A stretch of DNA of 64,000 bases. Origin: Escherichia phage MRostami-2023e. Positions 1 to 64,000 of the stretch are shown piece by piece. A model generated the notes under the pieces. That model was not told the DNA's origin. It saw nothing but the letters and a program-made list of their open reading frames with translations, and did not search any database. The position numbers and the translations under genes were made by a program. The stretch is taken from the sequence record OQ031495; one strand, 5' to 3'. Numbering within the stretch: position 1 is the first letter of the stretch; the number at the start of each line of letters is the position of its first letter.

Positions 1-57
1 TAGAGCAACGGACTTCTAATCCGTAGGTTGAAGGTTAGAATCCTTCTGTCTCGACCA
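1..57 (+). tRNA. tRNA-Arg (anticodon UCU), 3' portion only; 5' end lies outside the window
   Basis: Anticodon stem-loop acgga/cttctaa/tccgt at 8-24 with TCT anticodon; T-arm gaagg/ttagaat/ccttc at 30-46; acceptor 3' strand plus encoded CCA at 47-57. Confidence 0.6.
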
Positions 58-75
58 ACTTCAAGTGAGGAAAAT

Positions 76-420
76 ATGAAAGGTAATGTTTACTTAGTAG
101 TTCATGATTTAACGTTTTATTTTAACGAACATGATACAGTTATTTCAGACCGATTGATTAATTTGTTATACCAACACGCAGATTACATCTATGTTCAAAA
201 TGAATTCGGCCATTGGAAGTTCATTAAAAATCGTTCTGGGTTAACTAGTTTTGAATACTTTGATCGTAAAGACCTTTTAAACGAAATCCCATTGCAACAT
301 CGGTTCCAGAAACGCGAATCATTATATTATTGCCGTCATATACCAAACGCCGAATGTGTTAATGAAGCGATTAATCTATGGAGACGGCGTCGAGAGCAAA
401 TTGATGATATGCCAAAATAA
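76..420 (+). CDS. hypothetical protein (114 aa)
   Basis: ORF with GAGGAAAATATG Shine-Dalgarno/start; no recognisable motif. Confidence 0.45.
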   Translation: MKGNVYLVVHDLTFYFNEHDTVISDRLINLLYQHADYIYVQNEFGHWKFIKNRSGLTSFEYFDRKDLLNEIPLQHRFQKRESLYYCRHIPNAECVNEAINLWRRRREQIDDMPK

Positions 421-722
421 GAAGCCGGGTCGCTACCGGTAAGTCGTCGGACTGATGTTCCCTGAGTAAGGACTGGTCTTAATAAATCTTTACGATTTGT
501 TAATATCCCCTTACACCACAGCAGAAACGGCGCACCGAATTATCGATTCGAGGAAATATCTTTGCCGTAAGCCGAGTAGCGTTTTTGACGGAACGTTCGG
601 ATATGGTCGAGATATGGCCTTTTAAAAATATTGAGTAGCGTCAACTACTTAATAACCGGGTTCAAATCCCGGCGTTTCGTACAAACACTTGCCTTAGCAG
701 GTGGAACCCCGACAAGGTATAT
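421..722 (+). ncRNA. ORF-free structured region, candidate stable RNA(s) with tRNA-like T-arm and acceptor stem
   Basis: No ORF over 300 nt; T-arm-like ccggg/ttcaaat/cccgg at about 656-672; possible acceptor pairing cggaacg (589-595) with cgtttcg (673-679); followed by terminator. No canonical anticodon arm found. Confidence 0.3.
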
Positions 723-751
723 AGCCCCTTCCGAAAGGTTGGGGCTTTTTT
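723..751 (+). terminator. rho-independent terminator
   Basis: agcccc...ggggct stem with inner cc-gaaa-gg, then T6. Confidence 0.6.
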
Positions 752-752
752 G

Positions 753-760
753 TATAAATA
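753..760 (+). promoter_or_regulatory. T4-type late promoter core TATAAATA
   Basis: Exact TATAAATA about 35 nt upstream of the internal-protein-like gene. Confidence 0.5.
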
Positions 761-795
761 TAGTAAACAATAAACCCACTTTCTAAGGACCATCA

Positions 796-1428
796 ATGTA
801 TACTTTTAATGAATTTTTAGCCGAAACGGAAGTAATCACCGAAGCCGGCGTACGTATGACAAAAGAGAAATGGCAAGCTGCTTACGATGCTATTTCTGGT
901 ACAAAAACTAGTACAGAGTTTTTCAAAAACGTTCAAGCCATGTACGGTATCGACACTTCCAGCCAAAAAGAATATTACAGAGCTTCTAAAGCATTCAAAG
1001 ATATTGTTAGTGGTGGTGTTTCTGCTAAATCGGGTTCGCCTAAAGTAAAACCTGCTCCTACCATTCCTAAACCTGCGACCCCTAAAGCAATAGCAAAACC
1101 TGAGCCTAAGCCTAAGCCTGAAGTAAAAGCAACTCCTAAAGCTCCTGCTCTTAAGTTTGATACTTCTAGCCTGGAAAAAAAATATAAACAACTATCTTCG
1201 CTTGTTCGCGATATTGAATCCGATACATCTTCACTCGTTCGTGAATTCAATAGTCTTCGTAATGGCCAACATATCAACAACCTTGATACCCCAGACCTTT
1301 ATCGTCTTTATTTGACTATCGAAGGTTTGAAGTATACTCAACCACTTCATGATGAGATTAAAGAAAAACTTCGTCAGGCAGGTCGTTTGGCTGCTGACGC
1401 TGCTCAGTATGCAAAAACTCGTAAGTAA
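796..1428 (+). CDS. internal-protein-like virion protein with N-terminal capsid-targeting-like sequence and Pro/Lys-rich repeat linker
   Basis: N-terminus MYTFNEFLAE resembles T4 IP capsid-targeting sequence MKTYQEFIAE; low-complexity PKPxxPK repeats; late promoter upstream. Confidence 0.6.
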   Translation: MYTFNEFLAETEVITEAGVRMTKEKWQAAYDAISGTKTSTEFFKNVQAMYGIDTSSQKEYYRASKAFKDIVSGGVSAKSGSPKVKPAPTIPKPATPKAIAKPEPKPKPEVKATPKAPALKFDTSSLEKKYKQLSSLVRDIESDTSSLVREFNSLRNGQHINNLDTPDLYRLYLTIEGLKYTQPLHDEIKEKLRQAGRLAADAAQYAKTRK

Positions 1429-1433
1429 AGAAT

Positions 1434-1453
1434 GGGGACTTCGGTCCCCTTTA
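1434..1453 (+). terminator. rho-independent terminator (UUCG tetraloop)
   Basis: ggggac-ttcg-gtcccc followed by ttta. Confidence 0.6.
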
Positions 1454-1480
1454 GGGGGTCTATAACTTACTGAAAAAGTT

Positions 1481-1512
1481 GTTTACTTCTTCCCTAGATG
1501 TGTTACTATAGA
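1481..1512 (+). promoter_or_regulatory. T4-type early promoter candidate
   Basis: GTTTAC -35 element, about 18-nt spacer, tgtTACTATag -10 region. Confidence 0.45.
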
Positions 1513-1537
1513 CCCATCAAAACATGAGGAGAATATT

Positions 1538-1798
1538 ATGAGTCTTTACACTGAACTGAATAAAAAATCTGAAGAATCTGCTGAAACTATTTTTAAAAAC
1601 GTGCAAAAGCGTATTTTAGAAAAGATGTATAACACTGCAGCTAAAGGTGAAAAATCTTGCCGGTTCCCGATGAGGTGTTCTTCTGATTTATGCGCAAATA
1701 CTATTGAATGGCTGGAAAGTGAAGGTCTTACGGTAGAGAAAAACCCGGCGATTTCTATTGACAGTGAATCATATATTAGTATTTCTTGGGATAAATCA
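1538..1798 (+). CDS. hypothetical protein, 3' end lost in masked region
   Basis: ORF with GAGGAGAATATTATG start; runs into N-run at 1799. Confidence 0.45.
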
Positions 1799-1912
1799 NN
1801 NNNNNNNNNNNNNNNNNNNNNNNNNNNAAATTTGAAAAATTAAAAATAAATGATGTACAAACGCCAAGGACGGTGATACTATAGACTTATCAACTACAGA
1901 GGAGTAAACAAA

Positions 1913-2077
1913 ATGACTACTTTAATTATTTGGTTCGATGAAAATGAAGAAACATACTGTGTGAATATTGGTGAAAGTCCAATGCCCGAATTTGAATCCT
2001 CAGATAAAAACTCTGTTGTATCTTGGGCTGAAGGTTATAAAGCAGCTAAAGGTGACGTTGAAATAATTTACATCTAA
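1913..2077 (+). CDS. hypothetical small protein (54 aa)
   Basis: GGAG Shine-Dalgarno 8 nt upstream of ATG; fits between flanking genes. Confidence 0.4.
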   Translation: MTTLIIWFDENEETYCVNIGESPMPEFESSDKNSVVSWAEGYKAAKGDVEIIYI

Positions 2078-2123
2078 GTAAGTTTATGTTATAGTAATCA
2101 CATCAAATCAAGAGGAAAACAAA

Positions 2124-2351
2124 ATGGCTAAAGTTAGTATTGATGTCGTTGATTATGAATACACAGAAGAAGTTATTCGCAACCGTCACCCTGAAGTTCG
2201 TATCGATTCAGTACAAGATTCCAAGTTCTGGACAACCGAGCTTAATCTGAGTGGTCCTTATGAAGCTGTTAAGAAGTTCATGGTTGAAGAATACTGCGAA
2301 GGCATGCACCCCGAAGACGCCAAGTTTTATGTCAATTTGATTAAAAAATAA
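2124..2351 (+). CDS. hypothetical protein (75 aa)
   Basis: AAGAGGAAAACAAAATG start context. Confidence 0.55.
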   Translation: MAKVSIDVVDYEYTEEVIRNRHPEVRIDSVQDSKFWTTELNLSGPYEAVKKFMVEEYCEGMHPEDAKFYVNLIKK

Positions 2352-2386
2352 TTTACAAACTCTTGAGAGCAGAGTATAATGCTCTC
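2352..2386 (+). promoter_or_regulatory. promoter candidate (TTTACA ... TATAAT) with the -10 inside an inverted repeat
   Basis: tttaca(2352-2357), TATAAT(2375-2380), inverted repeat gagagc/gctctc; near-identical copy at about 32994-33045. Confidence 0.45.
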
Positions 2387-2421
2387 GTTGGATAATAAAC
2401 CACCAATTGAAAGGTAATAAT

Positions 2422-3015
2422 ATGAACACACTGAAGAAACTTGTTGAATTCATCCGCACTAAACTGGGTACTGCTATGGCTAAAAATCTGACTGTCGAAG
2501 AACAGTATAACGCAGCTGCAGATAAGTTGATTACCCAAATCAAAGAACTAAAAACGGCTTCTGTTAAATCTATTAATGAAGAAAAACGTATTCGCGAACT
2601 TGTTAATGAAAAGAACAAGCAAGCCGCTTCTAAGGAACGTGAAATTCGTAAGCTCCTGGCCGAAGGACAAGATGTTACCATGCATGCTAAGCTTGGTCTT
2701 CTGTATCGTCGAACTGCCGAACAACTTAATACAAAAGCTGACGGGTATGCCGCTATGCGAATTGAAATTGCTCGTAAGGTGGTTGAACTTGACGATGCTC
2801 GTCAGAACCTGGCAATCAAACTCGAATACATTCGCGAAACTCGAGCAGCTAATGCCCTTGGTATCTCTACGGCCGATGATGTAATTGAAATCGCTGCACT
2901 GACTAAGGTTGATATCGAAGACACTCTGACTCGTGTTGAAACGTTCAATGGCACTCCAGCTGGTGTCGAAACCACTTCTGCTGATGTACAAGAATATATT
3001 AACTCTTTGAAATAA
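2422..3015 (+). CDS. coiled-coil protein (197 aa), weak PspA/IM30-like pattern
   Basis: Long heptad-like charged helices; assignment by eye only. Confidence 0.5.
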
Positions 3016-3023
3016 AATAATAC

Positions 3024-3046
3024 GGAGGACTCCGGTCCTCCTTTTG
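3024..3046 (+). terminator. rho-independent terminator
   Basis: ggaggac-tccg-gtcctcc followed by TTTT. Confidence 0.6.
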
Positions 3047-3064
3047 GATAATAAAGGAGTTAAC

Positions 3065-3667
3065 ATGCGAAACCAAAATAATGATATTGACTCAATGTTC
3101 GAAGAGTTCCGAGATAAGGTAAATCCACCTACGTCTTTAGTTGATTCATTACGATATGTTGCAACTGGGCGTAAATGGTACTGGTCGTCTTCTTATGAGA
3201 CTACTGAGAAAACAGCTAGCCATAGCAGAAAATCTTTATTAGCCCCAGGTATTATGATTCATGATATCGGAGCTATTGCTAAACTAGTTGCAGACCATGA
3301 TATTAGATTCACCGATTTCGTTGCTCCTACATGGTCTGTTTGTTGTTTAAACACCGAATGGGAATATATCAGCGAACGCTCTAAAGATTATTATGGTTTT
3401 AGAGATAAGCTTTTAAGGTCTAACATGTTTTATATTGATACAGAAGTTCTGGTCAATAATAAAAAATACTACTTCACTTTAATCGTCGATTCTGAAACTA
3501 TGTATGAAGGCAAGCCTTTGCTTAAAAGAGTTGATGCTTTAAGTGCTATTGATGCGCTTTATGAAACTATGGTTGTTAGTCCTAATTTCACTAACAATTT
3601 AATCCTTGAGCAATTTATTATGGAATGTAGAGAATATGTCAAAGCCAACCCTATACATGCCAAGTAA
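3065..3667 (+). CDS. hypothetical protein (200 aa)
   Basis: AAAGGAG Shine-Dalgarno plus ATG. Confidence 0.55.
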   Translation: MRNQNNDIDSMFEEFRDKVNPPTSLVDSLRYVATGRKWYWSSSYETTEKTASHSRKSLLAPGIMIHDIGAIAKLVADHDIRFTDFVAPTWSVCCLNTEWEYISERSKDYYGFRDKLLRSNMFYIDTEVLVNNKKYYFTLIVDSETMYEGKPLLKRVDALSAIDALYETMVVSPNFTNNLILEQFIMECREYVKANPIHAK

Positions 3668-4031
3668 GCCCTGGGCATACGAATACAAACGTAAATTAAT
3701 CCCAAACGAAGTACTATTTGGCCCTATTTTAGCTTTAGCATTTTTAATCTTTATGATTATAGGAGCTGTTTTAGATTCCAATAAAGTTATATCGTCCGAT
3801 GCAGCGTTTTCATTAATGTTCGTCGCACCACTTATTGTACCGTTTTTATTAATGCCTATTAATTGGGTAGGATATTGGCACCAAGGCCGTCATCACAGAG
3901 CTCGAGTTCGTGAGTGGAAAGTTCAGTGCGCAAAAGCCCAAGCTCAGTATGATGAAGCTGTTAAAAAGTATGAATATGAAGAAGCTATGGAATTCGTTAA
4001 GGAGATAAGATGCAAAAGCCACAACTCTTAA
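3636..4031 (+). CDS. small membrane protein; member of paralogous family with conserved C-terminal tail
   Basis: Two hydrophobic segments; C-terminal EFVKEIRCK related to the ENFIKECR tail of paralogs; start uncertain (alternative ATG at 3654). Confidence 0.45.
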   Translation: MSKPTLYMPSKPWAYEYKRKLIPNEVLFGPILALAFLIFMIIGAVLDSNKVISSDAAFSLMFVAPLIVPFLLMPINWVGYWHQGRHHRARVREWKVQCAKAQAQYDEAVKKYEYEEAMEFVKEIRCKSHNS

Positions 4032-4369
4032 CCGTATGGCCTTCTCTTGGTGAGAACATTCTAATTTTTATTATGAGTATTGGCATGGGATTTGCCTTTG
4101 GATTAGTTGGATTTCTTATTGACGGCGTTGTGTTAGGATTTATAGGGAACACTGGTGGATTCACAGACCAATGGCAGGACTTACGGTATACCCAAGCCTT
4201 TGCATCCATCGCATCCTTTTGTACTGTAGTCTATTTTTACTACGATTTTATAAACCGTAACAAGAAAAATAAAAAGGTTTACGCTTCTCAAATGGTTAGT
4301 TATAATGAACTCCTAGCTAGACGTGAAAATGAAACAATCGAAAACTTTATTAAGGAATGTAGAAAATGA
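4010..4369 (+). CDS. small membrane protein, paralog family (C-terminal ENFIKECRK)
   Basis: AAGGAG Shine-Dalgarno; hydrophobic N-terminal half; conserved C-terminal motif. Confidence 0.6.
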   Translation: MQKPQLLTVWPSLGENILIFIMSIGMGFAFGLVGFLIDGVVLGFIGNTGGFTDQWQDLRYTQAFASIASFCTVVYFYYDFINRNKKNKKVYASQMVSYNELLARRENETIENFIKECRK

Positions 4370-4671
4370 GTAAGATTATTGAAATTAAAGTACCAGAGTT
4401 TAATGATGCCAAATCCGCTTCAGACGCAATTTATAAACTTCTGAATCAAGCTGAACGTATCGAAGAAGAAGCAACAAAGATCGCAGACCAATATGCCGTA
4501 TCATTTTCTGTAGGTGATTATGGTAGCGGTCGTACTTATTATCCTAAGGGTGAAATCGTATCCCAGTGGATGAAAGATGAAATTGAAAATAATGGTGGCG
4601 ATGTTAAGCGTGAAGGTAATGGTTACGTTATTACTGAAGGTGCTTGGGTTTCGTCTTCTGCGTTGTGCTAA
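4366..4671 (+). CDS. hypothetical protein, first of three tandem paralogs (C-terminal GAWVSSSALC)
   Basis: ATGA overlap with upstream gene; shared C-terminal GWVSSSxxC motif. Confidence 0.6.
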   Translation: MSKIIEIKVPEFNDAKSASDAIYKLLNQAERIEEEATKIADQYAVSFSVGDYGSGRTYYPKGEIVSQWMKDEIENNGGDVKREGNGYVITEGAWVSSSALC

Positions 4672-4680
4672 GGAATCATT

Positions 4681-4953
4681 ATGTCTAAAGAACAAACCGA
4701 ACTGGCTGAAGCTGTAGCAAAAATCTATGCAGCTATTGAGGCTGCCAAAGAAATTGCTGATAAACAAAACACAACATTCAACTTGTACCCAGCTTATGGT
4801 ATGGGTGGAACCTATCATTCACCCGGACAGCTTAAAGCCGATCTTGAACGTTGTACAAAAAACGGCTATGCTGAATGGGCCGACGTTTACCAATACGACT
4901 ACAACCTGAGCCTCGAAACTGGTGGTTGGGTTGCATCTTCTCACACTTGCTAA
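4681..4953 (+). CDS. hypothetical protein, tandem paralog 2 (C-terminal GGWVASSHTC)
   Basis: Shared C-terminal motif and helical N-terminus. Confidence 0.6.
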   Translation: MSKEQTELAEAVAKIYAAIEAAKEIADKQNTTFNLYPAYGMGGTYHSPGQLKADLERCTKNGYAEWADVYQYDYNLSLETGGWVASSHTC

Positions 4954-4962
4954 GGAAACCAT

Positions 4963-5160
4963 ATGTCTCGTGAATTGGATTGTGCTGTACGTACGGCAGT
5001 AGCTGCTCTGGAAAACCTGTTCCAAATTGCAACAGAAGAACGCGAAGAAGTTACATTATGGATTGAAGATAACGCAGGTCTGAATCTCCAGGACGCGATC
5101 TCATTATCCCACAATAGTATCACTGTTCAAGGCTGGGTATCATCTAGTTATTCTTGCTAA
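4963..5160 (+). CDS. hypothetical protein, tandem paralog 3 (C-terminal QGWVSSSYSC)
   Basis: Shared C-terminal motif. Confidence 0.55.
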   Translation: MSRELDCAVRTAVAALENLFQIATEEREEVTLWIEDNAGLNLQDAISLSHNSITVQGWVSSSYSC

Positions 5161-5164
5161 AACA

Positions 5165-5195
5165 GTTTACAACAAGATAGGGCTATGTTATAGTA
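5165..5195 (+). promoter_or_regulatory. T4-type early promoter candidate
   Basis: GTTTACA, 18-nt spacer, TGtTATAGT; palindrome ataggact/agtcctat around the -10. Confidence 0.5.
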
Positions 5196-5222
5196 GTCCT
5201 ATCAAATTAAATGGAGTTCACA

Positions 5223-5462
5223 ATGATTTATTACGAAAGTATCGGAACCGAAGTAGTTGCTAAAACTATTACTCGTGAAAAGTTTGCAAAGATATTCGAT
5301 ATGCGTTATAAAAAATCTGAACACAAAGGCATCCGATTCGAAGATGCGCACTGTACAATTTGCCCTTATAATGAAGACATAAACGGTACAATCGTTCCAT
5401 TGGTAGAGGCTTCACATGTCGACCTCTGGGATGAATATGATATCGCATGTCGTGAAATTTAA
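5223..5462 (+). CDS. hypothetical protein (79 aa)
   Basis: GGAG Shine-Dalgarno upstream of ATG at 5223. Confidence 0.5.
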   Translation: MIYYESIGTEVVAKTITREKFAKIFDMRYKKSEHKGIRFEDAHCTICPYNEDINGTIVPLVEASHVDLWDEYDIACREI

Positions 5463-5490
5463 GTTAATGAATTAATCCGAGGAAAATATT

Positions 5491-6447
5491 ATGATGTTAG
5501 TTATTGGTTCTCGTGCACTTCACTATCACGGTCTTATTGATTCTAGCGCTATCAAAAATAGTGATTGGGACTTTATTGCGGACCAATGTTCTTGGAATGC
5601 ATTCAAAAATCAAATGATGGGTGTATATGTCCACCAAGATAACCCTGATGTCCAAGTTTTCAAATGCTTCCATAATGGACGCGAAACTCATTTTGAAGCA
5701 TATATTGTTCCGGCAATCACTAACGTTCGCGAACTAGTCGGTGAACTCACTCCTGAAGATTTCACGTCTTCTTATGACCTTTTAAAATACGCCAAGAAAA
5801 ATTTGACTAAAGACCGTTTGAACGGGTTTTACTGGGCAACTCCCGAGATATGTCTTGCAATTAAGATGTCTCATCGTTTCAAGAAAAATAATCCATTCTT
5901 TTTAAAGACTATGAACCATATTCAGTATCTTCGTGGTAAAGGTGTTACACTGAACGATGAACTTACTGAAATTATGCTGAAACGCCAGAAAGAAACCTTG
6001 AACTATGCTCACCCAGTTCTTGACACTTCTAAAAGTGCGTTCTTTAAAGATGACATCTATACATATGACCATGATACTATTCACGAAGCCATTGCGTTAA
6101 CAGGCCGCCCAGCGTATACATTTTATATGAAAGACGGTTCTGAAGTCATGACCTCACGTGAGAAGTTCGAATCGTTACCAGAAATGGTCAAATTGGCCGG
6201 TGTATATGAAGAATCATGTGTACTAGCATTAGAACGTTCTCAGATTCCTAATGACTTTAAAATTAACCCTGAAGCCAGTTTCATGATGGCATTAGAAAAA
6301 GTCTGCACAAGCATCACCTCCGGTTGGTTCCGTGAATACGCATACGAGAACTACAGCAAAGTTGTAAGTATGTATCATAAGCTCGGCAAAAATGATTACA
6401 TTAAACGGTTTAAAGAAAATTTTCATATGGTGAAACCTTTCAAATAA
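5491..6447 (+). CDS. hypothetical protein (318 aa), possible minimal nucleotidyltransferase fold
   Basis: N-terminal GS...(15 aa)...DWDF pattern resembles Pol-beta-type NTase hG[GS]/DxD motif; weak. Confidence 0.5.
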   Translation: MMLVIGSRALHYHGLIDSSAIKNSDWDFIADQCSWNAFKNQMMGVYVHQDNPDVQVFKCFHNGRETHFEAYIVPAITNVRELVGELTPEDFTSSYDLLKYAKKNLTKDRLNGFYWATPEICLAIKMSHRFKKNNPFFLKTMNHIQYLRGKGVTLNDELTEIMLKRQKETLNYAHPVLDTSKSAFFKDDIYTYDHDTIHEAIALTGRPAYTFYMKDGSEVMTSREKFESLPEMVKLAGVYEESCVLALERSQIPNDFKINPEASFMMALEKVCTSITSGWFREYAYENYSKVVSMYHKLGKNDYIKRFKENFHMVKPFK

Positions 6448-6728
6448 CTTCACAAAACTGTTTACANNNNNNNNNNNNNNNNNNNNNNNNNNNNNNNNNN
6501 NNNNNNNNNNNNNNNNNNNNNNNNNNNNNNNNNNNNNNNNNNNNNNNNNNNNNNNNNNNNNNNNNNNNNNNNNNNNNNNNNNNNNNNNNNNNNNNNNNNN
6601 NNNNNNNNNNNNNNNNNNNNNNNNNNNNNNNNNNNNNNNNNNNNNNNNNNNNNNNNNNNNNNNNNNNNNNNNNNNNNNNNNNNNNNNNNNNNNNNNNNNN
6701 NNNNNNNNNNNNNNNNNNNNNNNNNNNN

Positions 6729-6760
6729 GTTTACACAATTATAGGACTATGTTATAGTAG
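6729..6760 (+). promoter_or_regulatory. T4-type early promoter candidate
   Basis: GTTTACA ... TGtTATAGT immediately after masked region; same palindrome as at 5165. Confidence 0.45.
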
Positions 6761-6786
6761 TCCTATTAAAACATGAGGAGAATATT

Positions 6787-7092
6787 ATGAAATTAACAGA
6801 AACCAATCGAATTGGTCTTTTAACAATACTTGCATCACCTTTTTACGCAACTCTTTCTGTTGCGGTATTACAAAAGGCTTACAGTATGGATGGTGTTCCT
6901 GGTTGTATATTTTTATCACCATTTTTGCTATTCGTTGGAGCTTTGTTATTATATGCCACGTCTGGTTTCGACAATAATGTCTGGGTCAATTATAAACGTA
7001 AATTGTCTGAAGAAGAACACGCAGAAGCTCGTAAAAAAGCTATTGAATCTACCAATCTAGAAAATTTCATTAAAGAATGTCGAGGAAAATAA
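6787..7092 (+). CDS. small membrane protein, paralog family (C-terminal ENFIKECRGK)
   Basis: Two TM-like segments; conserved C-terminal motif. Confidence 0.6.
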   Translation: MKLTETNRIGLLTILASPFYATLSVAVLQKAYSMDGVPGCIFLSPFLLFVGALLLYATSGFDNNVWVNYKRKLSEEEHAEARKKAIESTNLENFIKECRGK

Positions 7093-7093
7093 T

Positions 7094-7780
7094 ATGAATA
7101 GTTCTAAAGTGTTTAATAGTCAAGCTCGTGCAGTAGGTGGTTTTGCTCATGCGATTAAAAACGACCAGATTAAAAACGAGCCTATGTTCTTCAACTGTAG
7201 TTTAGAATTTGCTTATAATAACGGCGGTCCTATTACTCGCAGCTTCATCATGAACTTGCCAGATGATTGGAACACCGACCAGGTTGTATTTGATTCACGA
7301 GTCCACATGCTGATGCCTGGTTGGTACCCTGCTATCCCAGGTTATCACCATGACGATGTACCACGCCCGGATATTCCGGTTGGTCAACACTTTATTACTG
7401 CAGGACAACCTGACTATGACAATCCTCGCTATTTGTCTGAACATATTCTTGGTCTTGTTAACGCTGATGTGTGTCCTACTCATTTTGCAACAGGAACTGC
7501 AGAGTTCAGTCAGATTCCTGATGGCGAACTTATCTATCGTCAGTGGCACAAAGAAGTCCTCGAAAAAATTGAAAAAGGCGAACTAGAGAAATGGGAAGCT
7601 CCAGATCGTACTCTTCTTCAGTTTGATTGGCAAACATGGCACACTGGTTCTCGTGCAATTAGTAACGGATGGCGTTGGTTCGGACGTGTATCTCGTAATA
7701 CAGACCGAGTTAAAAAGATTACCAATGAAATTCGTGTCAATGCCCAAGTTTATCTGGAATTCCCTATGGAAGGCTGGTAA
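7094..7780 (+). CDS. hypothetical protein (228 aa)
   Basis: ORF with coupled start; His/Asp-rich segment GYHHDD; function unknown. Confidence 0.55.
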   Translation: MNSSKVFNSQARAVGGFAHAIKNDQIKNEPMFFNCSLEFAYNNGGPITRSFIMNLPDDWNTDQVVFDSRVHMLMPGWYPAIPGYHHDDVPRPDIPVGQHFITAGQPDYDNPRYLSEHILGLVNADVCPTHFATGTAEFSQIPDGELIYRQWHKEVLEKIEKGELEKWEAPDRTLLQFDWQTWHTGSRAISNGWRWFGRVSRNTDRVKKITNEIRVNAQVYLEFPMEGW

Positions 7781-8271
7781 TGATTAACAAAACATATTGG
7801 TCTAATATAGACGATGGCAACGAAGGTATTTCATACTATTCAGTAGATTGGTCAGGATGTCCATCCTACTTAGTGAAGCATATTTGCCAAGAATTTAAAA
7901 TCGACCAGCCAGCAGGTATTATCGTGAACAGATACATTAATGGATATCAACCTATCGATGAAGTAATACGAACAACTCAAGCTGAGCTTGAAAAGTTTTT
8001 CAATAAGTGCCAATGGATAACAGGATGGATTATATTTGTACCGTCGGTATGGTTTTTTAGTACTAAGGTGAGTTCTTTCGGTTTTGTTGATATTATTGCT
8101 ATCTTATTAGCATCTACTATCGTAAGTATTATTGGTGGCATCATTGGCGGCGGTACCGCCGCCATCATTATTAATCTTGTTAAAAGTAGTTTACAGGAAC
8201 GTAAAGACAGGATAAAGGCCAAGAATAATGAAGTTGAACGTTTTATTACCGAATGCAGGAATTTGAGATGA
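7780..8271 (+). CDS. membrane protein, paralog family (C-terminal ERFITECRNLR)
   Basis: ATGA overlap; Gly/Ile-rich TM segments; conserved C-terminal motif. Confidence 0.55.
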   Translation: MINKTYWSNIDDGNEGISYYSVDWSGCPSYLVKHICQEFKIDQPAGIIVNRYINGYQPIDEVIRTTQAELEKFFNKCQWITGWIIFVPSVWFFSTKVSSFGFVDIIAILLASTIVSIIGGIIGGGTAAIIINLVKSSLQERKDRIKAKNNEVERFITECRNLR

Positions 8272-8504
8272 GTATAGCAATTTACATTAAATCAGAATCA
8301 TGTGATAGTTATCTATACACATACGATAAAGATGTGTCAGAAGAAAAAATCAAAGACGACCTTAATATGGACCTTGATATGTTCTGTCCTATTGCAGATT
8401 ACAAACTTGCGGTCTCTAATAGTGAAAGTCCATCTAAAGAAACGCGCATTGAAGAATTTATGTCCGAATTAATGGCCAAATCATGGGACCGAGATGATGA
8501 GTAA
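8268..8504 (+). CDS. hypothetical acidic small protein
   Basis: ORF; start ambiguous between 8253 and 8268. Confidence 0.45.
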   Translation: MSIAIYIKSESCDSYLYTYDKDVSEEKIKDDLNMDLDMFCPIADYKLAVSNSESPSKETRIEEFMSELMAKSWDRDDE

Positions 8505-8952
8505 GAAAAATAAAGTGAAAGAACTATCAGCCGGTATTATTTTCCTTACCGAAGATAAAGAATTATTCATGGGGCGTGTAACTGGTTCTCGTCCTAAAGG
8601 TTCTTTAGCTCATCGGTGGGATATTCCTAAAGGACGTGTCGAGCCCGGTGAATCTCCTATCGAAGCCGCTATTCGCGAATGCGAAGAAGAAACTGGGTTT
8701 ACACAATATGACCCTGCCTTCCTGAAAGACCTAGGTGAACATCATTACTCAGACAATAAGAATATTCATCTGTTCCTATATACCATCCCTGTAGAGCACG
8801 AGCAATTCAGAAACAGTGTTTGTAATTCCTATCATACGTTCCCAGACGGACGTCAGATTCCTGAATTTGATGCATTCGCTTTAATTAAACCTTCTCAATG
8901 GGAATATGTAATGGGCAAATCATTATATAAGGTGCTCACTACCCTCCTATAA
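8494..8952 (+). CDS. nudE: Nudix hydrolase NudE (T4 e.1 homolog)
   Basis: Nudix box GRVEPGESPIEAAIRECEEETG; position immediately upstream of e. Confidence 0.8.
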   Translation: MMSKKNKVKELSAGIIFLTEDKELFMGRVTGSRPKGSLAHRWDIPKGRVEPGESPIEAAIRECEEETGFTQYDPAFLKDLGEHHYSDNKNIHLFLYTIPVEHEQFRNSVCNSYHTFPDGRQIPEFDAFALIKPSQWEYVMGKSLYKVLTTLL

Positions 8953-8960
8953 GTAATAAA

Positions 8961-8984
8961 TACCTCCTATAAACGTGGGAGGTA
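8961..8984 (+). promoter_or_regulatory. RNA hairpin sequestering the Shine-Dalgarno of lysozyme gene e, with late-promoter-like TATAAAcg in the loop
   Basis: tacctcc (8961-8967) pairs with ggaggta (8978-8984), which contains the GGAGG SD 5 nt before the ATG. Confidence 0.55.
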
Positions 8985-8986
8985 TT

Positions 8987-9475
8987 ATGAATATATTTGA
9001 AATGCTTCGTAATGACGAAGGTCTTAGACTGACTTTATACAAAGACACTGAAGGCTTTTGGACGATTGGCATAGGCCATTTAGTAACAAAGAACCCGTCT
9101 TTAGCCGTAGCTAAAGCTGAACTTGACAGAATGATCGGACGTAAATGCAACGGTACAATTACCCTTGATGAGGCCGAAAAGCTATTTAATGAAGACGTTG
9201 ATAAAGCCGTTCGCGGAATCTTGGGTAATGCTAAACTTAAACCGGTATATGATTCTTTAGATGCGGTTCGTCGTTGTGCATTGGTCAATATGGTCTTCCA
9301 AATGGGTGTAGCAGGCGTCGCCGGTTTTACTAATTCTCTTCGTATGCTTCAACAGAAACGTTGGGATGAAGCGGCAGTAAATCTAGCCCAATCTAAATGG
9401 TATCGTCAGACACCTAATCGCGCGAAACGCGTAATCTCAACATTTAAAACAGGAACTTGGAAAGCGTATATATGA
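8987..9475 (+). CDS. e: T4-type lysozyme (endolysin, gene e)
   Basis: MNIFEMLR...DEGLRL..YKDTEG..TIGIGHL...[27 protein letters not shown] matches remembered T4 lysozyme nearly throughout. Confidence 0.95.
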
Positions 9476-9753
9476 AAACATATAGTGAATTTTTATCAGA
9501 ATCTATTCTTAACGAAGCTACTGACACATTTGCAACTAAGCTAGGTGCAGCTTTGGTTGAAGCCGAAAGTCTACTAGCACGTATTTCTGAACTTGCTAGT
9601 AAGATAGATACTCGCAAATTTGAACGTACTAGCGATATCGCTAAGCTTGAAGCCTTGTTACGTATGTGCAATAAACCGGAAGAAATCGCTAAGAACGGCT
9701 CGCTGATGAAACAACGTCTTGAAAAATATATTTCAGGCGCTTCAGAAAAATAG
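9472..9753 (+). CDS. internal protein (IPII/IPIII-like) with capsid targeting sequence
   Basis: N-terminus [10 protein letters not shown]; T4 position of ipIII/ipII between e and denV. Confidence 0.65.
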
Positions 9754-9754
9754 T

Positions 9755-9788
9755 GTTTACTTCCTCCAAGGGTTTTGATACTATACAT
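9755..9788 (+). promoter_or_regulatory. T4-type early promoter candidate upstream of denV
   Basis: GTTTAC ... gaTACTATac. Confidence 0.4.
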
Positions 9789-9811
9789 TCATCAACTACT
9801 TGGAGGAAATT

Positions 9812-10348
9812 ATGACTCGTATCAATTTAACACTTGTTTCTGAACTGACCGACCAACATCTTATGGCTGAGTATCGTGAATTACCACGCGTATTTGGTGC
9901 AGTCCGTAAACATGTTCAAAACGGTAAACGTGTAAAGGATTTTAAAATCTCTCCAACATTTATCTTAGGCACAGGTCACGTAACATTCTTTTACGACAAA
10001 CTTGAATTTTTACGTTTAAGACAAATCGAGCTAATCGCTGAATGTTTGAAACGTGGTTTCAAAATCAAGGACACGACAGTCCAGGATATTTCCGACATCC
10101 CTGCCGAATTTCGTAATAATTATGTCCCGTCCGAAGCGTCCATTGCGATAAGTCAAGCACGCTTAGATGAAAAAATTGCTCAACGTCCGACTTGGTACAA
10201 ATACTATGGTAAATCAATTTACCAAGGAAAAATGAAAATGTATCAAGAATTTATCATTGAAGCAGATGCCAAAGGTCCTAAAGTAGATGTTGACGATATT
10301 GGATACGATTTTAACAACTTCGGAATTATTTCTGGCGGTAAAGCTTAA
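9812..10348 (+). CDS. denV: endonuclease V (pyrimidine-dimer DNA glycosylase DenV) with about 40-aa C-terminal extension
   Basis: First about 136 aa match remembered T4 DenV ([34 protein letters not shown]..); normal stop position is read through into [16 protein letters not shown].. Confidence 0.85.
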
Positions 10349-10411
10349 ATTGTTTACGCTTAAGTATTAATATGGTATAATTACTCTATCAAAACAAACA
10401 AGGAAACAAAA

Positions 10412-10729
10412 ATGAAAACATATAAAGAATTTATCGCCGAATCTGCTGCAGGACAACGTGTAGAAGGTGGTTATATCTGGATTGAACAAGTTGAGCCGCC
10501 AAGTCGCACTTCTACAGGTAAATGGAAAATCACTGTTGATGGTCCTGGTGGTAAACGTAGGACTCTTAAAGAAATTAATGGGTACTATGAAGAAGCTCTT
10601 TCTGACGCGGGTACTTATATGATGCAAATCATGATTAAAAACCCAGAAAATCGTTTTGCGGCTAGAGTTTTCCGCCGTATTGGAAATAAGCTTTATGATG
10701 CATATTCTAAAAACTTCCCTAAAGAATAA
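10412..10729 (+). CDS. internal-protein-like protein with capsid targeting sequence
   Basis: N-terminus MKTYKEFIAES. Confidence 0.6.
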   Translation: MKTYKEFIAESAAGQRVEGGYIWIEQVEPPSRTSTGKWKITVDGPGGKRRTLKEINGYYEEALSDAGTYMMQIMIKNPENRFAARVFRRIGNKLYDAYSKNFPKE

Positions 10730-10745
10730 AAATTAAAGGAAACAT

Positions 10746-10777
10746 ATGAAAACATATCAAGAATTTATTACTGAAGC
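10746..10777 (+). CDS. internal-protein-like gene, 5' end only (continues into masked region)
   Basis: AAGGAAACATATG start; MKTYQEFITE capsid-targeting-like N-terminus; truncated by N-run. Confidence 0.5.
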
Positions 10778-11381
10778 NNNNNNNNNNNNNNNNNNNNNNN
10801 NNNNNNNNNNNNNNNNNNNNNNNNNNNNNNNNNNNNNNNNNNNNNNNNNNNNNNNNNNNNNNNNNNNNNNNNNNNNNNNNNNNNNNNNNNNNNNNNNNNN
10901 NNNNNNNNNNNNNNNNNNNNNNNNNNNNNNNNNNNNNNNNNNNNNNNNNNNNNNNNNNNNNNNNNNNNNNNNNNNNNNNNNNNNNNNNNNNNNNNNNNNN
11001 NNNNNNNNNNNNNNNNNNNNNNNNNNNNNNNNNNNNNNNNNNNNNNNNNNNNNNNNNNNNNNNNNNNNNNNNNNNNNNNNNNNNNNNNNNNNNNNNNNNN
11101 NNNNNNNNNNNNNNNNNNNNNNNNNNNNNNNNNNNNNNNNNNNNNNNNNNNNNNNNNNNNNNNNNNNNNNNNNNNNNNNNNNNNNNNNNNNNNNNNNNNN
11201 NNNNNNNNNNNNNNNNNTATTTACATTCAAATAACATGGGAACAACCTGGACCTCATGATTCTATGAGGGATTCCCGCCAACCTGTAATAAGGTCGAGCC
11301 CAAGTGCGGTAATGGGTTTACATAGCGAGTCGAAGGACCTAACATGTGCCACGGAATGGCCCAAACCTTAAGAGAAATAAT

Positions 11382-11921
11382 ATGAGAACATTTTTAACTG
11401 GACCTTATCTATCCCTGATGAATGCTTTTACACACCATTCTGATGCTAGAGTAGAAGAAATTTGTAAGAACGGATATGTCCCACCATTTGAAGACGTACT
11501 CAAGCAGTACTGTACACTTCGTTTAGACGGCGGCCGACAATCAGGTAAATCAATTGCTGTGACTAACTTTGCTGCTAATTGGCTGTATGATGGTGGAACG
11601 GTTATTGTTCTTTCTAATACTTCAGCTTATGCTAAAATTTCTGCTGGCAACATTGAAAAAGAATTTTCTCGTTATTCTAGCGACGATATTCGATTCCGTT
11701 TATTTACTGATTCTGTTCGTAGTTTTATTGGCAATGAAGGTTCTAAATTCCGTGGATTAACGCTTTCTCGTATTCTGTATATAATTGACGAGCCTATTAA
11801 AGCTCCTGATATGGATAAGATTTACAATGTCCATATTAAAACAGTACAGTACTGCTGTAAAAGCAAATATTGCATCGGCGGTAATGCTCGTCCTCAATTT
11901 TTTGTGATTGGAATGCAATGA
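11382..11921 (+). CDS. hypothetical P-loop protein (179 aa)
   Basis: Walker A-like GGRQSGKS. Confidence 0.5.
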   Translation: MRTFLTGPYLSLMNAFTHHSDARVEEICKNGYVPPFEDVLKQYCTLRLDGGRQSGKSIAVTNFAANWLYDGGTVIVLSNTSAYAKISAGNIEKEFSRYSSDDIRFRLFTDSVRSFIGNEGSKFRGLTLSRILYIIDEPIKAPDMDKIYNVHIKTVQYCCKSKYCIGGNARPQFFVIGMQ

Positions 11922-12226
11922 TGACCACTATTGAAGTTTTTGAATATTGTTATAACAGTCCAGTATGCAATAAAAGGGCCCTTGTAGAAAATTACGAGAT
12001 TTACCATTTTAAACCTAAACGATATCGTTTGACTAAAGGTCCGTTCGCAGGGCAGCAGGTTCTTTGTACTGCTCCTAATGCACGACTGATGACTAGTATT
12101 CCACATTTCAAAATGGAATTTATTGATGGGCCATTTAAGGGATTAATCACTCAAAGTTTAATGGCGTTTAATTCCGTCCCATTTTTGATTAAAGAAAAAA
12201 CTTGGATAAATTTATTTTCTAATTGA
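11918..12226 (+). CDS. hypothetical protein (102 aa)
   Basis: ATGA-coupled ORF. Confidence 0.5.
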   Translation: MMTTIEVFEYCYNSPVCNKRALVENYEIYHFKPKRYRLTKGPFAGQQVLCTAPNARLMTSIPHFKMEFIDGPFKGLITQSLMAFNSVPFLIKEKTWINLFSN

Positions 12227-12232
12227 GGTTAT

Positions 12233-12595
12233 ATGAAAGCATATCAAATTCTTGAAGGCACACACAAAGGCACTATTTATTTTGAAGACGGTACTCAAGC
12301 CCGGATTATTGTCTCTAAGACTTTTAAAGAAGACGCTATTGTAGACCCGGAAATTTTCTACGGTTTGCATGCCCGTGAAATTGAAATTGAACATCAACCT
12401 AAAGTTAAAATTGAAGGTGGTCAACATCTGAACGTTAACGTTCTGCGTCGTGAAACTCTGGAAGATGCAGTTAAGCATCCAGAAAAATATCCGCAGTTGA
12501 CCATCCGTGTATCCGGTTATGCAGTTCGCTTTAACTCTCTGACTCCGGAACAGCAGCGCGACGTTATCGCTCGTACCTTTACTGAGAGTCTATAA
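12233..12595 (+). CDS. GrcA/YfiD-like autonomous glycyl-radical cofactor protein
   Basis: C-terminal [56 protein letters not shown] contains the glycyl-radical motif RVSGYAV; 3' half is GC-rich with host-like codons. Confidence 0.8.
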
Positions 12596-12819
12596 TGGCT
12601 AAATTGATTATAGAAGGGTCTGAAGATGTTTTAAAATGTTTTGCCGCCTGGTTTAGTTGCTCAGGCGAGCAATCATTCATTGAAGCATTTAGAATGGGTG
12701 ATATTACTGGAAACTATCCGGCAACTGATATCACTGTACGTGGATATGGTATTAATGAGCCTATCCAATTGGTCGAATATGACCTTGCCACCGATGAGGA
12801 AATTCCTTATGTCGATTGA
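12595..12819 (+). CDS. hypothetical protein (74 aa)
   Basis: ATG overlapping upstream stop. Confidence 0.5.
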   Translation: MAKLIIEGSEDVLKCFAAWFSCSGEQSFIEAFRMGDITGNYPATDITVRGYGINEPIQLVEYDLATDEEIPYVD

Positions 12820-13075
12820 AGATATTAAAGGCTACAAGCCACATACCGACGATAAAATCGGTAAAGTGAACGCTATTAAAGATGCAGAAGTCCGTCTTGG
12901 ATTGTTGTTTGATGCTCTGATTGAAGAAGCATATATCTTGAAAGAAAATGAAACAGAGCAACAAACCAAAGAAGATATGGATGCAGTACAGGCTCTTAAG
13001 TATGCTAAGCAACATCTAAAAGAAGCCAGCATGTGGGCCTGTCGTGCAGTATTTCGACCTGAGGAAAAATACTAA
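12809..13075 (+). CDS. hypothetical protein (88 aa)
   Basis: ATG at 12809 overlapping upstream stop; long upstream reading frame judged not coding. Confidence 0.45.
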   Translation: MSIEDIKGYKPHTDDKIGKVNAIKDAEVRLGLLFDALIEEAYILKENETEQQTKEDMDAVQALKYAKQHLKEASMWACRAVFRPEEKY

Positions 13076-13293
13076 TGGCTNNNNNNNNNNNNNNNNNNNN
13101 NNNNNNNNNNNNNNNNNNNNNNNNNNNNNNNNNNNNNNNNNNNNNNNNNNNNNNNNNNNNNNNNNNNNNNNNNNNNNNNNNNNNNNNNNNNNNNNNNNNN
13201 NNNNNNNNNNNNNNNNNNNNNNNNNNNNNNNNNNNNNNNNNNNNNNNNNNNNNNNNNNNNNNNNNNNNNNNNNNNNNNNNNNATCAAAGAGTA

Positions 13294-13325
13294 GTTTACT
13301 TCTCCTCTAGTTGTGTTACTATAGA
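13294..13325 (+). promoter_or_regulatory. T4-type early promoter candidate
   Basis: GTTTAC ... tgtTACTATag. Confidence 0.45.
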
Positions 13326-13350
13326 CCTGTCAACTAGAGGAGAAATCAAA

Positions 13351-13809
13351 ATGACTATCAATTCAGACGTTTTTATCCGCCGTAATAAACTCCGTCGAAT
13401 CTTTGAAACGGAGTTCCGCAAAATAAATGCCAGTATAAAAGATGCTGCAAAGTCTCTTGGACTACCAGGCTTTCATATCAAGTATTCTCAACATCTCTTA
13501 GATCGTGCCATCCAGAGAGAAATAGATGAGAATTACGTTTTTGAATTATTTCGTAAAGTAAAAAATCATGTTAAAGAAGTTGCAGAATTTTTATCAATGC
13601 CGGCACGTCCAGATGTTGATGAAGATTTTGTCGAAGGCGTCGAATATCGCCCAGGCCGTTTAGAAATAACTGATGGAAATCTTTGGTTAGGACTTACAGT
13701 CTGTCGCGAAAATCCAGCATTCAAAATGAAGACTCTTCAATGCAGAATGGCTATTATTAACAGTAAACGACTACCAGGAAAAGCTTCTAAAGCCGTGATT
13801 AAAATCTAG
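13351..13809 (+). CDS. regB: RegB-like sequence-specific endoribonuclease
   Basis: MTINSDVFIRRNKLRR...HIKYSQHLLDRAIQREIDE...CRMAIINS.RLPGKASKAVIK matches my memory of T4 RegB (153 aa); correct map position. Confidence 0.65.
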   Translation: MTINSDVFIRRNKLRRIFETEFRKINASIKDAAKSLGLPGFHIKYSQHLLDRAIQREIDENYVFELFRKVKNHVKEVAEFLSMPARPDVDEDFVEGVEYRPGRLEITDGNLWLGLTVCRENPAFKMKTLQCRMAIINSKRLPGKASKAVIKI

Positions 13810-13817
13810 AGGTAAAC

Positions 13818-14360
13818 ATGAGAAAAGCACTACTCGCTGGTCTATTTGCTCTTTCATTATCAGCACATAGCTCCGAGCATACTTTTAGTAATGTCCAACT
13901 CGATAACTTGAATTATGCTTATCAGTTTGGGGAACAGTTTTCTAAGGATGGAAAATTTAAAACGCATGAAAATATGCATAAGAAAGGACTTGGATACATA
14001 ATGGCCGCAATACTATGGCAAGAATCATCTGCCGGTATTAATCTTAAAGATAAGAAAGGTCACCATGCGTATGGAATGTTCCAAAATTATCTACCAACAA
14101 TGAGGGCAAGAATTAACCAGCTTGGTTACAATATGACTGATGCCCAAATTAAGAAAATGCTATCTAAGCGGTCTAATTCAGCCAGATGGGCTTATATAGA
14201 ATTTTCTTATTGGTTAAATATACATAACGGGGATATAAGAAAAGCTATATCCTCATATAATGCGGGATGGAAGACAAGTGCTGGAAGTAAATATGCTTCT
14301 GAAGTCCTAGAAAAGGCTAATTACCTTAAATCAAATAAACTACTGGAAATAAAAGAATGA
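13818..14360 (+). CDS. secreted lytic-transglycosylase (SLT-domain)-like protein
   Basis: N-terminal signal peptide; ES...AYGMFQ pattern resembling SLT catalytic ES and GLMQ motifs. Confidence 0.5.
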   Translation: MRKALLAGLFALSLSAHSSEHTFSNVQLDNLNYAYQFGEQFSKDGKFKTHENMHKKGLGYIMAAILWQESSAGINLKDKKGHHAYGMFQNYLPTMRARINQLGYNMTDAQIKKMLSKRSNSARWAYIEFSYWLNIHNGDIRKAISSYNAGWKTSAGSKYASEVLEKANYLKSNKLLEIKE

Positions 14361-14704
14361 CCAAAATGTTGGCTTTAATAGTTGGCTTGGTTTCATTTAA
14401 CGCTCTTGCTAATACTACATATACTGATGTAACGGAGTATACAAACAGAACGGCGTCTGATTATTGTGGTAAAAGTCAAGAGTGTAAAGTAGATTTTTCA
14501 CAAAAATTGTTATATGCGTATAAAGACGGAGAAAAAGATGGGGCGTCTAGTAGGTTCAAGGCGTCTACCTTAATTAAAAGATACTATAAAAAATGGCAAA
14601 TATTAGAATGCTCGGTGGCGGAACCTAAAGATAAGGCAGCATGCAATTCTATGGTGGACCGTCTAGTTGACTCTTATAATAGAGGACTTGCAGCAAGTGA
14701 TTAA
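14357..14704 (+). CDS. secreted/periplasmic small protein (115 aa)
   Basis: Signal peptide MTKMLALIVGLVSFNALA; Cys-containing mature part. Confidence 0.5.
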   Translation: MTKMLALIVGLVSFNALANTTYTDVTEYTNRTASDYCGKSQECKVDFSQKLLYAYKDGEKDGASSRFKASTLIKRYYKKWQILECSVAEPKDKAACNSMVDRLVDSYNRGLAASD

Positions 14705-15154
14705 AAACTATATCAAGGGCGATATTGTCGCCCTGTTTTCTAAAGGTAATAATATTGCTCATGGGTGTAATTGTTTTCATACAATGGGCGCCGGTGTAGC
14801 AGGCCAATTAGCAAAGGCTTATCCAAAAATTTTAGAAGCCGATAAACTTCAAACTGCATATGGAGACGAGTCTAAACTCGGGTCTTATTCGGTTTATGAA
14901 AAATATTTTAAGACCCATAAAGCTTATTGCTTTAATCTTTATACGCAGTTTGAGCCTGGACCTAATTTTGAGTACTCTGCTTTAATGAATTGTATAATAG
15001 AATTAAATGAATTCGGAAAGAATAAGATAACAAAGCCTGTAATTTATATGCCAAGAATTGGTGCCGGTATTGGTGGTGGAAACTGGGATGTCATCGAAGA
15101 GATTTTAGATACGTATTCCACTAAACTAGAAATTGTGATTGTTGATTGGGAACC
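14697..15154 (+). CDS. macro-domain (ADP-ribose-binding/processing) protein, 3' end masked
   Basis: GDIV..(N)AHGCNCF..MGAGVAGQL resembles macro-domain NAAN/GGGV motifs; GTG start at 14697 assumed; runs into N-run. Confidence 0.45.
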
Positions 15155-15578
15155 NNNNNNNNNNNNNNNNNNNNNNNNNNNNNNNNNNNNNNNNNNNNNN
15201 NNNNNNNNNNNNNNNNNNNNNNNNNNNNNNNNNNNNNNNNNNNNNNNNNNNNNNNNNNNNNNNNNNNNNNNNNNNNNNNNNNNNNNNNNNNNNNNNNNNN
15301 NNNNNNNNNNNNNNNNNNNNNNNNNNNNNNNNNNNNNNNNNNNNNNNNNNNNNNNNNNNNNNNNNNNNNNNNNNNNNNNNNNNNNNNNNNNNNNNNNNNN
15401 NNNNNNNNNNNNNNNNATGGACTGTTTTTTTTACTTTATGTAACGATGAAATGATATGTGATTTTGATTATTGGTGTTATTGCTATTGATACAATAAAGG
15501 ATGTACAAATCATACAGGTGAAGGTTTCTATTCCGGGTTTCAACCGTATCCAGACTTTGTNNNNNNNNGTGAACCTAA

Positions 15579-15761
15579 ATGAAATTAACTAAAGAAGAGA
15601 AAGCTAAACTGTTCGAACTTATCCATGACCTATTGGACGAGCAAGCAGCCACCAATGCGTACGATGAATATGCTCCTTTAACAGATGAAGAATATCAAGC
15701 ATTGATGGAATCATTTGACAGGAAAGAACAAGAACTCATTGACTACGTGAATTCACTATAA
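15579..15761 (+). CDS. hypothetical acidic small protein (60 aa)
   Basis: ORF between masked region and tk. Confidence 0.45.
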   Translation: MKLTKEEKAKLFELIHDLLDEQAATNAYDEYAPLTDEEYQALMESFDRKEQELIDYVNSL

Positions 15762-15770
15762 GGGACTCTT

Positions 15771-16352
15771 ATGGCTAGTTTAATTTTTACATATGCCGCT
15801 ATGAATGCTGGTAAGTCTGCTTCATTACTTACTGCCGCACATAACTATAAAGAACGTGGCATGGGTGTATTAGTTCTTAAACCGGCTATTGATACTCGCG
15901 ATTCAAAAGGTGAAATAGTCTCTCGTATTGGTATTCGTCAGGATGCCAATATAATTACAAAAGACATGGATATCTTTGAATTCTATAAATGGGCTGCAGC
16001 ACAAAAGGATATTCACTGTGTATTTGTTGACGAAGCTCAGTTCTTAACTACTGAAAAGGTGTATCAACTTAGTCGTATTGTTGACGTATACAATGTGCCG
16101 GTAATGGCATATGGACTACGAACAGATTTTAAAGGTAATCTATTTGAAGGTTCTCAAGCATTAATGGCTATTGCCGATAAGCTTGTTGAACTTAAAGGTG
16201 TCTGTCATTGTGGTAAAAAGGCCACAATGGTAGCTAGAGTCACGGAAGACGGACTTCCAATTACAGATGGCAGTCAAATTGAAATTGGTGATACCGATAG
16301 ATATGTGTCATTATGCCGGAAGCATTGGAATGATTTGACAGGGTTGTTATAA
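15771..16352 (+). CDS. tk: thymidine kinase
   Basis: P-loop AMNAGKS, Zn-finger CHCG...C; 193 aa as in T4 Tk. Confidence 0.9.
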   Translation: MASLIFTYAAMNAGKSASLLTAAHNYKERGMGVLVLKPAIDTRDSKGEIVSRIGIRQDANIITKDMDIFEFYKWAAAQKDIHCVFVDEAQFLTTEKVYQLSRIVDVYNVPVMAYGLRTDFKGNLFEGSQALMAIADKLVELKGVCHCGKKATMVARVTEDGLPITDGSQIEIGDTDRYVSLCRKHWNDLTGLL

Positions 16353-16379
16353 ATACTAATATCTAACCAAGAGGTATAT

Positions 16380-16592
16380 ATGCAGCAATTAAACGAAAGA
16401 CAACTTCGTAATCTTACTGTAACCCAATTGGATGAAATCCGAAGAGAATTAGGACATTCTATTTCTCATTTAAACGAGGATATCCGTCAAACTGGTTCTA
16501 AAGCTGATTATACACGCAAGCGCAAGCTGGAAAAATACCTCACAGATGTTAAGGCCGTCCAAAGGCGAAAAATAAATACTGGCCAAAATTAA
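16380..16592 (+). CDS. hypothetical protein (position of T4 rI.1)
   Basis: ORF with AAGAGGTATATATG start. Confidence 0.5.
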
Positions 16593-16604
16593 CAGGAGGC
16601 CTAT

Positions 16605-16907
16605 ATGGCCTTAAGAGCGATAGCTGTCATGGCGATGCTGGGGTTTTTTGCAGCAACAACTCCTAACGTTGGTACTGCATATGTTGACCCATATTTTGAT
16701 AACTTTATGGAATCAGGGATTAAAAACGTATATACTTTGTTTGAAATTCAAAATGTCGAGAATTCTGAAAAATTCTATAAGTATATGGCAAAGCATTACA
16801 AAAATAGCCCCTGTGATGATGCATTTGAATGTCATGAACAAGGCATAAAAACTGCCAGACAATTTGCCGAGTTCATGAAAATAAAATTAGAGCCTACATC
16901 TATCTAA
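16605..16907 (+). CDS. rI: lysis-inhibition regulator rI (antiholin)
   Basis: Signal-anchor N-terminus and DPYFDNFMESGIKNVYTLFE...C..FEC match remembered T4 RI. Confidence 0.8.
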   Translation: MALRAIAVMAMLGFFAATTPNVGTAYVDPYFDNFMESGIKNVYTLFEIQNVENSEKFYKYMAKHYKNSPCDDAFECHEQGIKTARQFAEFMKIKLEPTSI

Positions 16908-16912
16908 TTTAC

Positions 16913-16940
16913 TAGCCCCTTCCTTATGGTTGGGGCTTTT
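16913..16940 (+). terminator. rho-independent terminator
   Basis: agcccc...ggggct then TTTTT; near-copy of terminator at 723. Confidence 0.6.
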
Positions 16941-16951
16941 TGGCATCTATC

Positions 16952-16981
16952 AGTTTACTTCTCCTCAGGTTGTGTTATAGT
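16952..16981 (+). promoter_or_regulatory. T4-type early promoter candidate
   Basis: GTTTAC ... TGtTATAGT. Confidence 0.45.
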
Positions 16982-17008
16982 AAACCTTACTTACTAGAGG
17001 AGAACGTT

Positions 17009-17188
17009 ATGACACGTAAAGAAAAAATTTCTAAGTTAATGTTTTTGATTGAAGAGTACGCTAATGCGGTATCTGATTGGGAAAATGCTCATGGTTGCGA
17101 AGATGGAGACATCGACATTAACAGAGCTATGAAAAAGATGGCTGACGCCCACACCGAATTGCAAATGTATGTTAACGAGATTATGTGA
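17009..17188 (+). CDS. hypothetical small protein (59 aa)
   Basis: GAGGAGAACGTTATG start. Confidence 0.45.
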   Translation: MTRKEKISKLMFLIEEYANAVSDWENAHGCEDGDIDINRAMKKMADAHTELQMYVNEIM

Positions 17189-17195
17189 GGATATT

Positions 17196-17288
17196 ATGCT
17201 TTACGATTATACTGGAAAATCTGAAGACGGTGTACTTGAACTTTTACCTGAAAGCGCTGAAGATGATGATATGGTGGTGATGTTTTGT
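17196..17288 (+). CDS. hypothetical protein, 3' end masked
   Basis: ATG after GAGG; runs into N-run at 17289. Confidence 0.35.
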
Positions 17289-17669
17289 NNNNNNNNNNNN
17301 NNNNNNNNNNNNNNNNNNNNNNNNNNNNNNNNNNNNNNNNNNNNNNNNNNNNNNNNNNNNNNNNNNNNNNNNNNNNNNNNNNNNNNNNNNNNNNNNNNNN
17401 NNNNNNNNNNNNNNNNNNNNNNNNNNNNNNNNNNNNNNNNNNNNNNNNNNNNNNNNNNNNNNNNNNNNNNNNNNNNNNNNNNNNNNNNNNNNNNNNNNNN
17501 NNNNNNNNNNNNNNNNNNNNNNNNNNNNNNNNNNNNNNNNNNNNNNNNNNNNNNNNNNNNNNNNNNNNNNNNNNNNNNNNNNNNNNNNNNNNNNNNNNNN
17601 NNNNNNNNNNNNNNNNNNNNNNNNNNNNCAAGTTGAAGAACTTTATCGACATTTAAAACACAATCGGTA

Positions 17670-17700
17670 GTTTACATCTTGGTAGGATTATGTTATAGTA
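17670..17700 (+). promoter_or_regulatory. T4-type early promoter candidate
   Basis: GTTTACA ... TGtTATAGT with the ataggact palindrome. Confidence 0.45.
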
Positions 17701-17834
17701 GTCCTATCAAAACGAACGGAGACCAAAATGAAACTTTTGCTTATCGCTTATGTTGTAGTACAATATAATTATCCGATGTTTACTTATAACATGGTAAACG
17801 GCATAGTGAATCTTATTGAAACGAGTATGGTAAA

Positions 17835-18014
17835 ATGACCCGTGAACAAGCTAATAAATTGATGGACCTTATCCGTGACTTACGTGAAGCCGATTCAGAT
17901 TTGAATGATGTAGCTTATCATGCGGTAAATGATAACGGAGATTTTTATGAAAATCAGGTTGACGCTTGCCAGAATGCTTTGGTGAATTTTGTTGAAACTT
18001 TAATTGGTGAATAA
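17835..18014 (+). CDS. hypothetical small protein (59 aa)
   Basis: In-frame ORF MTREQANKLMDLIRDL...; coupled to next gene. Confidence 0.4.
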   Translation: MTREQANKLMDLIRDLREADSDLNDVAYHAVNDNGDFYENQVDACQNALVNFVETLIGE

Positions 18015-18015
18015 T

Positions 18016-18546
18016 ATGAAAACTGTAATTGAAACAACCGAGTTGTTTGGCGATTTATGTATCGAAAAACGTGGTTATGCTTACGTTCTGACACAAGAAG
18101 ATGATGCTGTTACTATTCTTCCTATGGAACTGGACAAGATTTTGAAACTCAATCCGCCCGGCCATGCATCTGTAATTAACATTGATGAAGACCTTCAAGT
18201 TCGTTTTTATCACGGTCTTTATAGTGGGGTTAATATCGAAACAGAAGATGAATGCCTTTCTATCAATAATTGGAAAACATTCGTCACTAAGGTGAAAGAA
18301 TTCATAGAATCTGAAACTGCCAAAAAGGCCAAACTTCAATGGGCTAAATGCCGTAATGCTTTTATTACAAATCAGGACCGCCCTGACTATACAACAGTCC
18401 TAGGCGTTAATCCTTCTTATGAAGACGGTGATGTCGTAGTTATTCGCCAAATTGATGACCTTCGTCAACATATCATTACATTAGACAAAGATGAGGCAGT
18501 TGCTCTTAAAGCTTATCTCGATTCTATTATCCCAACTTTGAAATAA
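18016..18546 (+). CDS. hypothetical protein (176 aa)
   Basis: ORF. Confidence 0.5.
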   Translation: MKTVIETTELFGDLCIEKRGYAYVLTQEDDAVTILPMELDKILKLNPPGHASVINIDEDLQVRFYHGLYSGVNIETEDECLSINNWKTFVTKVKEFIESETAKKAKLQWAKCRNAFITNQDRPDYTTVLGVNPSYEDGDVVVIRQIDDLRQHIITLDKDEAVALKAYLDSIIPTLK

Positions 18547-18555
18547 GGAATTATT

Positions 18556-19029
18556 ATGATTATCAATGAAAACTCTTGGCACTTTAAACTTTATGCAGCG
18601 TTCAATAGTACATGGAATCGCCCGAAAACATTATGTGCTTATTTTTGGAAAACGTTAATCCCAGTATTGGCTGTTTCAATTATTGGATTTGCGATTTTAG
18701 CAGCAGTCACAATTATTGGCCAGGAAATTTTAACTAGATTCTTTGTTTTTAGCAGTCTATGGACATTAGTTCCGGCCTCAATTGGCGTAGGCATTTTAAT
18801 GGTAGCAGTCATGGCTTTTATTTCTGTAGGGTTGGTAATTGGCCCGTCTTGGTTGTTAGACAAATATAACGACAGAAAATATTATAAAGAAATTGAGTTC
18901 ATTGCACAAAACCAAGAACGAATTAAAAATGGACTTGAACCTATTGAACGTAAGAAATCATTAATAGGTGAATACCTTAAAGCTCGTAAAGAAAAAGTCT
19001 GTCCTACTCTTGAATATAAGGCTAAATGA
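18556..19029 (+). CDS. membrane protein (157 aa)
   Basis: Three or four hydrophobic segments. Confidence 0.5.
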   Translation: MIINENSWHFKLYAAFNSTWNRPKTLCAYFWKTLIPVLAVSIIGFAILAAVTIIGQEILTRFFVFSSLWTLVPASIGVGILMVAVMAFISVGLVIGPSWLLDKYNDRKYYKEIEFIAQNQERIKNGLEPIERKKSLIGEYLKARKEKVCPTLEYKAK

Positions 19030-20015
19030 TGAAAACAATTATGAAAGGCTACTTTGGTAGTCACCTTTATGGAACGTCCACTCCTGAATCTGACGTCGAT
19101 TTTAAAGAAATTTATGTCCCTCATGCTCGTGATATCTTGACCGGTAACGTTAAAGAACACATGAGCAAGAACACGAATAACACATCTTCTAAGAACACAA
19201 AAGACGACGTGGACCATGAGTTGTATAGTCTCAAATATTTCTTTAAACTAGCTGCGGATGGTGAAACTGTCGCATTAGATATGCTTCACACTCCACCAAG
19301 CCTAGTAGTTAAATCTGATTTGCCTGATGTATGGAAGTATATTCAAGATAACAGGTCTCGTTTCTATACCACTAACATGAAATCTTATTTAGGGTATGTC
19401 CGTAAGCAAGCTTCTAAATACGGTGTCAAGGGTTCTCGACTGGCTATTCTTCGACAAGCCCTTAAACGTTCTAATGAATGGGGACAATACTTTGATAATG
19501 GTGCAGTAATTCGTTTATCACATATGAAGAATGTTCTGCCTGTAGGTGAATTTGCTTCGTGGGTTGAAACCGAAAACGAGAAAACAGGTAAGCAAACATT
19601 CTATAATCTGTTGGACCGTAAATTCCAAGACACGTTAACCAATAAAGAGTTCAATGCCATCCTGGTTAAACTGGAAGAGAACTACGGTGAACGTGCTCGT
19701 AAGGCAGAAGCTAACGAAGGTATTGACTGGAAAGCATTGAGTCATGCGTGTCGTGGTGGACTTCAATTATTGGAAATTTACAAAACCGGCGACCTGGTTT
19801 ACCCACTTCAGGATGCTCCATTTATTCTCGATGTTAAGCTTGGTAAACATACGTTTAAAACTGTACAAGAATTCCTAGAAGATATCGTTGACCAAGTTGA
19901 ACATGCATCGGAACAAGCCGCTAAGAACGGTATGCAACAAAAAGTAGATATGAGTTTCTGGGATGATTTCCTTGAGCAAGTCTATCTCGAAAATCATAAT
20001 TCTTACTATAAATAA
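19026..20015 (+). CDS. predicted nucleotidyltransferase (Pol-beta-like NTase fold) with helical C-terminal domain
   Basis: N-terminal YFGSHLYGTSTPESDVDF matches G[GS]x9-13DxD NTase signature. Confidence 0.55.
   Translation: MMKTIMKGYFGSHLYGTSTPESDVDFKEIYVPHARDILTGNVKEHMSKNTNNTSSKNTKDDVDHELYSLKYFFKLAADGETVALDMLHTPPSLVVKSDLPDVWKYIQDNRSRFYTTNMKSYLGYVRKQASKYGVKGSRLAILRQALKRSNEWGQYFDNGAVIRLSHMKNVLPVGEFASWVETENEKTGKQTFYNLLDRKFQDTLTNKEFNAILVKLEENYGERARKAEANEGIDWKALSHACRGGLQLLEIYKTGDLVYPLQDAPFILDVKLGKHTFKTVQEFLEDIVDQVEHASEQAAKNGMQQKVDMSFWDDFLEQVYLENHNSYYK
20007..20014 (+). promoter_or_regulatory. T4-type late promoter core TATAAATA
   Basis: Exact TATAAATA overlapping the upstream stop, about 33 nt before the 20047 start. 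Confidence 0.45.
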
Positions 20016-20046
20016 ATAGATAAATAACCATTAACTTGAGGTAAAT

Positions 20047-20325
20047 ATGAAAAAATTAGTAATTGGTTTATTCGCAGTAATGATGGCATTCTCTGTTGGT
20101 GCTACCACGGGTGCAGCCAGCGGTGCAGGAGCTGGTGGTAACCAGTCTTCTGGGCCTTCCAATGGTTCGGTAAATGCATCACATTCTCAAGGTATTGAGA
20201 ACATTAAATCAAGCTATATTAATAGCACGGCCGGACAAGCAACTGAAGCATGGTCAAAGGGTCGAGTAGTTACTCACTCCGTATTCTGTGATATGCCTAA
20301 TTATGTTGCTAAGTGCGATAAGTAA
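20047..20325 (+). CDS. secreted Gly/Ala/Ser-rich small protein
   Basis: Signal peptide MKKLVIGLFAVMMAFSVGA. Confidence 0.55.
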   Translation: MKKLVIGLFAVMMAFSVGATTGAASGAGAGGNQSSGPSNGSVNASHSQGIENIKSSYINSTAGQATEAWSKGRVVTHSVFCDMPNYVAKCDK

Positions 20326-20330
20326 ATGTG

Positions 20331-20350
20331 GGGACCTTCGGGTCCCTTTA
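20331..20350 (+). terminator. rho-independent terminator (UUCG tetraloop)
   Basis: gggacc-ttcg-ggtccc then ttta. Confidence 0.6.
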
Positions 20351-20376
20351 GGGGGTTAAAATATTTTTAAAAAGTA

Positions 20377-20408
20377 GTGTACATGCTTTTAGGATATGTT
20401 ATTATAGA
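20377..20408 (+). promoter_or_regulatory. early promoter candidate
   Basis: GTGTAC ... TGtTATTATag. Confidence 0.4.
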
Positions 20409-20443
20409 CCTATCGAAACGAAATGAGTAAATTGGAGAATAAA

Positions 20444-21424
20444 ATGTTCAACGTTCAAATCAAAAAAGGTATCTATCGTAATAACGAAATCTCTGGTTCT
20501 TATGTTGCCACAAAGACCTGGTTCCCAGCAAAGCTTAATCCTGAATGTTCCCACTTAGGTGACGGTAAAATTTTCGTTATGATTGATGGTTCTGAACGTG
20601 GAGTATGGGTCTTCAAATCAGACATCGTAATGGAAGGAGTTGAGACATCACCAGTTGCAGTTGTTGAAAGCACTGAAGATATGAAAACTCGTATCAACAA
20701 ACGCTTTAAAGTAATGAACATGATGACGAATGGCATTATCGATGGCAAAATTCGTTCACTCATTATTTCAGGTGCAGCCGGTATTGGTAAGACGTATTCT
20801 CTGGATAAAGCACTTAATAATGCTAATGATAATGGTTTCATCAAATACAAAAGCATTAATGGTAAAATCTCTGGTATTGGCCTTTACGAACAACTTTGGC
20901 TCAACCGTGATGCAGACAGCGTTCTCTTAATCGATGACGTTGACGTATTCTCAGATATGGACATCTTGAATCTTCTTAAAGCAGCATTAGATACTGGAGA
21001 TAAACGCAAAGTTTGTTGGAGCACTGCGTCATCTTATCTCGATGATAAGGGTATTGATAAAGAATTTGAGTTTGAAGGTACTATCGTTTTCATTACAAAC
21101 GTTGATATCGATAAAGAGTTAGAACGCGGTTCGAAACTTGCTCCACACCTTCAAGCTTTAGTATCTCGCTCAGTGTATCTCGACCTTGGAGTACACTCTA
21201 ATGAAGAGATTATGGTTCGAGTTGAAGATGTAATATTATCTACTGACATGATGCAGAAACGTGGTCTGACTGATGCAGAAACGTATAAAGCATTGTCCTG
21301 GATGAAGGCTAATGTATCTCGTCTTCGCAATGTATCATTACGTACCGCTCTTTATGTAGCAGATTTTATTTCAACTGATAAAGATGGTTGGGAGGAAATC
21401 TCTGAAGTAACTTTACTGAAATAA
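20444..21424 (+). CDS. AAA+/P-loop ATPase
   Basis: Walker A GAAGIGKT, Walker B VLLIDDVD. Confidence 0.65.
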   Translation: MFNVQIKKGIYRNNEISGSYVATKTWFPAKLNPECSHLGDGKIFVMIDGSERGVWVFKSDIVMEGVETSPVAVVESTEDMKTRINKRFKVMNMMTNGIIDGKIRSLIISGAAGIGKTYSLDKALNNANDNGFIKYKSINGKISGIGLYEQLWLNRDADSVLLIDDVDVFSDMDILNLLKAALDTGDKRKVCWSTASSYLDDKGIDKEFEFEGTIVFITNVDIDKELERGSKLAPHLQALVSRSVYLDLGVHSNEEIMVRVEDVILSTDMMQKRGLTDAETYKALSWMKANVSRLRNVSLRTALYVADFISTDKDGWEEISEVTLLK

Positions 21425-21562
21425 GCTTATAGGAAGTTCTGAGGTAACAAAAGCCATAAAGATGAATAATCATATGGCTTACCTCAAAGAAGGACACCAG
21501 GAACCTACTGAGGGCATAGAAATATTTAAAAATAATGATGTACAAATCAAAGAGGATATGTT

Positions 21563-21850
21563 ATGGATTTTATGCAAAAAATTAAAGCCGCAGTCGAACT
21601 CTATGCTCATCGTATGGTTAGTTCTACAATGCAATATAGCGAGGAGGTTCGCCAGGACTCTTCCTTGAAAGGAAAAACTAAAGCCTTAATTACCTTAGAC
21701 CGTTTGCAAAAGAATGCCATAGAGATGCTCCAGTACGACAAGGGTGTATATAAGAAAGAACTGGAAGAGAAACTTAAATCTGAAAAATTACAAAAAATCC
21801 CGAAGTCTGTTTGGTTCAGTGGAAAAAATACCGAAAAAAGTTTCTTTTAG
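21563..21850 (+). CDS. hypothetical protein (95 aa)
   Basis: AGAGGATATGTTATG start; overlapping alternative ORF 21462-21668 judged less likely. Confidence 0.4.
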   Translation: MDFMQKIKAAVELYAHRMVSSTMQYSEEVRQDSSLKGKTKALITLDRLQKNAIEMLQYDKGVYKKELEEKLKSEKLQKIPKSVWFSGKNTEKSFF

Positions 21851-21853
21851 TTG

Positions 21854-21884
21854 TTTACAAGGTCTATAGTTATGTTATTATAGA
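21854..21884 (+). promoter_or_regulatory. T4-type early promoter candidate
   Basis: GTTTACA ... TGtTATTATag. Confidence 0.45.
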
Positions 21885-21908
21885 CCTATCAACTACTGGA
21901 GGTAAAAC

Positions 21909-22436
21909 ATGAACGCTAAAGATATTTTCAACCTGGTAAATTATAACGACGGTAAATTTAAATCTGAAGCACAAAGCAAGTTCTTTAATGACGTTGCTTA
22001 TGGTAACGAGATTACCGTGGACGGAGGTCAGATTTTCAAATCTCGCTGGAATTGGATTGTTATCATCGATTCAGTTGGAATTGTGGAAGTCTACAAAAAC
22101 ACTAACAAAAAACGTACATTATTCTGGTCTCGTGAAACTAACGAGCAGTACAAAAAGGATAAAGCATCTCGTTTATCCAAAGTAACCCAGGAAGATATCG
22201 AGTTTATCAAGAAAGATATCGAGATGTACGAAAATTTAATCGCTGAAGACCAGGCCGTACTCGATAAGTTTGATGAAATTAAAGCTTCTCGTGAAATCCC
22301 TGACTTCATGAAAGAAACAGTAAACGAACGATACGCTCTCACTTCAGAACGTATTGCAAACTATACAAAACAGAAAGCAGAACGTATTAGTACTCTTCGG
22401 AAATTTGAAGAACGTTTAAAGACGGTTCACGCATAA
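21909..22436 (+). CDS. hypothetical protein (175 aa)
   Basis: GGAGG Shine-Dalgarno plus ATG. Confidence 0.55.
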   Translation: MNAKDIFNLVNYNDGKFKSEAQSKFFNDVAYGNEITVDGGQIFKSRWNWIVIIDSVGIVEVYKNTNKKRTLFWSRETNEQYKKDKASRLSKVTQEDIEFIKKDIEMYENLIAEDQAVLDKFDEIKASREIPDFMKETVNERYALTSERIANYTKQKAERISTLRKFEERLKTVHA

Positions 22437-22463
22437 ACGCTTTACCCAAGGACGGGTTATAAT
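22435..22463 (+). promoter_or_regulatory. middle (MotA-box-like) promoter candidate
   Basis: aaaCGCTTTA box, 12-13 nt spacer, TATAAT. Confidence 0.4.
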
Positions 22464-22498
22464 GGTTCTGAGTTCCAATTCAATCTGAGGAAATAGTT

Positions 22499-23494
22499 AT
22501 GAGCATTACATCTGATGCGGTAAAACATGAAATTAACGGTTTATGTGCTTCACAGATTAAAGTGTGGTTTAAAGACCATAACGATCGCAGAGCACTTAAT
22601 TATGAACAAATTGCTATCCAAGTTCATCAATTACTGGTTAGTAAATTTGATTTTCATATGCCGTCTGAAATCTATACTAATCTGCCGCGAGCACTTATTA
22701 AAGCGTGTAAAGGTTATGGAAAATCAATGGCTGATGGAATCTTCAGCGCGCTGAATAAACTTAACGTTCTGTCGATGATTAACTCTAACAACATCCTGCG
22801 TAATCTAGGACGTACTGATTTGTTCGGTCGTGAACAGTGTAAAATGCCTTTGAAATGGATTGTTGCTCATCTTAACGAGAACCAAACACGTTTTATGGCC
22901 GTAACAGCACGCTTACAAATGGGCCTAGATCGTCAGATGAACTTTAAAACTCATCCACGTTATTCAGGTTCAACTGACTTTTATAAATGTGAGCTTCAAA
23001 AGGTTGCAGGTAAAACTGTCTTAGTAGTTCGTGTAACGTTTGAAGGACGACGTCAAGGATATTTTGACATAATCGGCTCCGGGCTTAAACATTGCGGATT
23101 TATCGACGAAGTTGATATCAAGCGAGACGGCACCGGATATCGTATTGGGTATGTTTGTACTCTTAAAGAAGAGATTTCAGGACCAGCACCAGGACTAAAA
23201 GACGTTAGATATAAAGACGAGCTCGTTGAAGAAATAAAAGAAGTTGAATATGATATCAACCAAGAAGATGCTCTTAAAGACCTTATTGATGAACTGAACC
23301 AAGACGTTATTCCTGTTCAGAAATTTGAATCAAAACATGCTGAGCAAATCAAATACTTTGAAGCTTTGATTAACGAACTTAATGTAACTATTCAACAGAC
23401 TGACGATGAAATCTCACGATTAGCAGGCTTAAATGGTAAAAATAAAACAGAACGAGCTAATCTTATTCAGGTAGTAAAACTTCTTAAGGAATGA
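22499..23494 (+). CDS. hypothetical protein (331 aa) with C-terminal coiled coil
   Basis: ORF; last about 70 aa heptad-rich. Confidence 0.55.
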   Translation: MSITSDAVKHEINGLCASQIKVWFKDHNDRRALNYEQIAIQVHQLLVSKFDFHMPSEIYTNLPRALIKACKGYGKSMADGIFSALNKLNVLSMINSNNILRNLGRTDLFGREQCKMPLKWIVAHLNENQTRFMAVTARLQMGLDRQMNFKTHPRYSGSTDFYKCELQKVAGKTVLVVRVTFEGRRQGYFDIIGSGLKHCGFIDEVDIKRDGTGYRIGYVCTLKEEISGPAPGLKDVRYKDELVEEIKEVEYDINQEDALKDLIDELNQDVIPVQKFESKHAEQIKYFEALINELNVTIQQTDDEISRLAGLNGKNKTERANLIQVVKLLKE

Positions 23495-23522
23495 TGTACA
23501 ACCAAGGATGGTTGGAGTATAA
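23495..23522 (+). promoter_or_regulatory. early promoter candidate
   Basis: aTGTACA accaaggatggttggag TATAAT. Confidence 0.45.
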
Positions 23523-23549
23523 TAAATTTTTCAACATGAGGAATATAAA

Positions 23550-24485
23550 ATGGCTTTTATTACACGTAAAGAACTTATCAAAGAATTTACCTCGAACGCA
23601 TATACTCCAGGACCTAATCCTATCCGTATGCCTGTAAAGACTCCTGAAGAGATTGAGGAAGTCTGTTCATATTATGGGATTACTTCTCGTAAGTTTACTC
23701 AATTTGAATGCGTTACTAACACACCCGTTAAAGAGTTCATTAAAAATGGTGAGTTCAGCCGTTTATTAGCCAAACAGAAACTTCGTAATTTTTGTATTGG
23801 CGGTGAAGGACAATATTTCGCTAAGCAGTTCCGGAATAACCTTAACAATCTGATGGCCATTGCTTCTCGTATTCGTCCTCAAGCAATTAACATGAAACAT
23901 TTGAAATATACTTACGATAAGTTGGAAATCATGGTTATCAGTGAGAATGAGTTCACTCTTACGTATAAACCTAAGAATGATAACGTTGCTCGTGTATTTC
24001 ACCAAGCGTTGGAAGTTTTAGGTGATAATATCCACCAGATTAAAGCAATTTATTCACGTGAGCTTAATATTATCAACCCCATCAAGAATAAGGGTCATAT
24101 TGCTATCCAGGCTCGTGTATCTATTGGTAAAAAGGTTCCTGCGCCATGGTGGCACAAAGACTCTGAATACTATCAAAATCTTAAAAAGGAAAATGCATTG
24201 TTTGAAGCATCGCTTACTGGAACCCCAATTGAACAGGCCGAAGTCCTAAGTGCTTATTCTACTTCTNNNNNNNNNNNNNNNNNNNNNNNNNNNAAACTAA
24301 AAGTTTCTAATGACCTTCTTCCGGCCGAAGATTACCATTACAATCAAATCAAGGCCACTATGGACCAACTGTCTGTTGAACTTGACAAAGCACAAGCTAA
24401 GCTTCGTGATGCTCAAAGTGTTGTAACGAATCTCCAGTTGCAGTATTCTAAACTTTTTAACGCAATGAATGCATTAAAATCATAA
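23550..24485 (+). CDS. hypothetical protein (311 aa) with C-terminal coiled coil; contains 27-nt masked stretch
   Basis: ORF; C-terminal heptad-rich tail. Confidence 0.55.
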   Translation: MAFITRKELIKEFTSNAYTPGPNPIRMPVKTPEEIEEVCSYYGITSRKFTQFECVTNTPVKEFIKNGEFSRLLAKQKLRNFCIGGEGQYFAKQFRNNLNNLMAIASRIRPQAINMKHLKYTYDKLEIMVISENEFTLTYKPKNDNVARVFHQALEVLGDNIHQIKAIYSRELNIINPIKNKGHIAIQARVSIGKKVPAPWWHKDSEYYQNLKKENALFEASLTGTPIEQAEVLSAYSTSXXXXXXXXXKLKVSNDLLPAEDYHYNQIKATMDQLSVELDKAQAKLRDAQSVVTNLQLQYSKLFNAMNALKS

Positions 24486-24489
24486 AATA

Positions 24490-24519
24490 GTTTACAACCA
24501 AGGATGGTTGGAGTATAAT
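24490..24519 (+). promoter_or_regulatory. T4-type early promoter candidate
   Basis: GTTTACA accaaggatggttggag TATAAT; same spacer as at 23495. Confidence 0.5.
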
Positions 24520-24547
24520 GAATCTATCTTAACGAGAGGAAAATATT

Positions 24548-25498
24548 ATGACACGTTCACATTACATTGAATACTTTGCAGGTCTTATCGCTAACGTTCA
24601 CGCCCAACGTGCTTCTGGTGCACTAGGATTTGATGTTCCACACCGAGATGTAGTAAGTGGTATTCTTCGCGATTTTGGTACATACATAGGCCAAGAAAAT
24701 CATATCTGTAAAGATACTCAAAATGCGTATTCTCATTCGTTAGGGACGTTGCTTCAATGGTTCAAACGTTCTCGTTTATTATCTTCTACTGTAGCTCGCG
24801 ATAACATTAAAAACTTTATGAAACCGAGCTTTATTAAATCTGTGACATCTAAAACTGATTTGGTTGAATTCACTATTGTTAATGATGTTAAAAAGACTCA
24901 TTTGGCTGATTGGTTATCTACCATTCCTGAAACTAAATTTGCTGATAAATTTGCTTGTGAATTCAATAACCAAGTGAATATGCTTTTTAAACATTCTCGT
25001 AAATTATTCACAGGCGGCGATGATCGTACAAATAAAGTTCATGTTAAAGATTGGGTTACTGCAGTATTCAAACCAACCGGTAATGGTAACGCATCATTAT
25101 CAATTGATATCCAGGTTCCTTATTACTACTCACGTAATCTCGGTACCATGAAAGCCGAAGAAATTAATAAGCGCAACAAAACCATTCGTTCGCTGTCTTA
25201 TAAACTTCGCATGATGTTAAGAATCATGGACGTGGTAGAAATGTATGATGAAACCGAAGATAATGGTTCAATGTTATACAGTTCTCGCATTCAAATTAAG
25301 TTGAAGAACCCTAACGAGTATAAGCCTAAGCCTATTAAAGAACCTAAAGTAGAAAAAGTTGATAACTTAAGAGAAGAACGCGAATATCTCAAATCTCGTC
25401 TGAAAGAAGTCGAAGCCCAGATTGCAGAACAAACTAAATCGTTAAAAGCTCTGAATGCGAAAGCGGATGGTTTACGAAATGCCATTGAGGTGTTATAA
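24548..25498 (+). CDS. hypothetical protein (316 aa) with C-terminal coiled coil
   Basis: ORF; C-terminal EEREYLKSRLKEVEAQIAEQTKSLKALNAK. Confidence 0.55.
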   Translation: MTRSHYIEYFAGLIANVHAQRASGALGFDVPHRDVVSGILRDFGTYIGQENHICKDTQNAYSHSLGTLLQWFKRSRLLSSTVARDNIKNFMKPSFIKSVTSKTDLVEFTIVNDVKKTHLADWLSTIPETKFADKFACEFNNQVNMLFKHSRKLFTGGDDRTNKVHVKDWVTAVFKPTGNGNASLSIDIQVPYYYSRNLGTMKAEEINKRNKTIRSLSYKLRMMLRIMDVVEMYDETEDNGSMLYSSRIQIKLKNPNEYKPKPIKEPKVEKVDNLREEREYLKSRLKEVEAQIAEQTKSLKALNAKADGLRNAIEVL

Positions 25499-25803
25499 TG
25501 AAACTACGTCTTTTAGAGGATATTGATATGAGCACTAATCATGGCTTGGTTAAGTTTATTGACGATAGTTCAAAGATCGAATTTGTTCAGCGAGATAAAA
25601 TCCACGGTGAAGAAGAGTTCGTTCCTCCGGCATGGAACGAAATAATGAAAATGGTTGAACGACGTGAAAATGCTGCCAAATCGGCAGCAAAACATCCATG
25701 TCCGGAATGTGGAACTATCCAAGTCCAACTGGTTAACTGGACCAGTGATAACTTGAAATTGAAATGCCGTAAATGCTTCCACAAATTTGAGAGAACATTA
25801 TAA
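25498..25803 (+). CDS. zinc-ribbon protein (about 100 aa)
   Basis: CPEC...(19 aa)...CRKC; start may be 25528. Confidence 0.5.
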   Translation: MKLRLLEDIDMSTNHGLVKFIDDSSKIEFVQRDKIHGEEEFVPPAWNEIMKMVERRENAAKSAAKHPCPECGTIQVQLVNWTSDNLKLKCRKCFHKFERTL

Positions 25804-26216
25804 TGAGATATAGCCTTCGTTGTTTTATCGCAGCTTTAGTTTTTGCTATTATTCCATTCATTTGGAACAGCCAGAATACTTACATGGAAACTAAAGTAAT
25901 TCCTGTGGAGGTAGTGGAATTAATTTCAGGTCAATCTACAGGAAAATATTCTAAATTAGAATTTATTGCAGTTTATAAAGATGAGCAAGGACGAGTTTTT
26001 GACAGGCGTGTATCTCCATCATTTTATACGCTTCTGAATAAAGGTGATACGATAGCTATAGAAATTCGTGAGATGGATATCAAACAAACTACTAAAGATA
26101 ACTTGATTTGGTTCTTTGGTACAGTGTTGTTGGTTTCTATCTGTATCACAGGTTTTATTACATGTATTGTATTTGGCATTGCATATTTAATCGATGAAAG
26201 GAAAAATAATGTTTAA
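25803..26216 (+). CDS. membrane protein (137 aa)
   Basis: N- and C-terminal TM segments. Confidence 0.5.
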   Translation: MRYSLRCFIAALVFAIIPFIWNSQNTYMETKVIPVEVVELISGQSTGKYSKLEFIAVYKDEQGRVFDRRVSPSFYTLLNKGDTIAIEIREMDIKQTTKDNLIWFFGTVLLVSICITGFITCIVFGIAYLIDERKNNV

Positions 26217-26472
26217 AGTGTACGGGTATGACTCTACTATTCATAAATGCATTTATTGTGATAATGCGAAACGATTGCTGGCTGTTAAGAAACAGCCGTT
26301 CGAATTCATTAATGTTATGCCAGAAAAAGGTGTTTTTGATGATGAGAAAATTGCTGAGCTTCTGGTTAAGCTTGGACGTGAATCACAAGTCGGATTGACT
26401 ATGCCTCAAGTGTTTGCTCCTGATGGAACTTCGATCGGTGGCTTTGACCAACTACGAGAATATTTTAAATGA
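26209..26472 (+). CDS. nrdC: phage thioredoxin/glutaredoxin NrdC
   Basis: MFKVYGYDS.IHKC.YCDNAKRLL.VKKQPFEFIN.MPEKGVFDDEKIAELL matches remembered T4 NrdC; 87 aa. Confidence 0.9.
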   Translation: MFKVYGYDSTIHKCIYCDNAKRLLAVKKQPFEFINVMPEKGVFDDEKIAELLVKLGRESQVGLTMPQVFAPDGTSIGGFDQLREYFK

Positions 26473-26825
26473 CATATTCATTAAATCTTAAAGATTTCCA
26501 AGATGTATACGAAGTTTGTGCCAATGAACTTGGTCCTGATGCTCCAACTATTATTGAAGTTTTAAATGTGCTCCCTTCATCATTAGCTTACGAAGCCAAA
26601 TCATGGGGTTGGAACGACACTGTCGTTCGTGATGACCTTTACGTCCTGATGAACGATATGATGGTTAAAAAGGCAGAACCGGTTGCACCAATGGTTACCA
26701 TTACCGTTGAAGAATATAATCGCCTGCAAGCCATTGAAGAGCTTCTGTGGAATATTGAATGTGACCTGCCGTCAGGGCTAGAATCCTGGATTGATTATGA
26801 AGAGCTCAATAAACTCCGGGGTTAA
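26469..26825 (+). CDS. hypothetical protein (118 aa)
   Basis: ATGA-coupled ORF. Confidence 0.5.
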   Translation: MTYSLNLKDFQDVYEVCANELGPDAPTIIEVLNVLPSSLAYEAKSWGWNDTVVRDDLYVLMNDMMVKKAEPVAPMVTITVEEYNRLQAIEELLWNIECDLPSGLESWIDYEELNKLRG

Positions 26826-26953
26826 ACCGTGGTATTCTGCTCGTTGGGAGACTGTCGAGCCAGACGTTGAAACAGTTTACAACGACGAAGAAACGTGTTA
26901 TGATGAACCTTCAATAAATGAATTAATTGATATGGAAATGGGAAGAGATTATT

Positions 26954-27124
26954 ATGCAAGTTAAATTATTGTACCGTTTATTAAAAAATGGCAAACATGA
27001 TTGGTATTTGCTTATTAAAACCGATCCGAATTTTTTCTCTGGACAACCATTTACAGTTCGTCCTACTAAACGTCAGCTTCGCAAAGCTAAACGTTCTCAT
27101 CGTAACTTTTATAGAGAATATTGA
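26954..27124 (+). CDS. hypothetical basic small protein (56 aa)
   Basis: ORF. Confidence 0.4.
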   Translation: MQVKLLYRLLKNGKHDWYLLIKTDPNFFSGQPFTVRPTKRQLRKAKRSHRNFYREY

Positions 27125-27125
27125 T

Positions 27126-27539
27126 ATGAATATTTCTGAAACTCGCGGTAAATGGTTCAAGATTGTTAAAGAAGATGAAGAACTACAAGTCAAGTTTCCT
27201 GAATTAAAGAAAGATACGATCATCAAGGTAATTGGTACTACTACCGAAGATGGTTATGGCGACCATGGCATTATCGAAGTGATGTTGAACACAGGTGAGA
27301 AACTTTGCATCTATGACCGTGATACTTCTCTTTGGTGCTTCTGGGAATCCCATTCAATAGATGAACTCGAAGAAATTGACCAAGTAGTTTGTGATGGTGG
27401 ACTTGGCGAATTCGAAGGTGAACGTATTTCTTATGCTTTAGCTAAATTAGCCGGACAAGAAAATAACGACGGCTATGAAGGTAACCTGATGCAAGCAGCC
27501 GCAGAATACATTGAATATTTAGAAAGACGTTTAAGTTAA
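27126..27539 (+). CDS. hypothetical acidic protein (137 aa)
   Basis: ORF ending immediately before masked region. Confidence 0.5.
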   Translation: MNISETRGKWFKIVKEDEELQVKFPELKKDTIIKVIGTTTEDGYGDHGIIEVMLNTGEKLCIYDRDTSLWCFWESHSIDELEEIDQVVCDGGLGEFEGERISYALAKLAGQENNDGYEGNLMQAAAEYIEYLERRLS

Positions 27540-27738
27540 NNNNNNNNNNNNNNNNNNNNNNNNNNNNNNNNNNNNNNNNNNNNNNNNNNNNNNNNNNNNN
27601 NNNNNNNNNNNNNNNNNNNNNNNNNNNNNNNNNNNNNNNNNNNNNNNNNNNNNNNNNNNNNNNNNNNNNNNNNNNNNNNNNNNNNNNNNNNNNNNNNNNN
27701 NNNNNNNNNNNNNNNNNNNNNNNNTTAAGTTAATAAAT

Positions 27739-27763
27739 ACCCTTATCTATTTAAGGTAAGGGT
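27739..27763 (+). promoter_or_regulatory. hairpin sequestering the ribosome-binding site of gene 49
   Basis: accctta (27739-27745) pairs with taagggt (27757-27763), 6 nt before the ATG; late-promoter-like aATAAATA just upstream. Confidence 0.45.
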
Positions 27764-27768
27764 TTATC

Positions 27769-28242
27769 ATGTTATTATCAGGCGCAAAATATAAAGAAGA
27801 AAAACAAAAATTTTATGATGCACAGAACGGTAAGTGTCCTATTTGCCACCGTGAATTAGACCCTGATGTTCAAGGTAACCATCTTGACCACGACCATGAA
27901 TTAAACGGGCCAAAAGCCGGTAGAGTTCGTGGATTACTCTGTAATCTGTGCAACGCAGCAGAAGGTCAAATGAAGCATAAGTTCAACCGTTCTGGTCTTA
28001 AAGGCCGTGATGTCGACTACCTAGAATGGCTTGAAGCTCTTCTCGCTTATTTGAAACAAGATTATTCTGATAATAATATCCATCCTAATTTTGTTCCAGA
28101 CAAAACTAAAGAGTTCTCAAGACTAGGTAAAGAGGAAATGATGACCGAGATGCTTCAAAGAGGATTTGAATATAATGAATCAGATACTAAAACACAATTA
28201 ATAGCTTCATTCAAAAAGCAGCTTAGAAAGAGTTTAAAATGA
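27769..28242 (+). CDS. 49: endonuclease VII (Holliday-junction resolvase, gp49)
   Basis: KEEKQKFYDAQNGKC.IC.REL.PDVQ.NHLDHDHELNGPKAG.VRGLLCNLCNAAEG matches remembered T4 endo VII; 157 aa. Confidence 0.95.
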   Translation: MLLSGAKYKEEKQKFYDAQNGKCPICHRELDPDVQGNHLDHDHELNGPKAGRVRGLLCNLCNAAEGQMKHKFNRSGLKGRDVDYLEWLEALLAYLKQDYSDNNIHPNFVPDKTKEFSRLGKEEMMTEMLQRGFEYNESDTKTQLIASFKKQLRKSLK

Positions 28243-30056
28243 AAATTGAAAAAGAAATTGAAGGATTAATTCATAAAACTAATAAAGACCTTTTAAACGA
28301 GAATGCTAATAAAGATTCTCGTGTTTTTCCAACTCAACGGGACCTTATGGCTGGTATTGTGTCTAAGCACATTGCCAAAAATATGGTCCCGTCTTTTATT
28401 ATGAATGCGCATGAAAGCGGAATCATTCACATGCATGATATTGATTATTCTCCTGCTCTTCCATTTACTAATTGCTGTTTAGTCGATTTAAAGGGGATGC
28501 TTGAGAATGGATTTAAATTAGGCAATGCTCAAATTGAAACGCCTAAATCTATTGGCGTTGCTACTGCAATTATGGCACAAATTACCGCACAAGTTGCTTC
28601 ACACCAATATGGCGGAACTACATTTGCGAATGTCGATAAAGTTCTTTCTCCTTATGTTAAACGCACATACGCTAAACATATTGAGGACGCAGAAAAATGG
28701 CAAATCGCTGATGCGTTGAATTATGCCCAATCTAAAACAGAAAAAGACGTATACGATGCATTCCAAGCTTATGAATATGAAGTAAATACTCTCTTTAGTT
28801 CAAACGGACAGACTCCTTTTGTAACAATTACATTTGGTACAGGAACCGACTGGACTGAACGAATGATTCAGAAAGCAATTCTTAAAAACCGCATTAAAGG
28901 CCTTGGTCGTGATGGAATAACTCCTATTTTCCCTAAGCTTGTTATGTTCGTTGAAGAAGGTGTTAATCTTTATAAAGACGATCCGAACTATGATATTAAG
29001 CAGCTTGCTTTAGAATGTGCAAGCAAAAGAATGTATCCTGACATCATTTCGGCTAAGAACAATAAAGCTATCACCGGCTCATCTATTCCTGTTTCTCCAA
29101 TGGGTTGCCGTAGTTTCTTGAGCGTATGGAAAGATTCAACTGGCAATGAAATTCTTGATGGACGCAATAATCTTGGCGTTGTAACACTGAATCTTCCTCG
29201 TATTGCGTTAGATTCTTATATTGGAACACAATTCAATGAACAGAAATTTGCCGAATTGTTCAATGAACGAATGGACCTGTGTTTTGAAGCTTTGATGTGT
29301 AGAATTAGTTCCTTAAAAGGAGTTAAAGCGACTGTTGCTCCTATTCTTTACCAAGAAGGTGCATTTGGGGTTCGTCTTAAACCTGACGACGATATAATTG
29401 AGTTATTTAAAAACGGTAGAAGTTCAGTGTCTTTAGGATACATCGGTATTCATGAATTGAATATTCTTGTCGGCCGTGATATTGGACAAGAAATTTTAAC
29501 TAAAATGAATGCTCATCTTAAACAGTGGACTGAAAGAACCGGTTTTGCTTTTAGCTTGTATTCTACTCCTGCTGAAAACCTGTGCTATCGCTTCTGTAAA
29601 CTTGATACTGAAAAATATGGAAGTGTAAAAGATGTTACTGATAAAGGCTGGTACACTAACAGTTTCCATGTTTCAGTAGAAGAAAATATTACTCCGTTTG
29701 AAAAGATTTATCGCGAAGCCCCATATCATTTCATTTCGNNNNNNNNNNNNNNNNNNNNNNNNNNNNNNNNNNNNNNNNNNNNNNNNNNNNNNNNNNNNNN
29801 NNNNNNNNNNNNNNNNNNNNNNNNNNNNNNNNNNNNNNNNNNNNNNNNNNNNNNNNNNNNNNNNNNNNNNNNNNNNNNNNNNNNNNNNNNNNNNNNNNNN
29901 NNNNNNNNNNNATTTGTTTGTTCTATGTGTGGAGAAACTGATCCTAAAAAGATGAACACAATAAGAAGAACGTGTGGTTATCTTGGAAACCCGAACGAAC
30001 GCGGATTTAATCTAGGCAAAAATAAAGAAATCATGCATAGGGTTAAACACCAATGA
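28239..30056 (+). CDS. nrdD: anaerobic ribonucleoside-triphosphate reductase NrdD (glycyl-radical region masked)
   Basis: 605 aa as T4 NrdD; C-terminal Zn/Cys cluster CSMCGE...RRTCGYLG; continuous ORF, no intron. Confidence 0.9.
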   Translation: MKIEKEIEGLIHKTNKDLLNENANKDSRVFPTQRDLMAGIVSKHIAKNMVPSFIMNAHESGIIHMHDIDYSPALPFTNCCLVDLKGMLENGFKLGNAQIETPKSIGVATAIMAQITAQVASHQYGGTTFANVDKVLSPYVKRTYAKHIEDAEKWQIADALNYAQSKTEKDVYDAFQAYEYEVNTLFSSNGQTPFVTITFGTGTDWTERMIQKAILKNRIKGLGRDGITPIFPKLVMFVEEGVNLYKDDPNYDIKQLALECASKRMYPDIISAKNNKAITGSSIPVSPMGCRSFLSVWKDSTGNEILDGRNNLGVVTLNLPRIALDSYIGTQFNEQKFAELFNERMDLCFEALMCRISSLKGVKATVAPILYQEGAFGVRLKPDDDIIELFKNGRSSVSLGYIGIHELNILVGRDIGQEILTKMNAHLKQWTERTGFAFSLYSTPAENLCYRFCKLDTEKYGSVKDVTDKGWYTNSFHVSVEENITPFEKIYREAPYHFISXXXXXXXXXXXXXXXXXXXXXXXXXXXXXXXXXXXXXXXXXXXXXXXXXXXXXXXXXXFVCSMCGETDPKKMNTIRRTCGYLGNPNERGFNLGKNKEIMHRVKHQ

Positions 30057-30523
30057 ATTATGATAGAATTTATCCTTGTGATTTTGTGAATGGCCCTGGT
30101 TGCAGGGTCGTTCTTTTCGTTACAGGTTGTTTGCATAAATGTGAAGGGTGTTATAATAAATCAACATGGAATGCTAGAAATGGTATTCCATTCACTGGTG
30201 AAACACTAAAACAATTAATTGAAATTTTGAATAATGATTAAATAGAAGGATTAACTATAACTGGAGGAGACCCTCTCTATCCTGATAACCGAGATGTTAT
30301 TCATTGCATTGTTCAAACTATTAAAAATCTTTATCCCAATAAAAGCATTTGGTTGTGGACAGGATATAAGTTTGAAGATATTAAACAACTAGAAATGCTT
30401 AAATATGTTGATGTTATTATTGATGGGAAGTATGAGAAAAATCTTCCGACCAAAAAGATATGGCGAGGATCAGATAATCAGCGACTTTGGTCAAATACCG
30501 ATGGGGTGTGGAAACATGATTAA
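30053..30523 (+). CDS. nrdG: anaerobic RNR activase NrdG, interrupted by in-frame TAA at 30239-30241
   Basis: N-terminal radical-SAM CxxxCxxC (CLHKCEGC); C-terminal TGGDPL...WLWTGYKFEDIKQLEMLKYVDVIIDGKYE in the same frame after the stop; total 156 codons as in T4. Confidence 0.75.
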
Positions 30524-30633
30524 ATTGAATTATATTATGGATACTATAAATGATATGATTTTTCGTTTTGGTCCAGAATTTTATTCCCAATATAGTTTAG
30601 TGCTTATCAATGCTTAGTTAATTAAGGGTAAAT

Positions 30634-30849
30634 ATGTATAAATTTCGTAAAGGTTTAGCTGATTTTCTTACAACTGTAACGTTCTTTTTGTTTATGGCAG
30701 TTGGAGCTATTTTTCTTATTCCTTTTACTGGAGTATTTTTCGTGATTAGTTTAATTTCTCCAGAAAAGGGTTTATCCTCCAGCGAATTCAATGAACGTTT
30801 GGACAAAATTACTAATAAACTGAATTCTGTTCTTGATAAAAAGGCTTAA
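30634..30849 (+). CDS. small membrane protein (71 aa)
   Basis: Two TM segments. Confidence 0.5.
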   Translation: MYKFRKGLADFLTTVTFFLFMAVGAIFLIPFTGVFFVISLISPEKGLSSSEFNERLDKITNKLNSVLDKKA

Positions 30850-30851
30850 TT

Positions 30852-31169
30852 ATGATTAGTTTTGAGCGGTATGTGGTAGAGAGTTGGAAAGGTTTTGATA
30901 TGTTCGGTAATGACTATTATTTCTATGAATGTAGTCTAAATCCTAGTTTTTGGGCTGGACGTGAACGAGATCTCGAAGAAATTAATGCTCGTGCCGAATT
31001 GTTAGGTGAATTGCCTACGGTTTATTTTACCTTTGATGAGTCTGGATTTGTTATCCAGGTTTATTTTCCTGAAGAAAACTCTGGTGAGGATTCTGTTAAT
31101 CCTCCTTATTGGGCTTACCAAGGAATTATTTCTCGTGGAACAAAACTCGAACTTAAAGAACAAGATTGA
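30852..31169 (+). CDS. hypothetical protein (105 aa)
   Basis: ORF. Confidence 0.5.
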   Translation: MISFERYVVESWKGFDMFGNDYYFYECSLNPSFWAGRERDLEEINARAELLGELPTVYFTFDESGFVIQVYFPEENSGEDSVNPPYWAYQGIISRGTKLELKEQD

Positions 31170-31458
31170 AATCTATGGCATCCCTGAAGAAGTAGGACGT
31201 TGTCCAGGATGTTATGCTGTTACAAAACTTTTAAAGGAGCTCAATGCTCCTTATACATTTTATAAAGTCCTCACTAATAATGGTAAGATTGAATATGACC
31301 GTCCTTTAATCGTATCTCTGGCTAAACGTGCAGGATTCACTTCACTTAATATTCGTTATCCTGTCATATTTTTAAATGATAAGAAACAAAAGAATATTGC
31401 AGAGTTTAAAAAGTCCTTGATTTCATTAGGATATGACTCTGATATCATAGAAGATTGA
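31135..31458 (+). CDS. nrdH: glutaredoxin-like NrdH
   Basis: KIEIYGIPEEVGRCPGCYAV CxxC redoxin motif; no in-frame ATG near the domain, so GTG at 31135 proposed (ATT at 31165 alternative). Confidence 0.6.
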   Translation: MEQNSNLKNKIEIYGIPEEVGRCPGCYAVTKLLKELNAPYTFYKVLTNNGKIEYDRPLIVSLAKRAGFTSLNIRYPVIFLNDKKQKNIAEFKKSLISLGYDSDIIED

Positions 31459-31480
31459 CCAGGTGCCGCCTGGTCTTCTT
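31457..31480 (+). terminator. rho-independent terminator candidate
   Basis: gaccagg-tgccg-cctggtc then T-rich. Confidence 0.45.
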
Positions 31481-31624
31481 TATCTCATTTCTAATATAAT
31501 CCATTGGAATCTTCACTTCATTATCTCCTTGTGCCCCTCTCAAATCAAAAATATTTTCATAAAACAGTTTACATCCTCGATAGATATGTTAAGATTAGCA
31601 CCATCTACCACAGAGGAAAACAAA

Positions 31625-31807
31625 ATGACAATTGAAGATAAAGAAATTAAGGTTGACCAGTACTATTCTGTCAATGGTAATGCCATACAGATAACCAGAG
31701 TTTCAAGCCTGGATGTTTGGTACCGTTCAATCAAATATCCAGAAATTGGTGAAATGCTTTGTGACCGTGGTATCTTCTGTTCAATTGCGAAGGAAATTAA
31801 GCCATGA
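31625..31807 (+). CDS. hypothetical small protein (60 aa)
   Basis: AGAGGAAAACAAAATG start. Confidence 0.45.
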   Translation: MTIEDKEIKVDQYYSVNGNAIQITRVSSLDVWYRSIKYPEIGEMLCDRGIFCSIAKEIKP

Positions 31808-32052
31808 TTAGTTTAGATTCAAAGAAAGTTGTTCTAACCCTTAAAGTTGATGACGAGCGTCTGGTATTCGTTACCATTTCCGATTTGCATGTTGAAATTG
31901 CTAATGGCGTTCGTACTTATCAAGCAAATAAAACTCAATGGGATTATATCCCGATGTTGACGCTTACTCAGCGTTTAGAATCAATCGGTCTTAAAGACCT
32001 TTCAGTAAGTGAAGTGAATTTTATCAAACGCATTGTATCAATCAACCTCTGA
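31804..32052 (+). CDS. hypothetical protein (82 aa)
   Basis: ATGA-coupled. Confidence 0.5.
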   Translation: MISLDSKKVVLTLKVDDERLVFVTISDLHVEIANGVRTYQANKTQWDYIPMLTLTQRLESIGLKDLSVSEVNFIKRIVSINL

Positions 32053-32059
32053 GGTACTT

Positions 32060-32353
32060 ATGGGTAAAACATATCGTCGTAAAGATTTGAAAGTTCGCGA
32101 TTACGACTATTTTGGTAAGCGTAAAGCTCCTGACGGTGTTAGCCACAAAGACATGGTTGAAAACATTTTCCGCTCAGATAAATGGAAACGTATGAAAGGC
32201 GTTGATTCTGAAGTCAAGAATGAAATGAATCGACAACTCCGCAAAGAAGTTCGTAAGTTGAAAAAAGATGTTTACAGTAAAGAAGATTATGATTATAATA
32301 CTTCTCATACTGAAGCCAAACGTAAAGCTAACGAATGTTATCGTTACAGTTGA
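32060..32353 (+). CDS. hypothetical highly basic protein (97 aa)
   Basis: GAGGT Shine-Dalgarno plus ATG. Confidence 0.5.
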   Translation: MGKTYRRKDLKVRDYDYFGKRKAPDGVSHKDMVENIFRSDKWKRMKGVDSEVKNEMNRQLRKEVRKLKKDVYSKEDYDYNTSHTEAKRKANECYRYS

Positions 32354-32360
32354 GGAAATT

Positions 32361-32495
32361 ATGAATATCAAACGAATGCTTTTTAAGCAGGGATTATATA
32401 CTTTAAATGTTAATCCAAAGGGCGATACAACTAAATGGTCTGTAAATGACTGGATTAAGTTCATCGATGAAAATGGGGCGTGGAACACAAAATGA
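32361..32495 (+). CDS. hypothetical small protein (44 aa)
   Basis: GAGGAAATTATG start. Confidence 0.4.
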   Translation: MNIKRMLFKQGLYTLNVNPKGDTTKWSVNDWIKFIDENGAWNTK

Positions 32496-32692
32496 ATCCT
32501 GAAAATATTGTGTCATGGCAACTTCGTGAAGAACGTGCCGAATTCTTTGCCAATATGAAACTCAACGGCGTTGAGGATGAAGACTTCTTACGCTGGTTCT
32601 GGATTTACAAATACAAAGAATGCCAGCACGTTGTACTACTGACTTGTGCAGTTATGTACGAAGGCTGGAAAGGCGCTAAAAAGTTCGGTTAA
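32492..32692 (+). CDS. hypothetical protein (66 aa)
   Basis: ATGA-coupled. Confidence 0.45.
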   Translation: MNPENIVSWQLREERAEFFANMKLNGVEDEDFLRWFWIYKYKECQHVVLLTCAVMYEGWKGAKKFG

Positions 32693-32755
32693 TAATGTAC
32701 AACGATAGGAAGACATGTTATTATCTTCCTATCGTCTTAAAATGAGTAAAATATC

Positions 32756-32995
32756 ATGGCCCAAGAATTAGATTTTATCAAATTCAAAAAACACCTCGAC
32801 GTTAAAATTGGGGATTCAATTGTTAGGATTGAGTATGACATTTTAACAGATGCTATTACTGTTAGTTGTGATGGAAATAGTTTCAGCTTCGATACAACCG
32901 AAAACAAATACCCAATCTATAAAGGCATCTTTGATATGGGTGTTGATATTACTCCACGTGATACAAATTACTTACTTTTCATGCTTAAAAAATAA
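32756..32995 (+). CDS. hypothetical protein (79 aa)
   Basis: ORF. Confidence 0.5.
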   Translation: MAQELDFIKFKKHLDVKIGDSIVRIEYDILTDAITVSCDGNSFSFDTTENKYPIYKGIFDMGVDITPRDTNYLLFMLKK

Positions 32996-33030
32996 TATAC
33001 AAACTCTTGAGAGATGAGTATAATTCTCTC
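32994..33030 (+). promoter_or_regulatory. promoter candidate with the -10 inside an inverted repeat; second copy of the element at 2352
   Basis: acaaactcttgagag..gagTATAATtctctcgttggataataaa, near-identical to 2355-2400. Confidence 0.45.
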
Positions 33031-33061
33031 GTTGGATAATAAAATAACCGAGGAAAATAAT

Positions 33062-33394
33062 ATGTCTACTAAAATCAAAAACGTAGTTAATTCTTTCGCT
33101 TTCGATAAAGTTGTTGCTCTTCTGGAATCCGGCAATATTGTTACTCCTCAAGTTCTTGACGCGTGGGAATTCCGTCTTTATGAAATCATGCAAAAACACG
33201 ACCAGAAAATTGGACGTAATTCTATTCGTGAAATTCTAGTACAATATATTCTTTCTGAATTTGACGTTGCTGCATTTGGTGTTGAATCTAAAGCTTATCA
33301 GAAACATGAAATCTCTGAAAAGACTATCCGTCGTATGAAAAATCAACGTAAGAAAAAATTCGTTGACCTGAAAATTGTTAAGGCGGTAAAATGA
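33062..33394 (+). CDS. hypothetical protein (110 aa)
   Basis: GAGGAAAATAATATG start. Confidence 0.5.
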   Translation: MSTKIKNVVNSFAFDKVVALLESGNIVTPQVLDAWEFRLYEIMQKHDQKIGRNSIREILVQYILSEFDVAAFGVESKAYQKHEISEKTIRRMKNQRKKKFVDLKIVKAVK

Positions 33395-33618
33395 GCGTAT
33401 TAACAGAAACTTTGATTAATGACCTGCGTCTAGCTGGTTACGAAGTTGGTACAAATAGCCTAGGTCTTCCTCAGATTGAAGGGCCTGGATTTATCCTAGA
33501 ATACGAATTCAAACAATGGTGGTTATATGCTACGGTTGACGATGCGTTGAATATTGATTTCGTTGACCAATTTGATTCGCTGGATGCTGCTCTTGAAGCA
33601 GCAAAGGAACTAGAATGA
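33391..33618 (+). CDS. hypothetical acidic protein (75 aa)
   Basis: ATGA-coupled. Confidence 0.5.
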   Translation: MSVLTETLINDLRLAGYEVGTNSLGLPQIEGPGFILEYEFKQWWLYATVDDALNIDFVDQFDSLDAALEAAKELE

Positions 33619-33884
33619 AAATAACTCGAATCAGTATAACTGAAGAAAAGCTGGGCGAATTTTATGTTGACGAATACATGAAAGTCACGTATTTTCCATT
33701 CGTTAAAGGTGTTGGTTTTTGGGAAACTCATGTATCTCAATTAAACGAAGGCGACTATAACGAAACACATGAGAACTTTTTAGATTTTCTTTATAATGCC
33801 GGTCTTACCGAGCTTTATATCGATATCCATGAGTTCAAACGTTTAATGGAAAAAGTGTTTCAGGCTTATTGTTTGATCCGATAG
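33615..33884 (+). CDS. hypothetical protein (89 aa)
   Basis: ATGA-coupled. Confidence 0.5.
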   Translation: MKITRISITEEKLGEFYVDEYMKVTYFPFVKGVGFWETHVSQLNEGDYNETHENFLDFLYNAGLTELYIDIHEFKRLMEKVFQAYCLIR

Positions 33885-33956
33885 TATCTCGTGCTTTAAG
33901 ATAGGTCTCTAAATATTATGATATAATAGACCTATGAATTGAGCCAAGAGGTACTT

Positions 33957-34514
33957 ATGACTGAACAAAAACCTAAAAATAACTATGTGAATAATAAAGA
34001 GCTTCTCGCCGCTATAATCGAGTGGAAAAAGGAGCTCTTAAATAATAAAGACCCAAACAAAATTATTCGTCAGAATGATACCATCGGTTTAGCAATTATG
34101 CTTATCGCCGAAGGCCTGTCCAAACGTTTCAACTTTTCAGGATATACCCAGTCTTGGAAGCAGGAGATGATTGCAGATGGGATTGAAGCCTCTATTAAGG
34201 GACTTCATAATTTCGACGAAACTAAGTACAATAACCCACATGCATACATAACTCGAGCTTGTTTTAATGCTTTTGTCCAACGTATCAAAAAAGAACGTAA
34301 GGAAGTTGCAAAGAAATATAGTTACTTCGTTCATAATGTCTACGACAGTCATGACGATGATATGGTAGCGTTGGTAGATGAAACGTTTATTCAAGACATC
34401 TACGATAAAATGACGCATTATGAAGAATCCGCTTATAAAGCTCCTGGGGCTGAAAAGAAGGAAGTTGTTAGCGATTCGCCTAGTTTGGATTTTTTATATG
34501 AGGATGACAATTGA
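33957..34514 (+). CDS. 55: late-transcription sigma factor gp55
   Basis: [73 protein letters not shown] matches remembered T4 gp55; 185 aa. Confidence 0.95.
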
Positions 34515-34713
34515 CATCTCTAACTACTTAGAAGAACCTTTTGACGAAGCAATCCCTTATTTGGTAAAACTGTTGGGTCGTGAATTTAAAATTAATTTTG
34601 ACATCGACCCTTTGAACCCACATGACGTGTCATTTTCGATAAATGGGACTCCGGTTGAGTACGAGTTCTGCATTGAAGAGGACGGACGTTTTTATTTTAA
34701 TTTAATGAGATAA
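34504..34713 (+). CDS. hypothetical small protein (69 aa)
   Basis: ORF overlapping gene 55 stop. Confidence 0.4.
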
Positions 34714-34714
34714 T

Positions 34715-35038
34715 ATGACTACCGAGATTATTGAAAATAAAGAAGCAGAAGATGCAGTAGCTAAAATGCTACAAGAAATCCAAAAGAAAAATGAAGCTGA
34801 AGCACGTAAAAAATCCGAAAAGATTCTTAAAAAGAATCGTTTTGAACTAAACCGTCTTTATGCTCATGCTCAAGAAGCAGCAATTCAAAACAACTTCGAA
34901 GCTTACGAATATGCTATTAAGAAATCTCGGGATATTCTACGACAACCATATAATGACAAGTTAATTAAAATCCAGTGGGTTACTACTCGTCAGGCTATTG
35001 AGGACATCATTAATGGCGCTAGTTCAAACAAAGTTTAA
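34715..35038 (+). CDS. hypothetical protein (107 aa)
   Basis: ORF. Confidence 0.5.
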   Translation: MTTEIIENKEAEDAVAKMLQEIQKKNEAEARKKSEKILKKNRFELNRLYAHAQEAAIQNNFEAYEYAIKKSRDILRQPYNDKLIKIQWVTTRQAIEDIINGASSNKV

Positions 35039-35219
35039 ACGTCTTAAGCTGAATGCAGGGTTCACCCTTAAATTGGGAGGTCCTCTTTGTGTTAAAATTT
35101 CTGAAAAGGAATATCACGACGGTTCTATTACAGAAATTTGTCCGCCTATTGTAAAGGCAGACCCAAAACAACTCGTATGGGTTGATTCATTTCAAGTTAA
35201 GAAATGGTGGAAACGATGA
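35013..35219 (+). CDS. hypothetical protein (68 aa)
   Basis: ORF overlapping upstream stop. Confidence 0.4.
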   Translation: MALVQTKFKRLKLNAGFTLKLGGPLCVKISEKEYHDGSITEICPPIVKADPKQLVWVDSFQVKKWWKR

Positions 35220-35258
35220 GAGAAATCGATTTAGGCATTTTCTGAGAGGTGCTTATGC

Positions 35259-35432
35259 ATGACGAACATCCCGACTTCTGAAAATTTCGATAAAATCCGT
35301 AAAGGCAAAGCAGAAAGAATGAGACGTTTTAAAGAGTCTTATGATAAAGCTAAAGCCGAAGGAACTATTACGTACAAGCCCATTCGATTTAAAAGTTCAA
35401 ATGAGCCTCTGTACGGTGTACTATGTGGATAG
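35259..35432 (+). CDS. hypothetical small basic protein (57 aa)
   Basis: GAGGTG Shine-Dalgarno; ends in terminator. Confidence 0.4.
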   Translation: MTNIPTSENFDKIRKGKAERMRRFKESYDKAKAEGTITYKPIRFKSSNEPLYGVLCG

Positions 35433-35456
35433 GAACTCTTCGGAGTTCCTTTTTTG
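35432..35456 (+). terminator. rho-independent terminator (UUCG tetraloop)
   Basis: ggaactc-ttcg-gagttcc then T6. Confidence 0.65.
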
Positions 35457-35501
35457 CTTTATAAACGGATGATAGAATGAATTAACTAATGAGGAAATAA
35501 T

Positions 35502-36521
35502 ATGAAAATTTTGCACTTAGGCGATTGGCATTTAGGTGTTAAAGCCGATGATGAGTGGGTTCAATCTATTCAGCTGGATGGAATTAAACAAGCAATAGAA
35601 TATTCTAAGAAAAACGGAATTACTGTATGGATTCAATACGGCGATATTTTTGATGTGCGAAAAGCAATCACACATAAAACTATGGAGTTCGCTCGTGAAA
35701 TAGTTCAAATGCTTGATGATGCTGGTATTACCCTACATACTGTTGTAGGAAACCATGATATGCACTTTAAAAATACTTTAACTCCAAATGCTTCTACTGA
35801 GCTTTTGGCTAAATATCCTAATGTTAAAGTATATGATAAGCCAACTACTGTAGATTTTGACGGATGTCTGATTGATATCGTTCCATGGATGTGTGAAGAA
35901 AATACAGGTGAAATCTTAGAGCACATCAAGACTTCTTCCGCAGCGTATTGTGTTGGTCACTGGGAACTGAATGGCTTTTATTTCTATAAAGGAATGAAGT
36001 CTCATGGGCTTGAACCTGATTTCTTAAAGACTTATAAACAAGTCTGGTCTGGCCACTTCCACACAATCTCTGAAGCTGCTAACGTCAAATATATTGGGAC
36101 ACCATGGACCCTTACTGCAGGTGATGAGAACGATCCGCGCGGATTCTGGGTATTTGACACTGATGTTGAACGTATGGAATTTATTCCTAATGAAACAACA
36201 TGGCATCGACGAATCACTTATCCGTTTAAAGGCAAAATTAATTATTCTGATTATACTAATCTAGCCGTACGTGTTATAGTATCAGAAATTGATTCAGAGT
36301 TGACTAAGTTTGAATCTGAACTTGAAAAAGTAGTTCACTCTCTTCGTATGGTTTCTAAAGTTGATAACAGTGTTGAATCTGATGACGACCAGGAAATCGA
36401 GATTAAATCACTTCAAGATATCATTAAAGAATATATTGACGCGATTCCAGATATCTCAGACGAAGACAGAGAAGCGCTGGTCAAATATTCCAACGAACTT
36501 TATATTGAGGCAACACAATGA
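35502..36521 (+). CDS. 47: recombination endonuclease subunit gp47 (Mre11-like)
   Basis: MKILHLGDWHLG phosphoesterase motif I, GNHD motif; 339 aa as T4 gp47. Confidence 0.9.
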   Translation: MKILHLGDWHLGVKADDEWVQSIQLDGIKQAIEYSKKNGITVWIQYGDIFDVRKAITHKTMEFAREIVQMLDDAGITLHTVVGNHDMHFKNTLTPNASTELLAKYPNVKVYDKPTTVDFDGCLIDIVPWMCEENTGEILEHIKTSSAAYCVGHWELNGFYFYKGMKSHGLEPDFLKTYKQVWSGHFHTISEAANVKYIGTPWTLTAGDENDPRGFWVFDTDVERMEFIPNETTWHRRITYPFKGKINYSDYTNLAVRVIVSEIDSELTKFESELEKVVHSLRMVSKVDNSVESDDDQEIEIKSLQDIIKEYIDAIPDISDEDREALVKYSNELYIEATQ

Positions 36522-36775
36522 CTTTAGATGAATTTAACAATGCTGGACTCAACCTTGAAGTTGAAATTGACGTTAAAGATGATGATGGATTCGAGAACAC
36601 TATCAAGTATTGGATTGAGCCATTACGCGTTGAAGGCAATGAAGTTAAAGCAGTTAATGTCTGCACCGACTGGGCTATTGAATTTAGCTTTAATATAATG
36701 GACAACGATACTCCTGGCTCTATTCTTAAAATGGCTGAAGCGTGTATTGAGGATGCGTATAATGACGAAGACTGA
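36518..36775 (+). CDS. hypothetical acidic protein (85 aa)
   Basis: ATGA-coupled. Confidence 0.5.
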   Translation: MTLDEFNNAGLNLEVEIDVKDDDGFENTIKYWIEPLRVEGNEVKAVNVCTDWAIEFSFNIMDNDTPGSILKMAEACIEDAYNDED

Positions 36776-37001
36776 TTATGAAATCCATCGTCATGAATTT
36801 AGTATTGGTGACGGTTATATTGGTATCGTTGAATGGACCGAGAATTACGAGGAATCAACTCCTCGTTTCTTTGGAACAATGTATGTTACCTGTGAGTACG
36901 CCCCAGGTGTTGTTATGTATGCAGAACTAGATGAATATTTTGCTGATAGGGATGACATGTTAAAATATGTAGAGGACTTCATTCGAAGAGAATACATATG
37001 A
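36762..37001 (+). CDS. hypothetical protein (79 aa)
   Basis: ORF coupled into gene 46. Confidence 0.45.
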   Translation: MTKTDYEIHRHEFSIGDGYIGIVEWTENYEESTPRFFGTMYVTCEYAPGVVMYAELDEYFADRDDMLKYVEDFIRREYI

Positions 37002-38686
37002 AATCATTTAAATTAAATCGTGTTCGTTATCAAAATATCATGTCGGTAGGTGGGAATCCTATTGATATCCAATTAGATAAAGTCCAAAAGACATTAATCA
37101 CTGGTAAAAATGGTGGTGGTAAATCTACGATGTTAGAAGCCATCACTTTTGGACTTTTCGGTAAACCATTTCGTGATGTTAAGAAAGGACAAATCATTAA
37201 TAGCACGAACAAGAAAGAGCTCTTAGTTGAGCTTTGGATGGAATTCGATGATAAAAAATACTTCATTAGACGTGGCCAAAAGCCCAATATTTTCGAAATC
37301 TCCGTTGACGGTGTTCGTCTCGATGAATCTGCCAGCAGTCGTGACTTCCAAGAAGAATTTGAACGTAGCATCGGAATGTCATACGCGTCTTTTAAACAGA
37401 TCGTTGTGCTTGGGACGGCAGGGTATACCCCTTTCATGGCTCTTAGCACCCCTGCTCGTAGAAAACTTGTCGAAGACCTTTTAGAAGTCGGCACACTCGC
37501 TGAAATGGATAAAATCAATAAGTCTCAAGTTCGAGAACTTAATTCCCAGGGACAAGTTCTCGATGCCAAGAAAGATGGTGTTATCCAACAAATTAAGATT
37601 TATAACGAGAATATCGAACGTCAAAAGAAATTATCTGGTGATAATGTAGCGCGTCTACAGAATATGTATGACGACCTAGCCAAAGAAGCTCGTTCATTAA
37701 AAGCAGAAATCGAAGAAGCTAATGAGCGACTACTTAATATCGTTCTTGATGAAGACCCTACTGAGGCATTCAACAAGATCGGACAAGAAGCATTCTTGAT
37801 TAAATCTAAAATCGACTCATATAACAAAGTTATTAAGATGTATCATGATGGTGGTACATGTCCTACTTGTGCATCACAGTTGCACCAGGGTGATCCTATT
37901 GTCTCTAAGATTACCGATAAGCTTCACGAATGTAATCACTCATTCGAGCAACTTACATGTCACAGAGATAACCTGAGTGTCCTAGTGGACGAATATAGAG
38001 CTAATGTTAAGACTAAACAGGACCTTGCATCTGATATTCGTACCAAGAAACAAGCAATGATTGCCACTATTGATAAAGCTAAGAAAGTTAAAGCTGCAAT
38101 AGAACAAGCCTCGGCGGAATTTATCGACCATGCCGATGAGATAGCTTTGCTTCAAAAAGAACTTGATAAAATCATTAAAACAAAATCGGATATCGTTCTT
38201 GAAAAATACCATCGTGGTATTATCACAGATATGTTAAAAGATTCTGGTATTAAAGGTGCTATCATTAAAAAATATGTGCCTTTGTTCAATAAGCAGATTA
38301 ACCAGTATCTTAAAATCATGGAAGCTGATTACGTGTTTTCTATTGATGAAGAATTCAATGAATCTATAAAATCACGTGGTCGTGAAGATTTTAGTTATGC
38401 TTCATTTAGTCAAGGTGAAAAGGCACGTATCGATATCGCATTGTTGTTTACATGGCGAGATATTGCTGAAAAGGTTTCTGGTGTTAAAATCAACACGTTG
38501 ATTCTTGATGAGGTTTTTGATGGTGCTGTCGATTCTGAGGCTGTTAAGGCTATAGATACCATTCTTGGAAGTTTACAAAATACTAATGTGTTCATTATCT
38601 CTCATCGAGACCATGACCCTCAACGTTATGGACAACATCTTCAGATGAGCAAAGTTGGACGATTTACGGTAATGACTGTTTCATAA
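36998..38686 (+). CDS. 46: recombination endonuclease subunit gp46 (Rad50/SbcC-like ATPase)
   Basis: Walker A GKNGGGKST, central coiled coil with CPTC zinc hook, C-terminal signature/Walker B LILDEVFD; 562 aa. Confidence 0.9.
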   Translation: MKSFKLNRVRYQNIMSVGGNPIDIQLDKVQKTLITGKNGGGKSTMLEAITFGLFGKPFRDVKKGQIINSTNKKELLVELWMEFDDKKYFIRRGQKPNIFEISVDGVRLDESASSRDFQEEFERSIGMSYASFKQIVVLGTAGYTPFMALSTPARRKLVEDLLEVGTLAEMDKINKSQVRELNSQGQVLDAKKDGVIQQIKIYNENIERQKKLSGDNVARLQNMYDDLAKEARSLKAEIEEANERLLNIVLDEDPTEAFNKIGQEAFLIKSKIDSYNKVIKMYHDGGTCPTCASQLHQGDPIVSKITDKLHECNHSFEQLTCHRDNLSVLVDEYRANVKTKQDLASDIRTKKQAMIATIDKAKKVKAAIEQASAEFIDHADEIALLQKELDKIIKTKSDIVLEKYHRGIITDMLKDSGIKGAIIKKYVPLFNKQINQYLKIMEADYVFSIDEEFNESIKSRGREDFSYASFSQGEKARIDIALLFTWRDIAEKVSGVKINTLILDEVFDGAVDSEAVKAIDTILGSLQNTNVFIISHRDHDPQRYGQHLQMSKVGRFTVMTVS

Positions 38687-38721
38687 ACGCTTTAACACGA
38701 TGTGGTTATAATGACCACATC
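38685..38721 (+). promoter_or_regulatory. middle (MotA-box-like) promoter candidate with hairpin around the -10
   Basis: aaaCGCTTTA box, TATAAT at about 38707-38712 inside 8-bp inverted repeat gatgtggt/accacatc. Confidence 0.4.
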
Positions 38722-38740
38722 AAATTAAATGGAGAACAAC

Positions 38741-38929
38741 ATGGAGTATTCAACCGGTCAACATCTTCTCGTTGTCCCTGAAATTAAAAAATATGTTTTG
38801 ACCAATACGTTTTCAGGTGAAGAACATATTGTTACTGAACAAATGCTCAAATCTGCTTTTAAAGATGAGTATAATAAAATAATGTCTAATCGCAATTCCG
38901 CATGGACAGTTACCGACTTCTACGAATAA
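38741..38929 (+). CDS. hypothetical protein (62 aa; position of T4 45.2)
   Basis: GGAG Shine-Dalgarno plus ATG. Confidence 0.45.
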   Translation: MEYSTGQHLLVVPEIKKYVLTNTFSGEEHIVTEQMLKSAFKDEYNKIMSNRNSAWTVTDFYE

Positions 38930-38941
38930 GAGAGAAATAAT

Positions 38942-39358
38942 ATGTTTACTACTGCTAAAGGTTTCACTGCTGCTGATCTGAAAGTTACTTCTATCCGTAC
39001 TGACGCTAACCCACATAACCATAATCGTGTTCGTAAAGCATGGGTCCTGCATTGTGATGACGCAAGTGCTAAAAAACTCCAATCTTTGCCACAAGAAACT
39101 CGTTTTATGATTTATGGTTTTATTGATAACGATGTATCTGATATGTGGATTCATCTGATGCGTAAGCATTATAAAGATTCTATTGAAGCTGGCGGAAAAA
39201 TCGTTCTTGATAAAGACGGTTCTGAGCGTCTTGAAGATTTCTACTGTGTTGATGCCGACGAACAACTAATTGCAGCTGGTGAAATTGTTGCTTCTAAAAT
39301 TCCAGAATATATTGAATCACTGCCTGAAGCTATTAAAAAGCAGATGGTTGCTGCATAA
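38942..39358 (+). CDS. hypothetical protein in rpbA position (RNA polymerase-binding protein candidate)
   Basis: Positional between 46 and 45; sequence not verified against RpbA. Confidence 0.4.
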   Translation: MFTTAKGFTAADLKVTSIRTDANPHNHNRVRKAWVLHCDDASAKKLQSLPQETRFMIYGFIDNDVSDMWIHLMRKHYKDSIEAGGKIVLDKDGSERLEDFYCVDADEQLIAAGEIVASKIPEYIESLPEAIKKQMVAA

Positions 39359-39400
39359 TAAATTTGTTATAAACTTTGAATTGTCTTGAAAGGAAATAAA

Positions 39401-40087
39401 ATGAAACTGTCTAAAGATACTATCGCTATTCTGAAAAACTTTGCCTCTATTAACTCCGGCATTCTGCTGAGTCAAGGTAAATTTATTATGACTCGTGCAG
39501 TTAATGGCACCACTTATGCGGAAGCAAATATCTCTGATGAAATTGATTTTGACGTAGCACTTTATGATTTGAATAGCTTCTTAAGCATTTTGAGTCTAGT
39601 GTCTGATGATGCTGAAATTTCAATGCACACTGATGGCAACATTAAAATTGCAGATACACGTTCCACAGTTTATTGGCCTGCCGCTGACAAGAGCACCATT
39701 GTTTTTCCTAATAAGCCAATTCAATTCCCAGTGGCTTCTGTGATTACTGAAATTAAAGCTGAAGACCTTCAACAATTGCTTCGAGTTTCACGTGGTCTTC
39801 AGATTGATACAATTGCTATTACAAATAAAGATGGTAAAATTGTTATCAACGGTTACAATAAAGTTGAAGATTCTGGCTTGACTCGTCCTAAGTATTCTTT
39901 GACTCTTACTGATTATGATGGTTCTAACAACTTTAACTTCGTAATCAATATGGCTAATATGAAAATCCAGCCAGGTAACTATAAAGTAATGTTGTGGGGA
40001 GCTGGTGATAAAGTTGCAGCTAAGTTTGAAAGCTCTCAAGTGAGTTATGTTATTGCGATGGAAGCCGATTCTACTCACGACTTCTAA
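39401..40087 (+). CDS. 45: sliding clamp gp45
   Basis: MKLSKDTIAILKNFASINSGILL...; 228 aa as T4 gp45. Confidence 0.95.
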   Translation: MKLSKDTIAILKNFASINSGILLSQGKFIMTRAVNGTTYAEANISDEIDFDVALYDLNSFLSILSLVSDDAEISMHTDGNIKIADTRSTVYWPAADKSTIVFPNKPIQFPVASVITEIKAEDLQQLLRVSRGLQIDTIAITNKDGKIVINGYNKVEDSGLTRPKYSLTLTDYDGSNNFNFVINMANMKIQPGNYKVMLWGAGDKVAAKFESSQVSYVIAMEADSTHDF

Positions 40088-40162
40088 GTCAAAGCTTTAC
40101 GTTTAATGTAGTACGATTATGGAGGAGAAATCCTCCAGTTTAATGATAATGAGGAAAATTAC

Positions 40163-41125
40163 ATGATTACTATCAATTCCAAAGAACACATTCTAGAACA
40201 GAAATATCGTCCTTCTTCCATTGACGAATGTATTCTGCCTGCGTATGACCATGAAACATTCAAGTCTTTAGTATCTAAAGGAAAACTTCCTCATATTATT
40301 TTGCACTCTCCTTCTCCTGGCACCGGTAAAACAACCGTAGCAAAAGCATTATGTAACGATATCAACGCTGAAATGATGTTCGTCAACGGTTCTGATTGTA
40401 AAATTGATTTTGTACGCGGTCCGTTAACTGCATTCGCTCGTTCAGTCTCAATGGAAGGCAAGCCGAAAGTTATCGTTATCGATGAATTTGACCGTAGTGG
40501 CCTCGCCGAATCACAACGTCACCTTCGTACGTTTATGGAAGAATTCTCTAGTAACTGTTCTATTATTATTACTGCCAACAACATCGATGGAATTATCGAA
40601 CCGTTACGTAGTCGTTGTCGAGTTATCGAATTCGGACGTCCAACCGAAGAAGATAAAATCTCGATGATGAAGAAAATGATTCATCGTATGGTTGAAATCT
40701 GTAAGAATGAAAATATCGAAATCGCTGATATGAAAGTTGTTGCAGCTCTGGTTAAAAAGAACTTCCCGGACTTTCGTCGTACAATTGGTCAATTAGACCA
40801 GTACTCGTCTAAAGGTGTTCTTGATGCAGGTATTTTGTCTATCGTAACTAATGACCGTGGCACAGTCTCTGATGTTATCGAAGCAATGAAGAACAAAGAT
40901 ATCAAACAACTTCGTGCATTAGCTCCAAAATACGCCGCAGATTATTCATGGTTCATCGATAAATTAGTTTCAGAATGTTATGACCAAGTTGCACCTGGTA
41001 AAAGTATTATTTCGCTTTACGAAATTGCAGGCGAAAATAATAAGTTTCATGGACTAGCAAGTAATATTGAATTACATGTTATGTATATGCTTCTTCAACT
41101 GACCTGCGAACTGACTTGGAAATAA
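40163..41125 (+). CDS. 44: clamp loader large subunit gp44 (AAA+)
   Basis: Walker [15 protein letters not shown] Walker B, SRC motif; 320 aa. Confidence 0.95.
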
Positions 41126-41126
41126 T

Positions 41127-41690
41127 ATGAACTTATTTGATGATGACGTCCAACTTAACGAGCACCAAATCGCATGGAAGTCTAATGACGCTGATGCGAT
41201 TCAAAAATGTGCTGACATGTTTAAAGAAAAACCTGAGAATGAATTCTTTAAAATCATTAATGCTATTAATGAAAAGAAATCTGTGTCAATTGCTCAGGTC
41301 GACTACTCAAAATTTATGGTTGAGAACTCATTATCCCAGTTCCCGGAATGTATGCCAGCTGTTTACATGATGAACTTAGTCGGTTCTGAATTAAGTGATG
41401 AAGCGCACTTCAACTATATGATGGCGGCAATTCCACGTGGCCGACGATTCTCTAAATGGGCTAAACTAGTCGAAGACACTTCAGAGTTACTAGTTATCAA
41501 ACTGTTGATGAAACGTTACACAATCAACATGAATGATGCTACCGAGTATAAGCGGCTCCTTGAAAAAAATAACAAGCTGCCAATAGTCCTTAAAGAACTG
41601 AAGGCCATGGTCACTGATGAGTTTCTCAAAGAAGTTACAAAAAATGTGAAAGAACAAAAACAATTTAAAAAATTAGCATTGGAATGGTAA
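41127..41690 (+). CDS. 62: clamp loader small subunit gp62
   Basis: 187 aa, position between 44 and regA. Confidence 0.85.
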
Positions 41691-41692
41691 AA

Positions 41693-42061
41693 ATGATCGA
41701 AATTAAATTGAAGAACCCCGAAGATTTTCTTAAAGTCAAAGAGACTCTGACCCGTATGGGCATCGCTAATAACAAGGATAAAGTTCTTTATCAGTCCTGT
41801 CATATCCTCCAAAAGCAAGGTAAATATTACATCGTCCACTTTAAAGAAATGTTGCGTATGGACGGGCGTCAAGTTGATATTGATGGTGAAGACTACCAAC
41901 GACGTGATTCGATTGCCCAGTTGCTTGAAGACTGGGGATTGATTGTTATTGAAGACTCTGCTCGTGAAGATCTGTTTGGCCTGACTAATAACTTCCGAGT
42001 TATCTCTTTTAAACAGAAAGATGACTGGACTTTGAAAGCAAAATATACAATTGGTAATTAA
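41693..42061 (+). CDS. regA: translational repressor RegA
   Basis: MIEIKLK.PEDFLKVKETLTRMGIANNKDKVLYQSCHILQK.G.YYIVHFKEMLRMDGRQV matches remembered T4 RegA; 122 aa. Confidence 0.95.
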   Translation: MIEIKLKNPEDFLKVKETLTRMGIANNKDKVLYQSCHILQKQGKYYIVHFKEMLRMDGRQVDIDGEDYQRRDSIAQLLEDWGLIVIEDSAREDLFGLTNNFRVISFKQKDDWTLKAKYTIGN

Positions 42062-42066
42062 AGCAA

Positions 42067-42086
42067 TGGGACTTCGGTCCCATTTG
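42067..42086 (+). terminator. rho-independent terminator (UUCG tetraloop)
   Basis: tgggac-ttcg-gtccca then ttt. Confidence 0.6.
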
Positions 42087-42142
42087 GAGTATAATAAGTT
42101 CATCAACAAACAAAAGACAATAACTCGTCTAAAGGAAATTAA

Positions 42143-44854
42143 ATGAAAGAATTTTACTTAACGGTTGAACAGATTGGTGATTCAATTTTTGAACGTTACA
42201 TCGATTCTAATGGCCGTGAACGTACTCGTGAAGTAGAATATAAACCATCACTGTTTGCTCATTGTCCAGAAAGTCAGGCTACGAAATATTTCGATATCTA
42301 CGGTAAGCCGTGTACTCGTAAGTTGTTCGCCAATATGCGTGATGCCTCCCAATGGATTAAACGCATGGAAGATATCGGACTTGAAGCACTTGGCATGGAC
42401 GATTTCAAATTGGCGTATTTGTCTGACACTTATAACTATGAAATCAAATACGACCATACAAAAATTCGTGTGGCTAACTTCGACATCGAAGTAACATCTC
42501 CGGATGGGTTCCCTGAGCCTTCACAAGCAAAACATCCTATTGATGCTATCACCCATTATGACTCAATTGACGACAGGTTCTACGTATTTGATCTATTGAA
42601 TTCTCCATATGGTAATGTAGAAGAATGGTCTATTGAAATCGCTGCTAAGCTTCAAGAACAAGGCGGTGATGAAGTTCCATCTGAAATTATCGATAAAATC
42701 ATTTATATGCCGTTCGATAACGAAAAAGAATTGTTGATGGAATATCTCAACTTCTGGCAACAGAAAACTCCTGTCATTTTGACTGGATGGAACGTTGAGT
42801 CATTTGATATTCCATATGTGTATAACAGAATCAAGAATATTTTTGGCGAATCTACTGCGAAACGGTTGTCACCACATCGTAAAACTCGTGTTAAAGTTAT
42901 CGAAAACATGTATGGTTCTCGTGAAATCATTACATTGTTCGGTATCTCTGTTCTTGATTACATTGACCTTTACAAAAAATTCTCTTTCACAAACCAACCG
43001 TCGTATTCTCTGGATTACATTTCAGAATTTGAATTGAACGTTGGTAAACTGAAATATGACGGCCCTATTTCTAAGCTTCGTGAAAGCAATCACCAACGAT
43101 ATATTTCTTATAACATTATCGACGTGTATCGTGTATTGCAAATTGATGCTAAGCGTCAGTTCATCAACTTGAGTTTAGACATGGGTTATTATGCTAAGAT
43201 ACAGATTCAATCTGTGTTTAGCCCAATTAAAACATGGGATGCTATTATTTTTAATAGCCTTAAAGAGCAGAACAAGGTGATTCCACAAGGTCGTTCGCAT
43301 CCAGTTCAACCTTACCCGGGTGCTTTTGTTAAGGAACCTATTCCAAATCGATACAAATATGTAATGAGTTTCGACCTTACATCTCTGTATCCAAGTATTA
43401 TTCGCCAAGTGAATATTAGCCCAGAAACAATAGCAGGAACGTTTAAAGTAGCTCCATTGCATGATTATATTAACGCTGTTGCTGAACGTCCTTCAGATGT
43501 GTACAGTTGCTCTCCTAACGGCATGATGTATTATAAAGACCGTGACGGTGTAGTTCCAACTGAAATCACTAAGGTCTTTAATCAACGTAAAGAACATAAA
43601 GGTTACATGCTTGCAGCTCAACGTAATGGTGAAATAATTAAAGAGGCATTGCATAATCCTAATCTTTCTGTTGACGAACCATTAGATGTTGATTATCGTT
43701 TCGACTTCAGCGATGAGATTAAAGAAAAGATTAAAAAGTTGTCTGCTAAATCTCTTAATGAAATGTTGTTTAGAGCTCAACGTACTGAAGTTGCAGGTAT
43801 GACTGCCCAAATTAACCGTAAATTGCTTATCAACTCACTTTATGGTGCACTTGGAAACGTTTGGTTCCGTTATTACGATTTGCGTAATGCAACTGCAATC
43901 ACAACATTTGGTCAAATGGCTTTACAGTGGATTGAACGTAAAGTTAATGAATATCTGAATGAAGTTTGTGGTACAGAAGGTGAAGCTTTCGTTCTTTATG
44001 GTGATACAGACTCTATTTACGTATCTGCTGATAAAATTATCGATAAGGTTGGTGAATCTAAATTCCGTGATACTAACCATTGGGTAGACTTCTTAGATAA
44101 GTTTGCACGTGAACGTATGGAACCAGCTATTGATAGAGGTTTCCGTGAAATGTGTGAATACATGAACAATAAACAACACTTAATGTTCATGGACCGAGAA
44201 GCTATCGCTGGTCCTCCACTCGGTTCTAAAGGTATTGGTGGATTCTGGACTGGTAAGAAACGTTATGCATTAAACGTGTGGGATATGGAAGGTACTCGTT
44301 ACGCTGAGCCTAAACTCAAAATCATGGGTCTAGAGACTCAGAAATCTTCGACCCCTAAAGCAGTACAGAAAGCTCTTAAAGAATGTATTCGTCGTATGCT
44401 TCAAGAAGGTGAAGAATCATTACAAGAATATTTTAAAGAGTTTGAAAAAGAATTCCGTCAATTGAATTATATTAGCATCGCGTCGGTATCTTCTGCGAAT
44501 AACATTGCTAAATATGACGTCGGTGGATTCCCTGGTCCCAAATGCCCGTTCCATATTCGTGGAATTCTGACGTATAACCGGGCTATCAAAGGTAATATCG
44601 ATGCGCCGCAAGTTGTAGAAGGTGAAAAAGTATATGTTCTGCCTTTACGTGAAGGAAACCCATTCGGTGATAAATGTATCGCATGGCCTTCTGGTACTGA
44701 AATCACAGATTTAATTAAAGACGACGTACTTCATTGGATGGACTACACTGTTCTCCTTGAGAAGACATTTATTAAACCACTTGAAGGATTCACATCAGCA
44801 GCGAAACTCGATTACGAGAAGAAAGCATCTCTGTTCGATATGTTCGATTTTTGA
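42143..44854 (+). CDS. 43: DNA polymerase gp43 (family B, RB69-type)
   Basis: 903 aa; exonuclease motifs FDIEV and YNIIDV; polymerase motifs DLTSLYPSI, KILINSLYG and YGDTDS. Confidence 0.97.
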   Translation: MKEFYLTVEQIGDSIFERYIDSNGRERTREVEYKPSLFAHCPESQATKYFDIYGKPCTRKLFANMRDASQWIKRMEDIGLEALGMDDFKLAYLSDTYNYEIKYDHTKIRVANFDIEVTSPDGFPEPSQAKHPIDAITHYDSIDDRFYVFDLLNSPYGNVEEWSIEIAAKLQEQGGDEVPSEIIDKIIYMPFDNEKELLMEYLNFWQQKTPVILTGWNVESFDIPYVYNRIKNIFGESTAKRLSPHRKTRVKVIENMYGSREIITLFGISVLDYIDLYKKFSFTNQPSYSLDYISEFELNVGKLKYDGPISKLRESNHQRYISYNIIDVYRVLQIDAKRQFINLSLDMGYYAKIQIQSVFSPIKTWDAIIFNSLKEQNKVIPQGRSHPVQPYPGAFVKEPIPNRYKYVMSFDLTSLYPSIIRQVNISPETIAGTFKVAPLHDYINAVAERPSDVYSCSPNGMMYYKDRDGVVPTEITKVFNQRKEHKGYMLAAQRNGEIIKEALHNPNLSVDEPLDVDYRFDFSDEIKEKIKKLSAKSLNEMLFRAQRTEVAGMTAQINRKLLINSLYGALGNVWFRYYDLRNATAITTFGQMALQWIERKVNEYLNEVCGTEGEAFVLYGDTDSIYVSADKIIDKVGESKFRDTNHWVDFLDKFARERMEPAIDRGFREMCEYMNNKQHLMFMDREAIAGPPLGSKGIGGFWTGKKRYALNVWDMEGTRYAEPKLKIMGLETQKSSTPKAVQKALKECIRRMLQEGEESLQEYFKEFEKEFRQLNYISIASVSSANNIAKYDVGGFPGPKCPFHIRGILTYNRAIKGNIDAPQVVEGEKVYVLPLREGNPFGDKCIAWPSGTEITDLIKDDVLHWMDYTVLLEKTFIKPLEGFTSAAKLDYEKKASLFDMFDF

Positions 44855-44894
44855 TATAATGCCATGGACGGTAAACTAATTAAATGAGAGAAAT

Positions 44895-45530
44895 ATGAAA
44901 ACTACTCCTATTACTATCGCTATTGACGCAATCATAAAACAAGCTTCTTCTTTGGCCGCTATGGCCAAAGTAATTAGTCAAAACCCTGCTCGTTATAATG
45001 CTATTCTAGAAACTCTTCGACGCCCTGGACTTAGTAATTATGAAAGCCGAGTAATTATTACAGGTGTTGGTAAGAATGCTAATATTGCAACTAAAGCGTC
45101 TGAGACATTTGCTTCACTCGGTATCCCGAGTATGTACTTGAACACTGGGCATTATTCTCACGGTGATGCAGGATTTATTGCGCCTAATGATGTGTTGATT
45201 CATATTAGTCGTTCTGGTAAAACTGAAGAAATGATAGGCGTGGCTAAGCATCTTAAAATGATTCGCCCGAACGTCAAACAGATTCTGTTGCATTGTAACC
45301 CAGACATTCCACAAGAATACGAAGCCCTTTTTGATTACTCTTTCTGTACAGGCATCGCGGTAGAAGTTGATGAGAATTCTCTGGCTCCGACTATGTCCAC
45401 TACATTGTTGTTAGCGCTTATCGATACGTTTGCTATCAACCTTTCGTCTGAACGTGGATTTACCTCTAATGACTTCCTTAAGTTCCACCCTGGCGGTGCA
45501 CTAGGTGCCATGTTACGAGGCGAACAATGA
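44895..45530 (+). CDS. SIS-domain sugar-phosphate isomerase, arabinose-5-phosphate isomerase (KdsD/GutQ)-like, no CBS domains
   Basis: ITGVGKNANIATKASETFASLGIPSMYLNTGHYSHGDAGFIAPNDVLIHISRSGKTEE resembles the KdsD SIS core (GxGKS...HGDxG...SxSG). Confidence 0.7.
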   Translation: MKTTPITIAIDAIIKQASSLAAMAKVISQNPARYNAILETLRRPGLSNYESRVIITGVGKNANIATKASETFASLGIPSMYLNTGHYSHGDAGFIAPNDVLIHISRSGKTEEMIGVAKHLKMIRPNVKQILLHCNPDIPQEYEALFDYSFCTGIAVEVDENSLAPTMSTTLLLALIDTFAINLSSERGFTSNDFLKFHPGGALGAMLRGEQ

Positions 45531-45670
45531 AAGCAATAACAATAGGACTTTTACTATTGATGCTTGTCATGACTATCTACTGGAGCTTAACGGCTCCAGT
45601 AATGATTCCAACACTTGTAATTGGATGGATTATGATTGGACTACAAGCAAAGTATGAATGCTTTAACTAG
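45527..45670 (+). CDS. small hydrophobic membrane peptide (47 aa)
   Basis: ATGA overlap with SIS gene stop; MKAITIGLLLLMLVMTIYWSL...; below the ORF-track size cutoff. Confidence 0.35.
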   Translation: MKAITIGLLLLMLVMTIYWSLTAPVMIPTLVIGWIMIGLQAKYECFN

Positions 45671-45711
45671 AATAGTGTACAATACTCCTACTTACCAATG
45701 AGGACCACAAC

Positions 45712-47397
45712 ATGAAAAAAGCTGTTATTCTTGGTGCTGGACTGGCAACTCGTTTGTATCCAATAACGCATCATATTCCTAAGGTGCTTGTTAACTATAA
45801 ACAAGACACTATTCTGAGCAATTTGTATACAATTTATTCTGACCTTGGCGCAGATGAAATTATTGTAGTAGTTCATTCAAAATTTGCTGAAACTGTTCGA
45901 GCTTATTGTGAGCAAGAAGGGTTCAATGTGACTATTCGTACAGTTGATGAAGCGTATGGTTCTGCTTATGCTCTTGCTAAATTACACAAAGATTTAGACG
46001 GCCATAATGTAATTGTTAACTGGTGTGATATTATTCCGGATTTTGGTTCATGGTCTTGGAATGTTAACGCAATCTATGTTAAGGGTGACGAATGTCGATA
46101 TAATTTCGACGGTGAAAATATCACTAACGTAGGTTCAACAGGTGGTAATGTTGTAGGAATTTATCAGTTCAAAGACTGGGAATTCTATATGGGTTCTACC
46201 GATGAGGAAATTCATGAATACTGCAAAGGACGTGATTTCGTAGAATTCCTTTACGGCAGCGCATTCAATAAATCAGAGCTTATGAATCTAATTGATTTAG
46301 GTGATATGCCTAAACTTGAAAAAGCTCATGAAGTTCGTGAACTTAATCGTAGTTTTAATGCAGTTGAAATTGGTGAAGAAACTGTAACTAAATTCGCATT
46401 AACCGAACAGGGTCGAGCTCTTCAGAAAGATGAGATTTCATGGTATCTTAAAGTGAAATCAGATTCAGTTCCTCAGTTAGTTTCTGTTAATGAAAATAAC
46501 TTTGAAATGGAACGCATTAAAGGTAAGCCGGCATTTGAATATATTAAATCAAAATCAAGTCTTGCTCGTCCACAAATTATTGATGCAATTTTAGATGCAC
46601 TGAAATTCAGCACAGACACTTATTTTGTAAGTCCTGAAACTGTTCGCCGTGATTTCACTAAAGAATTCTATACGAAAGTTATTGATCGTTGTGAAAGTAT
46701 TCAACCATTGATTGATTCATTTGGTAAAATCACACATGTGAACTACACTAAGATTGGGCGTCTGAAGCCAATGTTGAAACAAGCTTTAGAACATCTTATT
46801 CGTTATCATAACCGTTCTCAGGGACAGTACTCTGTTATTCACGGTGACCCGAACTTCAGTAATACTATGATTACTGATAACGGCGAAGTCAAGTTTATCG
46901 ACCCTCGTGGATATTTTGGCGAAACCAAGATTTACGGGCCAAAATTGTATGATGAAGCTAAAGTGCTTTATGCTGTTTCAGGTTATGATGAATTCAATGC
47001 TAATCCGGCCTGGGGACAGTTTACTATTGATGAAACAACTTGTAATGTGACTATTAACATCAATCCATTAGTTTACAAATATGGAAAGATGAGTTCGTTT
47101 AACGAGTATCATCATTTGGCAGTGGCAATTATCTGGATTGCATTAGGTGGTTATTTCAAGAATAATCCACTTAAAGCGGTTGCCGCATATTATAAAGGTA
47201 TGGAACTTCTGACTAAGCAATTACGTAACATGGGCCGTGTACTTCAAGACGGCTCTATTAGTTATGACGTAGCAGAACCTGTAACGGCTACTCTGATTAC
47301 AAAAAATCCGGGTAAATGGGTACTAACTGATAAAGAAACTGGTGTTTCCTATCGTCCAATCGGTGGCGATATCACTCATCAATGGGAACGAATCTAA
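45712..47397 (+). CDS. bifunctional sugar-1-phosphate nucleotidylyltransferase (N-terminal) / aminoglycoside-phosphotransferase-type sugar kinase (C-terminal)
   Basis: N-terminal KKAVILGAGLATRLYPIT (GxGxRL NTP-transferase motif); C-terminal HGDPNFSNTMI...KFIDPRGYFG (APH/choline-kinase Brenner motif plus D-x-R/G). Confidence 0.7.
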   Translation: MKKAVILGAGLATRLYPITHHIPKVLVNYKQDTILSNLYTIYSDLGADEIIVVVHSKFAETVRAYCEQEGFNVTIRTVDEAYGSAYALAKLHKDLDGHNVIVNWCDIIPDFGSWSWNVNAIYVKGDECRYNFDGENITNVGSTGGNVVGIYQFKDWEFYMGSTDEEIHEYCKGRDFVEFLYGSAFNKSELMNLIDLGDMPKLEKAHEVRELNRSFNAVEIGEETVTKFALTEQGRALQKDEISWYLKVKSDSVPQLVSVNENNFEMERIKGKPAFEYIKSKSSLARPQIIDAILDALKFSTDTYFVSPETVRRDFTKEFYTKVIDRCESIQPLIDSFGKITHVNYTKIGRLKPMLKQALEHLIRYHNRSQGQYSVIHGDPNFSNTMITDNGEVKFIDPRGYFGETKIYGPKLYDEAKVLYAVSGYDEFNANPAWGQFTIDETTCNVTININPLVYKYGKMSSFNEYHHLAVAIIWIALGGYFKNNPLKAVAAYYKGMELLTKQLRNMGRVLQDGSISYDVAEPVTATLITKNPGKWVLTDKETGVSYRPIGGDITHQWERI

Positions 47398-47783
47398 TGC
47401 ACCGTGTAGAAAACATGCTTAATCTTTATTTTGATGTCGATGATTGTATAACAGAGTGGAATAACAATCGTGATTACGTGAACTTCAAGCCAGACGTCGA
47501 AATGGTGTCTGCCATTAATGCCCTGTATGATGCAGGGCATACCATAACGCTTTACACTGCTCGCGGTATGAAGTCAGTAGGTCCTGGACGTATAGCAATT
47601 GACATTCTCCCAAGTCTGATTCAGAACTTGGCAAACATTGGCTTGAAGTACCATAATTTGCTAACACATAAACCAGTATATGATTGGATTATCGACGACA
47701 AAGCTATGCGTCCTGACGAATTCAAAGCTCTTATGAATAAAGGCGAATTCGAAACATTTAAATCATATAAACCGAATCTATAA
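47397..47783 (+). CDS. HAD-superfamily phosphatase (subfamily IIIA-like)
   Basis: Motif I FDVDDCIT, motif II TITLYTAR, motif III HKP, motif IV IIDDK; TAATG coupling to upstream gene. Confidence 0.65.
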   Translation: MHRVENMLNLYFDVDDCITEWNNNRDYVNFKPDVEMVSAINALYDAGHTITLYTARGMKSVGPGRIAIDILPSLIQNLANIGLKYHNLLTHKPVYDWIIDDKAMRPDEFKALMNKGEFETFKSYKPNL

Positions 47784-47840
47784 TAATTTAAGTAAGACCT
47801 GCAAAAACCATCGCATCAATTAACGTGAGATGCAAAAAAA

Positions 47841-49001
47841 ATGAATACTTTTAAAATCGGAACGAATTTTGATTTAGCTCTTCTTGATAAAATCGTAGAG
47901 CTCAATAAAACTTATCCTAATAGCTTGATAAACGAAGTATACGGCTCTACAAGAGAAATGGCTTTTGTAGCAGCCAGACCTGATTTTAGGCTTCCTGACG
48001 TTGACAAAAAGATGTTAGAAGATTACGTTAAACGTTGTAACGAATTAGGTATTTGCTTTAACTATACACTCAACACGATAAATCCGGGTTCAAAAAGAGA
48101 ACTAGTTGAGTGGAAGAAGAAAGCTATTCAGGACTATGTTCAGTATCTTTGGTCAATAGGCGTATGGCGTATTACTATCGCTAACCCTGTTGTTATGGAA
48201 ATTGTTCGTGAAGTCAATAAAGACATTGAGATTGAAGTTTCAACAATTCTACATGTCGATGCTGTAACTCAAATCAAATACTTGCATGACCAGTATAATA
48301 TCAAAAAGGTCTGCTGTGGAATTCATAAGAACCGTTCAGTTTCTTTCCTGAAGCGTGCAGCAGAGTTTTGCAATAAGAACAATATAATATTTGAAGTTCT
48401 TGTAAATGAGTTCTGTTCTAATGCTGGTAAAGGGTATACAACACATTGTAGCTATCGTGACTCTTGCTATATTTTCCATAGTACTGATGTTACAGCTGAT
48501 GATGCTAAATCCTTAAATGGATATCCTATGCAGCACTGTATTAAAGCTCGTGATACAGACCCATTTAACTGGTTGAGAACTCGTTTTGTTCGTCCACAAG
48601 ATTTGAAACTTTATAATGATATTGGTATCACTCAATTTAAAGTTTCGGGACGTACAGGTAGCACAGACTACATTTTGAAAGTTCTTGAAGCATACGCTTC
48701 TGAAAAGTTTGAAGGTAATTTGTTAGAATTGTGGAAGCCTTTAGAGACCATTTTCACTCTTGAAAATGAGACCGAGTTTTCACATACGGTAAATATTGAA
48801 ACCTCTTTGTTAGATGGCTTTTTAGAAAAAAGGTGGTTCAGACATCCAGATTTCGATTGTGCTAATGAAATCTGCGGGACGACGTGTACATATTGTGAAA
48901 GATATTATAAACGTCAGTTATCTAAAAACGGGTTAGCAGAAAACTCTATATCTATTATTGATATAACTAACTCTGATGACGCTTTGAGGTACCCGGAATG
49001 A
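47841..49001 (+). CDS. Cys-rich protein (386 aa), possible TIM-barrel/U32-like or Fe-S enzyme
   Basis: Cys clusters KVCCGIH, EFCSNAGKGYTTHCSYRDSC and C-terminal CANEICGTTCTYC; fold assignment tentative. Confidence 0.55.
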   Translation: MNTFKIGTNFDLALLDKIVELNKTYPNSLINEVYGSTREMAFVAARPDFRLPDVDKKMLEDYVKRCNELGICFNYTLNTINPGSKRELVEWKKKAIQDYVQYLWSIGVWRITIANPVVMEIVREVNKDIEIEVSTILHVDAVTQIKYLHDQYNIKKVCCGIHKNRSVSFLKRAAEFCNKNNIIFEVLVNEFCSNAGKGYTTHCSYRDSCYIFHSTDVTADDAKSLNGYPMQHCIKARDTDPFNWLRTRFVRPQDLKLYNDIGITQFKVSGRTGSTDYILKVLEAYASEKFEGNLLELWKPLETIFTLENETEFSHTVNIETSLLDGFLEKRWFRHPDFDCANEICGTTCTYCERYYKRQLSKNGLAENSISIIDITNSDDALRYPE

Positions 49002-49237
49002 TTTCTAGAAAAACTTTTAATTATAATCTTAACGAAGAGATTTTGACTATTAAACTGAACACTAACGAACAAATTCTTAAAAAGGCCCTTATGGGCCTGT
49101 TTGAAACCAAAGCGGCTAAAGTGATTAAAGAACCTGTTCAATTGGAATACTACACTGATGCATTCCTTCATAGTGTTCTTGGAAGTATAGATTCTGAAGC
49201 TTTACGTTATATCAACATTGCCAAGAAATTCAAATAA
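48998..49237 (+). CDS. hypothetical protein (79 aa)
   Basis: ATGA-coupled. Confidence 0.45.
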   Translation: MISRKTFNYNLNEEILTIKLNTNEQILKKALMGLFETKAAKVIKEPVQLEYYTDAFLHSVLGSIDSEALRYINIAKKFK

Positions 49238-49260
49238 GCTTTATGAATTGAGTATATAAT
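49237..49260 (+). promoter_or_regulatory. middle (MotA-box-like) promoter candidate upstream of gene 42
   Basis: aaGCTTTA box, about 11-nt spacer, TATAAT. Confidence 0.4.
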
Positions 49261-49278
49261 AACTGTATTGAGGTAAAC

Positions 49279-49995
49279 ATGGGAAAACATAACACAATGA
49301 AATATATCAAAGCCGCAGATTTTCAAACCGCATTTAAAGCAGTCAATCGTGAAATTTTAGAAAACCCGGAATTCGTAACTGATTCTCGTATTGGACGTTG
49401 TAATGAAATTGGGTCTATGACAGTAGTTGTTGACACTCCATCATCATTCAAAATGACCGACCCACGTATTAACCGCATCTCTTATGAATATGCCGAAGAC
49501 TTCTGGAAGTTTATGATTTCTGGTGGTACTGATGCAGAAGAAGCGTTTAAGGCATATCCTAATGTCGCTAAATTTATTTCTAAACCTAAATCAGACGCTT
49601 TGCCTGCAAACTTCAACACTTTCTACGGTCCTCGCATTGCGGCCCAATTACCGGCTCTTCTAAAAGAACTTAAAGAGAAGCCTAACTCTCGAAGAGTTGT
49701 GTTCCAAATTCTAGAAAGTTCTGATCAGGCTTTGCTTGATTCGGACGAAACGCTTGAATATCCATGTACTGACTCAGTGACTTATTATATTCGCGATGGT
49801 AAGCTTTATACCCACTGTCATATGCGTTCTCAGAACTGTGCTGTTGTTATGCAGTTGGATTTTTATCTCCAAGGAAAATTACTTCATTATATCGCTAACG
49901 AATGTGGTGTAGAAGTTGGTGATTATACTCATACCATGGTAAGTGCCCATGTGTTTGAACGTGATTTTGATTATGTTAAAGGGTTTCTTGACTAA
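49279..49995 (+). CDS. 42: dCMP hydroxymethylase gp42 (thymidylate-synthase fold)
   Basis: Position between 43 and uvsX; YPCTDSVTYYIRDGKL and HMRSQN resemble the catalytic-Cys region of T4 gp42; start may be 49297. Confidence 0.7.
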   Translation: MGKHNTMKYIKAADFQTAFKAVNREILENPEFVTDSRIGRCNEIGSMTVVVDTPSSFKMTDPRINRISYEYAEDFWKFMISGGTDAEEAFKAYPNVAKFISKPKSDALPANFNTFYGPRIAAQLPALLKELKEKPNSRRVVFQILESSDQALLDSDETLEYPCTDSVTYYIRDGKLYTHCHMRSQNCAVVMQLDFYLQGKLLHYIANECGVEVGDYTHTMVSAHVFERDFDYVKGFLD

Positions 49996-50894
49996 TGGCT
50001 ATTTTCCGCGTACCTATTTTGAGTATGCGGTCTTATGAAACTGGACAGTATGCTATCCTTAAGGATGGCAACTTCCAACTTCATTTGCACCGTGCTAATC
50101 CAGGCGATGTGATTACATATCCACGTAATGCATCTGATATTAAAGAATGTGAACGTCTTTTCCCAGAATTTAAGTTTGTTCCATTATGGTATAAAGATAA
50201 CGCGTATAACACTCGTAAATATTTCTGGTCTGAAAATGAATTTGTGGTTGATTCATTAATTGCTTATTATGATTGTGATTTTCTAATCACAGATATCACT
50301 GGATATGATGGCGCTTTTGACGTAGAATTCAATTTCAATATCACTGCAGACCCTAATAAACCACGTTTTTATATTGACGAATTCTTAAAAACCGACATGT
50401 TGTCGGTTAATCGTTCACTTCAAACTACTGTGTTGAATGAACGTCAAAAAGAAGTGCTGGTTAACGCAGGTGCAGATGGTAATAAGATTATCGTAACGCA
50501 GAAAGTTATACGTCCTTCCGTCATGCAGCGTCTTGTAGGTGATTTGGCTCCTATTCATCTAGATGGTATTTTTCATCCATTTCGAATTAGTGACCCATGC
50601 TATCGTTTTGAACAAGTTGTTGAATGCGCAATTCAATTAGGTCAACCGCTTTATATAACTGATCCAAATAATAGTTTCGACAGAAATAAGTATCCTGAAG
50701 AAGCGCTGATTCGAATTTTTAATCCAACTAAAACTGAGTACTATCAAATTCTTAAAGGACGTCCGAAGATTCAATATTTCGAAAATCCTGAAGAAGTATT
50801 CCATCCAGGTCTTGGTGAGTTCATCTACTTTAACGCTTTAATTTCTTCGCCGTATAATATACCTAAATACGAAGATGTCGTAATCGAGGAATAA
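49995..50894 (+). CDS. hypothetical protein (299 aa) occupying the T4 beta-glucosyltransferase position
   Basis: ATGA-coupled to gene 42; no recognisable motif. Confidence 0.55.
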   Translation: MAIFRVPILSMRSYETGQYAILKDGNFQLHLHRANPGDVITYPRNASDIKECERLFPEFKFVPLWYKDNAYNTRKYFWSENEFVVDSLIAYYDCDFLITDITGYDGAFDVEFNFNITADPNKPRFYIDEFLKTDMLSVNRSLQTTVLNERQKEVLVNAGADGNKIIVTQKVIRPSVMQRLVGDLAPIHLDGIFHPFRISDPCYRFEQVVECAIQLGQPLYITDPNNSFDRNKYPEEALIRIFNPTKTEYYQILKGRPKIQYFENPEEVFHPGLGEFIYFNALISSPYNIPKYEDVVIEE

Positions 50895-50895
50895 A

Positions 50896-51444
50896 ATGGC
50901 TAAAATTATTTTAGTAGATGGCCCAGATAATGCTGGTAAAACAACTTTCATTAATGACATAATGGAAATTAGTGAAAGATATGTAAAGATTGATTTCCCT
51001 AAACGAACAGTTGATGGACGTTTCGATGTTAAGTCTCGAAATGAAGTTGGCTGTTTCGAAACGATGTTGAATTATTTAGACCCTACTAAGATTTATCTGT
51101 TAGACCGTGGATATATTAGTAACTGGGTTTATGGACGTATTCGACAAGATGCGGATTCGGTTCTTGACGTTTATGAACAGGATTATATTCGTCTTTGCCA
51201 AAACCATGATGTGTTCACAATTATTTTAACACGTAACGAAATGACTGAAAGTTTTGAAGACGACCTTATTACTTTGTCTTCATTCGGTTTTAATACAGTC
51301 ATTTCACATTTTGAAGAGTTTGCAATTCATAACAAAATCCAAACGTATCAATTACTTAATCATGATGGTGCTAACAAAGTTATAGGATTTAATGCAAGCG
51401 AACGTAATGATTTGATTACAGAAATCATCAAATGGGCTCGTTAA
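50896..51444 (+). CDS. thymidylate-kinase-like P-loop nucleotide kinase
   Basis: P-loop LVDGPDNAGKTT and LDRGYISNWVYG (Tmk-like DRY-type motif). Confidence 0.55.
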   Translation: MAKIILVDGPDNAGKTTFINDIMEISERYVKIDFPKRTVDGRFDVKSRNEVGCFETMLNYLDPTKIYLLDRGYISNWVYGRIRQDADSVLDVYEQDYIRLCQNHDVFTIILTRNEMTESFEDDLITLSSFGFNTVISHFEEFAIHNKIQTYQLLNHDGANKVIGFNASERNDLITEIIKWAR

Positions 51445-51462
51445 GAGCCATTTAAAGTTTTA

Positions 51463-51489
51463 AATGCTGTATAACCATTAGTATATAAT
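51463..51489 (+). promoter_or_regulatory. middle (MotA-box-like) promoter candidate upstream of uvsX
   Basis: aaaTGCTgTA box, 12-nt spacer, TATAAT. Confidence 0.4.
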
Positions 51490-51542
51490 CGTCTTATCTT
51501 TTAAACATGAGTAAAATATAATGATGCCTATGGAAAAATACA

Positions 51543-52715
51543 ATGTCTGATTTAAAATCTCGTCTGATTAAAGCTTCTACTTCTAAAATGACTGCAGACT
51601 TGACTAAGTCTAAGCTGTTTAATAATCGTGATGAAGTCCCTACTCGTATTCCGATGTTGAATATCGCACTAGGTGGTGCTCTGAATGCAGGATTGCAATC
51701 AGGCTTGACTATTTTTGCTGCTCCTTCTAAACACTTTAAAACGTTGTTTGGGCTGACTATGGTCGCAGCGTATATGAAGAAATATAAAGATGCAATCTGT
51801 TTGTTTTATGACTCAGAATTCGGTGCTTCAGAATCTTATTTTCGTTCAATGGGTGTTGATTTAGACCGTGTAGTTCATACTCCGATTCAATCTGTCGAAC
51901 AACTTAAAGTTGATATGACTAATCAGCTTGACGCGATTGAACGCGGTGATAAAGTTATTATCTTTATCGATTCAATTGGTAATACTGCATCTAAGAAAGA
52001 AACCGAAGATGCGTTGAACGAGAAAGTTGTAGGTGATATGTCTCGTGCTAAGGCACTTAAATCTCTTTTCCGTATTGTGACTCCTTATCTGACTATTAAA
52101 GATATTCCGTGTGTTGCAATCAACCATACAGCAATGGAAATCGGCGGACTATATCCTAAAGAGATTATGGGTGGCGGTACAGGTATTCTTTACTCTGCTA
52201 ACACTGTATTCTTTATCTCTAAACGTCAGGTTAAAGAAGGTACAGAATTGACCGGTTATGACTTCACGTTGAAAGCAGAAAAATCTCGTACAGTTAAAGA
52301 GAAATCTACTTTCCCGATCACGGTTAATTTTGATGGCGGTATTGATCCATTCAGTGGCTTGTTAGAAATGGCAACTGAAATTGGTTTTGTAGTTAAGCCT
52401 AAAGCTGGTTGGTATGCTCGTGAATTCCTTGACGAAGAAACAGGTGAAATGATTCGTGAAGAGAAATCGTGGCGTGCTAAAGCTACTGATTGTGTAGAAT
52501 TCTGGGGTCCGTTGTTTAAACACAAACCTTTCCGAGATGCAATTGAAACTAAATATAAACTAGGTGCTATCTCTTCTATTAAAGAAGTTGATGACGCTGT
52601 TAATGACCTTATTAATTGCAAAGCAACAACTAAAGTTCCTGTTAAAACTTCTGATGCTCCGTCTGCAGCAGATATAGAAAACGACCTTGACGAAATGGAA
52701 GATTTCGATGAATAA
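51543..52715 (+). CDS. uvsX: recombinase UvsX (RecA-like)
   Basis: RecA fold with Walker A-like PSKHFKT, acidic C-terminal tail; 390 aa. Confidence 0.95.
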   Translation: MSDLKSRLIKASTSKMTADLTKSKLFNNRDEVPTRIPMLNIALGGALNAGLQSGLTIFAAPSKHFKTLFGLTMVAAYMKKYKDAICLFYDSEFGASESYFRSMGVDLDRVVHTPIQSVEQLKVDMTNQLDAIERGDKVIIFIDSIGNTASKKETEDALNEKVVGDMSRAKALKSLFRIVTPYLTIKDIPCVAINHTAMEIGGLYPKEIMGGGTGILYSANTVFFISKRQVKEGTELTGYDFTLKAEKSRTVKEKSTFPITVNFDGGIDPFSGLLEMATEIGFVVKPKAGWYAREFLDEETGEMIREEKSWRAKATDCVEFWGPLFKHKPFRDAIETKYKLGAISSIKEVDDAVNDLINCKATTKVPVKTSDAPSAADIENDLDEMEDFDE

Positions 52716-53049
52716 TCTCGATGATTTAAATCTAGAAATCGTTGATGAATCCCCTTCTTCGGAAGGGGAAGACTTTCGCAAAGAACGAGTGTTTAATGAA
52801 TCTCTTAAAATTGTCCGTTCAGCAATGGAAAATGTCATTCAAGAGATTCTGATTACGCTTGAAGATGGTTCTCATCATATAGTCTATATTACAAAACTAG
52901 ACTGGGTTGATGGTAAAATCGTAATGGACTTTGCAGTTCTTGACCAGGACAGAAAAGCAGAACTTGCACCACATGTTGAAAAATGTGTTACAATGCAAGT
53001 ACAACAAGCTTTTAATGAACGAACCAAGAAAAAATTTAAATTCTTTTAA
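52708..53049 (+). CDS. hypothetical protein in the T4 gene 40 position (head vertex assembly chaperone candidate)
   Basis: Positional between uvsX and 41; sequence not verified. Confidence 0.45.
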   Translation: MNNLDDLNLEIVDESPSSEGEDFRKERVFNESLKIVRSAMENVIQEILITLEDGSHHIVYITKLDWVDGKIVMDFAVLDQDRKAELAPHVEKCVTMQVQQAFNERTKKKFKFF

Positions 53050-53058
53050 GGAGTTATC

Positions 53059-54501
53059 GTGGTAGAAATTATTTTGTCTCATCTAGTATACGACCAGGCT
53101 TATTTTTCTAAGGTCTGGCCTTATATGGATTCTGAGTATTTTGAGCGTGGACCGGCAAAAAATGTCTTTAAAATTATAAAGAGCCACGTTAACGAATATA
53201 ATGCAATGCCATCTATCAATGCGTTAAAGGTGGCTTTAGATAACAGTTCTTTAACTGAAGCCGAATATAAAGGAACTTCAGACCTAATTGAAAAATTGGC
53301 TGATACTCCTGAAGACCATGAATGGCTGGTTAAAGAAACTGAGAAATATGTCCAGCAAAAAGCGATGTATAATGCTACATCCAAAATCATTGAGATTCAG
53401 TCTAATGCTGAACTACCTCCAGAACAACGTAACAAGAAAATGCCTGATGTAGGAGCTATTCCTGATATTATGCGTCAAGCACTTTCAATTTCGTTTGATA
53501 GTTATGTTGGACATGACTGGATGGAAGACTACGAAGCACGCTGGCTTTCTTATCTAAATAAAGCACGTAAGGTCCCGTTCAAATTAAACATTCTGAATAA
53601 AATCACTAAAGGTGGTGCTGAAACCGGTACACTGAATGTTTTAATGGCCGGTGTTAACGTTGGTAAATCTTTAGGCCTTTGTTCACTTGCTGCAGATTAT
53701 CTTCAAACAGGTCATAATGTTCTTTATATTTCCATGGAAATGGCTGAAGAAGTTTGTGCTAAGCGTATAGATGCAAACATGCTTGACGTATCGCTCGATG
53801 ATATCGATGATGGTAACGTATCTTATGCTGAATATAAAGCCAAGATGGAAAAATGGCGTTCAAAATCCACATTAGGACGTTTAGTAGTTAAACAGTATCC
53901 TACTGGTGGAGCTAATGCTAATACATTCCGTGCATTGCTTAATGAGTTAAAACTTAAGAAGAACTTTGTGCCGTCTGTAATCATGGTTGATTACTTAGGT
54001 ATTTGTGGGTCTTGTCGTATCAGAGTTTACACTGAAAATAGCTACACATTAGTTAAAGCTATCGCAGAAGAACTTCGTGCATTAGCAGTAGAATCTGAAA
54101 CAGTTCTATGGACTGCAGCTCAAGTAGGACGTGCAGCATGGGATGCTTCAGACATGAACATGAGTGATATCGCAGAATCAGCAGGTTTACCAGCAACGGC
54201 AGATTTCATGTTGGCCGTAATTGAAACCGAAGAACTTGCACAAGCTGAACAACAACTTATCAAACAAATAAAATCACGATATGGTGATAAGAATAAGTGG
54301 AATAAATTCCTGATGGGTGTACGTAAAGGCAACCAGAAATGGATTGAGATTGAGCAAGAAGGCATGAACACACCTAACACAGTAAATGAAAACGCAGGTG
54401 CTCAGATGCGTCAGGCAGAGGTGAATCGTACGGAACGCGTAGGTAAAGCCAAAGCAACACGTGCTGACCTAGATAGCTTAGCCAATGAGTTAAAATTTTA
54501 A
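53059..54501 (+). CDS. 41: replicative DNA helicase gp41 (DnaB-like)
   Basis: GTG start MVEIILSHL..DQAYFSKVWPYMDSEYFE matches remembered T4 gp41 N-terminus; Walker A GVNVGKS; 480 aa. Confidence 0.93.
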   Translation: MVEIILSHLVYDQAYFSKVWPYMDSEYFERGPAKNVFKIIKSHVNEYNAMPSINALKVALDNSSLTEAEYKGTSDLIEKLADTPEDHEWLVKETEKYVQQKAMYNATSKIIEIQSNAELPPEQRNKKMPDVGAIPDIMRQALSISFDSYVGHDWMEDYEARWLSYLNKARKVPFKLNILNKITKGGAETGTLNVLMAGVNVGKSLGLCSLAADYLQTGHNVLYISMEMAEEVCAKRIDANMLDVSLDDIDDGNVSYAEYKAKMEKWRSKSTLGRLVVKQYPTGGANANTFRALLNELKLKKNFVPSVIMVDYLGICGSCRIRVYTENSYTLVKAIAEELRALAVESETVLWTAAQVGRAAWDASDMNMSDIAESAGLPATADFMLAVIETEELAQAEQQLIKQIKSRYGDKNKWNKFLMGVRKGNQKWIEIEQEGMNTPNTVNENAGAQMRQAEVNRTERVGKAKATRADLDSLANELKF

Positions 54502-54507
54502 TAAAAA

Positions 54508-54527
54508 GGAGACTTCGGTCTCCTTTC
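54508..54527 (+). terminator. rho-independent terminator (UUCG tetraloop)
   Basis: ggagac-ttcg-gtctcc then ttt. Confidence 0.6.
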
Positions 54528-54589
54528 GGGGTTTACATCTTCCTCTAGGCATGATATGATGTACTTACACAAACCAAGAGGAAAACATT

Positions 54590-54964
54590 ATGAATATGTC
54601 TCAAGCAATTTTTACTGCAATCACCGAAAACACAACTGTTGAAGTAGTTTCTCCGCTGGCAACCTACGTTATTCTTGCTCCTAAAACTATTGTATCTCGT
54701 ATGGAAAACATGGGCAAACGTATCGTACAAATAGTTGGAGCTGGAAATCAAAAACTTGATTATCTGCGAACCATCAAAGCTTATGAACATTTCCAACTCG
54801 AAAAAGGTTCTCCTATCCAGGTAGAACTCGTAAATGGTGATATCGTTCGAGCAATGTTCCATCATTTCTATGCATTGAATGACCCATCTAAAGCGGTTCG
54901 TTTAATTGCATATGACGCGAACCAAAACGAAATCAACGCAGATATATCTAAATTACGTTTTTAA
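54590..54964 (+). CDS. hypothetical protein (124 aa)
   Basis: AAGAGGAAAACATTATG start. Confidence 0.55.
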   Translation: MNMSQAIFTAITENTTVEVVSPLATYVILAPKTIVSRMENMGKRIVQIVGAGNQKLDYLRTIKAYEHFQLEKGSPIQVELVNGDIVRAMFHHFYALNDPSKAVRLIAYDANQNEINADISKLRF

Positions 54965-55019
54965 GTTTACTTCTCCAGTAGTTGTGTTATTATAGACCTA
55001 TCAACTACTGGAGAACAAA

Positions 55020-55337
55020 ATGAAAACCATCGATTGTAAAGCAGAATTTAAGATTTTTTATCACGGTTCAAGTAGTTCAGCTAACATCGAAAACATGCTT
55101 TGTCCTCCTGAGGAAACAGGAGTTCTGTCTGAAACTGGACGTAAGAAAAACTTGGATCGTGTATTCTTTACTGAAGATATCGGTTTAGCAAAGATTTATG
55201 CAGGACGAGCTGCACGCTCTTATGGAGGTGAACCACGTCTCTATCGAGTAATTTCTCCGGTAGATGTAGTTCAAATGAATGATACTAAAGGTGCTACAGT
55301 TTATCACGCTGAATGGGCATTTTGCGAGGAAATATGA
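55020..55337 (+). CDS. hypothetical protein (105 aa)
   Basis: GGAG Shine-Dalgarno; early promoter-like GTTTAC ... TGtTATTATag at 54967-55000. Confidence 0.55.
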   Translation: MKTIDCKAEFKIFYHGSSSSANIENMLCPPEETGVLSETGRKKNLDRVFFTEDIGLAKIYAGRAARSYGGEPRLYRVISPVDVVQMNDTKGATVYHAEWAFCEEI

Positions 55338-55525
55338 GCAAATTAACTAAAGTTACTTTTATCGGTTGGTTTAAAAGCGGTGAGATGTTCACTAAAGATA
55401 TCATGTTATCAGGTGATCGCGAAGAAATCGAGTGGGTTACGGTACAACTTGCTGAAGTGAACAAAGCATTAGTTAAAGCATTTGTTAATGACGAGAAAGT
55501 TTTCGAAGCTGATTTCAGAGGATAA
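55334..55525 (+). CDS. hypothetical protein (63 aa)
   Basis: GAGGAAATATG start. Confidence 0.45.
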   Translation: MSKLTKVTFIGWFKSGEMFTKDIMLSGDREEIEWVTVQLAEVNKALVKAFVNDEKVFEADFRG

Positions 55526-55526
55526 T

Positions 55527-55739
55527 ATGTATTCAACTGTGTTTAAACCATCAACATACGAATTTGCATCAACTACACAATGGAAAGCTCTTATTCTAGA
55601 AGGATGGGAACTAATGATGGACTGTGAAGCATCTGAAAAGTTTCCACACGGCAAAGTGGACTTCGTTAAATTTGCTGTACGTCCGACTAAACGACAAATT
55701 CGTCAAGAAAAACGCAAATTTCGCAAAAGTTTAAAATAG
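55527..55739 (+). CDS. hypothetical protein (70 aa)
   Basis: AGAGGATAATATG start. Confidence 0.45.
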   Translation: MYSTVFKPSTYEFASTTQWKALILEGWELMMDCEASEKFPHGKVDFVKFAVRPTKRQIRQEKRKFRKSLK

Positions 55740-55799
55740 CTGTTTACAAGCCCCACATACTGTGTTACTATCTTTCTATCAACTACAGAGGAAATTGAA

Positions 55800-56168
55800 A
55801 TGAAAAAATTAATCGCTTTAGCAATGGTATTCGGATTAACCGGATGTGGTGCCCATGGCTTTATCCCTAATAACGTTGGCCAACTGATTTACAATCCAAA
55901 TGTTAAACAGTATGACCAACCTAAAGTTGAAGTGGAAGACCCAGTTACTGTAGGTAATCGAATGATTCAAGCTGATGCTCATGCTCAACGTTATCGTGAC
56001 TCTGATACTGTAGCATTGTCAAAAGAACAACGCGTTAAAGAACATTGTCTACAGGCTACTGAAATCGCATTCATTCGCTATGTTGAAACAACCGGTAAAG
56101 AGCCTACCCAGAAACAAATCGCGAATAACTACATCCAGTGTATTGAACGTTTAAACAAATTTAACTAA
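55800..56168 (+). CDS. lipoprotein (122 aa)
   Basis: Signal peptide with lipobox LTGC (MKKLIALAMVFGLTGC). Confidence 0.6.
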   Translation: MKKLIALAMVFGLTGCGAHGFIPNNVGQLIYNPNVKQYDQPKVEVEDPVTVGNRMIQADAHAQRYRDSDTVALSKEQRVKEHCLQATEIAFIRYVETTGKEPTQKQIANNYIQCIERLNKFN

Positions 56169-56229
56169 TTGGTTTACGCCAAAGCCAAAACAAGATATTA
56201 TAAACATAACAAATCAAGAGGAAATTAAC

Positions 56230-56478
56230 ATGGAATTATTCGTAGCTAGTTCAATAGCAGTTTTAATCGCAGGTATTGGTTCAATCATCATTTACATGTT
56301 GCCTTGGGTAATCGCACTTATTCGTGGCACAAAAAGCACAACAGCAATCTTCTTTGTATCTTTACTCTTTAACTGGACGATGGTTGGTTGGATTGGAACT
56401 TTAATTTGGTCTATCGTTGCCGAAAAGAAATCTGCTCAGCAGCCTCAACAAGTAATTATTATTCGCGAAAAAGAATAA
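56230..56478 (+). CDS. small membrane protein (82 aa)
   Basis: Two TM segments. Confidence 0.5.
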   Translation: MELFVASSIAVLIAGIGSIIIYMLPWVIALIRGTKSTTAIFFVSLLFNWTMVGWIGTLIWSIVAEKKSAQQPQQVIIIREKE

Positions 56479-56541
56479 ACTTGTTTACATTATAGATGGA
56501 CTATAGTATAGTAGTCCTATCAAATCAACTAAGGAGTTAAA

Positions 56542-56835
56542 ATGAAAAAGTTATCATTGGCAGCAATCTTACTTGCAGTATCATGTGCACCAGCTCCAGT
56601 TACGGCAGGTTATGATAAAGACCTCTGTGAGTGGTCAATGACTGCAAATCAAGAAGATGTTGAACAACAAATCTTCTCTGATATCATGAACATCACTAAA
56701 CGAGACCGTCCTAATATGGTTAATAAAGTTGTTGAACAACTTAAGTCTGGCGGTATCATGCAGTACAATTATGTTTTGTATTGTGACCCTAATTTCGATA
56801 ACAAAGATATCGTAACCGAAATCACAGGTGAATAA
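56542..56835 (+). CDS. sp: spackle periplasmic protein Sp (superinfection exclusion / gp5 lysozyme inhibitor)
   Basis: Signal peptide then GYDKDLCEWSMTA.Q..VE.QI..DIMNI.KRDRP.M...V..QLKSGG.MQYNYVLYCD matches remembered T4 Sp; 97 aa. Confidence 0.85.
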   Translation: MKKLSLAAILLAVSCAPAPVTAGYDKDLCEWSMTANQEDVEQQIFSDIMNITKRDRPNMVNKVVEQLKSGGIMQYNYVLYCDPNFDNKDIVTEITGE

Positions 56836-56836
56836 T

Positions 56837-57487
56837 ATGATTTATTACATGCACAAAAACGCACCATTTAAATATGGTAAATTTCCTAATGCACAATGTT
56901 ATAATATAACGCCGAATGAAAATAATAACGGATACCATATTGGTGTAATTTTTGTAATTGTTAAAGATAACGAAATCGTTGCCTGGGCAGATTTTAAAGG
57001 TACAACATATGATGTTAATCCTGTGCCTTTCACGTATTACAATATAATGGATTTGGCATATGATTATAATTGGTTTACTCATGACACGTTGGCTCATATT
57101 GAAGGTGTAGGATTTGACATCTCTTATTCTAGTTATTCATTATGTCCTATGAGCCGAGCTCACGGTAAAGATGTATCATATCTTTCAATTCGGAAACGTG
57201 TAAACTTCAAACGTAGCACAGAGTATGTTGGTGGACTCTTTGTTAAAGATAATAAAATAATCCGTATTAGTTATCCTTTAAGTGTAGGTCAAAAAGATGT
57301 TGATGTTGATTTAGACTTAACCGAAAATAACATTAATCGTATTGCTTCTGTATATTTTGATATCGATGAAAAAATTGTAGTGTGTGGATACGAATTACCA
57401 CCTGAAGAAAAGGCTGAAGCAATTGAAGTCGAATTAGAAATTTCTGTTGATGACCAAATATTTAATGCATTTATGAATCGAGGTTAA
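56837..57487 (+). CDS. hypothetical protein (216 aa)
   Basis: ORF coupled to sp. Confidence 0.55.
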   Translation: MIYYMHKNAPFKYGKFPNAQCYNITPNENNNGYHIGVIFVIVKDNEIVAWADFKGTTYDVNPVPFTYYNIMDLAYDYNWFTHDTLAHIEGVGFDISYSSYSLCPMSRAHGKDVSYLSIRKRVNFKRSTEYVGGLFVKDNKIIRISYPLSVGQKDVDVDLDLTENNINRIASVYFDIDEKIVVCGYELPPEEKAEAIEVELEISVDDQIFNAFMNRG

Positions 57488-57488
57488 A

Positions 57489-57686
57489 ATGACTACTGCA
57501 ATTTGCACTGGTTCTAAAATTAGTGTTTTTACAAGTTTTGAAGATTATGAAGTTGTTTCAAAACACCAATACCATATTAGCGTAAAAGCTAATGATGGGG
57601 TAATTTGGAATATTCCACAGTATGAAGGCACTACATATGAAGTCACAGATATAAATGGTGACAAAGCAATCTTTGTAATTGATTAA
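57489..57686 (+). CDS. hypothetical protein (65 aa)
   Basis: ORF. Confidence 0.45.
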   Translation: MTTAICTGSKISVFTSFEDYEVVSKHQYHISVKANDGVIWNIPQYEGTTYEVTDINGDKAIFVID

Positions 57687-57705
57687 ATATACTCAGGAGG
57701 TACCT

Positions 57706-58173
57706 ATGGGTATTATTAACACTGCAATAGATTCTGTTTATGCATATAAGTTTATTCGACTAATGCAAAAACCTTTTACCGAATGGAAAGCATACGAAGC
57801 CAAAATCATCGATGAACGTGGAAGTGTTCTTAAACGTCCTTCTACTCCCGAAGAAAAAGCGGCGTATACACCTTTTCATGCTTCAGTTCGTTCAATGAAG
57901 CGAATGATGAGCACTGTTCCAGGTCTTAATGGAATGGCCTCAATGATGTCTGCCTGGAGTGCTGTAGCTTCACGCTATAACATTACGGAAGAACAACAGA
58001 AAGAAATATTTAAAGAACTCCCTTTATTTGAGGATATGGTTGCTGGTGATTCAGGTGGCAACCCTCAAGCTATTGCATCAGGAACTACTTCAGGTGCAGT
58101 CGTAAATAAAGGTCCAGAACAAATTCCTTCCAAGAAAAGAAAGCGAATTAAAGTAAATATTAATAAGTTGTGA
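57706..58173 (+). CDS. hypothetical protein (155 aa)
   Basis: AGGAGG Shine-Dalgarno plus ATG. Confidence 0.55.
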   Translation: MGIINTAIDSVYAYKFIRLMQKPFTEWKAYEAKIIDERGSVLKRPSTPEEKAAYTPFHASVRSMKRMMSTVPGLNGMASMMSAWSAVASRYNITEEQQKEIFKELPLFEDMVAGDSGGNPQAIASGTTSGAVVNKGPEQIPSKKRKRIKVNINKL

Positions 58174-58212
58174 TATGATGGCCTTAAATTAATAAGGCCT
58201 CTGGAGAATACT

Positions 58213-59235
58213 ATGGCTGAATGGATAGATAATGAATTTGCTTATCGTGCGTTTTCTCACCTACCTCGTTTTAGACAAATCAATAATTCAAGCACATTTA
58301 AATTAACATTTCGATGTCCAGTTTGTGGCGACTCCCAGACAGATGCAATGAAAGCTCGCGGATGGTATTATGGCGGTACTCCTGGTAATGTACATTGTTA
58401 TAACTGTCAATACCATAATACAATTTCCGGATACTTAAAAGAGTATGATGAAGAGCTTTATCGTGAGTATCTAATGGAAGTTCGTAAAGAAAAAGCTAGA
58501 ATGGAACCAAAGATTGAAAAGGTTTCTGAACATAAACCAGAACCGGAGAAAAAGACTATAAATTCTTTGCCGTCTTGTTCTCGTCTGGACAAGCTGCCTG
58601 AAGAGCATCCTATTGTGAAATATGTTAAGTCTAGATGCATTCCTAAAGAATCATGGAACAGATTATGGTTCACATTAGAATGGCCTAAATTGGTCAACAA
58701 GATTCAACCTGGTACGTATAAGAAAGAGATTCCCGAACCACGTTTAGTTATTCCTATTTTTAATAAAGATGGGAAGGCCGAGTCATTTCAAGGACGTGCA
58801 CTTCGTAAAGATGCTCCTCAGAAATATATCACTATTAAAGCGTTTGAGTCTGCAACAAAAATTTATGGTGTTGAACGTGTTAAGGAAGGAGACGTCTGGG
58901 TAATGGAAGGCCCTATTGATAGTTTATTCATACCCAATGCAATCGCTATTACAGGCGGCTCAATAGATTTAGATGTGGTACCATTTAAAGAGCGTCGGGT
59001 ATGGGTAATGGATAATGAACCTAGGCATCCGGATACTATAGCTCGTATGAAGCGATTAGTTGATGCAGGCGAACGTGTCATGTTCTGGGACCGAGCTCCA
59101 TGGAGATCAAAGGATGTGAATGATATGGTAATGAAAGAAAATGCAACACCACAAGAAATTTTAGAATATATGAAACAGAATATTTCAAGTGGGTTGCATG
59201 CTAAAATGAGATTATCTCGTTATTCGAAGATTTAA
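58213..59235 (+). CDS. 61: DNA primase gp61
   Basis: N-terminal zinc ribbon CPVCGDS...CYNC, TOPRIM-like core; 340 aa. Confidence 0.9.
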   Translation: MAEWIDNEFAYRAFSHLPRFRQINNSSTFKLTFRCPVCGDSQTDAMKARGWYYGGTPGNVHCYNCQYHNTISGYLKEYDEELYREYLMEVRKEKARMEPKIEKVSEHKPEPEKKTINSLPSCSRLDKLPEEHPIVKYVKSRCIPKESWNRLWFTLEWPKLVNKIQPGTYKKEIPEPRLVIPIFNKDGKAESFQGRALRKDAPQKYITIKAFESATKIYGVERVKEGDVWVMEGPIDSLFIPNAIAITGGSIDLDVVPFKERRVWVMDNEPRHPDTIARMKRLVDAGERVMFWDRAPWRSKDVNDMVMKENATPQEILEYMKQNISSGLHAKMRLSRYSKI

Positions 59236-59429
59236 ACAAGCCCTATAATAGCAAAGGCCAAATCAACTACAGTATCCAATGGAACAGAAGGAACTATAAT
59301 ACCATGGGCAACTAACAATGGTGCAATCCCGAAGTTCCATGAAATAATGCCACCTACAACTATTGCAGCGATAGCAGTTTTCTTTTTATTGCCTTTAATA
59401 GCGTTGATTAACGATGGAAGTTTAAACAT
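59232..59429 (-). CDS. small membrane protein on the minus strand (65 aa)
   Basis: Only intergenic minus-strand ORF; strong AAGGAG Shine-Dalgarno 6 nt before ATG on the reverse strand; two TM-like segments. Confidence 0.5.
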   Translation of the reverse strand: MFKLPSLINAIKGNKKKTAIAAIVVGGIISWNFGIAPLLVAHGIIVPSVPLDTVVDLAFAIIGLV

Positions 59430-59517
59430 AATATCTCCTTAGTTACCTATTATTTATTACGCTTTATAAAATTAATGTTAGAATTAACTCTCTTATACTG
59501 AATTGAAAGGAAAAATA

Positions 59518-60039
59518 ATGGCACACTTTAACGAATGTTCACAACTTATTTCTGGTGTTGATAAAGCAGAAGAAGCTTATTTTAATGCTCTGATTCACGA
59601 AGATAAAGACCCACTGCAGGTAATGCTTGATATGCAGAAATCTTTACAGGTTCGTCTGGCAAATGACAAGCCTGAACATAACAAACATCCTGATGAATTG
59701 GCTACCGCTGGTGATGTTGTTGATTGGCTGCGTAATCAGAAAGATTATATTGATGATGAATTCCGCGAACTGCTGACTTCTCTTGGTGGTATGAGCAATG
59801 GCGAAAAAGCCGCCAGCAGTGTATGGAAGCCGTGGAAGGCACAACATGCTGAATATCGAAATCGTCGTATCGATGAACTGTCTCCTGAAGACCAGCTTGA
59901 AATTAAATTCGAGATGATTGATATCCTCCACTTTGTTCTGAATATGTTCCAAGGTCTGGGTCTTTCCGCTGAAGAAATCTTTAAACTTTACTACTTGAAA
60001 AACCAACACAACTTTGAACGTCAGGATAATGGTTACTGA
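59518..60039 (+). CDS. 56: dCTP pyrophosphatase gp56 (MazG-like)
   Basis: MAHFNEC...DPLQVMLDMQ...RLAN...SPEDQLEIKFE..D..HFVLNMF.GLG...EEIFKLYYLKN matches remembered T4 gp56. Confidence 0.9.
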   Translation: MAHFNECSQLISGVDKAEEAYFNALIHEDKDPLQVMLDMQKSLQVRLANDKPEHNKHPDELATAGDVVDWLRNQKDYIDDEFRELLTSLGGMSNGEKAASSVWKPWKAQHAEYRNRRIDELSPEDQLEIKFEMIDILHFVLNMFQGLGLSAEEIFKLYYLKNQHNFERQDNGY

Positions 60040-60045
60040 TTAAGT

Positions 60046-60053
60046 TATAAATA
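60046..60053 (+). promoter_or_regulatory. T4-type late promoter core TATAAATA upstream of soc
   Basis: Exact TATAAATA about 30 nt before the soc start. Confidence 0.55.
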
Positions 60054-60084
60054 CACCTGTAATTAAACAACAAAGGAGTTAATT

Positions 60085-60321
60085 ATGGGTGGTTATGTAA
60101 ACATCAAAACCTTTACGCATCCTGCTGGTGAAGGTAAAGAAGTTAAAGGTATGGAAGTTTCTGTACCGTTTGAGATTTATTCAAACGAACATCGGATTGC
60201 AGATTCTCATTACCAAATCTTTCCATCAGAAAAGGCAGCTTATTCTACTGTAGTTTCTGATGCAGCTGACTGGAAAACTAAGAACGCTGCAATGTTTACC
60301 CCTACACCAGTAAGTGGTTAA
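60085..60321 (+). CDS. soc: small outer capsid protein Soc
   Basis: GYVNIKTF....YQ.FPSEKAAYSTV matches remembered T4 Soc; 78 aa. Confidence 0.85.
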   Translation: MGGYVNIKTFTHPAGEGKEVKGMEVSVPFEIYSNEHRIADSHYQIFPSEKAAYSTVVSDAADWKTKNAAMFTPTPVSG

Positions 60322-60330
60322 ATAATTTAA

Positions 60331-60359
60331 GGAATCCTTCGGGATTCCTTTTTTTTTTT
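60331..60359 (+). terminator. rho-independent terminator (UUCG tetraloop)
   Basis: ggaatcc-ttcg-ggattcc then T11. Confidence 0.75.
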
Positions 60360-60426
60360 GTTTCTACAGTTTACAACCACTAAAAACTGTGTTAAGATAT
60401 TCTTACTTACTCAAGAGGAGAACAAT

Positions 60427-60654
60427 ATGTTAAATCGTTGGATTAAACCTAATAACACATTAGGTGCTTTGATTGCTCAAGAAGTTTCGTTGAAATACGG
60501 TCTTGGATATTACGATGATGTAGTCGTACACTCATTTATGATGGATGGTGAAGACGTCAAATTTAATGCCGAAATCCGTTGGGATGATGGTGGTGTTCGT
60601 TTTGTTCGAGGAACAATTAATGCTTACGATACTGAAGAAGTTATTTGCTGTTAA
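60427..60654 (+). CDS. hypothetical protein (75 aa)
   Basis: AAGAGGAGAACAATATG start. Confidence 0.5.
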   Translation: MLNRWIKPNNTLGALIAQEVSLKYGLGYYDDVVVHSFMMDGEDVKFNAEIRWDDGGVRFVRGTINAYDTEEVICC

Positions 60655-60667
60655 ACCAGGCGAAGGT

Positions 60668-60868
60668 ATGATGCCTATTCCTGATACACACGAAAAAAGT
60701 TGGGAATACATTGGTGACGGAATGATGGAAGAAGTTGTTCGTCCAAAAACAAAACAGGTTAATGCTTCAAGCTCTTCAAGTTATGATCATTCATACGTAT
60801 CGTCTTGGCCTGGTGATTCTGGGTCAAGTTATTCTGATTGTGGTTCAAGCTCAGGGAGCTGCGAATGA
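60668..60868 (+). CDS. hypothetical Ser-rich small protein (66 aa)
   Basis: ORF; C-terminal Ser/Gly/Cys-rich tail. Confidence 0.4.
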   Translation: MMPIPDTHEKSWEYIGDGMMEEVVRPKTKQVNASSSSSYDHSYVSSWPGDSGSSYSDCGSSSGSCE

Positions 60869-61044
60869 ACAAGATAGTTAAATGGTTTAAAAGCTGGGAC
60901 GATGGTGTCGGTCCAGAAGATTGGCTGGATGTTCTTGAAGAGAATATGGCTAAAGAATTCCAGAAACACGAAGAGAAGCTCGTCGAAGATGAAGGCGAAC
61001 GTATTGTAAAACTTTATATGGGTGAACCATCGAGGAAATTATAA
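60865..61044 (+). CDS. hypothetical acidic protein (59 aa)
   Basis: GGGAG Shine-Dalgarno plus ATG. Confidence 0.45.
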   Translation: MNKIVKWFKSWDDGVGPEDWLDVLEENMAKEFQKHEEKLVEDEGERIVKLYMGEPSRKL

Positions 61045-61508
61045 TGGATGCTATGTTATTTAAAATGTACTTGCTTGAAGCCAAGTCGTTTAAACATATA
61101 CCAGTAGAAGATAAGACTCCACTAGAAATAGCTATTCTCATTAACAAAAGTCTAAATAATCCGCAATATATCGTAGAAGAATTCTGCAAATTGCAGATTC
61201 CTAAAGGTTACAAAATTCGTGTAGAGCGAGTTGGAGCTATTACTCATTCTAAAAATTCTCCGTTTAGTCTTGAAGAAGGCATAAAGGACTTAGGTTATGA
61301 ATCTACGGAAAATGCCGTTTATGTGAATCCAGAAAAGCGTTTAGACCTGTTTGAAAAGCGAGACCATAAGTATTTTGCCAAAAAATACTTTATTACATCA
61401 TTAGCAGATTTAACCCATTTGCAACGAGCTATTTGGAAATTTTTTAAGACAAAAGGTGTAGCGCTAGAAACATTCTCCGAGCAGCCTAGTTTTTATTTAG
61501 GTGAATAA
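61044..61508 (+). CDS. hypothetical protein (154 aa)
   Basis: ATGA-coupled ORF. Confidence 0.5.
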   Translation: MDAMLFKMYLLEAKSFKHIPVEDKTPLEIAILINKSLNNPQYIVEEFCKLQIPKGYKIRVERVGAITHSKNSPFSLEEGIKDLGYESTENAVYVNPEKRLDLFEKRDHKYFAKKYFITSLADLTHLQRAIWKFFKTKGVALETFSEQPSFYLGE

Positions 61509-61509
61509 T

Positions 61510-61689
61510 ATGGACCTTATGAGTATGTTTGACGAGCCTGAAGTTGAGGCTCCTAAAGTGCATCGTAGTGAACTTGTTGATGAACTAGATAGTATTATAC
61601 AACGACACGGCTTTAGTTTACCTGTTGAAGCCCTGAAAGACCTTGCCTCTTATTATGACGACCCTCCACCATGGAGTCCTTGGAAATGA
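61510..61689 (+). CDS. hypothetical acidic protein (59 aa)
   Basis: ORF. Confidence 0.45.
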   Translation: MDLMSMFDEPEVEAPKVHRSELVDELDSIIQRHGFSLPVEALKDLASYYDDPPPWSPWK

Positions 61690-61850
61690 AAGAGAAATTT
61701 AAAGAGAAATTCTTACTAGAAATCAAGGAAAAAGACTTTGAGACATGGTATCGAATGGTGAAAGGGTTGACATTGCTTTTTAAAGCATCGTTATTCATGT
61801 TAGAACAACCTGGCCCTGATGGACCTTTAGTAGGAAAGCTTAAAAAGTAG
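61686..61850 (+). CDS. hypothetical small protein (54 aa)
   Basis: ATGA-coupled ORF. Confidence 0.35.
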   Translation: MKEKFKEKFLLEIKEKDFETWYRMVKGLTLLFKASLFMLEQPGPDGPLVGKLKK

Positions 61851-61905
61851 TTTACATTCCCTCCTCTCGTGTTATGATAGGCTTATCTTTAAATGGAGGT
61901 CTATC

Positions 61906-62487
61906 ATGACATGTCAATCTGAACTTCAAGAACGTGAATACCTAACAAATCTGATTGATAGCAAATTCACCCGCCAAGAACAAAACATTCTCTGGGCTTG
62001 CACCGATTCTAAGGAAGACCCGGATTTCCACTATGAATTAGACCATCTTGTTCGTAAGCATATGACTTCTACAGTACCAGTAGAACTCTACCGTGGTGTA
62101 ACTCCAGAAGAAGTAGAACGTCTTTCCCTTCTTTCTGTTGGATGCCATTGGTCTCCTGGGCGAGTAACATCGTTCACAACTGATTTCAGTACAGCTCGTC
62201 AATTCTCTGGGAGATGGGAATATCAGACGTACACTATTCTTAGTCTCAGGAATGCTCCATTCATTTTTGATTACTACCAAAACATGATTAACATTGTACT
62301 CGCCGGAAAGAACCCTAAGCATGTTATGGAAGAAACGCGTGTTGACGTCCTAGATATGATTGAATCTGAACAAGAGTACATGGTCTCAGGCATCTCTCGA
62401 TTTGAGATTGTGGAAATTGAAGACTTAGAATATGACCCTTTATCTCGATTATACAAAATCATTCATTTGAAAATGTTGAATTTTTAG
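61906..62487 (+). CDS. ModA/ModB-family ADP-ribosyltransferase, paralog 1
   Basis: R-S-E pattern: LYRGV (Arg), FSTA (Ser-Thr), ESEQEYM (catalytic Glu-x-Glu); position beside soc as T4 modA/modB. Confidence 0.6.
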   Translation: MTCQSELQEREYLTNLIDSKFTRQEQNILWACTDSKEDPDFHYELDHLVRKHMTSTVPVELYRGVTPEEVERLSLLSVGCHWSPGRVTSFTTDFSTARQFSGRWEYQTYTILSLRNAPFIFDYYQNMINIVLAGKNPKHVMEETRVDVLDMIESEQEYMVSGISRFEIVEIEDLEYDPLSRLYKIIHLKMLNF

Positions 62488-62544
62488 TGTACAAACTCTT
62501 TAGATGATGATACTATACCTTTATCAACCACAGGAGAAACCTAA

Positions 62545-63153
62545 ATGTTTATGCCGTATAACGAGTGTGAAATTGAAGAAATGGTTCGTCGTGCTCAAAA
62601 CCCCGAATATCAAGATGTATTGCAGTACGAAATTGATAGTCAATTCAACGATAATGAACAAAGCATCCTTTGGCAGTGTATGGAAAACAAGCCAGACTGT
62701 ATTCAACAGGAGTTAAGTTCAATCGTTCGTAGAAATTGGACGTCTTCTGTTCCTGAGACAATGTATCGTGGAATCTCTAAGAAAACTATGGCCACACTTG
62801 ATGATAAAGGCATTGGTAGTATTATTAAATTTGACAGAGTAATGAGCTTCAGCCCAGTGTTCGGTGTAGCACGTAACTTTGCTTCGTATAATTTTTACGG
62901 AACATTTAATATGTTCTGCATCAAAGATGCACCATTTGCTTTCAACTTCCGTGAACATATGCTTAACATGATTCTGGCTGCGCCATCTTGTGAGTTCAAT
63001 GGAGCTTTCCCTGAAGCGACAAGACGGTCTAATGCTAGACTTATATCTGACGAATGTGAATTTATGCTCCCTATAGGGACTACACTGCGTGTAGATTCTA
63101 TTATTCAAGATGGACGTTATACAATCTGGAATCTGTCTATTGTCAGTTACTGA
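62545..63153 (+). CDS. ModA/ModB-family ADP-ribosyltransferase, paralog 2
   Basis: MYRGIS, FSPVFGVAR, DECEF; N-terminal region alignable with 61906 product (ILW.C...K.D). Confidence 0.6.
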   Translation: MFMPYNECEIEEMVRRAQNPEYQDVLQYEIDSQFNDNEQSILWQCMENKPDCIQQELSSIVRRNWTSSVPETMYRGISKKTMATLDDKGIGSIIKFDRVMSFSPVFGVARNFASYNFYGTFNMFCIKDAPFAFNFREHMLNMILAAPSCEFNGAFPEATRRSNARLISDECEFMLPIGTTLRVDSIIQDGRYTIWNLSIVSY

Positions 63154-63306
63154 CTGAATTGGAATAACCGGATGGAACTCAGAACCATTATAACACATAA
63201 AAAATTAAAGCATTTTATGAAAAAAGAGTGTACACTACCTGAGGGCATGATATTATAAGCTTATCAGCTAAATGACCTTAACGTCCGTAAGACAGAGGAA
63301 AATATT

Positions 63307-64000
63307 ATGTTATCAAATAATAAAATTAACAAAATCAATCGTCGTCTTGACCACACCAGAGCTTCTGCGAAGAGACGCTCTAAGGATTTTAACTTAGACT
63401 TTAATTACCTTAAAAACATTCTTGATCAAAAGGTCTGCGCTTACTCAGGTGAATCTTTTAATAACTCTGTTGAAGGTGAGAAATTATCCTTAGAACGTTT
63501 TAATAATGATATAGGCTACATTAAAGGTAATGTCATCCCAGTTAAGAAAAAATATAACACGGCTCGTTCTGATTTAACATTAGAAGAACTTATTGAGAAA
63601 CGTGATGCCATTGCAAGACGTATCGCTAATCCTTCTGCCCGTAAAGTAGAGAAACTTAATCTCGACGAGAAGAAATGGGCCCAAATTAAAAAGGTTTATG
63701 GCACTATTTTAAAAATCCGAGCAAAACGTGAAAATCGTGTTAAGCATATGGCGAACATGATGAAAAATCAACCTTTATCTAACGAATCTAAACTTAGAAT
63801 TGTTGCTTTGAAAGCACGCATTAATGGCTCACATCAAGCAGAAGGCCATGAACTTACTAAACTCAATGTTCTTCTTAAAGGCTCTGACTGGAAAACTAAA
63901 ACTAAATTAACTGACGCTGAATCGCTTTTCGATACATATGATAAAGTTATCCAAGGTCTGCAACGTTTTGAAAAGATTGGTTTCATTGGTAAATTAAAAT
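63307..64000 (+). CDS. hypothetical protein, 3' end beyond window (position of T4 srd)
   Basis: GAGGAAAATATTATG start; ORF open to window end. Confidence 0.5.
   Translation, partial: MLSNNKINKINRRLDHTRASAKRRSKDFNLDFNYLKNILDQKVCAYSGESFNNSVEGEKLSLERFNNDIGYIKGNVIPVKKKYNTARSDLTLEELIEKRDAIARRIANPSARKVEKLNLDEKKWAQIKKVYGTILKIRAKRENRVKHMANMMKNQPLSNESKLRIVALKARINGSHQAEGHELTKLNVLLKGSDWKTKTKLTDAESLFDTYDKVIQGLQRFEKIGFIGKLK

Follow-up and report, generated by a model that had tools for sequence, protein, structure and literature searches.

Within the 64,000 nucleotides of Escherichia phage MRostami-2023e that were analysed (record OQ031495; this whole stretch is called the window in the following), an open reading frame whose start resembles a capsid-targeting sequence (CTS) lies directly 3' of the stable RNA gene rnaC. 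This raises the question whether the gene encodes a protein that is carried inside the phage head and, if so, to which of the known classes it belongs. A sequence-only reading of the window had described a 210-aa ORF that starts with MYTFNEFLAE and contains a Pro/Lys-rich segment, and the translation of positions 796-1428 on the plus strand, from an ATG start, bore this out. We consider it likely that the ORF represents a family of internal head proteins of the T4 type that has so far gone unannotated. Its members would be made late, targeted to the prohead, trimmed after Glu10 and/or Glu16, kept in the head together with the DNA, and injected. The features on which the argument is built are collected in Table 1.

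Table 1. Features of the ORF, its flanks and the other CTS-type ORFs (positions refer to the window)
Feature	Position	Strand	Remarks
Intrinsic terminator	723..752	+	stem 723-746, U6 747-752; ends the tRNA/rnaD/rnaC transcription unit
T4-type late promoter box TATAAATA	753..760	+	35 nt before the ATG; directly after the terminator
Shine-Dalgarno AAGGA	785..789	+	6 nt before the ATG; read from the sequence
CDS	796..1428	+	210 aa; PHROG 2280 (unknown function); identical to moskry_164 (QHR76602.1)
CTS MYTFNEFLAE, residues 1-10	796..825	+	predicted gp21 cleavage after Glu10 (L-A-E/T)
Variable spacer TEVITE, residues 11-16	826..843	+	ends in the second predicted cleavage site, I-T-E/AG
N-domain, residues 17-73	844..1014	+	three short predicted helices, H23-31, H39-50 and H57-72; pLDDT 80-87 (AlphaFold2)
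Pro/Ala/Lys tether, residues 74-118	1015..1149	+	disordered; pLDDT below 50
C-domain, residues 119-210	1150..1425	+	long predicted helical hairpin and third helix; best-conserved part of the family
Hairpin GGGGAC-UUCG-GUCCCC	1434..1449	+	-12 kcal/mol; followed by UUU only
CTS ORF	9472-9753	+	93 aa; phrog_3499 'internal head protein'
CTS ORF	10232-10348	+	38 aa; possibly a remnant
CTS ORF MKTYKEFIAE	10412-10729	+	105 aa; phrog_3966 'unknown function'; early-type promoter upstream
CTS ORF MKTYQEFITE	10746-11234	+	162 aa; IPIII-like; mostly masked by N

The ORF is real. Over its first 3000 bases the window matched Escherichia phage vB_EQ1 at 100% identity and many further Mosigvirus genomes (e.g. 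moskry and G2469) at 97-99%, and PHROG 2280 was the sole library match of the product (E 4.7e-58; residues 1-205 against profile positions 1-178 of 178). The names attached to its relatives were uniform: all members of the 90% cluster (112/112) were called 'hypothetical protein', as were all distant relatives that carried any name, and no record or library examined gave PHROG 2280 an internal-protein label. Searches of the remaining libraries returned: a best Pfam match to SIX1_SD (E 0.051) under its cut-off, compositional NCBIfam matches to TonB, ClfB and SucB alone, far under their cut-offs and located on the low-complexity linker, no match in PADLOC, and a best E not below 0.87 in the sequence-profile search of the PDB. 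The literature we searched mentions neither the locus tags of the family nor PHROG 2280, and it yielded neither virion proteomes nor transcript measurements that cover a homologue. A virion proteome has been published for phage phiR1-RT, but this phage does not have the gene, and no peptides of the family were found in the supplements of the virion proteome of ValerieMcCarty (Jiaodavirus). The paper on the Kosakonia phage presents no mass-spectrometric results.

An indication of the role of the product is found at its N-terminus, MYTFNEFLAE/TEVITE/AG, where the slashes mark predicted cleavages. In the T4 record, the corresponding starts read MKTYQEFIAE/A for IPII and IPIII and MKTFKEFTSTTTPVSTITE/A for IPI. 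Compared with the tag of IPII and IPIII, residues M1, T3, E6, F7, A9 and E10 are identical, Tyr is replaced by Phe at position 4 and Ile by Leu at position 8, and position 2 is Tyr rather than Lys or Leu. Work with amber suppressors assigned targeting to CTS residues 4 and 7, and processing to residues 8 and 10 (PMC9026906). The ORF carries Phe, Phe, Leu and Glu there, and its tag fits the T4 CTS at every position of experimental importance (aromatic 4, Phe7, Ile/Leu8 and Glu10). The second site, I14-T15-E16/AG, resembles the site at the end of the longer propeptide of T4 IPI (...STITE/A, as against EVITE/AG here). Two further [LIV]-x-E triplets are present, one at residues 148-150 and the other at 188-190. 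The motif M..[YF].[ED][FI][IL].E, which was derived from the family, matched five times when the 64-kb window was translated in all six frames, against 0.02 times in residue shuffles, and each of the five occurrences coincides with an ORF start (796, 9472, 10232, 10412 and 10746).

Besides the ORF studied here, four more ORFs with CTS-type decapeptide starts are thus located on the plus strand of the window (Table 1), and therefore the phage has at least five CTS genes, two of which are without an internal-protein label in PHROGs. In total 1,928 bases of the window are masked by N, in 10 runs (e.g. 1799-1827, 6467-6728, 10778-11217 and 17289-17628); of these, one breaks the ORF at 1538-1843 and a second covers most of the IPIII-like ORF at 10746.

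The comparison was extended to ten homologous loci, taken from Mosig-, Dhaka-, Winkler-, Kagamiyama-, Kanagawa-, Teguna-, Karam- and Marfavirus. The tag and a following [LIV]-x-E site (before A or S) were kept in 10/10 loci. The spacer between the two varied from 0 to 8 residues, with indels between genera, and this pattern, in which the tag was kept while the spacer was not, argues for selection on the tag itself. The annotation of the vB_EQ1 genome lists a portal, gp67/68-like proteins, a head maturation protease, a scaffold and the major head protein at 57-64 kb. For the predicted mature protein, cut at Glu10 or Glu16, we calculated a mass of 21.5-22.2 kDa, a pI of 9.66-9.77 and a net charge of +12 to +14. 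By its CTS, its (L/I)-x-E sites, the gp21-type protease encoded in the same genome and its small, basic mature form, the product appears to fit the T4-type class of CTS-bearing proteins. The capsid-targeting character that the sequence-only reading had proposed is supported at the level of sequence, by the CTS determinants, the cleavage motif, the late promoter (see below), the basic mature product, the conservation and the protease and scaffold genes; past the first ~25 N-terminal residues, no homology to IPI, IPII or IPIII was detected.

A CTS-like start could also have been acquired through recombination that shuffles the 5' ends of ip genes, in which case the gene might encode a late protein that does not enter the head; an assembly chaperone, a factor in the timing of lysis and a DNA-binding protein of the cytoplasm are examples. 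The divergence from T4 at position 2 would agree with this, as would the lack of proteomic support in the literature, the fact that the annotators of RB69 did not call the ORF at the same site an internal protein, and the long helical hairpins of the product, which are common in chaperones and oligomerisation modules. Nevertheless, we regard it as unlikely: the decapeptide is conserved across at least eight genera while the residues just after it drift with indels, the motif was found only at the starts of ORFs of the internal-protein class, and the protein is basic and of the size of IPIII*.

The expression signals were inspected on both sides of the gene. The perfect late promoter box that had been claimed is indeed present upstream of the ATG and conserved in the homologous loci. 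The count of the box does not exceed chance (4 copies of TATAAATA in the window, against 8.0 ± 2.8 in shuffles), and such under-representation would agree with selection against late-promoter boxes at sites other than real promoters. The copies, at 753, 16348, 20007 and 60046, are all on the plus strand (4/4, with 0 on minus), and each of them precedes an ATG with a Shine-Dalgarno sequence by 35-43 nt. At the equivalent distance, a box of the form xATAAATA was recovered in 10/10 homologous loci, as TATAAATA in five, GATAAATA in four and CATAAATA in one, while the flanks have diverged. The box at this locus is therefore credible on account of its position and conservation, not of its rarity.

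Directly before the box lies a strong terminator that the sequence-only reading had left unmentioned and that is much stronger than the hairpin downstream of the gene. Its stem and U6 tract reached -16 kcal/mol (z -3.24; one of 200 shuffles was as good), a terminator is annotated at the same element in phage G2469, and an equivalent hairpin was found 5' of the promoter box in JS98, fHe-Yen9-01, myPSH1140 and Marfa. Such a terminator would shield the ORF from early and middle transcripts that start upstream. Reading by eye the stretch between terminator and ATG, we saw no promoter of the early or middle type, and the gene therefore looks late-only, as judged by promoter type.

The claim of a downstream terminator holds in part. 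A hairpin does follow the stop codon, and it is kept with compensatory stem changes in JS98, CHI14, EcS1, Kosakonia 305, Marfa, myPSH1140 and CIP9, but the U tract is minimal (Table 1), the energy is unremarkable (z -0.39) and the terminator scan scored the element on the minus strand only. The hairpin is either a weak terminator or a 3' structure that stabilises the mRNA. Immediately after it, a T4-early-like promoter (GTTTAC-17 nt-TACTAT, window 1481-1509, plus strand) precedes the next gene, at 1538, and GTTTAC...TA..AT-like elements were also seen 3' of the hairpin in most other loci that were read.

The genomic position separates the gene from the internal-protein genes of T4. The sequence-only reading had located it next to the tRNA region, which is correct, and in the position of IPI, which is not. 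In T4 and RB69, ipI is flanked by 57B and trna.4 and precedes the tRNA cluster, whereas the ORF follows tRNA-Arg, rnaD and rnaC and precedes the homologues of e.8/e.6/e.5. An ipI-locus gene was thus ruled out by the order with respect to 57B and trna.4-trna.2. In phage G2469 the order is 4-2-3-1-57A-57B-...-tRNA-Met-tRNA-Arg-ORF-RNA region-homologue of the ORF studied here-...-e-denV, and the corresponding site of T4, after rnaC, is a 285-bp gap without a gene. The ORF occupies a third locus, after rnaC, that is distinct from the ipI and the ipII/ipIII loci. Its placement right after the tRNA cluster was recovered in seven of the eight annotated loci (JS98, CHI14, EcS1, Kosakonia 305, Marfa, fHe-Yen9-01 and CIP9); in the record of the eighth, myPSH1140, the gene is unannotated, yet both the ORF and the late box are present.

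The RNA region itself (window 415-718, plus strand) is 93% identical to two stable RNAs of T4, rnaD (species 2) and rnaC (species 1), whose homologues it contains. Neither ARAGORN nor the Rfam models reported anything for this stretch, and rnaD and rnaC seem to be without a curated RNA family. A tRNA or tmRNA at 421-750 was considered and rejected, the region being the rnaD/rnaC homologue. Between tRNA-Arg (1-54) and rnaD, which abut in T4, an ORF of 114 aa intervenes here (window 76-420, plus strand; phrog_3355, unknown function).

The architecture of the protein, as predicted with AlphaFold2, consists of a helix at residues 4-11 of the CTS, an N-domain, a disordered tether and a C-domain (Table 1). 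The N-domain alone matches positions 13-74 of PHROG 2280. Among the 45 residues of the tether are 12 P, 8 A and 10 K, giving a net charge of +8 and a pI of 10.4. What had been described as an unusual repeat linker is a low-complexity, P/K-rich segment as stated, but not a true tandem repeat: TRF detected nothing apart from CCTAAG x3.5 at 1099-1119, inside the tether, and this microrepeat is the site of a 2-aa length polymorphism between strains (208/210 aa). The segment is better described as a compositionally biased P/A/K tether. Across the ten loci its composition and positive charge were kept; its sequence and its length (22-52 residues) were not. The helical C-terminal domain that had been anticipated was reproduced by the structure prediction (H124-155, H166-179 and H182-208), with a pLDDT of 90.7 and a pTM of 0.73 when residues 115-210 were folded alone, and most of the invariant columns of the family fall in this domain. 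With Foldseek, no match at E ≤ 0.001 was obtained in the PDB, and the two matches below E 0.001 in BFVD were the family member of fHe-Yen9-01 and an unnamed entry that is 67% identical. For both domains the fold searches returned family members or generic helical hairpins alone, and no functional clue.

The tether suggests another reading, in which the protein is packaged but structural: a histone-H1-like counter-ion or condensing protein for the DNA, with the P/A/K tract as the working part, the helical domains serving for oligomerisation, and no specific target in the host. The PAK-rich tails of histone H1 and of bacterial H1-like proteins bind DNA. The contacts of T4 internal proteins with DNA phosphates are made by lysines only (PMC3012670), and the P/A/K composition and positive charge persist in 10/10 loci despite the unconserved sequence. 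However, the C-domain and not the linker is the most conserved part, many relatives with genomes just as large to package lack the gene, and the replacement of the C-domain (see below) suggests a specific, selectable activity. We therefore hold a purely structural role to be quite improbable.

The family is narrow. An exhaustive HMMER search of 1.8 billion representatives yielded 12 proteins at E ≤ 0.001, the family comprises 138 phage records, and six loci were recovered from IMG/VR, one of which is a 24-kb metagenomic contig at 91% identity. All matches that name an organism are to T4-like phages of Enterobacterales, bar one record named Aeromonas phage. Of the genomes examined, those of T4 and phiR1-RT lack the gene. 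The related phage fHe-Yen9-01 contains two PHROG 2280 genes in tandem (3001-3570 and 3580-4116), gp154 and gp153, with the CTS-type starts MLQYNEFLKE and MLEYSEFLKE, respectively; phiR1-RT has none. In the CIP9-type Kanagawaviruses and the metagenomic P0023, an unrelated C-terminal domain follows the CTS, N-domain and tether; in Enterobacter phage CIP9 (gene at 1501-2127) this domain is ~95 aa long and has no PHROG match. The patchiness, duplication and domain exchange would fit an accessory gene with an arms-race-like pattern; reviews describe internal proteins as being caught in arms races with host defences (PMC3012670, PMC9026906, PMC9391042).

At the same site in RB69 (NC_004928, 11429-11991, minus strand in the record) we observed RB69ORF149c (MKTYAEFLTE..., 146 aa) and the overlapping ORF148c, which together display a CTS, the 'MYNIDTSS' motif of the N-domain, a short linker and the 'FDTKKY...' helix. 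The pair looks like one frameshifted, divergent relative, representing either a pseudogene or a sequencing error. Four other CTS ORFs of RB69 are annotated as 'internal head protein' or 'internal virion protein' (ipI); the pair is not among them.

That the product is an accessory of the prohead core or scaffold, which is targeted by its CTS and then degraded or expelled at maturation like gp22, gp67 and gp68 instead of being kept or injected, is very unlikely: the targeting tag, the late expression (as deduced from the promoter), the all-helical prediction as in scaffold proteins and the extra [LIV]-x-E triplets would all suit it, but these triplets are inside confidently predicted helices of the folded domain and are not followed by small residues as the N-terminal sites are, the product is strongly basic while the T4 core proteins are acidic, and a dispensable, patchily distributed gene whose domains are swapped does not look like one for a scaffold component.

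The reading that we prefer, that of an injected internal head protein, can be put in the form of a sequence of events. The analysis shows how the gene is built, that its start fits the motif, that it is conserved and that protease and scaffold genes accompany it; packaging, cleavage, injection and the host target are inferred. Transcription would be late-only, from the TATAAATA promoter directly after the strong terminator. The decapeptide MYTFNEFLAE would then carry the protein into the scaffolding core of the prohead, where the gp21-type head maturation protease is predicted to cut after Glu10 (L-A-E) and probably to trim to Glu16 (I-T-E/AG). The resulting basic protein (21.5-22.2 kDa, pI about 9.7) would be trapped in the head with the DNA and ejected with it into the cell. 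Inside the head, the Lys-rich Pro/Ala tether most likely runs along the packaged DNA via lysine-phosphate contacts; that the tether binds DNA through its lysines is, by analogy, probable. The tether would also allow the two small helical domains to go through the portal and the tail channel in turn. The conserved C-terminal helical domain is probably the part that acts in the host, and by analogy with IPI* and IPIII its action is most likely directed against a first-response host defence.

A more tentative and, in our opinion, rather doubtful extension is that the family may be a modular delivery chassis, in which a CTS, a helical N-domain and a cationic tether are kept and unrelated C-terminal 'cargo' domains are exchanged. 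The helical domain of the window type and the domain of the CIP9/P0023 type would then be two cargoes, and the tether would be a DNA-riding leash that ensures co-ejection with the genome. If true, the family would be a capsid-injected counterpart of the polymorphic toxin/effector systems.

Internal proteins are the first phage proteins in the host cytoplasm, and host range is determined by the two of T4 whose phenotypes are known (IPI* against GmrSD, IPIII on ECOR17). Both Mosigviruses and Dhakaviruses find wide use as therapeutic candidates. A conserved, probably injected and unannotated protein is in this light a candidate host-range or anti-defence factor. Its tag offers a natural second example of a CTS for the engineering of protein delivery, and the replacement of the C-domain suggests where further injected effectors may be sought.

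When compared with known systems, the tether is alike in composition to the Pro-Glu/Pro-Lys spacer of TonB (E 2.7e-4; 20.9 bits against a cut-off of 315) and to the Ala/Pro/Lys linkers of the E2 subunits of 2-oxo-acid dehydrogenases (SucB and the PDH E2 subunit, E 0.19-2.4). These segments act as extended, flexible or semi-rigid spacers. The scores are far under the cut-offs and confined to the low-complexity segment, and the likeness does not amount to homology.

Among the T4 internal proteins, IPIII (ipIII, NP_049735) is close in several properties: an N-terminal CTS of the same type, L/I-x-E processing, a similar mature form (20.4 kDa, pI 9.65 and net +10 for IPIII*, against 21.5-22.2 kDa, ~9.7 and +12 to +14 here) and a gene in the accessory region tRNA-e-denV, although ipIII adjoins e. 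In hhalign, residues 1-26 aligned with the first 25 of IPIII, a weak match (probability 25%, E 7.6e-4) that takes in a '(T/N)K(D/E)(E/K)W' stretch and reaches residue 26; past about this residue hhalign detected no homology to IPIII. Because the alignment covers residues 1-26 only, the product is assigned to a separate family. IPIII moreover has no Pro/Ala/Lys tether (4 Pro, against 14 in the product). Membership of the IPI/IPII/IPIII family was rejected, the product belonging to PHROG 2280 and not to phrog_3499, with IPI and IPII compared by reading the sequences.

IPI, which as IPI* inhibits GmrSD, is a packaged and injected anti-restriction protein and provides the functional model for our product. 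Both genes are near the tRNA cluster without being positionally equivalent, and reading the two sequences side by side revealed no similarity after the tag. IPI* is a compact alpha/beta fold of 76 residues (PMC3012670), whereas two helical domains on a tether are predicted here. T4 makes the products of its ip genes at early and at late times (PMC6071114), in contrast to the ORF, for which a late promoter only was seen.

The T4 internal proteins are a diverse set that shares only the CTS (PMC3012670), and the product appears to conform to the description of the polymorphic, CTS-bearing internal proteins of the T-even phages (Rao & Black 2010, PMC3012670; Kuhn & Thomas 2022, PMC9026906), which are basic, have only the CTS in common and are presumably shaped by arms races with host defences; the agreement includes the patchy distribution and the domain replacement. 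Diverse CTS-tagged T-even proteins have been known for decades (PMC3012670, PMC9026906) and the ORF leaves that concept unchanged; what it adds is a new family of a well-known class, in which an unusual tether joins two helical domains.

Follow-up and report, generated by a model that had tools for sequence, protein, structure and literature searches.

Why should several neighbouring early genes of an RB69-like phage, whose products otherwise appear unrelated, all end in nearly the same ten residues? The question is raised by a 64,000-nucleotide stretch of Escherichia phage MRostami-2023e (record OQ031495; hereafter the window), an RB69-like Mosigvirus sequence in which five early proteins, four of them small membrane proteins and one soluble, end in L-E-x-F-I-K-E-C-R-K. 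A preliminary description had taken four of these for a paralogous family of small membrane proteins; the observation behind it is real, and its extent is larger than first noted.

Five early genes and their common C-terminal tail

The five tail-bearing genes (carriers) all lie on the + strand and are orthologues of T4 and RB69 e.5 to e.2 and of RB69ORF133c, with the same gene order from e.6 to nudE. The first encodes a soluble e.5 homologue (3065..3667, 200 aa; phrog_2607, E 6e-96, homology to T4 e.5), whose hydrophobic maximum of 1.56 lies below the cut-off of 1.6 used in our 19-residue Kyte-Doolittle scan and whose C-terminal end reads ...LILEQFIMECREYVKANPIHAK, the tail itself being L-E-Q-F-I-M-E-C-R-E (3605..3634). 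It is followed by an e.4 homologue (3636..4031, 131 aa; phrog_2604, E 9e-65), which has two predicted transmembrane (TM) segments, an N-in/C-in topology from the charge distribution and the variant tail E-F-V-K-E-I-R-C (3990..4013), and by an e.3 homologue (4010..4369, 119 aa; phrog_2330, E 3e-49; 37% identity to T4 e.3), which gives a single hydrophobic peak in the scan and two TM segments when read by eye, and whose tail I-E-N-F-I-K-E-C-R-K (4337..4366) precedes a stop codon overlapping the next ATG (ATGA). Compared with T4, some 3.4 kb of additional genes separate e.3 from e.2 in this Mosigvirus, among them the RB69ORF133c homologue (6787..7092, 101 aa, two TM segments; phrog_9798, E 4e-63, RB69 annotation) with the tail L-E-N-F-I-K-E-C-R-G-K (7057..7089). 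The e.2 homologue (7780..8271, 163 aa; phrog_2203, E 4e-55, RB69 e.2 and family alignment) consists of an N-terminal soluble domain of about 78 aa, two TM segments and the tail V-E-R-F-I-T-E-C-R-N-L-R (8233..8268), whereas in T4 e.2 is split into e.2a and e.2b (T4T record).

The four ORFs of the preliminary description are all present with the tails quoted there, and their layout of hydrophobic segments followed by a basic C-terminus also holds, with two segments in each (the second of e.3 by eye), Kyte-Doolittle peaks of 1.7-2.7 and then a basic stretch with 8-11 K+R. Hydrophobicity and charge support the view that these four are small inner-membrane proteins with cytoplasmic basic C-termini. 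Three of them match the tail strictly, whereas the e.4 homologue has only the variant M-E-F-V-K-E-I-R-C-K. Neither the restriction to membrane proteins nor the count of four stands, since one of the four strict matches belongs to the e.5 homologue, which had been missed, and other soluble proteins end in the tail as well. The assignment to an early region is in line with T4, where the homologues e.2-e.6 belong to the early RNA class and were all detected as proteins (PMC9697503). In T4 and RB69, e.5-e.2 and RB69ORF133c are annotated as "conserved hypothetical" or "predicted membrane" proteins, and the shared tail goes unmentioned in the annotations and literature that we found on the e genes.

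Four matches to the strict pattern E.F[IVLM].E[CI]R are found in the six-frame translation of the window (3608, 4340, 7060 and 8236), each on the + strand, in a real ORF and with a stop 9-19 codons further on, against a mean of 0.01 in 100 shuffles. Across 9 loci, a looser form of the motif is 6.3-fold enriched among the C-terminal 22 residues of ORFs (Fisher, p 1e-13), and when a PSSM built from 34 unique tails was scored over 79,871 ORF positions at 14 loci, all of the top 47 positions fell within 30 residues of a stop. As the preliminary description had proposed, the motif was looked for in other phages, and each e.6-carrying lineage examined has 1-6 proteins per genome that terminate in related tails of the form hydrophobic-x-x-[FW]-[IV]-K-x-C-R-K, T4 included (EKFVKECRE... 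in e.5, MKFVKESRCK... in e.4, KEFVIDCRKIK in e.3 and NNFITECRKLK in e.2b). The consensus is hydrophobic(-3)-[E/N]-x-[F/W](0)-[I/V](+1)-K-x-[C or V/I/M/L](+4)-[R/K](+5)-[K/R/G], in which the hydrophobic positions -3, 0, +1 and +4 share one helix face flanked by basic residues. In the e.5 predicted structure, which is poor overall (pLDDT 58), the tail forms a separate helix (residues 180-194, confidence below 50).

The T4 capsid-targeting sequence (CTS) of internal proteins is N-terminal, is cleaved by gp21 and directs proteins to the prohead. Like the tail, it is a terminal peptide of about ten residues on otherwise unrelated proteins of the same genome segment, in which both motifs recur, and the two resemble each other in part (E-F-I-x-E-A-R/K; MKTYQEFIAE|AR in the internal proteins), sharing F-I-x-E-[A/C]-[R/K]; the tail also resembles the consensus at which gp21 cleaves (I/L-x-E). 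Scored with the tail PSSM, N-termini that carry a CTS reach 5.7-9.0 and rank at about 56-90 among the 79,871 positions, which is no better than random internal matches. That the tail sends its carriers to the prohead core, or marks them for cleavage or degradation, is hardly credible to us: it is C-terminal, it sits on two-pass membrane proteins that would make implausible capsid cargo, and the +3 Glu needed for gp21 cleavage is missing in most lineages, with N, S, G, Y or H in its place in most tails outside the coliphages.

Conservation of the tail at the protein level

Codon usage supports conservation of the peptide itself, beyond a shared ribosome-binding site, as had been argued earlier from synonymous differences between copies (AAG/AAA, TGT/TGC and AGA/CGA/AGG), which we find to be correct. 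In a set of 37 tails, F (TTT or TTC) or W (TGG) occupies position 0, C stands at +4 in 29 (TGT 18, TGC 11) and R at +5 in 34 (AGA 15, AGG 8, CGT 8, CGA 2, CGC 1). Where the Cys is replaced, it is always by V, I, M, L, A or S, a pattern that points to a packing residue and not a catalytic one. Among e.5 orthologues from nine genera (18-47% identity), three of the four invariant columns are F184, C188 and R189 of the tail; F155, I156, C159 and R160 are invariant in the e.2 family (five genera), Phe is the only invariant tail residue in the e.3 family, and e.4 orthologues retain F-[IVL]-K-E-[ISV]-R with AGA, CGA and CGT as Arg codons. Between the tail F and the next ATG lie anywhere from 17 to >60 nt, with 40 nt for e.5 of VR20 and 49 nt for e.5 of IME523, and in Mineola, AS-yj and Aeromonas phage 31 the tails are set off from the following gene by gaps of 29-68 nt.

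These data bear directly on the possibility that the tail codons are kept as the AU-rich leader, Shine-Dalgarno (SD) sequence and spacer of a tightly coupled downstream gene, the peptide being functionless. Each window tail does lie 17-28 nt upstream of the next ATG, and the K-E, K-G, R-G and R-N codons provide AAGGA, GAGGA or AGGA at 7-9 nt from it. K-E-I-R-C of e.4 is encoded by AAGGAGATAAGATG, which doubles as a perfect SD plus the ATG of e.3, and the e.4-type tail is heavily constrained by that start site. Four of the five junctions fold less well than shuffles, being unusually unstructured as initiation regions are, and in T4 the e.2 tail persists before nudE despite the split of e.2. This reading is nevertheless largely refuted and retains little probability, since Arg is kept through both AGR and CGN codons, Phe exchanges with Trp, different genes draw their SD from different tail positions and F, I and C contribute nothing to it. 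Moreover, the e.5 motif is invariant although the next ATG can be 40-49 nt away, tails persist where 29-68 nt of intergenic DNA come next, in some cases with an RBS annotated separately, and the junctions have no RNA structure in common and no match in Rfam.

Amino acids are also kept despite low nucleotide identity between tails, which argues against a recombination linker, that is, a short repeat of tail DNA and next start site that serves modular gene shuffling and is acquired passively. Such shuffling would be consistent with Dhakavirus IME341, which is without e.4 and has a chimeric e.5 end (...ECREYAK|EVQNGTA) with its junction within the homologous start regions of e.4 and e.3 (AARGRGGTTCRWAATG), as well as with the tail-like LEKFFNKCQ inside the window's e.2, immediately ahead of the first TM segment and suggestive of an old gene fusion. 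We regard it as very unlikely, because passive acquisition does not explain the invariance among orthologues and the known shuffling elements of T4-type phages, the PeSLs, are something else: likewise short repeated elements bordering genes in hyperplastic regions, they are non-coding promoter plus stem-loop cassettes conserved at the nucleotide level (PMC2839356, PMC4122927), in contrast to the coding tail. The window itself has PeSL-like copies of promoter plus stem-loop, at 5160-5205 and 6729-6775.

A shared module that varies in concert

The paralogous family of the preliminary description does not hold at the level of whole proteins. BLASTP between the window proteins and hhalign of the e.3, e.2 and e.5 family profiles give alignments confined to the final 10-32 residues, indicating a shared C-terminal module, and each window carrier belongs to a different PHROG. 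The 37 tails divide into 25 on TM proteins and 12 on soluble ones, the latter including proteins of 80-160 aa in other genera.

At +3 and +5, residues specific to a lineage are common to the tails of a single genome (permutation, p ≤5e-5 for each position). On one contig (L034) all five tails have K at +5 and their flanking codons differ, so that the shared K does not come from gene-conversion tracts; on another (L033) all five read F-A/T-K/R-x-L/M/V-K or the close variant Y-L-K-T-L-R. This sharing of lineage-specific residues within genomes suggests a common partner, although tail-bearing genes that were recently duplicated within a genome, or a partner in the host, could also produce such concerted variation.

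Diverged tandem paralogues of one small membrane protein, with the tail kept for their own folding or self-oligomerisation, for example as a cytoplasmic coiled coil, would account for the common architecture of the membrane carriers (two TM segments, basic helix, tail) and for the heptad-like hydrophobic spacing. The RB69ORF133c homologue weakly matches the C-terminal half of the e.2 family (phrog_2203, E 0.0015), and obvious recent paralogue pairs occur in PM2, Marfa and L033. We consider common descent of this kind improbable, if the most serious of the alternatives, given the restriction of profile alignments to the tail and the presence of the same tail on unrelated soluble bodies (e.5, and the 80-160-aa proteins in IME523, Marfa, Mineola and L035); furthermore, non-orthologous tails whose flanking codons differ have undergone the same lineage-specific changes in parallel, which is easier to reconcile with a shared partner than with independent self-association.

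Linkage to e.6 and a proposed docking role

Tail-bearing genes lie directly downstream of e.6 in all 16 e.6-containing lineages examined, and the syntenic 50 kb of RB49 has neither e.6 nor the tail. Being neighbours in a phage early region, densely packed as such regions are, says little about interaction. In the window, the e.6 homologue (2422..3015, + strand, 197 aa), our candidate partner, is preceded by a T4-early-type promoter-like site (TTTACA-17-TATAAT; 2352..2380, + strand), a consensus match only, at 11 of 12 positions, which is probably the start of a transcription unit e.6-e.5-e.4-e.3. A terminator-like GC hairpin followed by a T run (3024..3041, + strand) separates e.6 from e.5, has an equivalent after e.6 in T4 and may be an attenuator that sets the amount of e.6 above that of the downstream tail-bearing genes.

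The e.6 model predicts an N-terminal amphipathic helix and a long helical hairpin, with Vipp1/PspA, scaffolds of the ESCRT-III superfamily that remodel and repair membranes, as the closest, though weak, match among solved structures. Long helical hairpins are promiscuous in fold matches. No match was found between e.6 and Pfam PspA_IM30, hhalign against E. coli PspA was not significant (E 0.17), and an exhaustive HMM search of 1.84 billion proteins brought up no more than 46 e.6-like clusters and nothing that connects e.6 with PspA.

Our leading interpretation, held tentatively and at a little short of even confidence, is that the tail is a short cytoplasmic amphipathic docking helix, placed at the extreme end of otherwise unrelated proteins, which would take every carrier to one common cytoplasmic partner. 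The favoured partner would be e.6, the conserved gene heading the same early transcription unit; the membrane carriers would act as anchors, e.5 as a soluble client or adaptor, and e.6 might be tethered to the membrane via the tails, analogously to PspB/PspC-PspA or LiaI-LiaH. In the Psp (PspA with PspB and PspC) and Lia (LiaH with LiaI) systems, small membrane proteins recruit the scaffold to the membrane (PMC7619361). The phage locus resembles them in that a gene with a PspA/Vipp1-like model is followed, in what is probably one transcription unit, by genes for small inner-membrane proteins whose ends face the cytoplasm. It differs in that the carriers have no sequence homology to PspB, PspC or LiaI, e.6 has no significant sequence link to PspA, and the arrangement is phage-encoded, apparently with several putative anchors sharing one docking peptide and a soluble carrier besides. 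The putative tail/e.6 module may have a membrane-protective role.

The amphipathic character of the tail would also suit a membrane-targeting helix that lies in the plane of the cytoplasmic leaflet, as do the C-terminal helices of MinD and FtsA or alpha-0 of PspA/Vipp1, which are likewise short, terminal and amphipathic with a basic flank; soluble proteins of the e.5 type would be brought to the membrane, and TM carriers would sense the lipid state. The hydrophobic face (-3, 0, +1, +4) has K and R on either side, hydrophobic moments are 0.35-0.69 (background mean 0.29, 90th percentile 0.48), and the predicted alpha-0 of e.6 has a similar pattern. However, the hydrophobic moment lies above the 95th percentile in only one of the five window tails, coliphage tails are commonly acidic at -2 and +3, and TM proteins, being already integral to the membrane, need no targeting helix. 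Such helices normally keep their character and not their identity, whereas F, C and R of the tail are near-invariant, and we consider membrane targeting by the tail unlikely.

Finally, the carriers might be membrane-acting superinfection-exclusion or host-takeover factors, as the early expression and inner-membrane location would allow, with the tail as their common effector end. The e.2 family (phrog_2203) is indeed placed in the category "moron, auxiliary metabolic gene and host takeover", although its entry there says no more than "membrane protein". Nothing in the data favours superinfection exclusion; the carriers gave no Pfam, PADLOC or PDB matches and resemble neither Imm nor Sp nor any defence or anti-defence family, and some of them are soluble. 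We judge such a function quite improbable, because the tail is on the cytoplasmic side, away from the entering DNA and the periplasm, and the genes are conserved and syntenic across distant genera, unlike typical, sporadic exclusion morons. The gene neighbourhood directs attention instead to a module headed by e.6.

Carriers of a shared C-terminal tail in the e region

The region is closely shared with other phages, with Escherichia phage vB_EQ1 showing 100% identity to the window over 3000-9000 and many Mosigvirus (RB69-like) genomes being 96-98% identical over the same stretch. Set against the T4 and RB69 records, the genes of the region prove to be homologues of e.6 (2422-3015), e.5 (3065-3667), e.4 (3636-4031), e.3 (4010-4369), RB69ORF133c (6787-7092), e.2 (7780-8271), nudE (8494-8952) and the lysozyme gene e (8975-9475). 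The gene order of the T4 and RB69 annotation (e.6 > e.5 > e.4 > e.3 ... e.2 > nudE > e) is kept in the window ORFs, and the e.5 to e.2 homologues align with the T4 proteins at 37-47% identity. Each window protein has its own PHROG family of unknown function, and orthologue-group membership was found for e.5 (phrog_2607, E 6e-96), e.4 (phrog_2604, E 9e-65), e.3 (phrog_2330, E 3e-49) and e.2 (phrog_2203, E 4e-55). None of the tail carriers was matched in Pfam, PADLOC or PDB sequence searches (in Pfam at E <=0.1, two chance-level hits only). Genes e.2-e.6 have been annotated as "conserved hypothetical" since the T4 genome annotation. In T4, e.2 to e.6 all belong to the early RNA class and have all been detected as proteins (PMC9697503 supplements).

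The preliminary description had reported four small membrane-protein ORFs (3636-4031, 4010-4369, 6787-7092 and 7780-8271) with related C-terminal tails whose codons differ synonymously between copies, and the window ORFs and codons bear this out, with two hydrophobic segments in each protein. The four proteins are rich in lysine and arginine towards both termini and not in the short inter-segment loop, indicating that both ends, and hence the tail, lie in the cytoplasm. The list of carriers itself needs amendment: tails are present in all four, but that of the first ORF (e.4) is only a variant, E-F-V-K-E-I-R-C, and the soluble 200-aa e.5 had been overlooked. The strict pattern E.F[IVLM].E[CI]R matches four times in the six frames of the 64 kb window, versus 0.01 matches expected from shuffles, and all four are ORF ends between 3.6 and 8.3 kb, one of them in e.5.

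The tail was also sought in other phages, as had been proposed, and it is real, statistically robust and widely conserved. We surveyed the syntenic regions of T4, T4T and Killian (Tequatrovirus), RB69, VR20 (Gaprivervirus), IME341 (Dhakavirus), IME523 (Kanagawavirus), PM2 (Mosugukvirus), Mineola (Jiaodavirus), Marfa (Marfavirus), Serratia phage X20, Erwinia phage IT22 (Roskildevirus), Aeromonas phages 31 and AS-yj, a ZPAH1-like phage, Citrobacter phage Margaery (Pseudotevenvirus) and two metagenomic contigs, and in every one of them a related tail ends 1-6 ORFs. The 37 tails give the consensus [L/F/I]-[E/N]-x-[F/W]-[I/V]-K-[E/x]-C-R-[K/R/G], placed 0-15 residues from the stop. When 79,871 ORF positions from 14 loci were scored with a PSSM built from the 34 unique tails, the top 47 all lay <=30 residues from a stop, and a loose regular expression was 6.3-fold enriched in the last 22 residues of ORFs (p 1e-13).

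Carriers are mostly two-pass membrane proteins, together with soluble ones such as e.5 everywhere, three proteins of the ZPAH1-like phage and proteins of 92 aa in IME523, 95 aa in Marfa and 102 aa in Mineola. A variant tail, F-A-K-x-L-K/R, ends another membrane protein of PM2 and Marfa, and a looser one, F-A-G-E-I-K-K, is found in IME523; in contig L033 the former ends three of five downstream membrane proteins, the other two ending in its close variants F-T-R-G-L-K and Y-L-K-T-L-R. Wider searches added little, with the e.3 homologue finding only 3 near-identical proteins and the e.5 alignment only 6 related loci. A degenerate DNA pattern for ENFIKECR found 10 loci in IMG/VR, consisting of Mosigvirus copies and three unrelated context groups, in which the match is part of a short ORF or internal to a larger protein, at about chance level. 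No description of e.2-e.6, of a phage PspA or of the tail motif was found in the literature searched; what is new here is that the tail is shared and linked to e.6, the genes themselves being known hypotheticals.

With respect to the relationship among the carriers, the term "paralogous family" used in the preliminary description overstates the case. Profile comparisons with hhalign aligned only 18, 10 and 32 C-terminal columns (e.3 versus e.2, e.2 versus e.5 and e.3 versus e.5, respectively), and BLASTP among the window proteins aligned only the last 23-27 residues, indicating that the proteins have a C-terminal module in common and bodies that are otherwise unrelated. Only the 6787-7092 protein departs from this, with a weak match (E 0.0015) to the e.2 family's C-terminal half. 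This single hint of deeper kinship bears on the possible alternative that the carriers are diverged paralogues whose tail is a self-association helix. The e.2 homologue also has an internal tail-like peptide, L-E-K-F-F-N-K-C-Q (window 7987-8013, residues 70-78), just before its first transmembrane segment; a soluble ORF ending in a tail may once have lain upstream and been joined to a membrane ORF downstream, leaving this peptide as a relic.

Protein-level and nucleotide-level conservation of the tail

In the window, the tails overlap the initiation region of the next gene, with Shine-Dalgarno sequences drawn from the K-E, R-G and R-N codons; in e.4 the tail codons are literally AAGGAGATAAGATG. 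The initiation region shapes the tails, strongly so in e.4, without explaining them. Across the 37 tails, the arginine at +5 is encoded by AGA, AGG, CGA, CGT and CGC and the cysteine by both TGT and TGC, while phenylalanine (TTT or TTC) alternates with tryptophan (TGG) at position 0. Different genes draw their Shine-Dalgarno from different tail positions, and the spacing from tail to ATG varies from 17 to over 60 nt. The e.5 Phe codon lies 40 nt from the next ATG in VR20 and 49 nt in IME523, with F, C and R still kept, and tails of Mineola, Aeromonas phage 31 and AS-yj precede 29-68 nt of intergenic DNA. When the e.5 proteins of nine genera (18-47% identity) are aligned, invariance is confined to columns N96, F184, C188 and R189, and in the e.2 family the invariant columns are concentrated in the tail; in the e.3 family the tail Phe alone is invariant.

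The evidence favours protein-level selection on the tail, as the preliminary description had held, given the variety of codons, the variable spacing and the invariant e.5 residues. That the tail is purely an artefact of the initiation region is largely refuted, and an element serving translation initiation or coupling only was rejected on the variable spacing, the use of both AGR and CGN arginine codons and the F/W alternation. An explanation through RNA structure was likewise rejected, the junctions having no common structure (fold z-scores of +0.8 to +1.6 for four and -2.2 for one) and Rfam models matching nothing in window 2000-9600 at E <=1.

Tails and start sites can also serve as recombination points, and the loss of e.4 in IME341, which left a chimeric e.5 tail, speaks for this, although it leaves the amino-acid invariance unexplained. 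The IME341 locus (8952-9014, compared with 8555-8963 of the VR20 locus) is without e.4, and its e.5 end (...ECREYAKEVQNGTA) is a chimera of the VR20 e.5 and e.4 ends. Since the junction falls where the e.4 and e.3 starts resemble each other (AARGRGGTTCRWAATG), short-homology recombination seems to have deleted the gene cleanly.

A resemblance of the tail (E-F-I-x-E-A-R) to the capsid targeting sequence (CTS) of T4 internal proteins is real but weak. The CTS is N-terminal, reads M-K-T-Y-x-E-F-[IL]-x-E and is cleaved after Glu, whereas the tails are C-terminal, and its defining Glu is absent in most lineages. Identity with the CTS was rejected as weak, with Glu at +3 in only 18 of 37 tails and unremarkable CTS scores with the tail PSSM.

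Tail anatomy and e.6 as a candidate partner

Hydrophobic positions -3, 0, +1 and +4 of the tail share one helix face, with basic residues at +2, +5 and +6. The hydrophobic moments are moderately high (0.35-0.69, versus a background mean of 0.29), and an in-plane membrane-binding helix is a possible reading of the tail. In the e.5 model the tail forms a separate terminal helix at low confidence (pLDDT 58, too poor for a fold search). The cysteine is replaced by V, I, M, L, A or S, indicating a packing residue and not a nucleophile or metal ligand. Tails within one genome are alike in lineage-specific ways, their agreement at +3 and +5 exceeding that in all 20,000 permutations. In contig L034, all five tails have Lys at +5 with different flanking codons, which argues against gene conversion. 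A binding partner common to the carriers would produce such concerted change in proteins that are not orthologous.

A candidate for this partner is e.6. The carrier genes begin directly downstream of e.6 in all e.6-bearing lineages examined, and RB49, the only e.6-less case examined, has neither e.6 nor any tail in the syntenic 50 kb. The gene is found in 1,109 phage records, and its conservation is far above that of the carriers (62-88% identity among genera where e.5 shows 17-47%). In the window, an early-promoter-like site lies upstream of e.6 and a terminator-like hairpin between e.6 and e.5, and e.5 is without a comparable promoter of its own. Covariation of e.6 with tail changes was dropped as a line of evidence, D124N and R127L being common to AS-yj and L033 and confounded by overall divergence.

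The AF2 model of the 197-aa e.6 protein (pLDDT 75) consists of an N-terminal amphipathic helix and a hairpin of ~55-residue helices. Its best eight Foldseek matches in PDB are all Vipp1/IM30, at weak scores (E 8e-3 to 3e-2), with none at E <=0.001, and neither hhalign against E. coli PspA nor an exhaustive HMM search of 1.84 billion proteins found a sequence bridge between e.6 and PspA. No phage-encoded PspA/Vipp1-like protein of this kind is described in the literature searched. By comparison with Psp/Lia-type systems (PMC7619361), the arrangement suggests that the tails might recruit an e.6 scaffold to the membrane, a mechanism that we infer; Pfam searches at E <=0.1 did not place the carriers in PspB, PspC or LiaI, giving two chance-level hits only. 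That T4-like phages have their own Psp/ESCRT-III-like membrane-maintenance system, with e.6 as Vipp1/PspA-type scaffold and the tails as recruitment code, is a speculative proposal that we consider rather improbable. In it, the F-I-K-x-C-R-K tails, a dedicated code on several small inner-membrane proteins and on soluble e.5, would bring e.6 to the inner membrane of the infected host, on its cytoplasmic side. This could serve to keep the membrane energised after DNA injection or during lysis inhibition, or act at membrane-bound assembly sites.

One peptide common to unrelated proteins offers a bait for the partner, and a single type of point mutation (F, C or R) would disable the gene set. Should e.6 be both the partner and a Vipp1/PspA-type scaffold, it would be a virus-encoded ESCRT-III superfamily member in bacteria with its own recruitment code, which bears on the means by which lytic phages maintain a working host membrane. 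As an annotation aid, the 10-residue pattern flags 1-6 ORFs per genome as one functional module. Superinfection exclusion, raised as a role in the preliminary description, is neither supported nor contradicted, and no Pfam, PHROG or PADLOC match to Imm/Sp-type exclusion families was found among the carriers.

Gene disruptions and neighbouring elements

In T4, e.2 is split (~4490-4650, minus strand, of the T4 locus; 2878-2988 of the T4T locus). The e.2a product stops after the first hydrophobic segment, and the short frame e.2b of the T4T record still ends in ...NNFITECRKLK, overlapping the annotated nudE start; an intact 162-aa e.2 is present in Tequatrovirus Killian. Runs of N mask the window at ~1800-1830, 6468-6728 and ~10776-11220, the second corresponding to a 66-aa ORF without the tail in APCEc01.

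Four ORFs (796-1428, 9457-9753, 10412-10729 and 10746-11234) start with the CTS M-K-T-Y-x-E-F-[IL]-x-E (one with M-Y-T-F-N-E-F-L-A-E), indicating that several internal-protein-like genes flank the e region. The denV ORF (9800-10348, 182 codons) continues in frame into a CTS-like start, as though denV had lost its stop codon and were joined to the beginning of a gene for an internal-protein-like product; APCEc01 has two separate CDSs here.

Three tandem copies of small soluble proteins with a different conserved C-terminus, G-W-[VI]-[SA]-S-S-x-x-C immediately before the stop, lie at 4366-4671, 4681-4953 and 4963-5160, and this family is found in 2-5 copies, interleaved with tail-bearing genes, in IME523, PM2, Marfa, X20 and contig L034. 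Near-identical early-promoter-like GTTTACA...TATAGT sites at 5160-5205 and 6729-6775, just upstream of genes, overlap a stem-loop (TAGGGCTATGTTATAGTAGTCCTAT, TAGGACTATGTTATAGTAGTCCTAT) and look like the promoter and stem-loop (PeSL) cassettes of T4-type phages. A DUF7277+DUF7275 protein (5491-6447, 318 aa) and a 228-aa protein (7094-7780, phrog_1843) are both conserved, with no PDB sequence match for either. Aeromonas phages 31 and AS-yj both encode the former close to e.6, and AS-yj has the latter directly upstream of e.6; the whole segment may therefore be one functional module.

Follow-up and report, generated by a model that had tools for sequence, protein, structure and literature searches.

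Several described systems pair a nucleotidyltransferase with a small protein. In the type VII toxin-antitoxin system MntA-HepT, the nucleotidyltransferase MntA reportedly polyadenylylates its partner HepT (PMC7641770). Blockade of the enzyme itself is documented for MenAT1, in which a 68-aa protein from the adjacent gene inhibits MenT1 by covering the active-site face of the enzyme, and the C-terminus of MenA1 is dispensable (PMC10435456).

The locus described here lies in a stretch of 64,000 nucleotides (hereafter the window) from an RB69-like Mosigvirus, in keeping with an earlier note on this DNA that had taken the phage for a member of the Tevenvirinae. Three small genes, the products of which end in a common Cys-terminal tail, are found upstream of a gene encoding a nucleotidyltransferase of the Pol-beta fold (Table 1), and the tail genes and the enzyme gene are almost certainly associated as a two-part module that is nearly exclusive to phages. 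This two-component module is undescribed: no description of these families or of the module was found in the literature, and none of the sources found records the tail motif or connects the small proteins to the enzyme. All components are annotated as 'hypothetical', and treating the MenT-like transferase and its small Cys-tailed neighbours as one unit turns many orphan genes into a single testable hypothesis.

Table 1. Features of the locus, with positions in the window
Feature	Position	Strand	Description
Promoter-like site	4278..4306	+	TTTACG-17 nt-TATAAT, within 3' end of e.3, 60 nt before ORF1; consensus match only
ORF1	4366-4671	+	101 aa, class A acidic tail protein, YGSGRTYYP hairpin, end GAWVSSSALC (...TEGAWVSSSALC)
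Tail motif of ORF1	4639..4668	+	G-A-W-V-S-S-S-A-L-C, then stop codon
ORF2	4681-4953	+	90 aa, class B acidic tail protein, YGMGGTYH hairpin, end GGWVASSHTC (...ETGGWVASSHTC)
Tail motif of ORF2	4921..4950	+	G-G-W-V-A-S-S-H-T-C
ORF3	4963-5160	+	65 aa, separate small-protein family phrog_4882, end QGWVSSSYSC (...TVQGWVSSSYSC)
Tail motif of ORF3	5128..5157	+	Q-G-W-V-S-S-S-Y-S-C
Promoter-like site	5166..5194	+	TTTACA-17 nt-TATAGT plus upstream TG, between ORF3 and next gene; consensus match only
83-aa ORF, RB69ORF135c	5211..5462	+	phrog_3723, inserted between array and enzyme
Enzyme, RB69ORF134c	5491..6447	+	318 aa, DUF7277-DUF7275, Pol-beta-fold nucleotidyltransferase, conserved partner of tail proteins

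The small-gene array and its tail

Three consecutive, coupled genes with the lengths and endings listed in Table 1 had been reported in the earlier note, and they exist exactly as described. The start ATG of ORF1 overlaps the stop codon of e.3 (ATGA), gaps of 9 nt separate ORF1 from ORF2 and ORF2 from ORF3, and an AAGGA Shine-Dalgarno sequence lies 6-9 nt before every start codon. The RB69 counterparts of ORF2 and ORF3 are RB69ORF137c and RB69ORF136c, respectively, while ORF1 corresponds to RB69ORF139c plus ORF138c, which are split in the RB69 record by a 1-nt indel. Differences between the small ORFs and close Mosigvirus relatives are mostly synonymous (7 synonymous and 0 non-synonymous for ORF1 against locus L077; 7 and 1, respectively, for ORF3 against RB69); all three are genuine genes, subject to purifying selection. 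The promoter-like site within e.3 may be an early promoter of the array, as its match to the consensus suggests, though promoter-like sites across the whole region number 19 observed against 16.2 expected.

The encoded proteins are acidic, with a pI of 4.6 for ORF1 and a median pI of 4.46 for the small proteins, and their N-termini are hydrophilic (MSKIIEIKVPEF..., MSKEQTEL... and MSRELD...). In the AF2 model of ORF2 (mean pLDDT 92.5), helices are predicted at residues 3-29, 48-60, 66-74 and 86-89 and strands at residues 32-38, 41-46 and 81-85, the first helix agreeing with the helical N-terminus that the earlier note had anticipated.

Of the 376 ORFs in the window that reach 40 aa or more, none but ORF1, ORF2 and ORF3 has an ending of the form W..SS..C, and the likeness of the three tails is not due to chance. 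Because the codons for the tail serines vary by copy (TCG, TCT, TCA and AGT), conservation of the tail operates at the level of protein, not DNA; the tail DNA of ORF1 belongs to repeat families D1 and D2. When the tail family was defined as proteins of 60-175 aa ending in W-x-[SAP]-S-[ST]-x-x-C, with the Cys at or next to the C-terminus, ORF1, ORF2 and ORF3 were all included. Homologs carrying the motif elsewhere, for which the earlier note had proposed a search as a check, comprise orthologs in other Tevenvirinae genera and, in a profile search with the tail family, 657 representative clusters at E<=1e-3, nearly all of 65-175 aa and with the tail always C-terminal. The tail pattern is matched by 189 of the 197 family-size proteins compared with it, and four giants that ranked high (P0058, P0096, P0109 and P0180) were rejected as cadherin-repeat proteins, in which strand-turn repeats of the kind '...VDDGSGNTY...' add to a false score.

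Among 144 proteins of the representative search selected by the tail pattern, a pattern that itself demanded the W, the S at -4 and the final C, W is found at -7 in 144/144 and S or T at -3 is kept in all; Cys is the final residue in 137, a single residue follows it in the remaining 7, and it is the sole Cys of the protein in 92. The resulting consensus is E/G-G-W-x-[S/A/P]-S-S-x-x-Cys-COOH, and the Cys-ending C-terminal motif, which the earlier note had suggested to be functional, appears on these counts to be the feature that matters for function. No recognised family was found to contain these proteins: ORF1-ORF3 and ten distant relatives returned nothing above noise in Pfam, NCBIfam and PADLOC scans, the tail family has no Pfam or NCBIfam model, and its profile produced chance matches only against PDB sequences, with no solved structure.

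The three genes had been read as a tandem triplet of paralogs, a reading that stands for ORF1 and ORF2 but not for ORF3. Profile HMM comparison assigns ORF1 and ORF2 to phrog_899 (1.3e-22 and 1.4e-18, respectively), their bodies are homologous (BLASTP E 1e-4) and of one type, a long helix with an F-x-F-x2-3-YG[MS]G-x-TYY hairpin, and the two can be regarded as true paralogs. ORF3, in contrast, matches phrog_4882 over its full length (7.7e-37) and appears to have just the 12-residue tail in common with the others; hhalign against the main family aligned 12 columns, all of the tail (prob 89%, E 2e-6), and an HMM made without the 65-aa class scored ORF3 at E=0.029 only. Nor is the tandem duplication also suggested a recent, local one, to judge from the identities observed, which are about 55-65% between each of the three genes and its own orthologs in other Tevenvirinae genera whereas the paralogs are 24-34% identical to one another. 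Further ORFs upstream of the enzyme, with other bodies, end in ...FWYSSSMQNC, ...DNWSSSSAHC and ...WDDSECY. Sequence comparison indicates that the tail is a common element carried by two or more protein bodies that are unrelated to each other.

Linkage to a nucleotidyltransferase gene

Missed by the earlier note is the decisive context of the small genes, which form the partner half of a module with the nucleotidyltransferase encoded downstream. At E<=0.1, Pfam detects DUF7275 and DUF7277 alone in this protein: DUF7277 constitutes the Pol-beta catalytic core, and DUF7275 a large, highly conserved helical C-terminal domain with a conserved His/Cys cluster (H128, H174, H194, D195, H198, C272). 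In the AF2 model, G6-S7, D25-x-D27 and E69 fall at their canonical places (beta1/alpha2, beta2 and a beta-strand), and the characters of a Pol-beta-like enzyme are present, namely hG[GS] followed on the next strand by [DE]h[DE]h, plus a third carboxylate, within an alpha-beta-alpha-beta-alpha-beta core. The catalytic signature of a nucleotidyltransferase is intact, and the fold is MenT/ANT-like. A motif-III-like stretch, K125...R129...K139-T-M-x-D, was seen by eye only. The window members match phrog_899, phrog_4882, phrog_2141 (the enzyme) and DUF7275/DUF7277 at E values of 1e-18 to 1e-148, and each of these families is annotated as of 'unknown function'.

Tail gene and enzyme gene were counted as linked where the former lay within 2.5 kb (<=2.5 kb) of a DUF7277-DUF7275 gene on the same strand, normally upstream. 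In the window, the enzyme gene begins at 5491, after the end of ORF3 at 5160; Myxococcus phage Mx1 has a family member 22 nt upstream of its DUF7277+DUF7275 gene. Starting from the small proteins, a degenerate DNA pattern for YGMGGTY found 73 loci, from which 30 chance matches were dropped. The 43 viral loci with a strong family match include 33 with flanking DNA sufficient to judge, and the enzyme gene lies downstream on the same strand in 32 of these; at the 33rd, L037, the enzyme is located within the array and is followed by one member.

Starting from the enzyme, loci were retrieved by means of the peptide patterns GVYEE[STA]CV and KVCTSITS, and the sample is therefore biased to the long class. 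Within this sample, an HMM-detectable tail member is present upstream in 72/80 loci, with one copy in 22, two in 30, three in 11, four in 7 and five in 2, and three further loci have divergent upstream ORFs ending in W..SS..C, for a total of at least 75/80. Arrays across the module contain 1-6 small tail proteins per single enzyme. As IMG/VR loci are redundant, counts were also made by lineage, set at 70% identity, and a partner is present in 24 of the 26 enzyme lineages. Tailed partners are absent beside the enzyme in the L117/118/120/148 lineage, in CC31 (L097) and in the short-class homologs (251-263 aa; Gordonia, Streptomyces and two Vibrio phages), the last of which also lack Cys272; the small proteins consequently cannot be the only substrate of the enzyme. 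Essentially one phylogenetic split lies behind the correlation of Cys272 with the presence of partners.

Across lineages, no other gene family recurs beside the enzyme, the only candidate being an antisense artefact inside the enzyme gene. The 83-aa ORF inserted between array and enzyme was considered as a third component of the module and rejected, as it accompanies just 12/80 enzyme loci, all of Tevenvirinae, and shows no conservation of its Cys residues. The 'sulfurtransferase' label found in phage vB_Eco_F27 applies to e.4 rather than to the small tail genes, and the labels 'tail completion protein' and 'prohead scaffold' carried by some homologs are unsupported and look like annotation spill-over.

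The enzyme forms more than 2,100 clusters at 90% identity and occurs in 733 of 50,697 deposited phage genomes, its carriers including T4-like phages of E. coli, Klebsiella, Enterobacter, Acinetobacter and Aeromonas as well as Phapecoctavirus, Pseudomonas phages, Mx1 and jumbo phages; many of these phages are candidates for phage therapy. The linked pair itself spans E. coli T4-likes, Phapecoctavirus, Aeromonas, Acinetobacter and Pseudomonas phages, Mx1 and jumbo-phage contigs of ~360 kb, while among 185,579 bacterial and archaeal species, represented by one genome each, the module was found in 5 MAG contigs only (2-167 kb). Even between phages that are very distant from one another, the tail genes and the enzyme gene are thus linked almost without exception.

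Possible roles of the tail

With moderate confidence, the tail proteins can be regarded as cognate partners that dock on the transferase via the tail. The tail would be the part recognised by the transferase and would enter the catalytic cleft much as the tRNA 3' end does in MenT, with the hydroxyls of the invariant tail serines positioned as acceptor or pseudo-acceptor and the terminal Cys, together with its carboxylate, acting as an anchor, perhaps by metal or thiol contact with H128, H174, H194, D195, H198 and C272 of DUF7275. The terminal Cys may have a metal or thiol role. The acidity of the small proteins (median pI 4.46) fits occupation of a nucleic-acid or NTP-binding cleft; in the AF2 monomer of ORF2, however, the tail is packed onto the body (strand 81-85, helix 86-89, pLDDT about 85), and so it is not obviously a free, flexible substrate.

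The preferred chemistry would be the transfer of NMP onto a tail serine, as by MntA on HepT and by GlnD on PII, and specific Ser-NMPylation of the tail is put forward by this analogy as a tentative proposal. An NMPylated tail would switch the activity of several different small effectors early in infection. Equally tentative is the broader suggestion of a new phage protein-modification system, in which the MenT-like transferase covalently attaches a nucleotide to the Ser-rich tail or holds the tail by a Cys-DUF7275 metal/thiol clasp; different effector bodies would have acquired the tail as a portable 'modify-me' tag, and the modified proteins would act early in infection on a conserved host target, either the translation apparatus or nucleotide-based immunity. 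If the tail is indeed an acceptor or anchor for nucleotidyl transfer, it would represent a new mode of protein NMPylation.

The strongest competitor, though a rather unlikely one, holds that the small proteins are antitoxin-like inhibitors that plug the transferase unmodified, in the style of MenA1 and MenT1 (type II/IV logic), and that they time or buffer an activity directed at its true substrate, the 3' ends of tRNA or other RNA. MenT1 is the solved structure nearest to the enzyme, the order of small ORF(s) upstream of the nucleotidyltransferase is that of MenA1-MenT1 (PMC10435456), the enzyme occurs without partners while partners were never found without the enzyme, and acidic small proteins could mimic RNA. 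On the other hand, the small proteins have no sequence similarity to MenA1, and the logic of addiction or abortive infection is lacking because the module is almost confined to virulent phages (5 MAG contigs among 185,579 species). Up to six inhibitors per enzyme, each kept across genera, are hard to explain on such a basis, and strict hydroxyls at -4 and -3 exceed the needs of simple plugging.

That the small proteins are adaptors or specificity subunits, tethered to the transferase by the tail while their different bodies steer the enzyme to host or phage targets, is improbable. Such a role would accord with the occurrence of one tail on different bodies, with a copy number that ranges from 1 to 6 and with lineages that have the enzyme without small proteins, but the main body, a helix with a YGMGGTYYP hairpin, shows strong conservation between Myxococcus and E. 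coli phages, which disfavours diversified target recognition.

Still less probable is a reading built on the metal, disulfide or lipid-linked tail of the earlier note, in which the tail is a self-contained site of this kind, the small proteins act alone and the transferase is a neighbour of regulatory or historical significance only. Although the terminal Cys is near-invariant and the only Cys in 92/144 members, and promoter-like sites flank the array apart from the enzyme gene, chance co-location does not explain linkage in 24/26 lineages with no other conserved neighbour and otherwise unrelated gene order. With respect to the individual chemistries, one Cys per chain makes a metal site impossible from the small protein alone, and a structural disulfide is unlikely since the proteins are cytoplasmic. 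A lipid link is likewise unlikely: unlike lipoproteins and CaaX proteins, these acidic, soluble-looking proteins have no lipobox with signal peptide, and their Cys is the last residue rather than at -4 before aliphatics.

Finally, that the small proteins are RiPP-like precursors, whose Ser/Cys tail is converted (for instance to a lanthionine, an AviCys-type cross-link or a peptide-nucleotide conjugate) and then released to give a small bioactive product, is scarcely credible despite the classic RiPP layout of tandem precursor genes with one modifying enzyme and a resemblance, in our own reading, of S-S-x-x-C to Ser...Cys ring-forming spacing, given that the supposed core is conserved and the bodies confidently folded (pLDDT 92.5), the reverse of conserved leader and variable core, that the conserved neighbours include no dehydratase, cyclase, YcaO, radical-SAM enzyme, protease or exporter, nor any other extra family, and that the host phages are lytic.

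Comparison with known systems

Set beside described systems, the module differs from the aminoglycoside and lincosamide nucleotidyltransferases ANT(2''), LnuA and LinB, whose substrates are small-molecule antibiotics and which lack a cognate small-protein partner; an ANT/Lnu-type antibiotic activity, moreover, would have no evident rationale in a lytic phage. The module resembles MntA-HepT and GlnD-PII, in which a Pol-beta nucleotidyltransferase lies beside or acts on a small protein and a side-chain hydroxyl takes AMP or UMP, as is proposed by analogy here. In those systems, however, the acceptor is a Tyr within a folded HEPN or PII domain, whereas here it would be in a Ser-rich C-terminal tail, and the small proteins differ from HepT in having neither the HEPN Rx4-6H motif nor a Pfam or NCBIfam match, the sequence of ORF1 being without a single His residue.

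Comparison with MenT and AbiEii, toxins that act by adding nucleotides to the 3' ends of tRNA and that a cognate neighbouring protein neutralises, reveals several differences. Firstly, the enzyme has no PF08843/DUF1814 match in Pfam, and its profile found no MenT among PDB sequences. Secondly, its 318 aa include an extra conserved region (about residues 190-318) outside the MenT alignment, and it has a canonical D-x-D where MenT has S/T-x-D. Thirdly, MenT and AbiEii are residents of bacterial chromosomes, whereas the present enzyme is found in 733 phage records as opposed to 5 MAG contigs. Additionally, MenA1 is a single partner without the W-x-S-S-x-x-Cys tail, in contrast to the 1-6 tailed partners found here. 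Despite these differences, the enzyme is similar to MenT in three-dimensional fold and, as in MenA1-MenT1 (MenAT/AbiE), a short, unrelated cognate protein is encoded directly upstream on the same strand (PMC10435456, PMC7450476, PMC11375011). Should the proposed relationship between tail and transferase prove true, the module would constitute a phage-side counterpart of the bacterial MenT/AbiE/MNT systems of toxin-antitoxin and abortive-infection defence.

The tail-protein array and its members

The three small genes reported by the earlier note (ORF1-ORF3) were recovered with exactly the coordinates, lengths and C-terminal endings claimed for them. Identity is 100% to Escherichia phage vB_EQ1 and 96-98% to many Mosigvirus genomes; one of the latter is RB69, in which the region is flanked by e.3 and e.2. 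The ATG of ORF1 overlaps the e.3 stop codon, spacers of 9 nt lie at the ORF1/ORF2 and ORF2/ORF3 junctions, an AAGGA ribosome-binding site precedes each of the three start codons, and the sequence tail-TAA-GGAA-N-ATG-TCT is repeated at the junctions, the tail being the C-terminal W-x-S-S-x-x-Cys. Because just these three ORFs, out of 376 in the window with 40 aa or more, have a W..SS..C ending, the tail serine codons differ from copy to copy, and changes relative to close relatives are for the most part synonymous, ORF1, ORF2 and ORF3 are real protein-coding genes under purifying selection. No tRNA genes were found across the whole window.

Features of the window in and around the tail-protein array
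Feature	Position	Strand	Description
Second small-protein family	4010-4369
Promoter-like site	4278-4306		T-even early type TTTAC[AG]-17 nt-TATA[AG]T, consensus match only
ORF1	4366-4671	+	101 aa, end GAWVSSSALC
ORF2	4681-4953	+	90 aa, end GGWVASSHTC
ORF3	4963-5160	+	65 aa, end QGWVSSSYSC
Promoter-like site	5166-5194		T-even early type TTTAC[AG]-17 nt-TATA[AG]T, consensus match only
83-aa ORF	5211-5462		Tevenvirinae-specific insert
Nucleotidyltransferase (enzyme)	5491-6447	+	318 aa, DUF7277-DUF7275
Masked/undetermined stretch	about 6450-6740		X run in minus-strand translation
Second small-protein family	6787-7092

The RB69 counterparts of ORF2 and ORF3 are ORF137c and ORF136c, and that of ORF1 is RB69ORF139c (71 aa) plus ORF138c (33 aa), two pieces created in the 2003 record (AY303349 69734-70040; retrieved locus L001 4767-5073) by a 1-nt indel that is seen against both the window and other Mosigvirus genomes and reflects either an error in sequencing or a frameshift peculiar to that strain. 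Directly 3' of the nucleotidyltransferase gene, the masked stretch renders the sequence up to the ORF at 6787 unreadable. A second small-protein family surrounds the array and enzyme gene (also L097 3576-6363), consisting of predicted membrane proteins (e.3, RB69ORF133c and several in phage CC31). They are a further set of dispersed paralogs whose C-terminal tail is conserved and contains a Cys, all of them closing with the consensus '...ENFIxECR(G)K' (ENFIKECRK, ENFIKECRGK, ENFIRMCRKN, FINDCRKARK, EEFITECRGK, ENFISRCRIKR).

The description of the three genes as paralogs holds for ORF1 and ORF2, which display whole-body homology (BLASTP E 1e-4), both match phrog_899, and share the motifs ADxYGxxF and YG[SM]GxTYY. 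It does not extend to ORF3, which belongs to a separate PHROG family (phrog_4882), scores only E=0.029 against a main-family HMM built without the 65-aa class, and aligns with the main family by its last 12 residues alone (profile-profile, probability 89%, E 2e-6). The common feature uniting array members is the tail. Homologs of all three ORFs were found in other Tevenvirinae genera, the search that the earlier note had advised, and since such orthologs are roughly 55-65% identical while paralogs within the array are 24-34% identical, the array is old and orthologously maintained; the proposed expansion by tandem duplication is contradicted, at least as a recent local event. Additionally, a fourth class ending ...FWYSSSM(Q/S)(N/R)C occurs in Karamvirus and Slopekvirus-type loci.

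The tail family and its linkage to the enzyme gene

A profile search run exhaustively over 1.84 billion representative proteins returned 657 clusters at E<=1e-3, of which 104 reach E<=1e-10. Almost all members are 65-175 aa long, with the profile match extending to the final residue; four giant matches were discarded as cadherin-repeat false positives. The tail pattern (W, one residue, [SAPT], S, optional S/T, two residues, C, then at most one residue) was matched by 189 of the 197 family-size proteins collected at that stage. Among 144 pattern-matching proteins from this search, numbered backward from Cys, position -8 is G in 64%, -5 is S, A or P with a single exception, and -3 is S in 95% and T in 5%, while the 100% values for W (-7), S (-4) and C (0) are demanded by the pattern and describe selection rather than a test. 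The Cys is the final residue in 137/144 and the sole Cys in 92/144. The family is acidic (median pI 4.46), is matched by no Pfam, NCBIfam or PADLOC model, and has no solved structure found to be related by sequence. Carriers include Myxococcus phage Mx1, Pseudomonas phages REC and COT4, Aeromonas phage CC2, Enterobacter and Klebsiella T4-likes, and contigs of about 360 kb. In some members (search protein P0113; L103 3709-3954; L159 1913-2131), further copies of the tail motif lie inside the acidic linker (...WESSSEGWESSSEGWVSSSSQC; ...WNSSSCYGED...SSWVQSSC; ...WQSSSCYGEG...VWHSSSC); the W-x-S-S-S unit is apparently capable of duplication.

In Mx1, the tail protein gene lies 22 nt upstream of a gene for a 307-aa DUF7277+DUF7275 protein with the architecture of the enzyme encoded just 3' of the triplet. 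This linkage was examined in both directions. Of 73 viral loci fetched by a degenerate DNA pattern for YGMGGTY, 43 held a strong family match and 33 of these had sufficient flanking DNA; all 33 carry the enzyme gene in the same orientation no more than 2.5 kb away, in 32 of them 3' of the array and in L037 within a six-member array. Conversely, 72 of 80 viral loci fetched by enzyme alignment carry 1-5 HMM-detectable tail proteins upstream, and three more carry divergent ORFs ending W..SS..C. With enzymes grouped at 70% identity, partners (the small acidic tailed proteins) occur in every member of 24/26 lineages, the exceptions being CC31 (L097) and the lineage L117/118/120/148. When neighbouring ORFs were clustered all against all, no further gene family recurred near the enzyme in different lineages.

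Deposited genomes repeat this layout. In Phapecoctavirus nieznany the enzyme is preceded by three tailed ORFs and in Acinetobacter phage Apostate by two to three, the Apostate enzyme alone among homologs being annotated 'putative nucleotidyltransferase'; Pseudoalteromonas phage J2-1 encodes a 57-aa acidic ORF ending ...WDDSECY. The largest array (L037 6081-9089, IMGVR_UViG_3300044693_000036) places five tailed ORFs upstream of the enzyme and one downstream, and its unusually varied tails (REGEWMSSSDQC, YWDWDGWEGSAC, TVTGWTNSSTYC, ETDGWKNSSSYC, YHEDGGWYSSHC, CYTGWQPSAGTC) show that W/SS/terminal-C spacing can flex. Within the partnerless IMG/VR lineage (about 3200-4930), a 177-178-aa ORF replaces the tailed one and the enzymes carry Arg for the otherwise invariant Trp279 of the KVCTSITSGWFRE motif, a change that possibly marks where the tail binds; L120 additionally has a split enzyme gene. 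Unrelated phages (L157, Gordonia phage Lozinak; L158, Streptomyces phage Blueeyedbeauty; L167 and L169, Vibrio phages K470 and PG216; L002, Mx1; L159; L160) repeatedly carry genes of RNA and NAD/ADP-ribose metabolism close to the enzyme gene, examples being a tRNA cluster, RNA ligase, Nampt plus PRPP synthetase, Sir2 (twice), a Macro domain and a putative ADP-ribosyltransferase; this recurrence may be coincidental accessory-gene clustering or a functional hint.

The enzyme and a proposed role for the tail

Across 58 homologs (39-97% identity), invariant enzyme residues include G6, S7, D25, D27, E69, K125, H128, R165, E168, Y172, H174, H194, D195, H198, E240, E241, E248, R249, K270, C272, S274, T276, S277, G278 and R281. 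In the AF2 model (pLDDT 92.4), G6-S7 lies between strand 1 and helix 1, D25-x-D27 at the start of strand 2 and E69 within a later strand, a predicted layout corresponding to the canonical Pol-beta nucleotidyltransferase arrangement. Structural comparison placed MenT1 toxin closest (10.1), followed by ANT(2'') (8.6), TglT/MenT3 (8.5), MenT4 (7.8), TM1012 (7.7) and LnuA (7.2). MenT toxins add nucleotides to tRNA 3' ends.

The enzyme occurs in 733 phage records and more than 2,100 clusters at 90% identity. Because these 733 records compare with just five matches, all in MAG contigs, in a collection holding one genome for each of 185,579 bacterial and archaeal species, the module is essentially phage-restricted. 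Taken together, these data show a phage-restricted two-component module, in which small acidic tail-tagged proteins (n=1-6) precede a MenT/ANT-like transferase predicted to be catalytically intact.

We infer that the tail is the element recognised by the transferase, and propose its entry into the catalytic cleft, where it would act as substrate or pseudosubstrate. In the preferred version, NMP would be transferred to a tail serine, since the -4/-3 hydroxyls are kept far more strictly than plugging requires, several unrelated bodies have gained one tail, as modification tags do, and several substrates beside one enzyme is a common arrangement. That the small proteins instead inhibit the transferase, or serve as its adaptor, fits equally well: the enzyme persists without partners in a few lineages and partners never without the enzyme, and in the AF2 monomer the tail lies folded against the body, both of which also count against NMP transfer. 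The invariant Cys at the C-terminus possibly tethers the tail to the DUF7275 His/Cys cluster. Tailed partners are lacking for short-class homologs (251-263 aa; Gordonia, Streptomyces and two Vibrio phages), which carry Thr or Ile at the Cys272 position; this joint absence hints at Cys anchoring but reflects essentially one phylogenetic split. The mechanism is directly accessible to simple co-expression, mass-spectrometry and toxicity experiments.

Comparison with known systems

No description of the tail motif or gene pairing was found in the literature or database annotation. The defining features of a RiPP, a lipid anchor and a structural disulfide are missing, which makes the suggested lipid-linked or disulfide tail unlikely. 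The module is a nucleotidyltransferase with a putative cognate small protein. MenT1 is blocked by an adjacently encoded 68-aa protein, MenA1 (PMC10435456), and another NTase, MntA, is reported to polyadenylylate its partner HepT (PMC7641770). By analogy, MenA1-MenT1 or MntA-HepT would be closest in working, yet the module is a member of neither family and falls outside DUF1814 by sequence. Specifically, its carriers are phages and it is not a bacterial TA or Abi module, it has several partners where these systems have one, and it defines those partners by a C-terminal Cys tail that is without counterpart in MenA and HEPN proteins.
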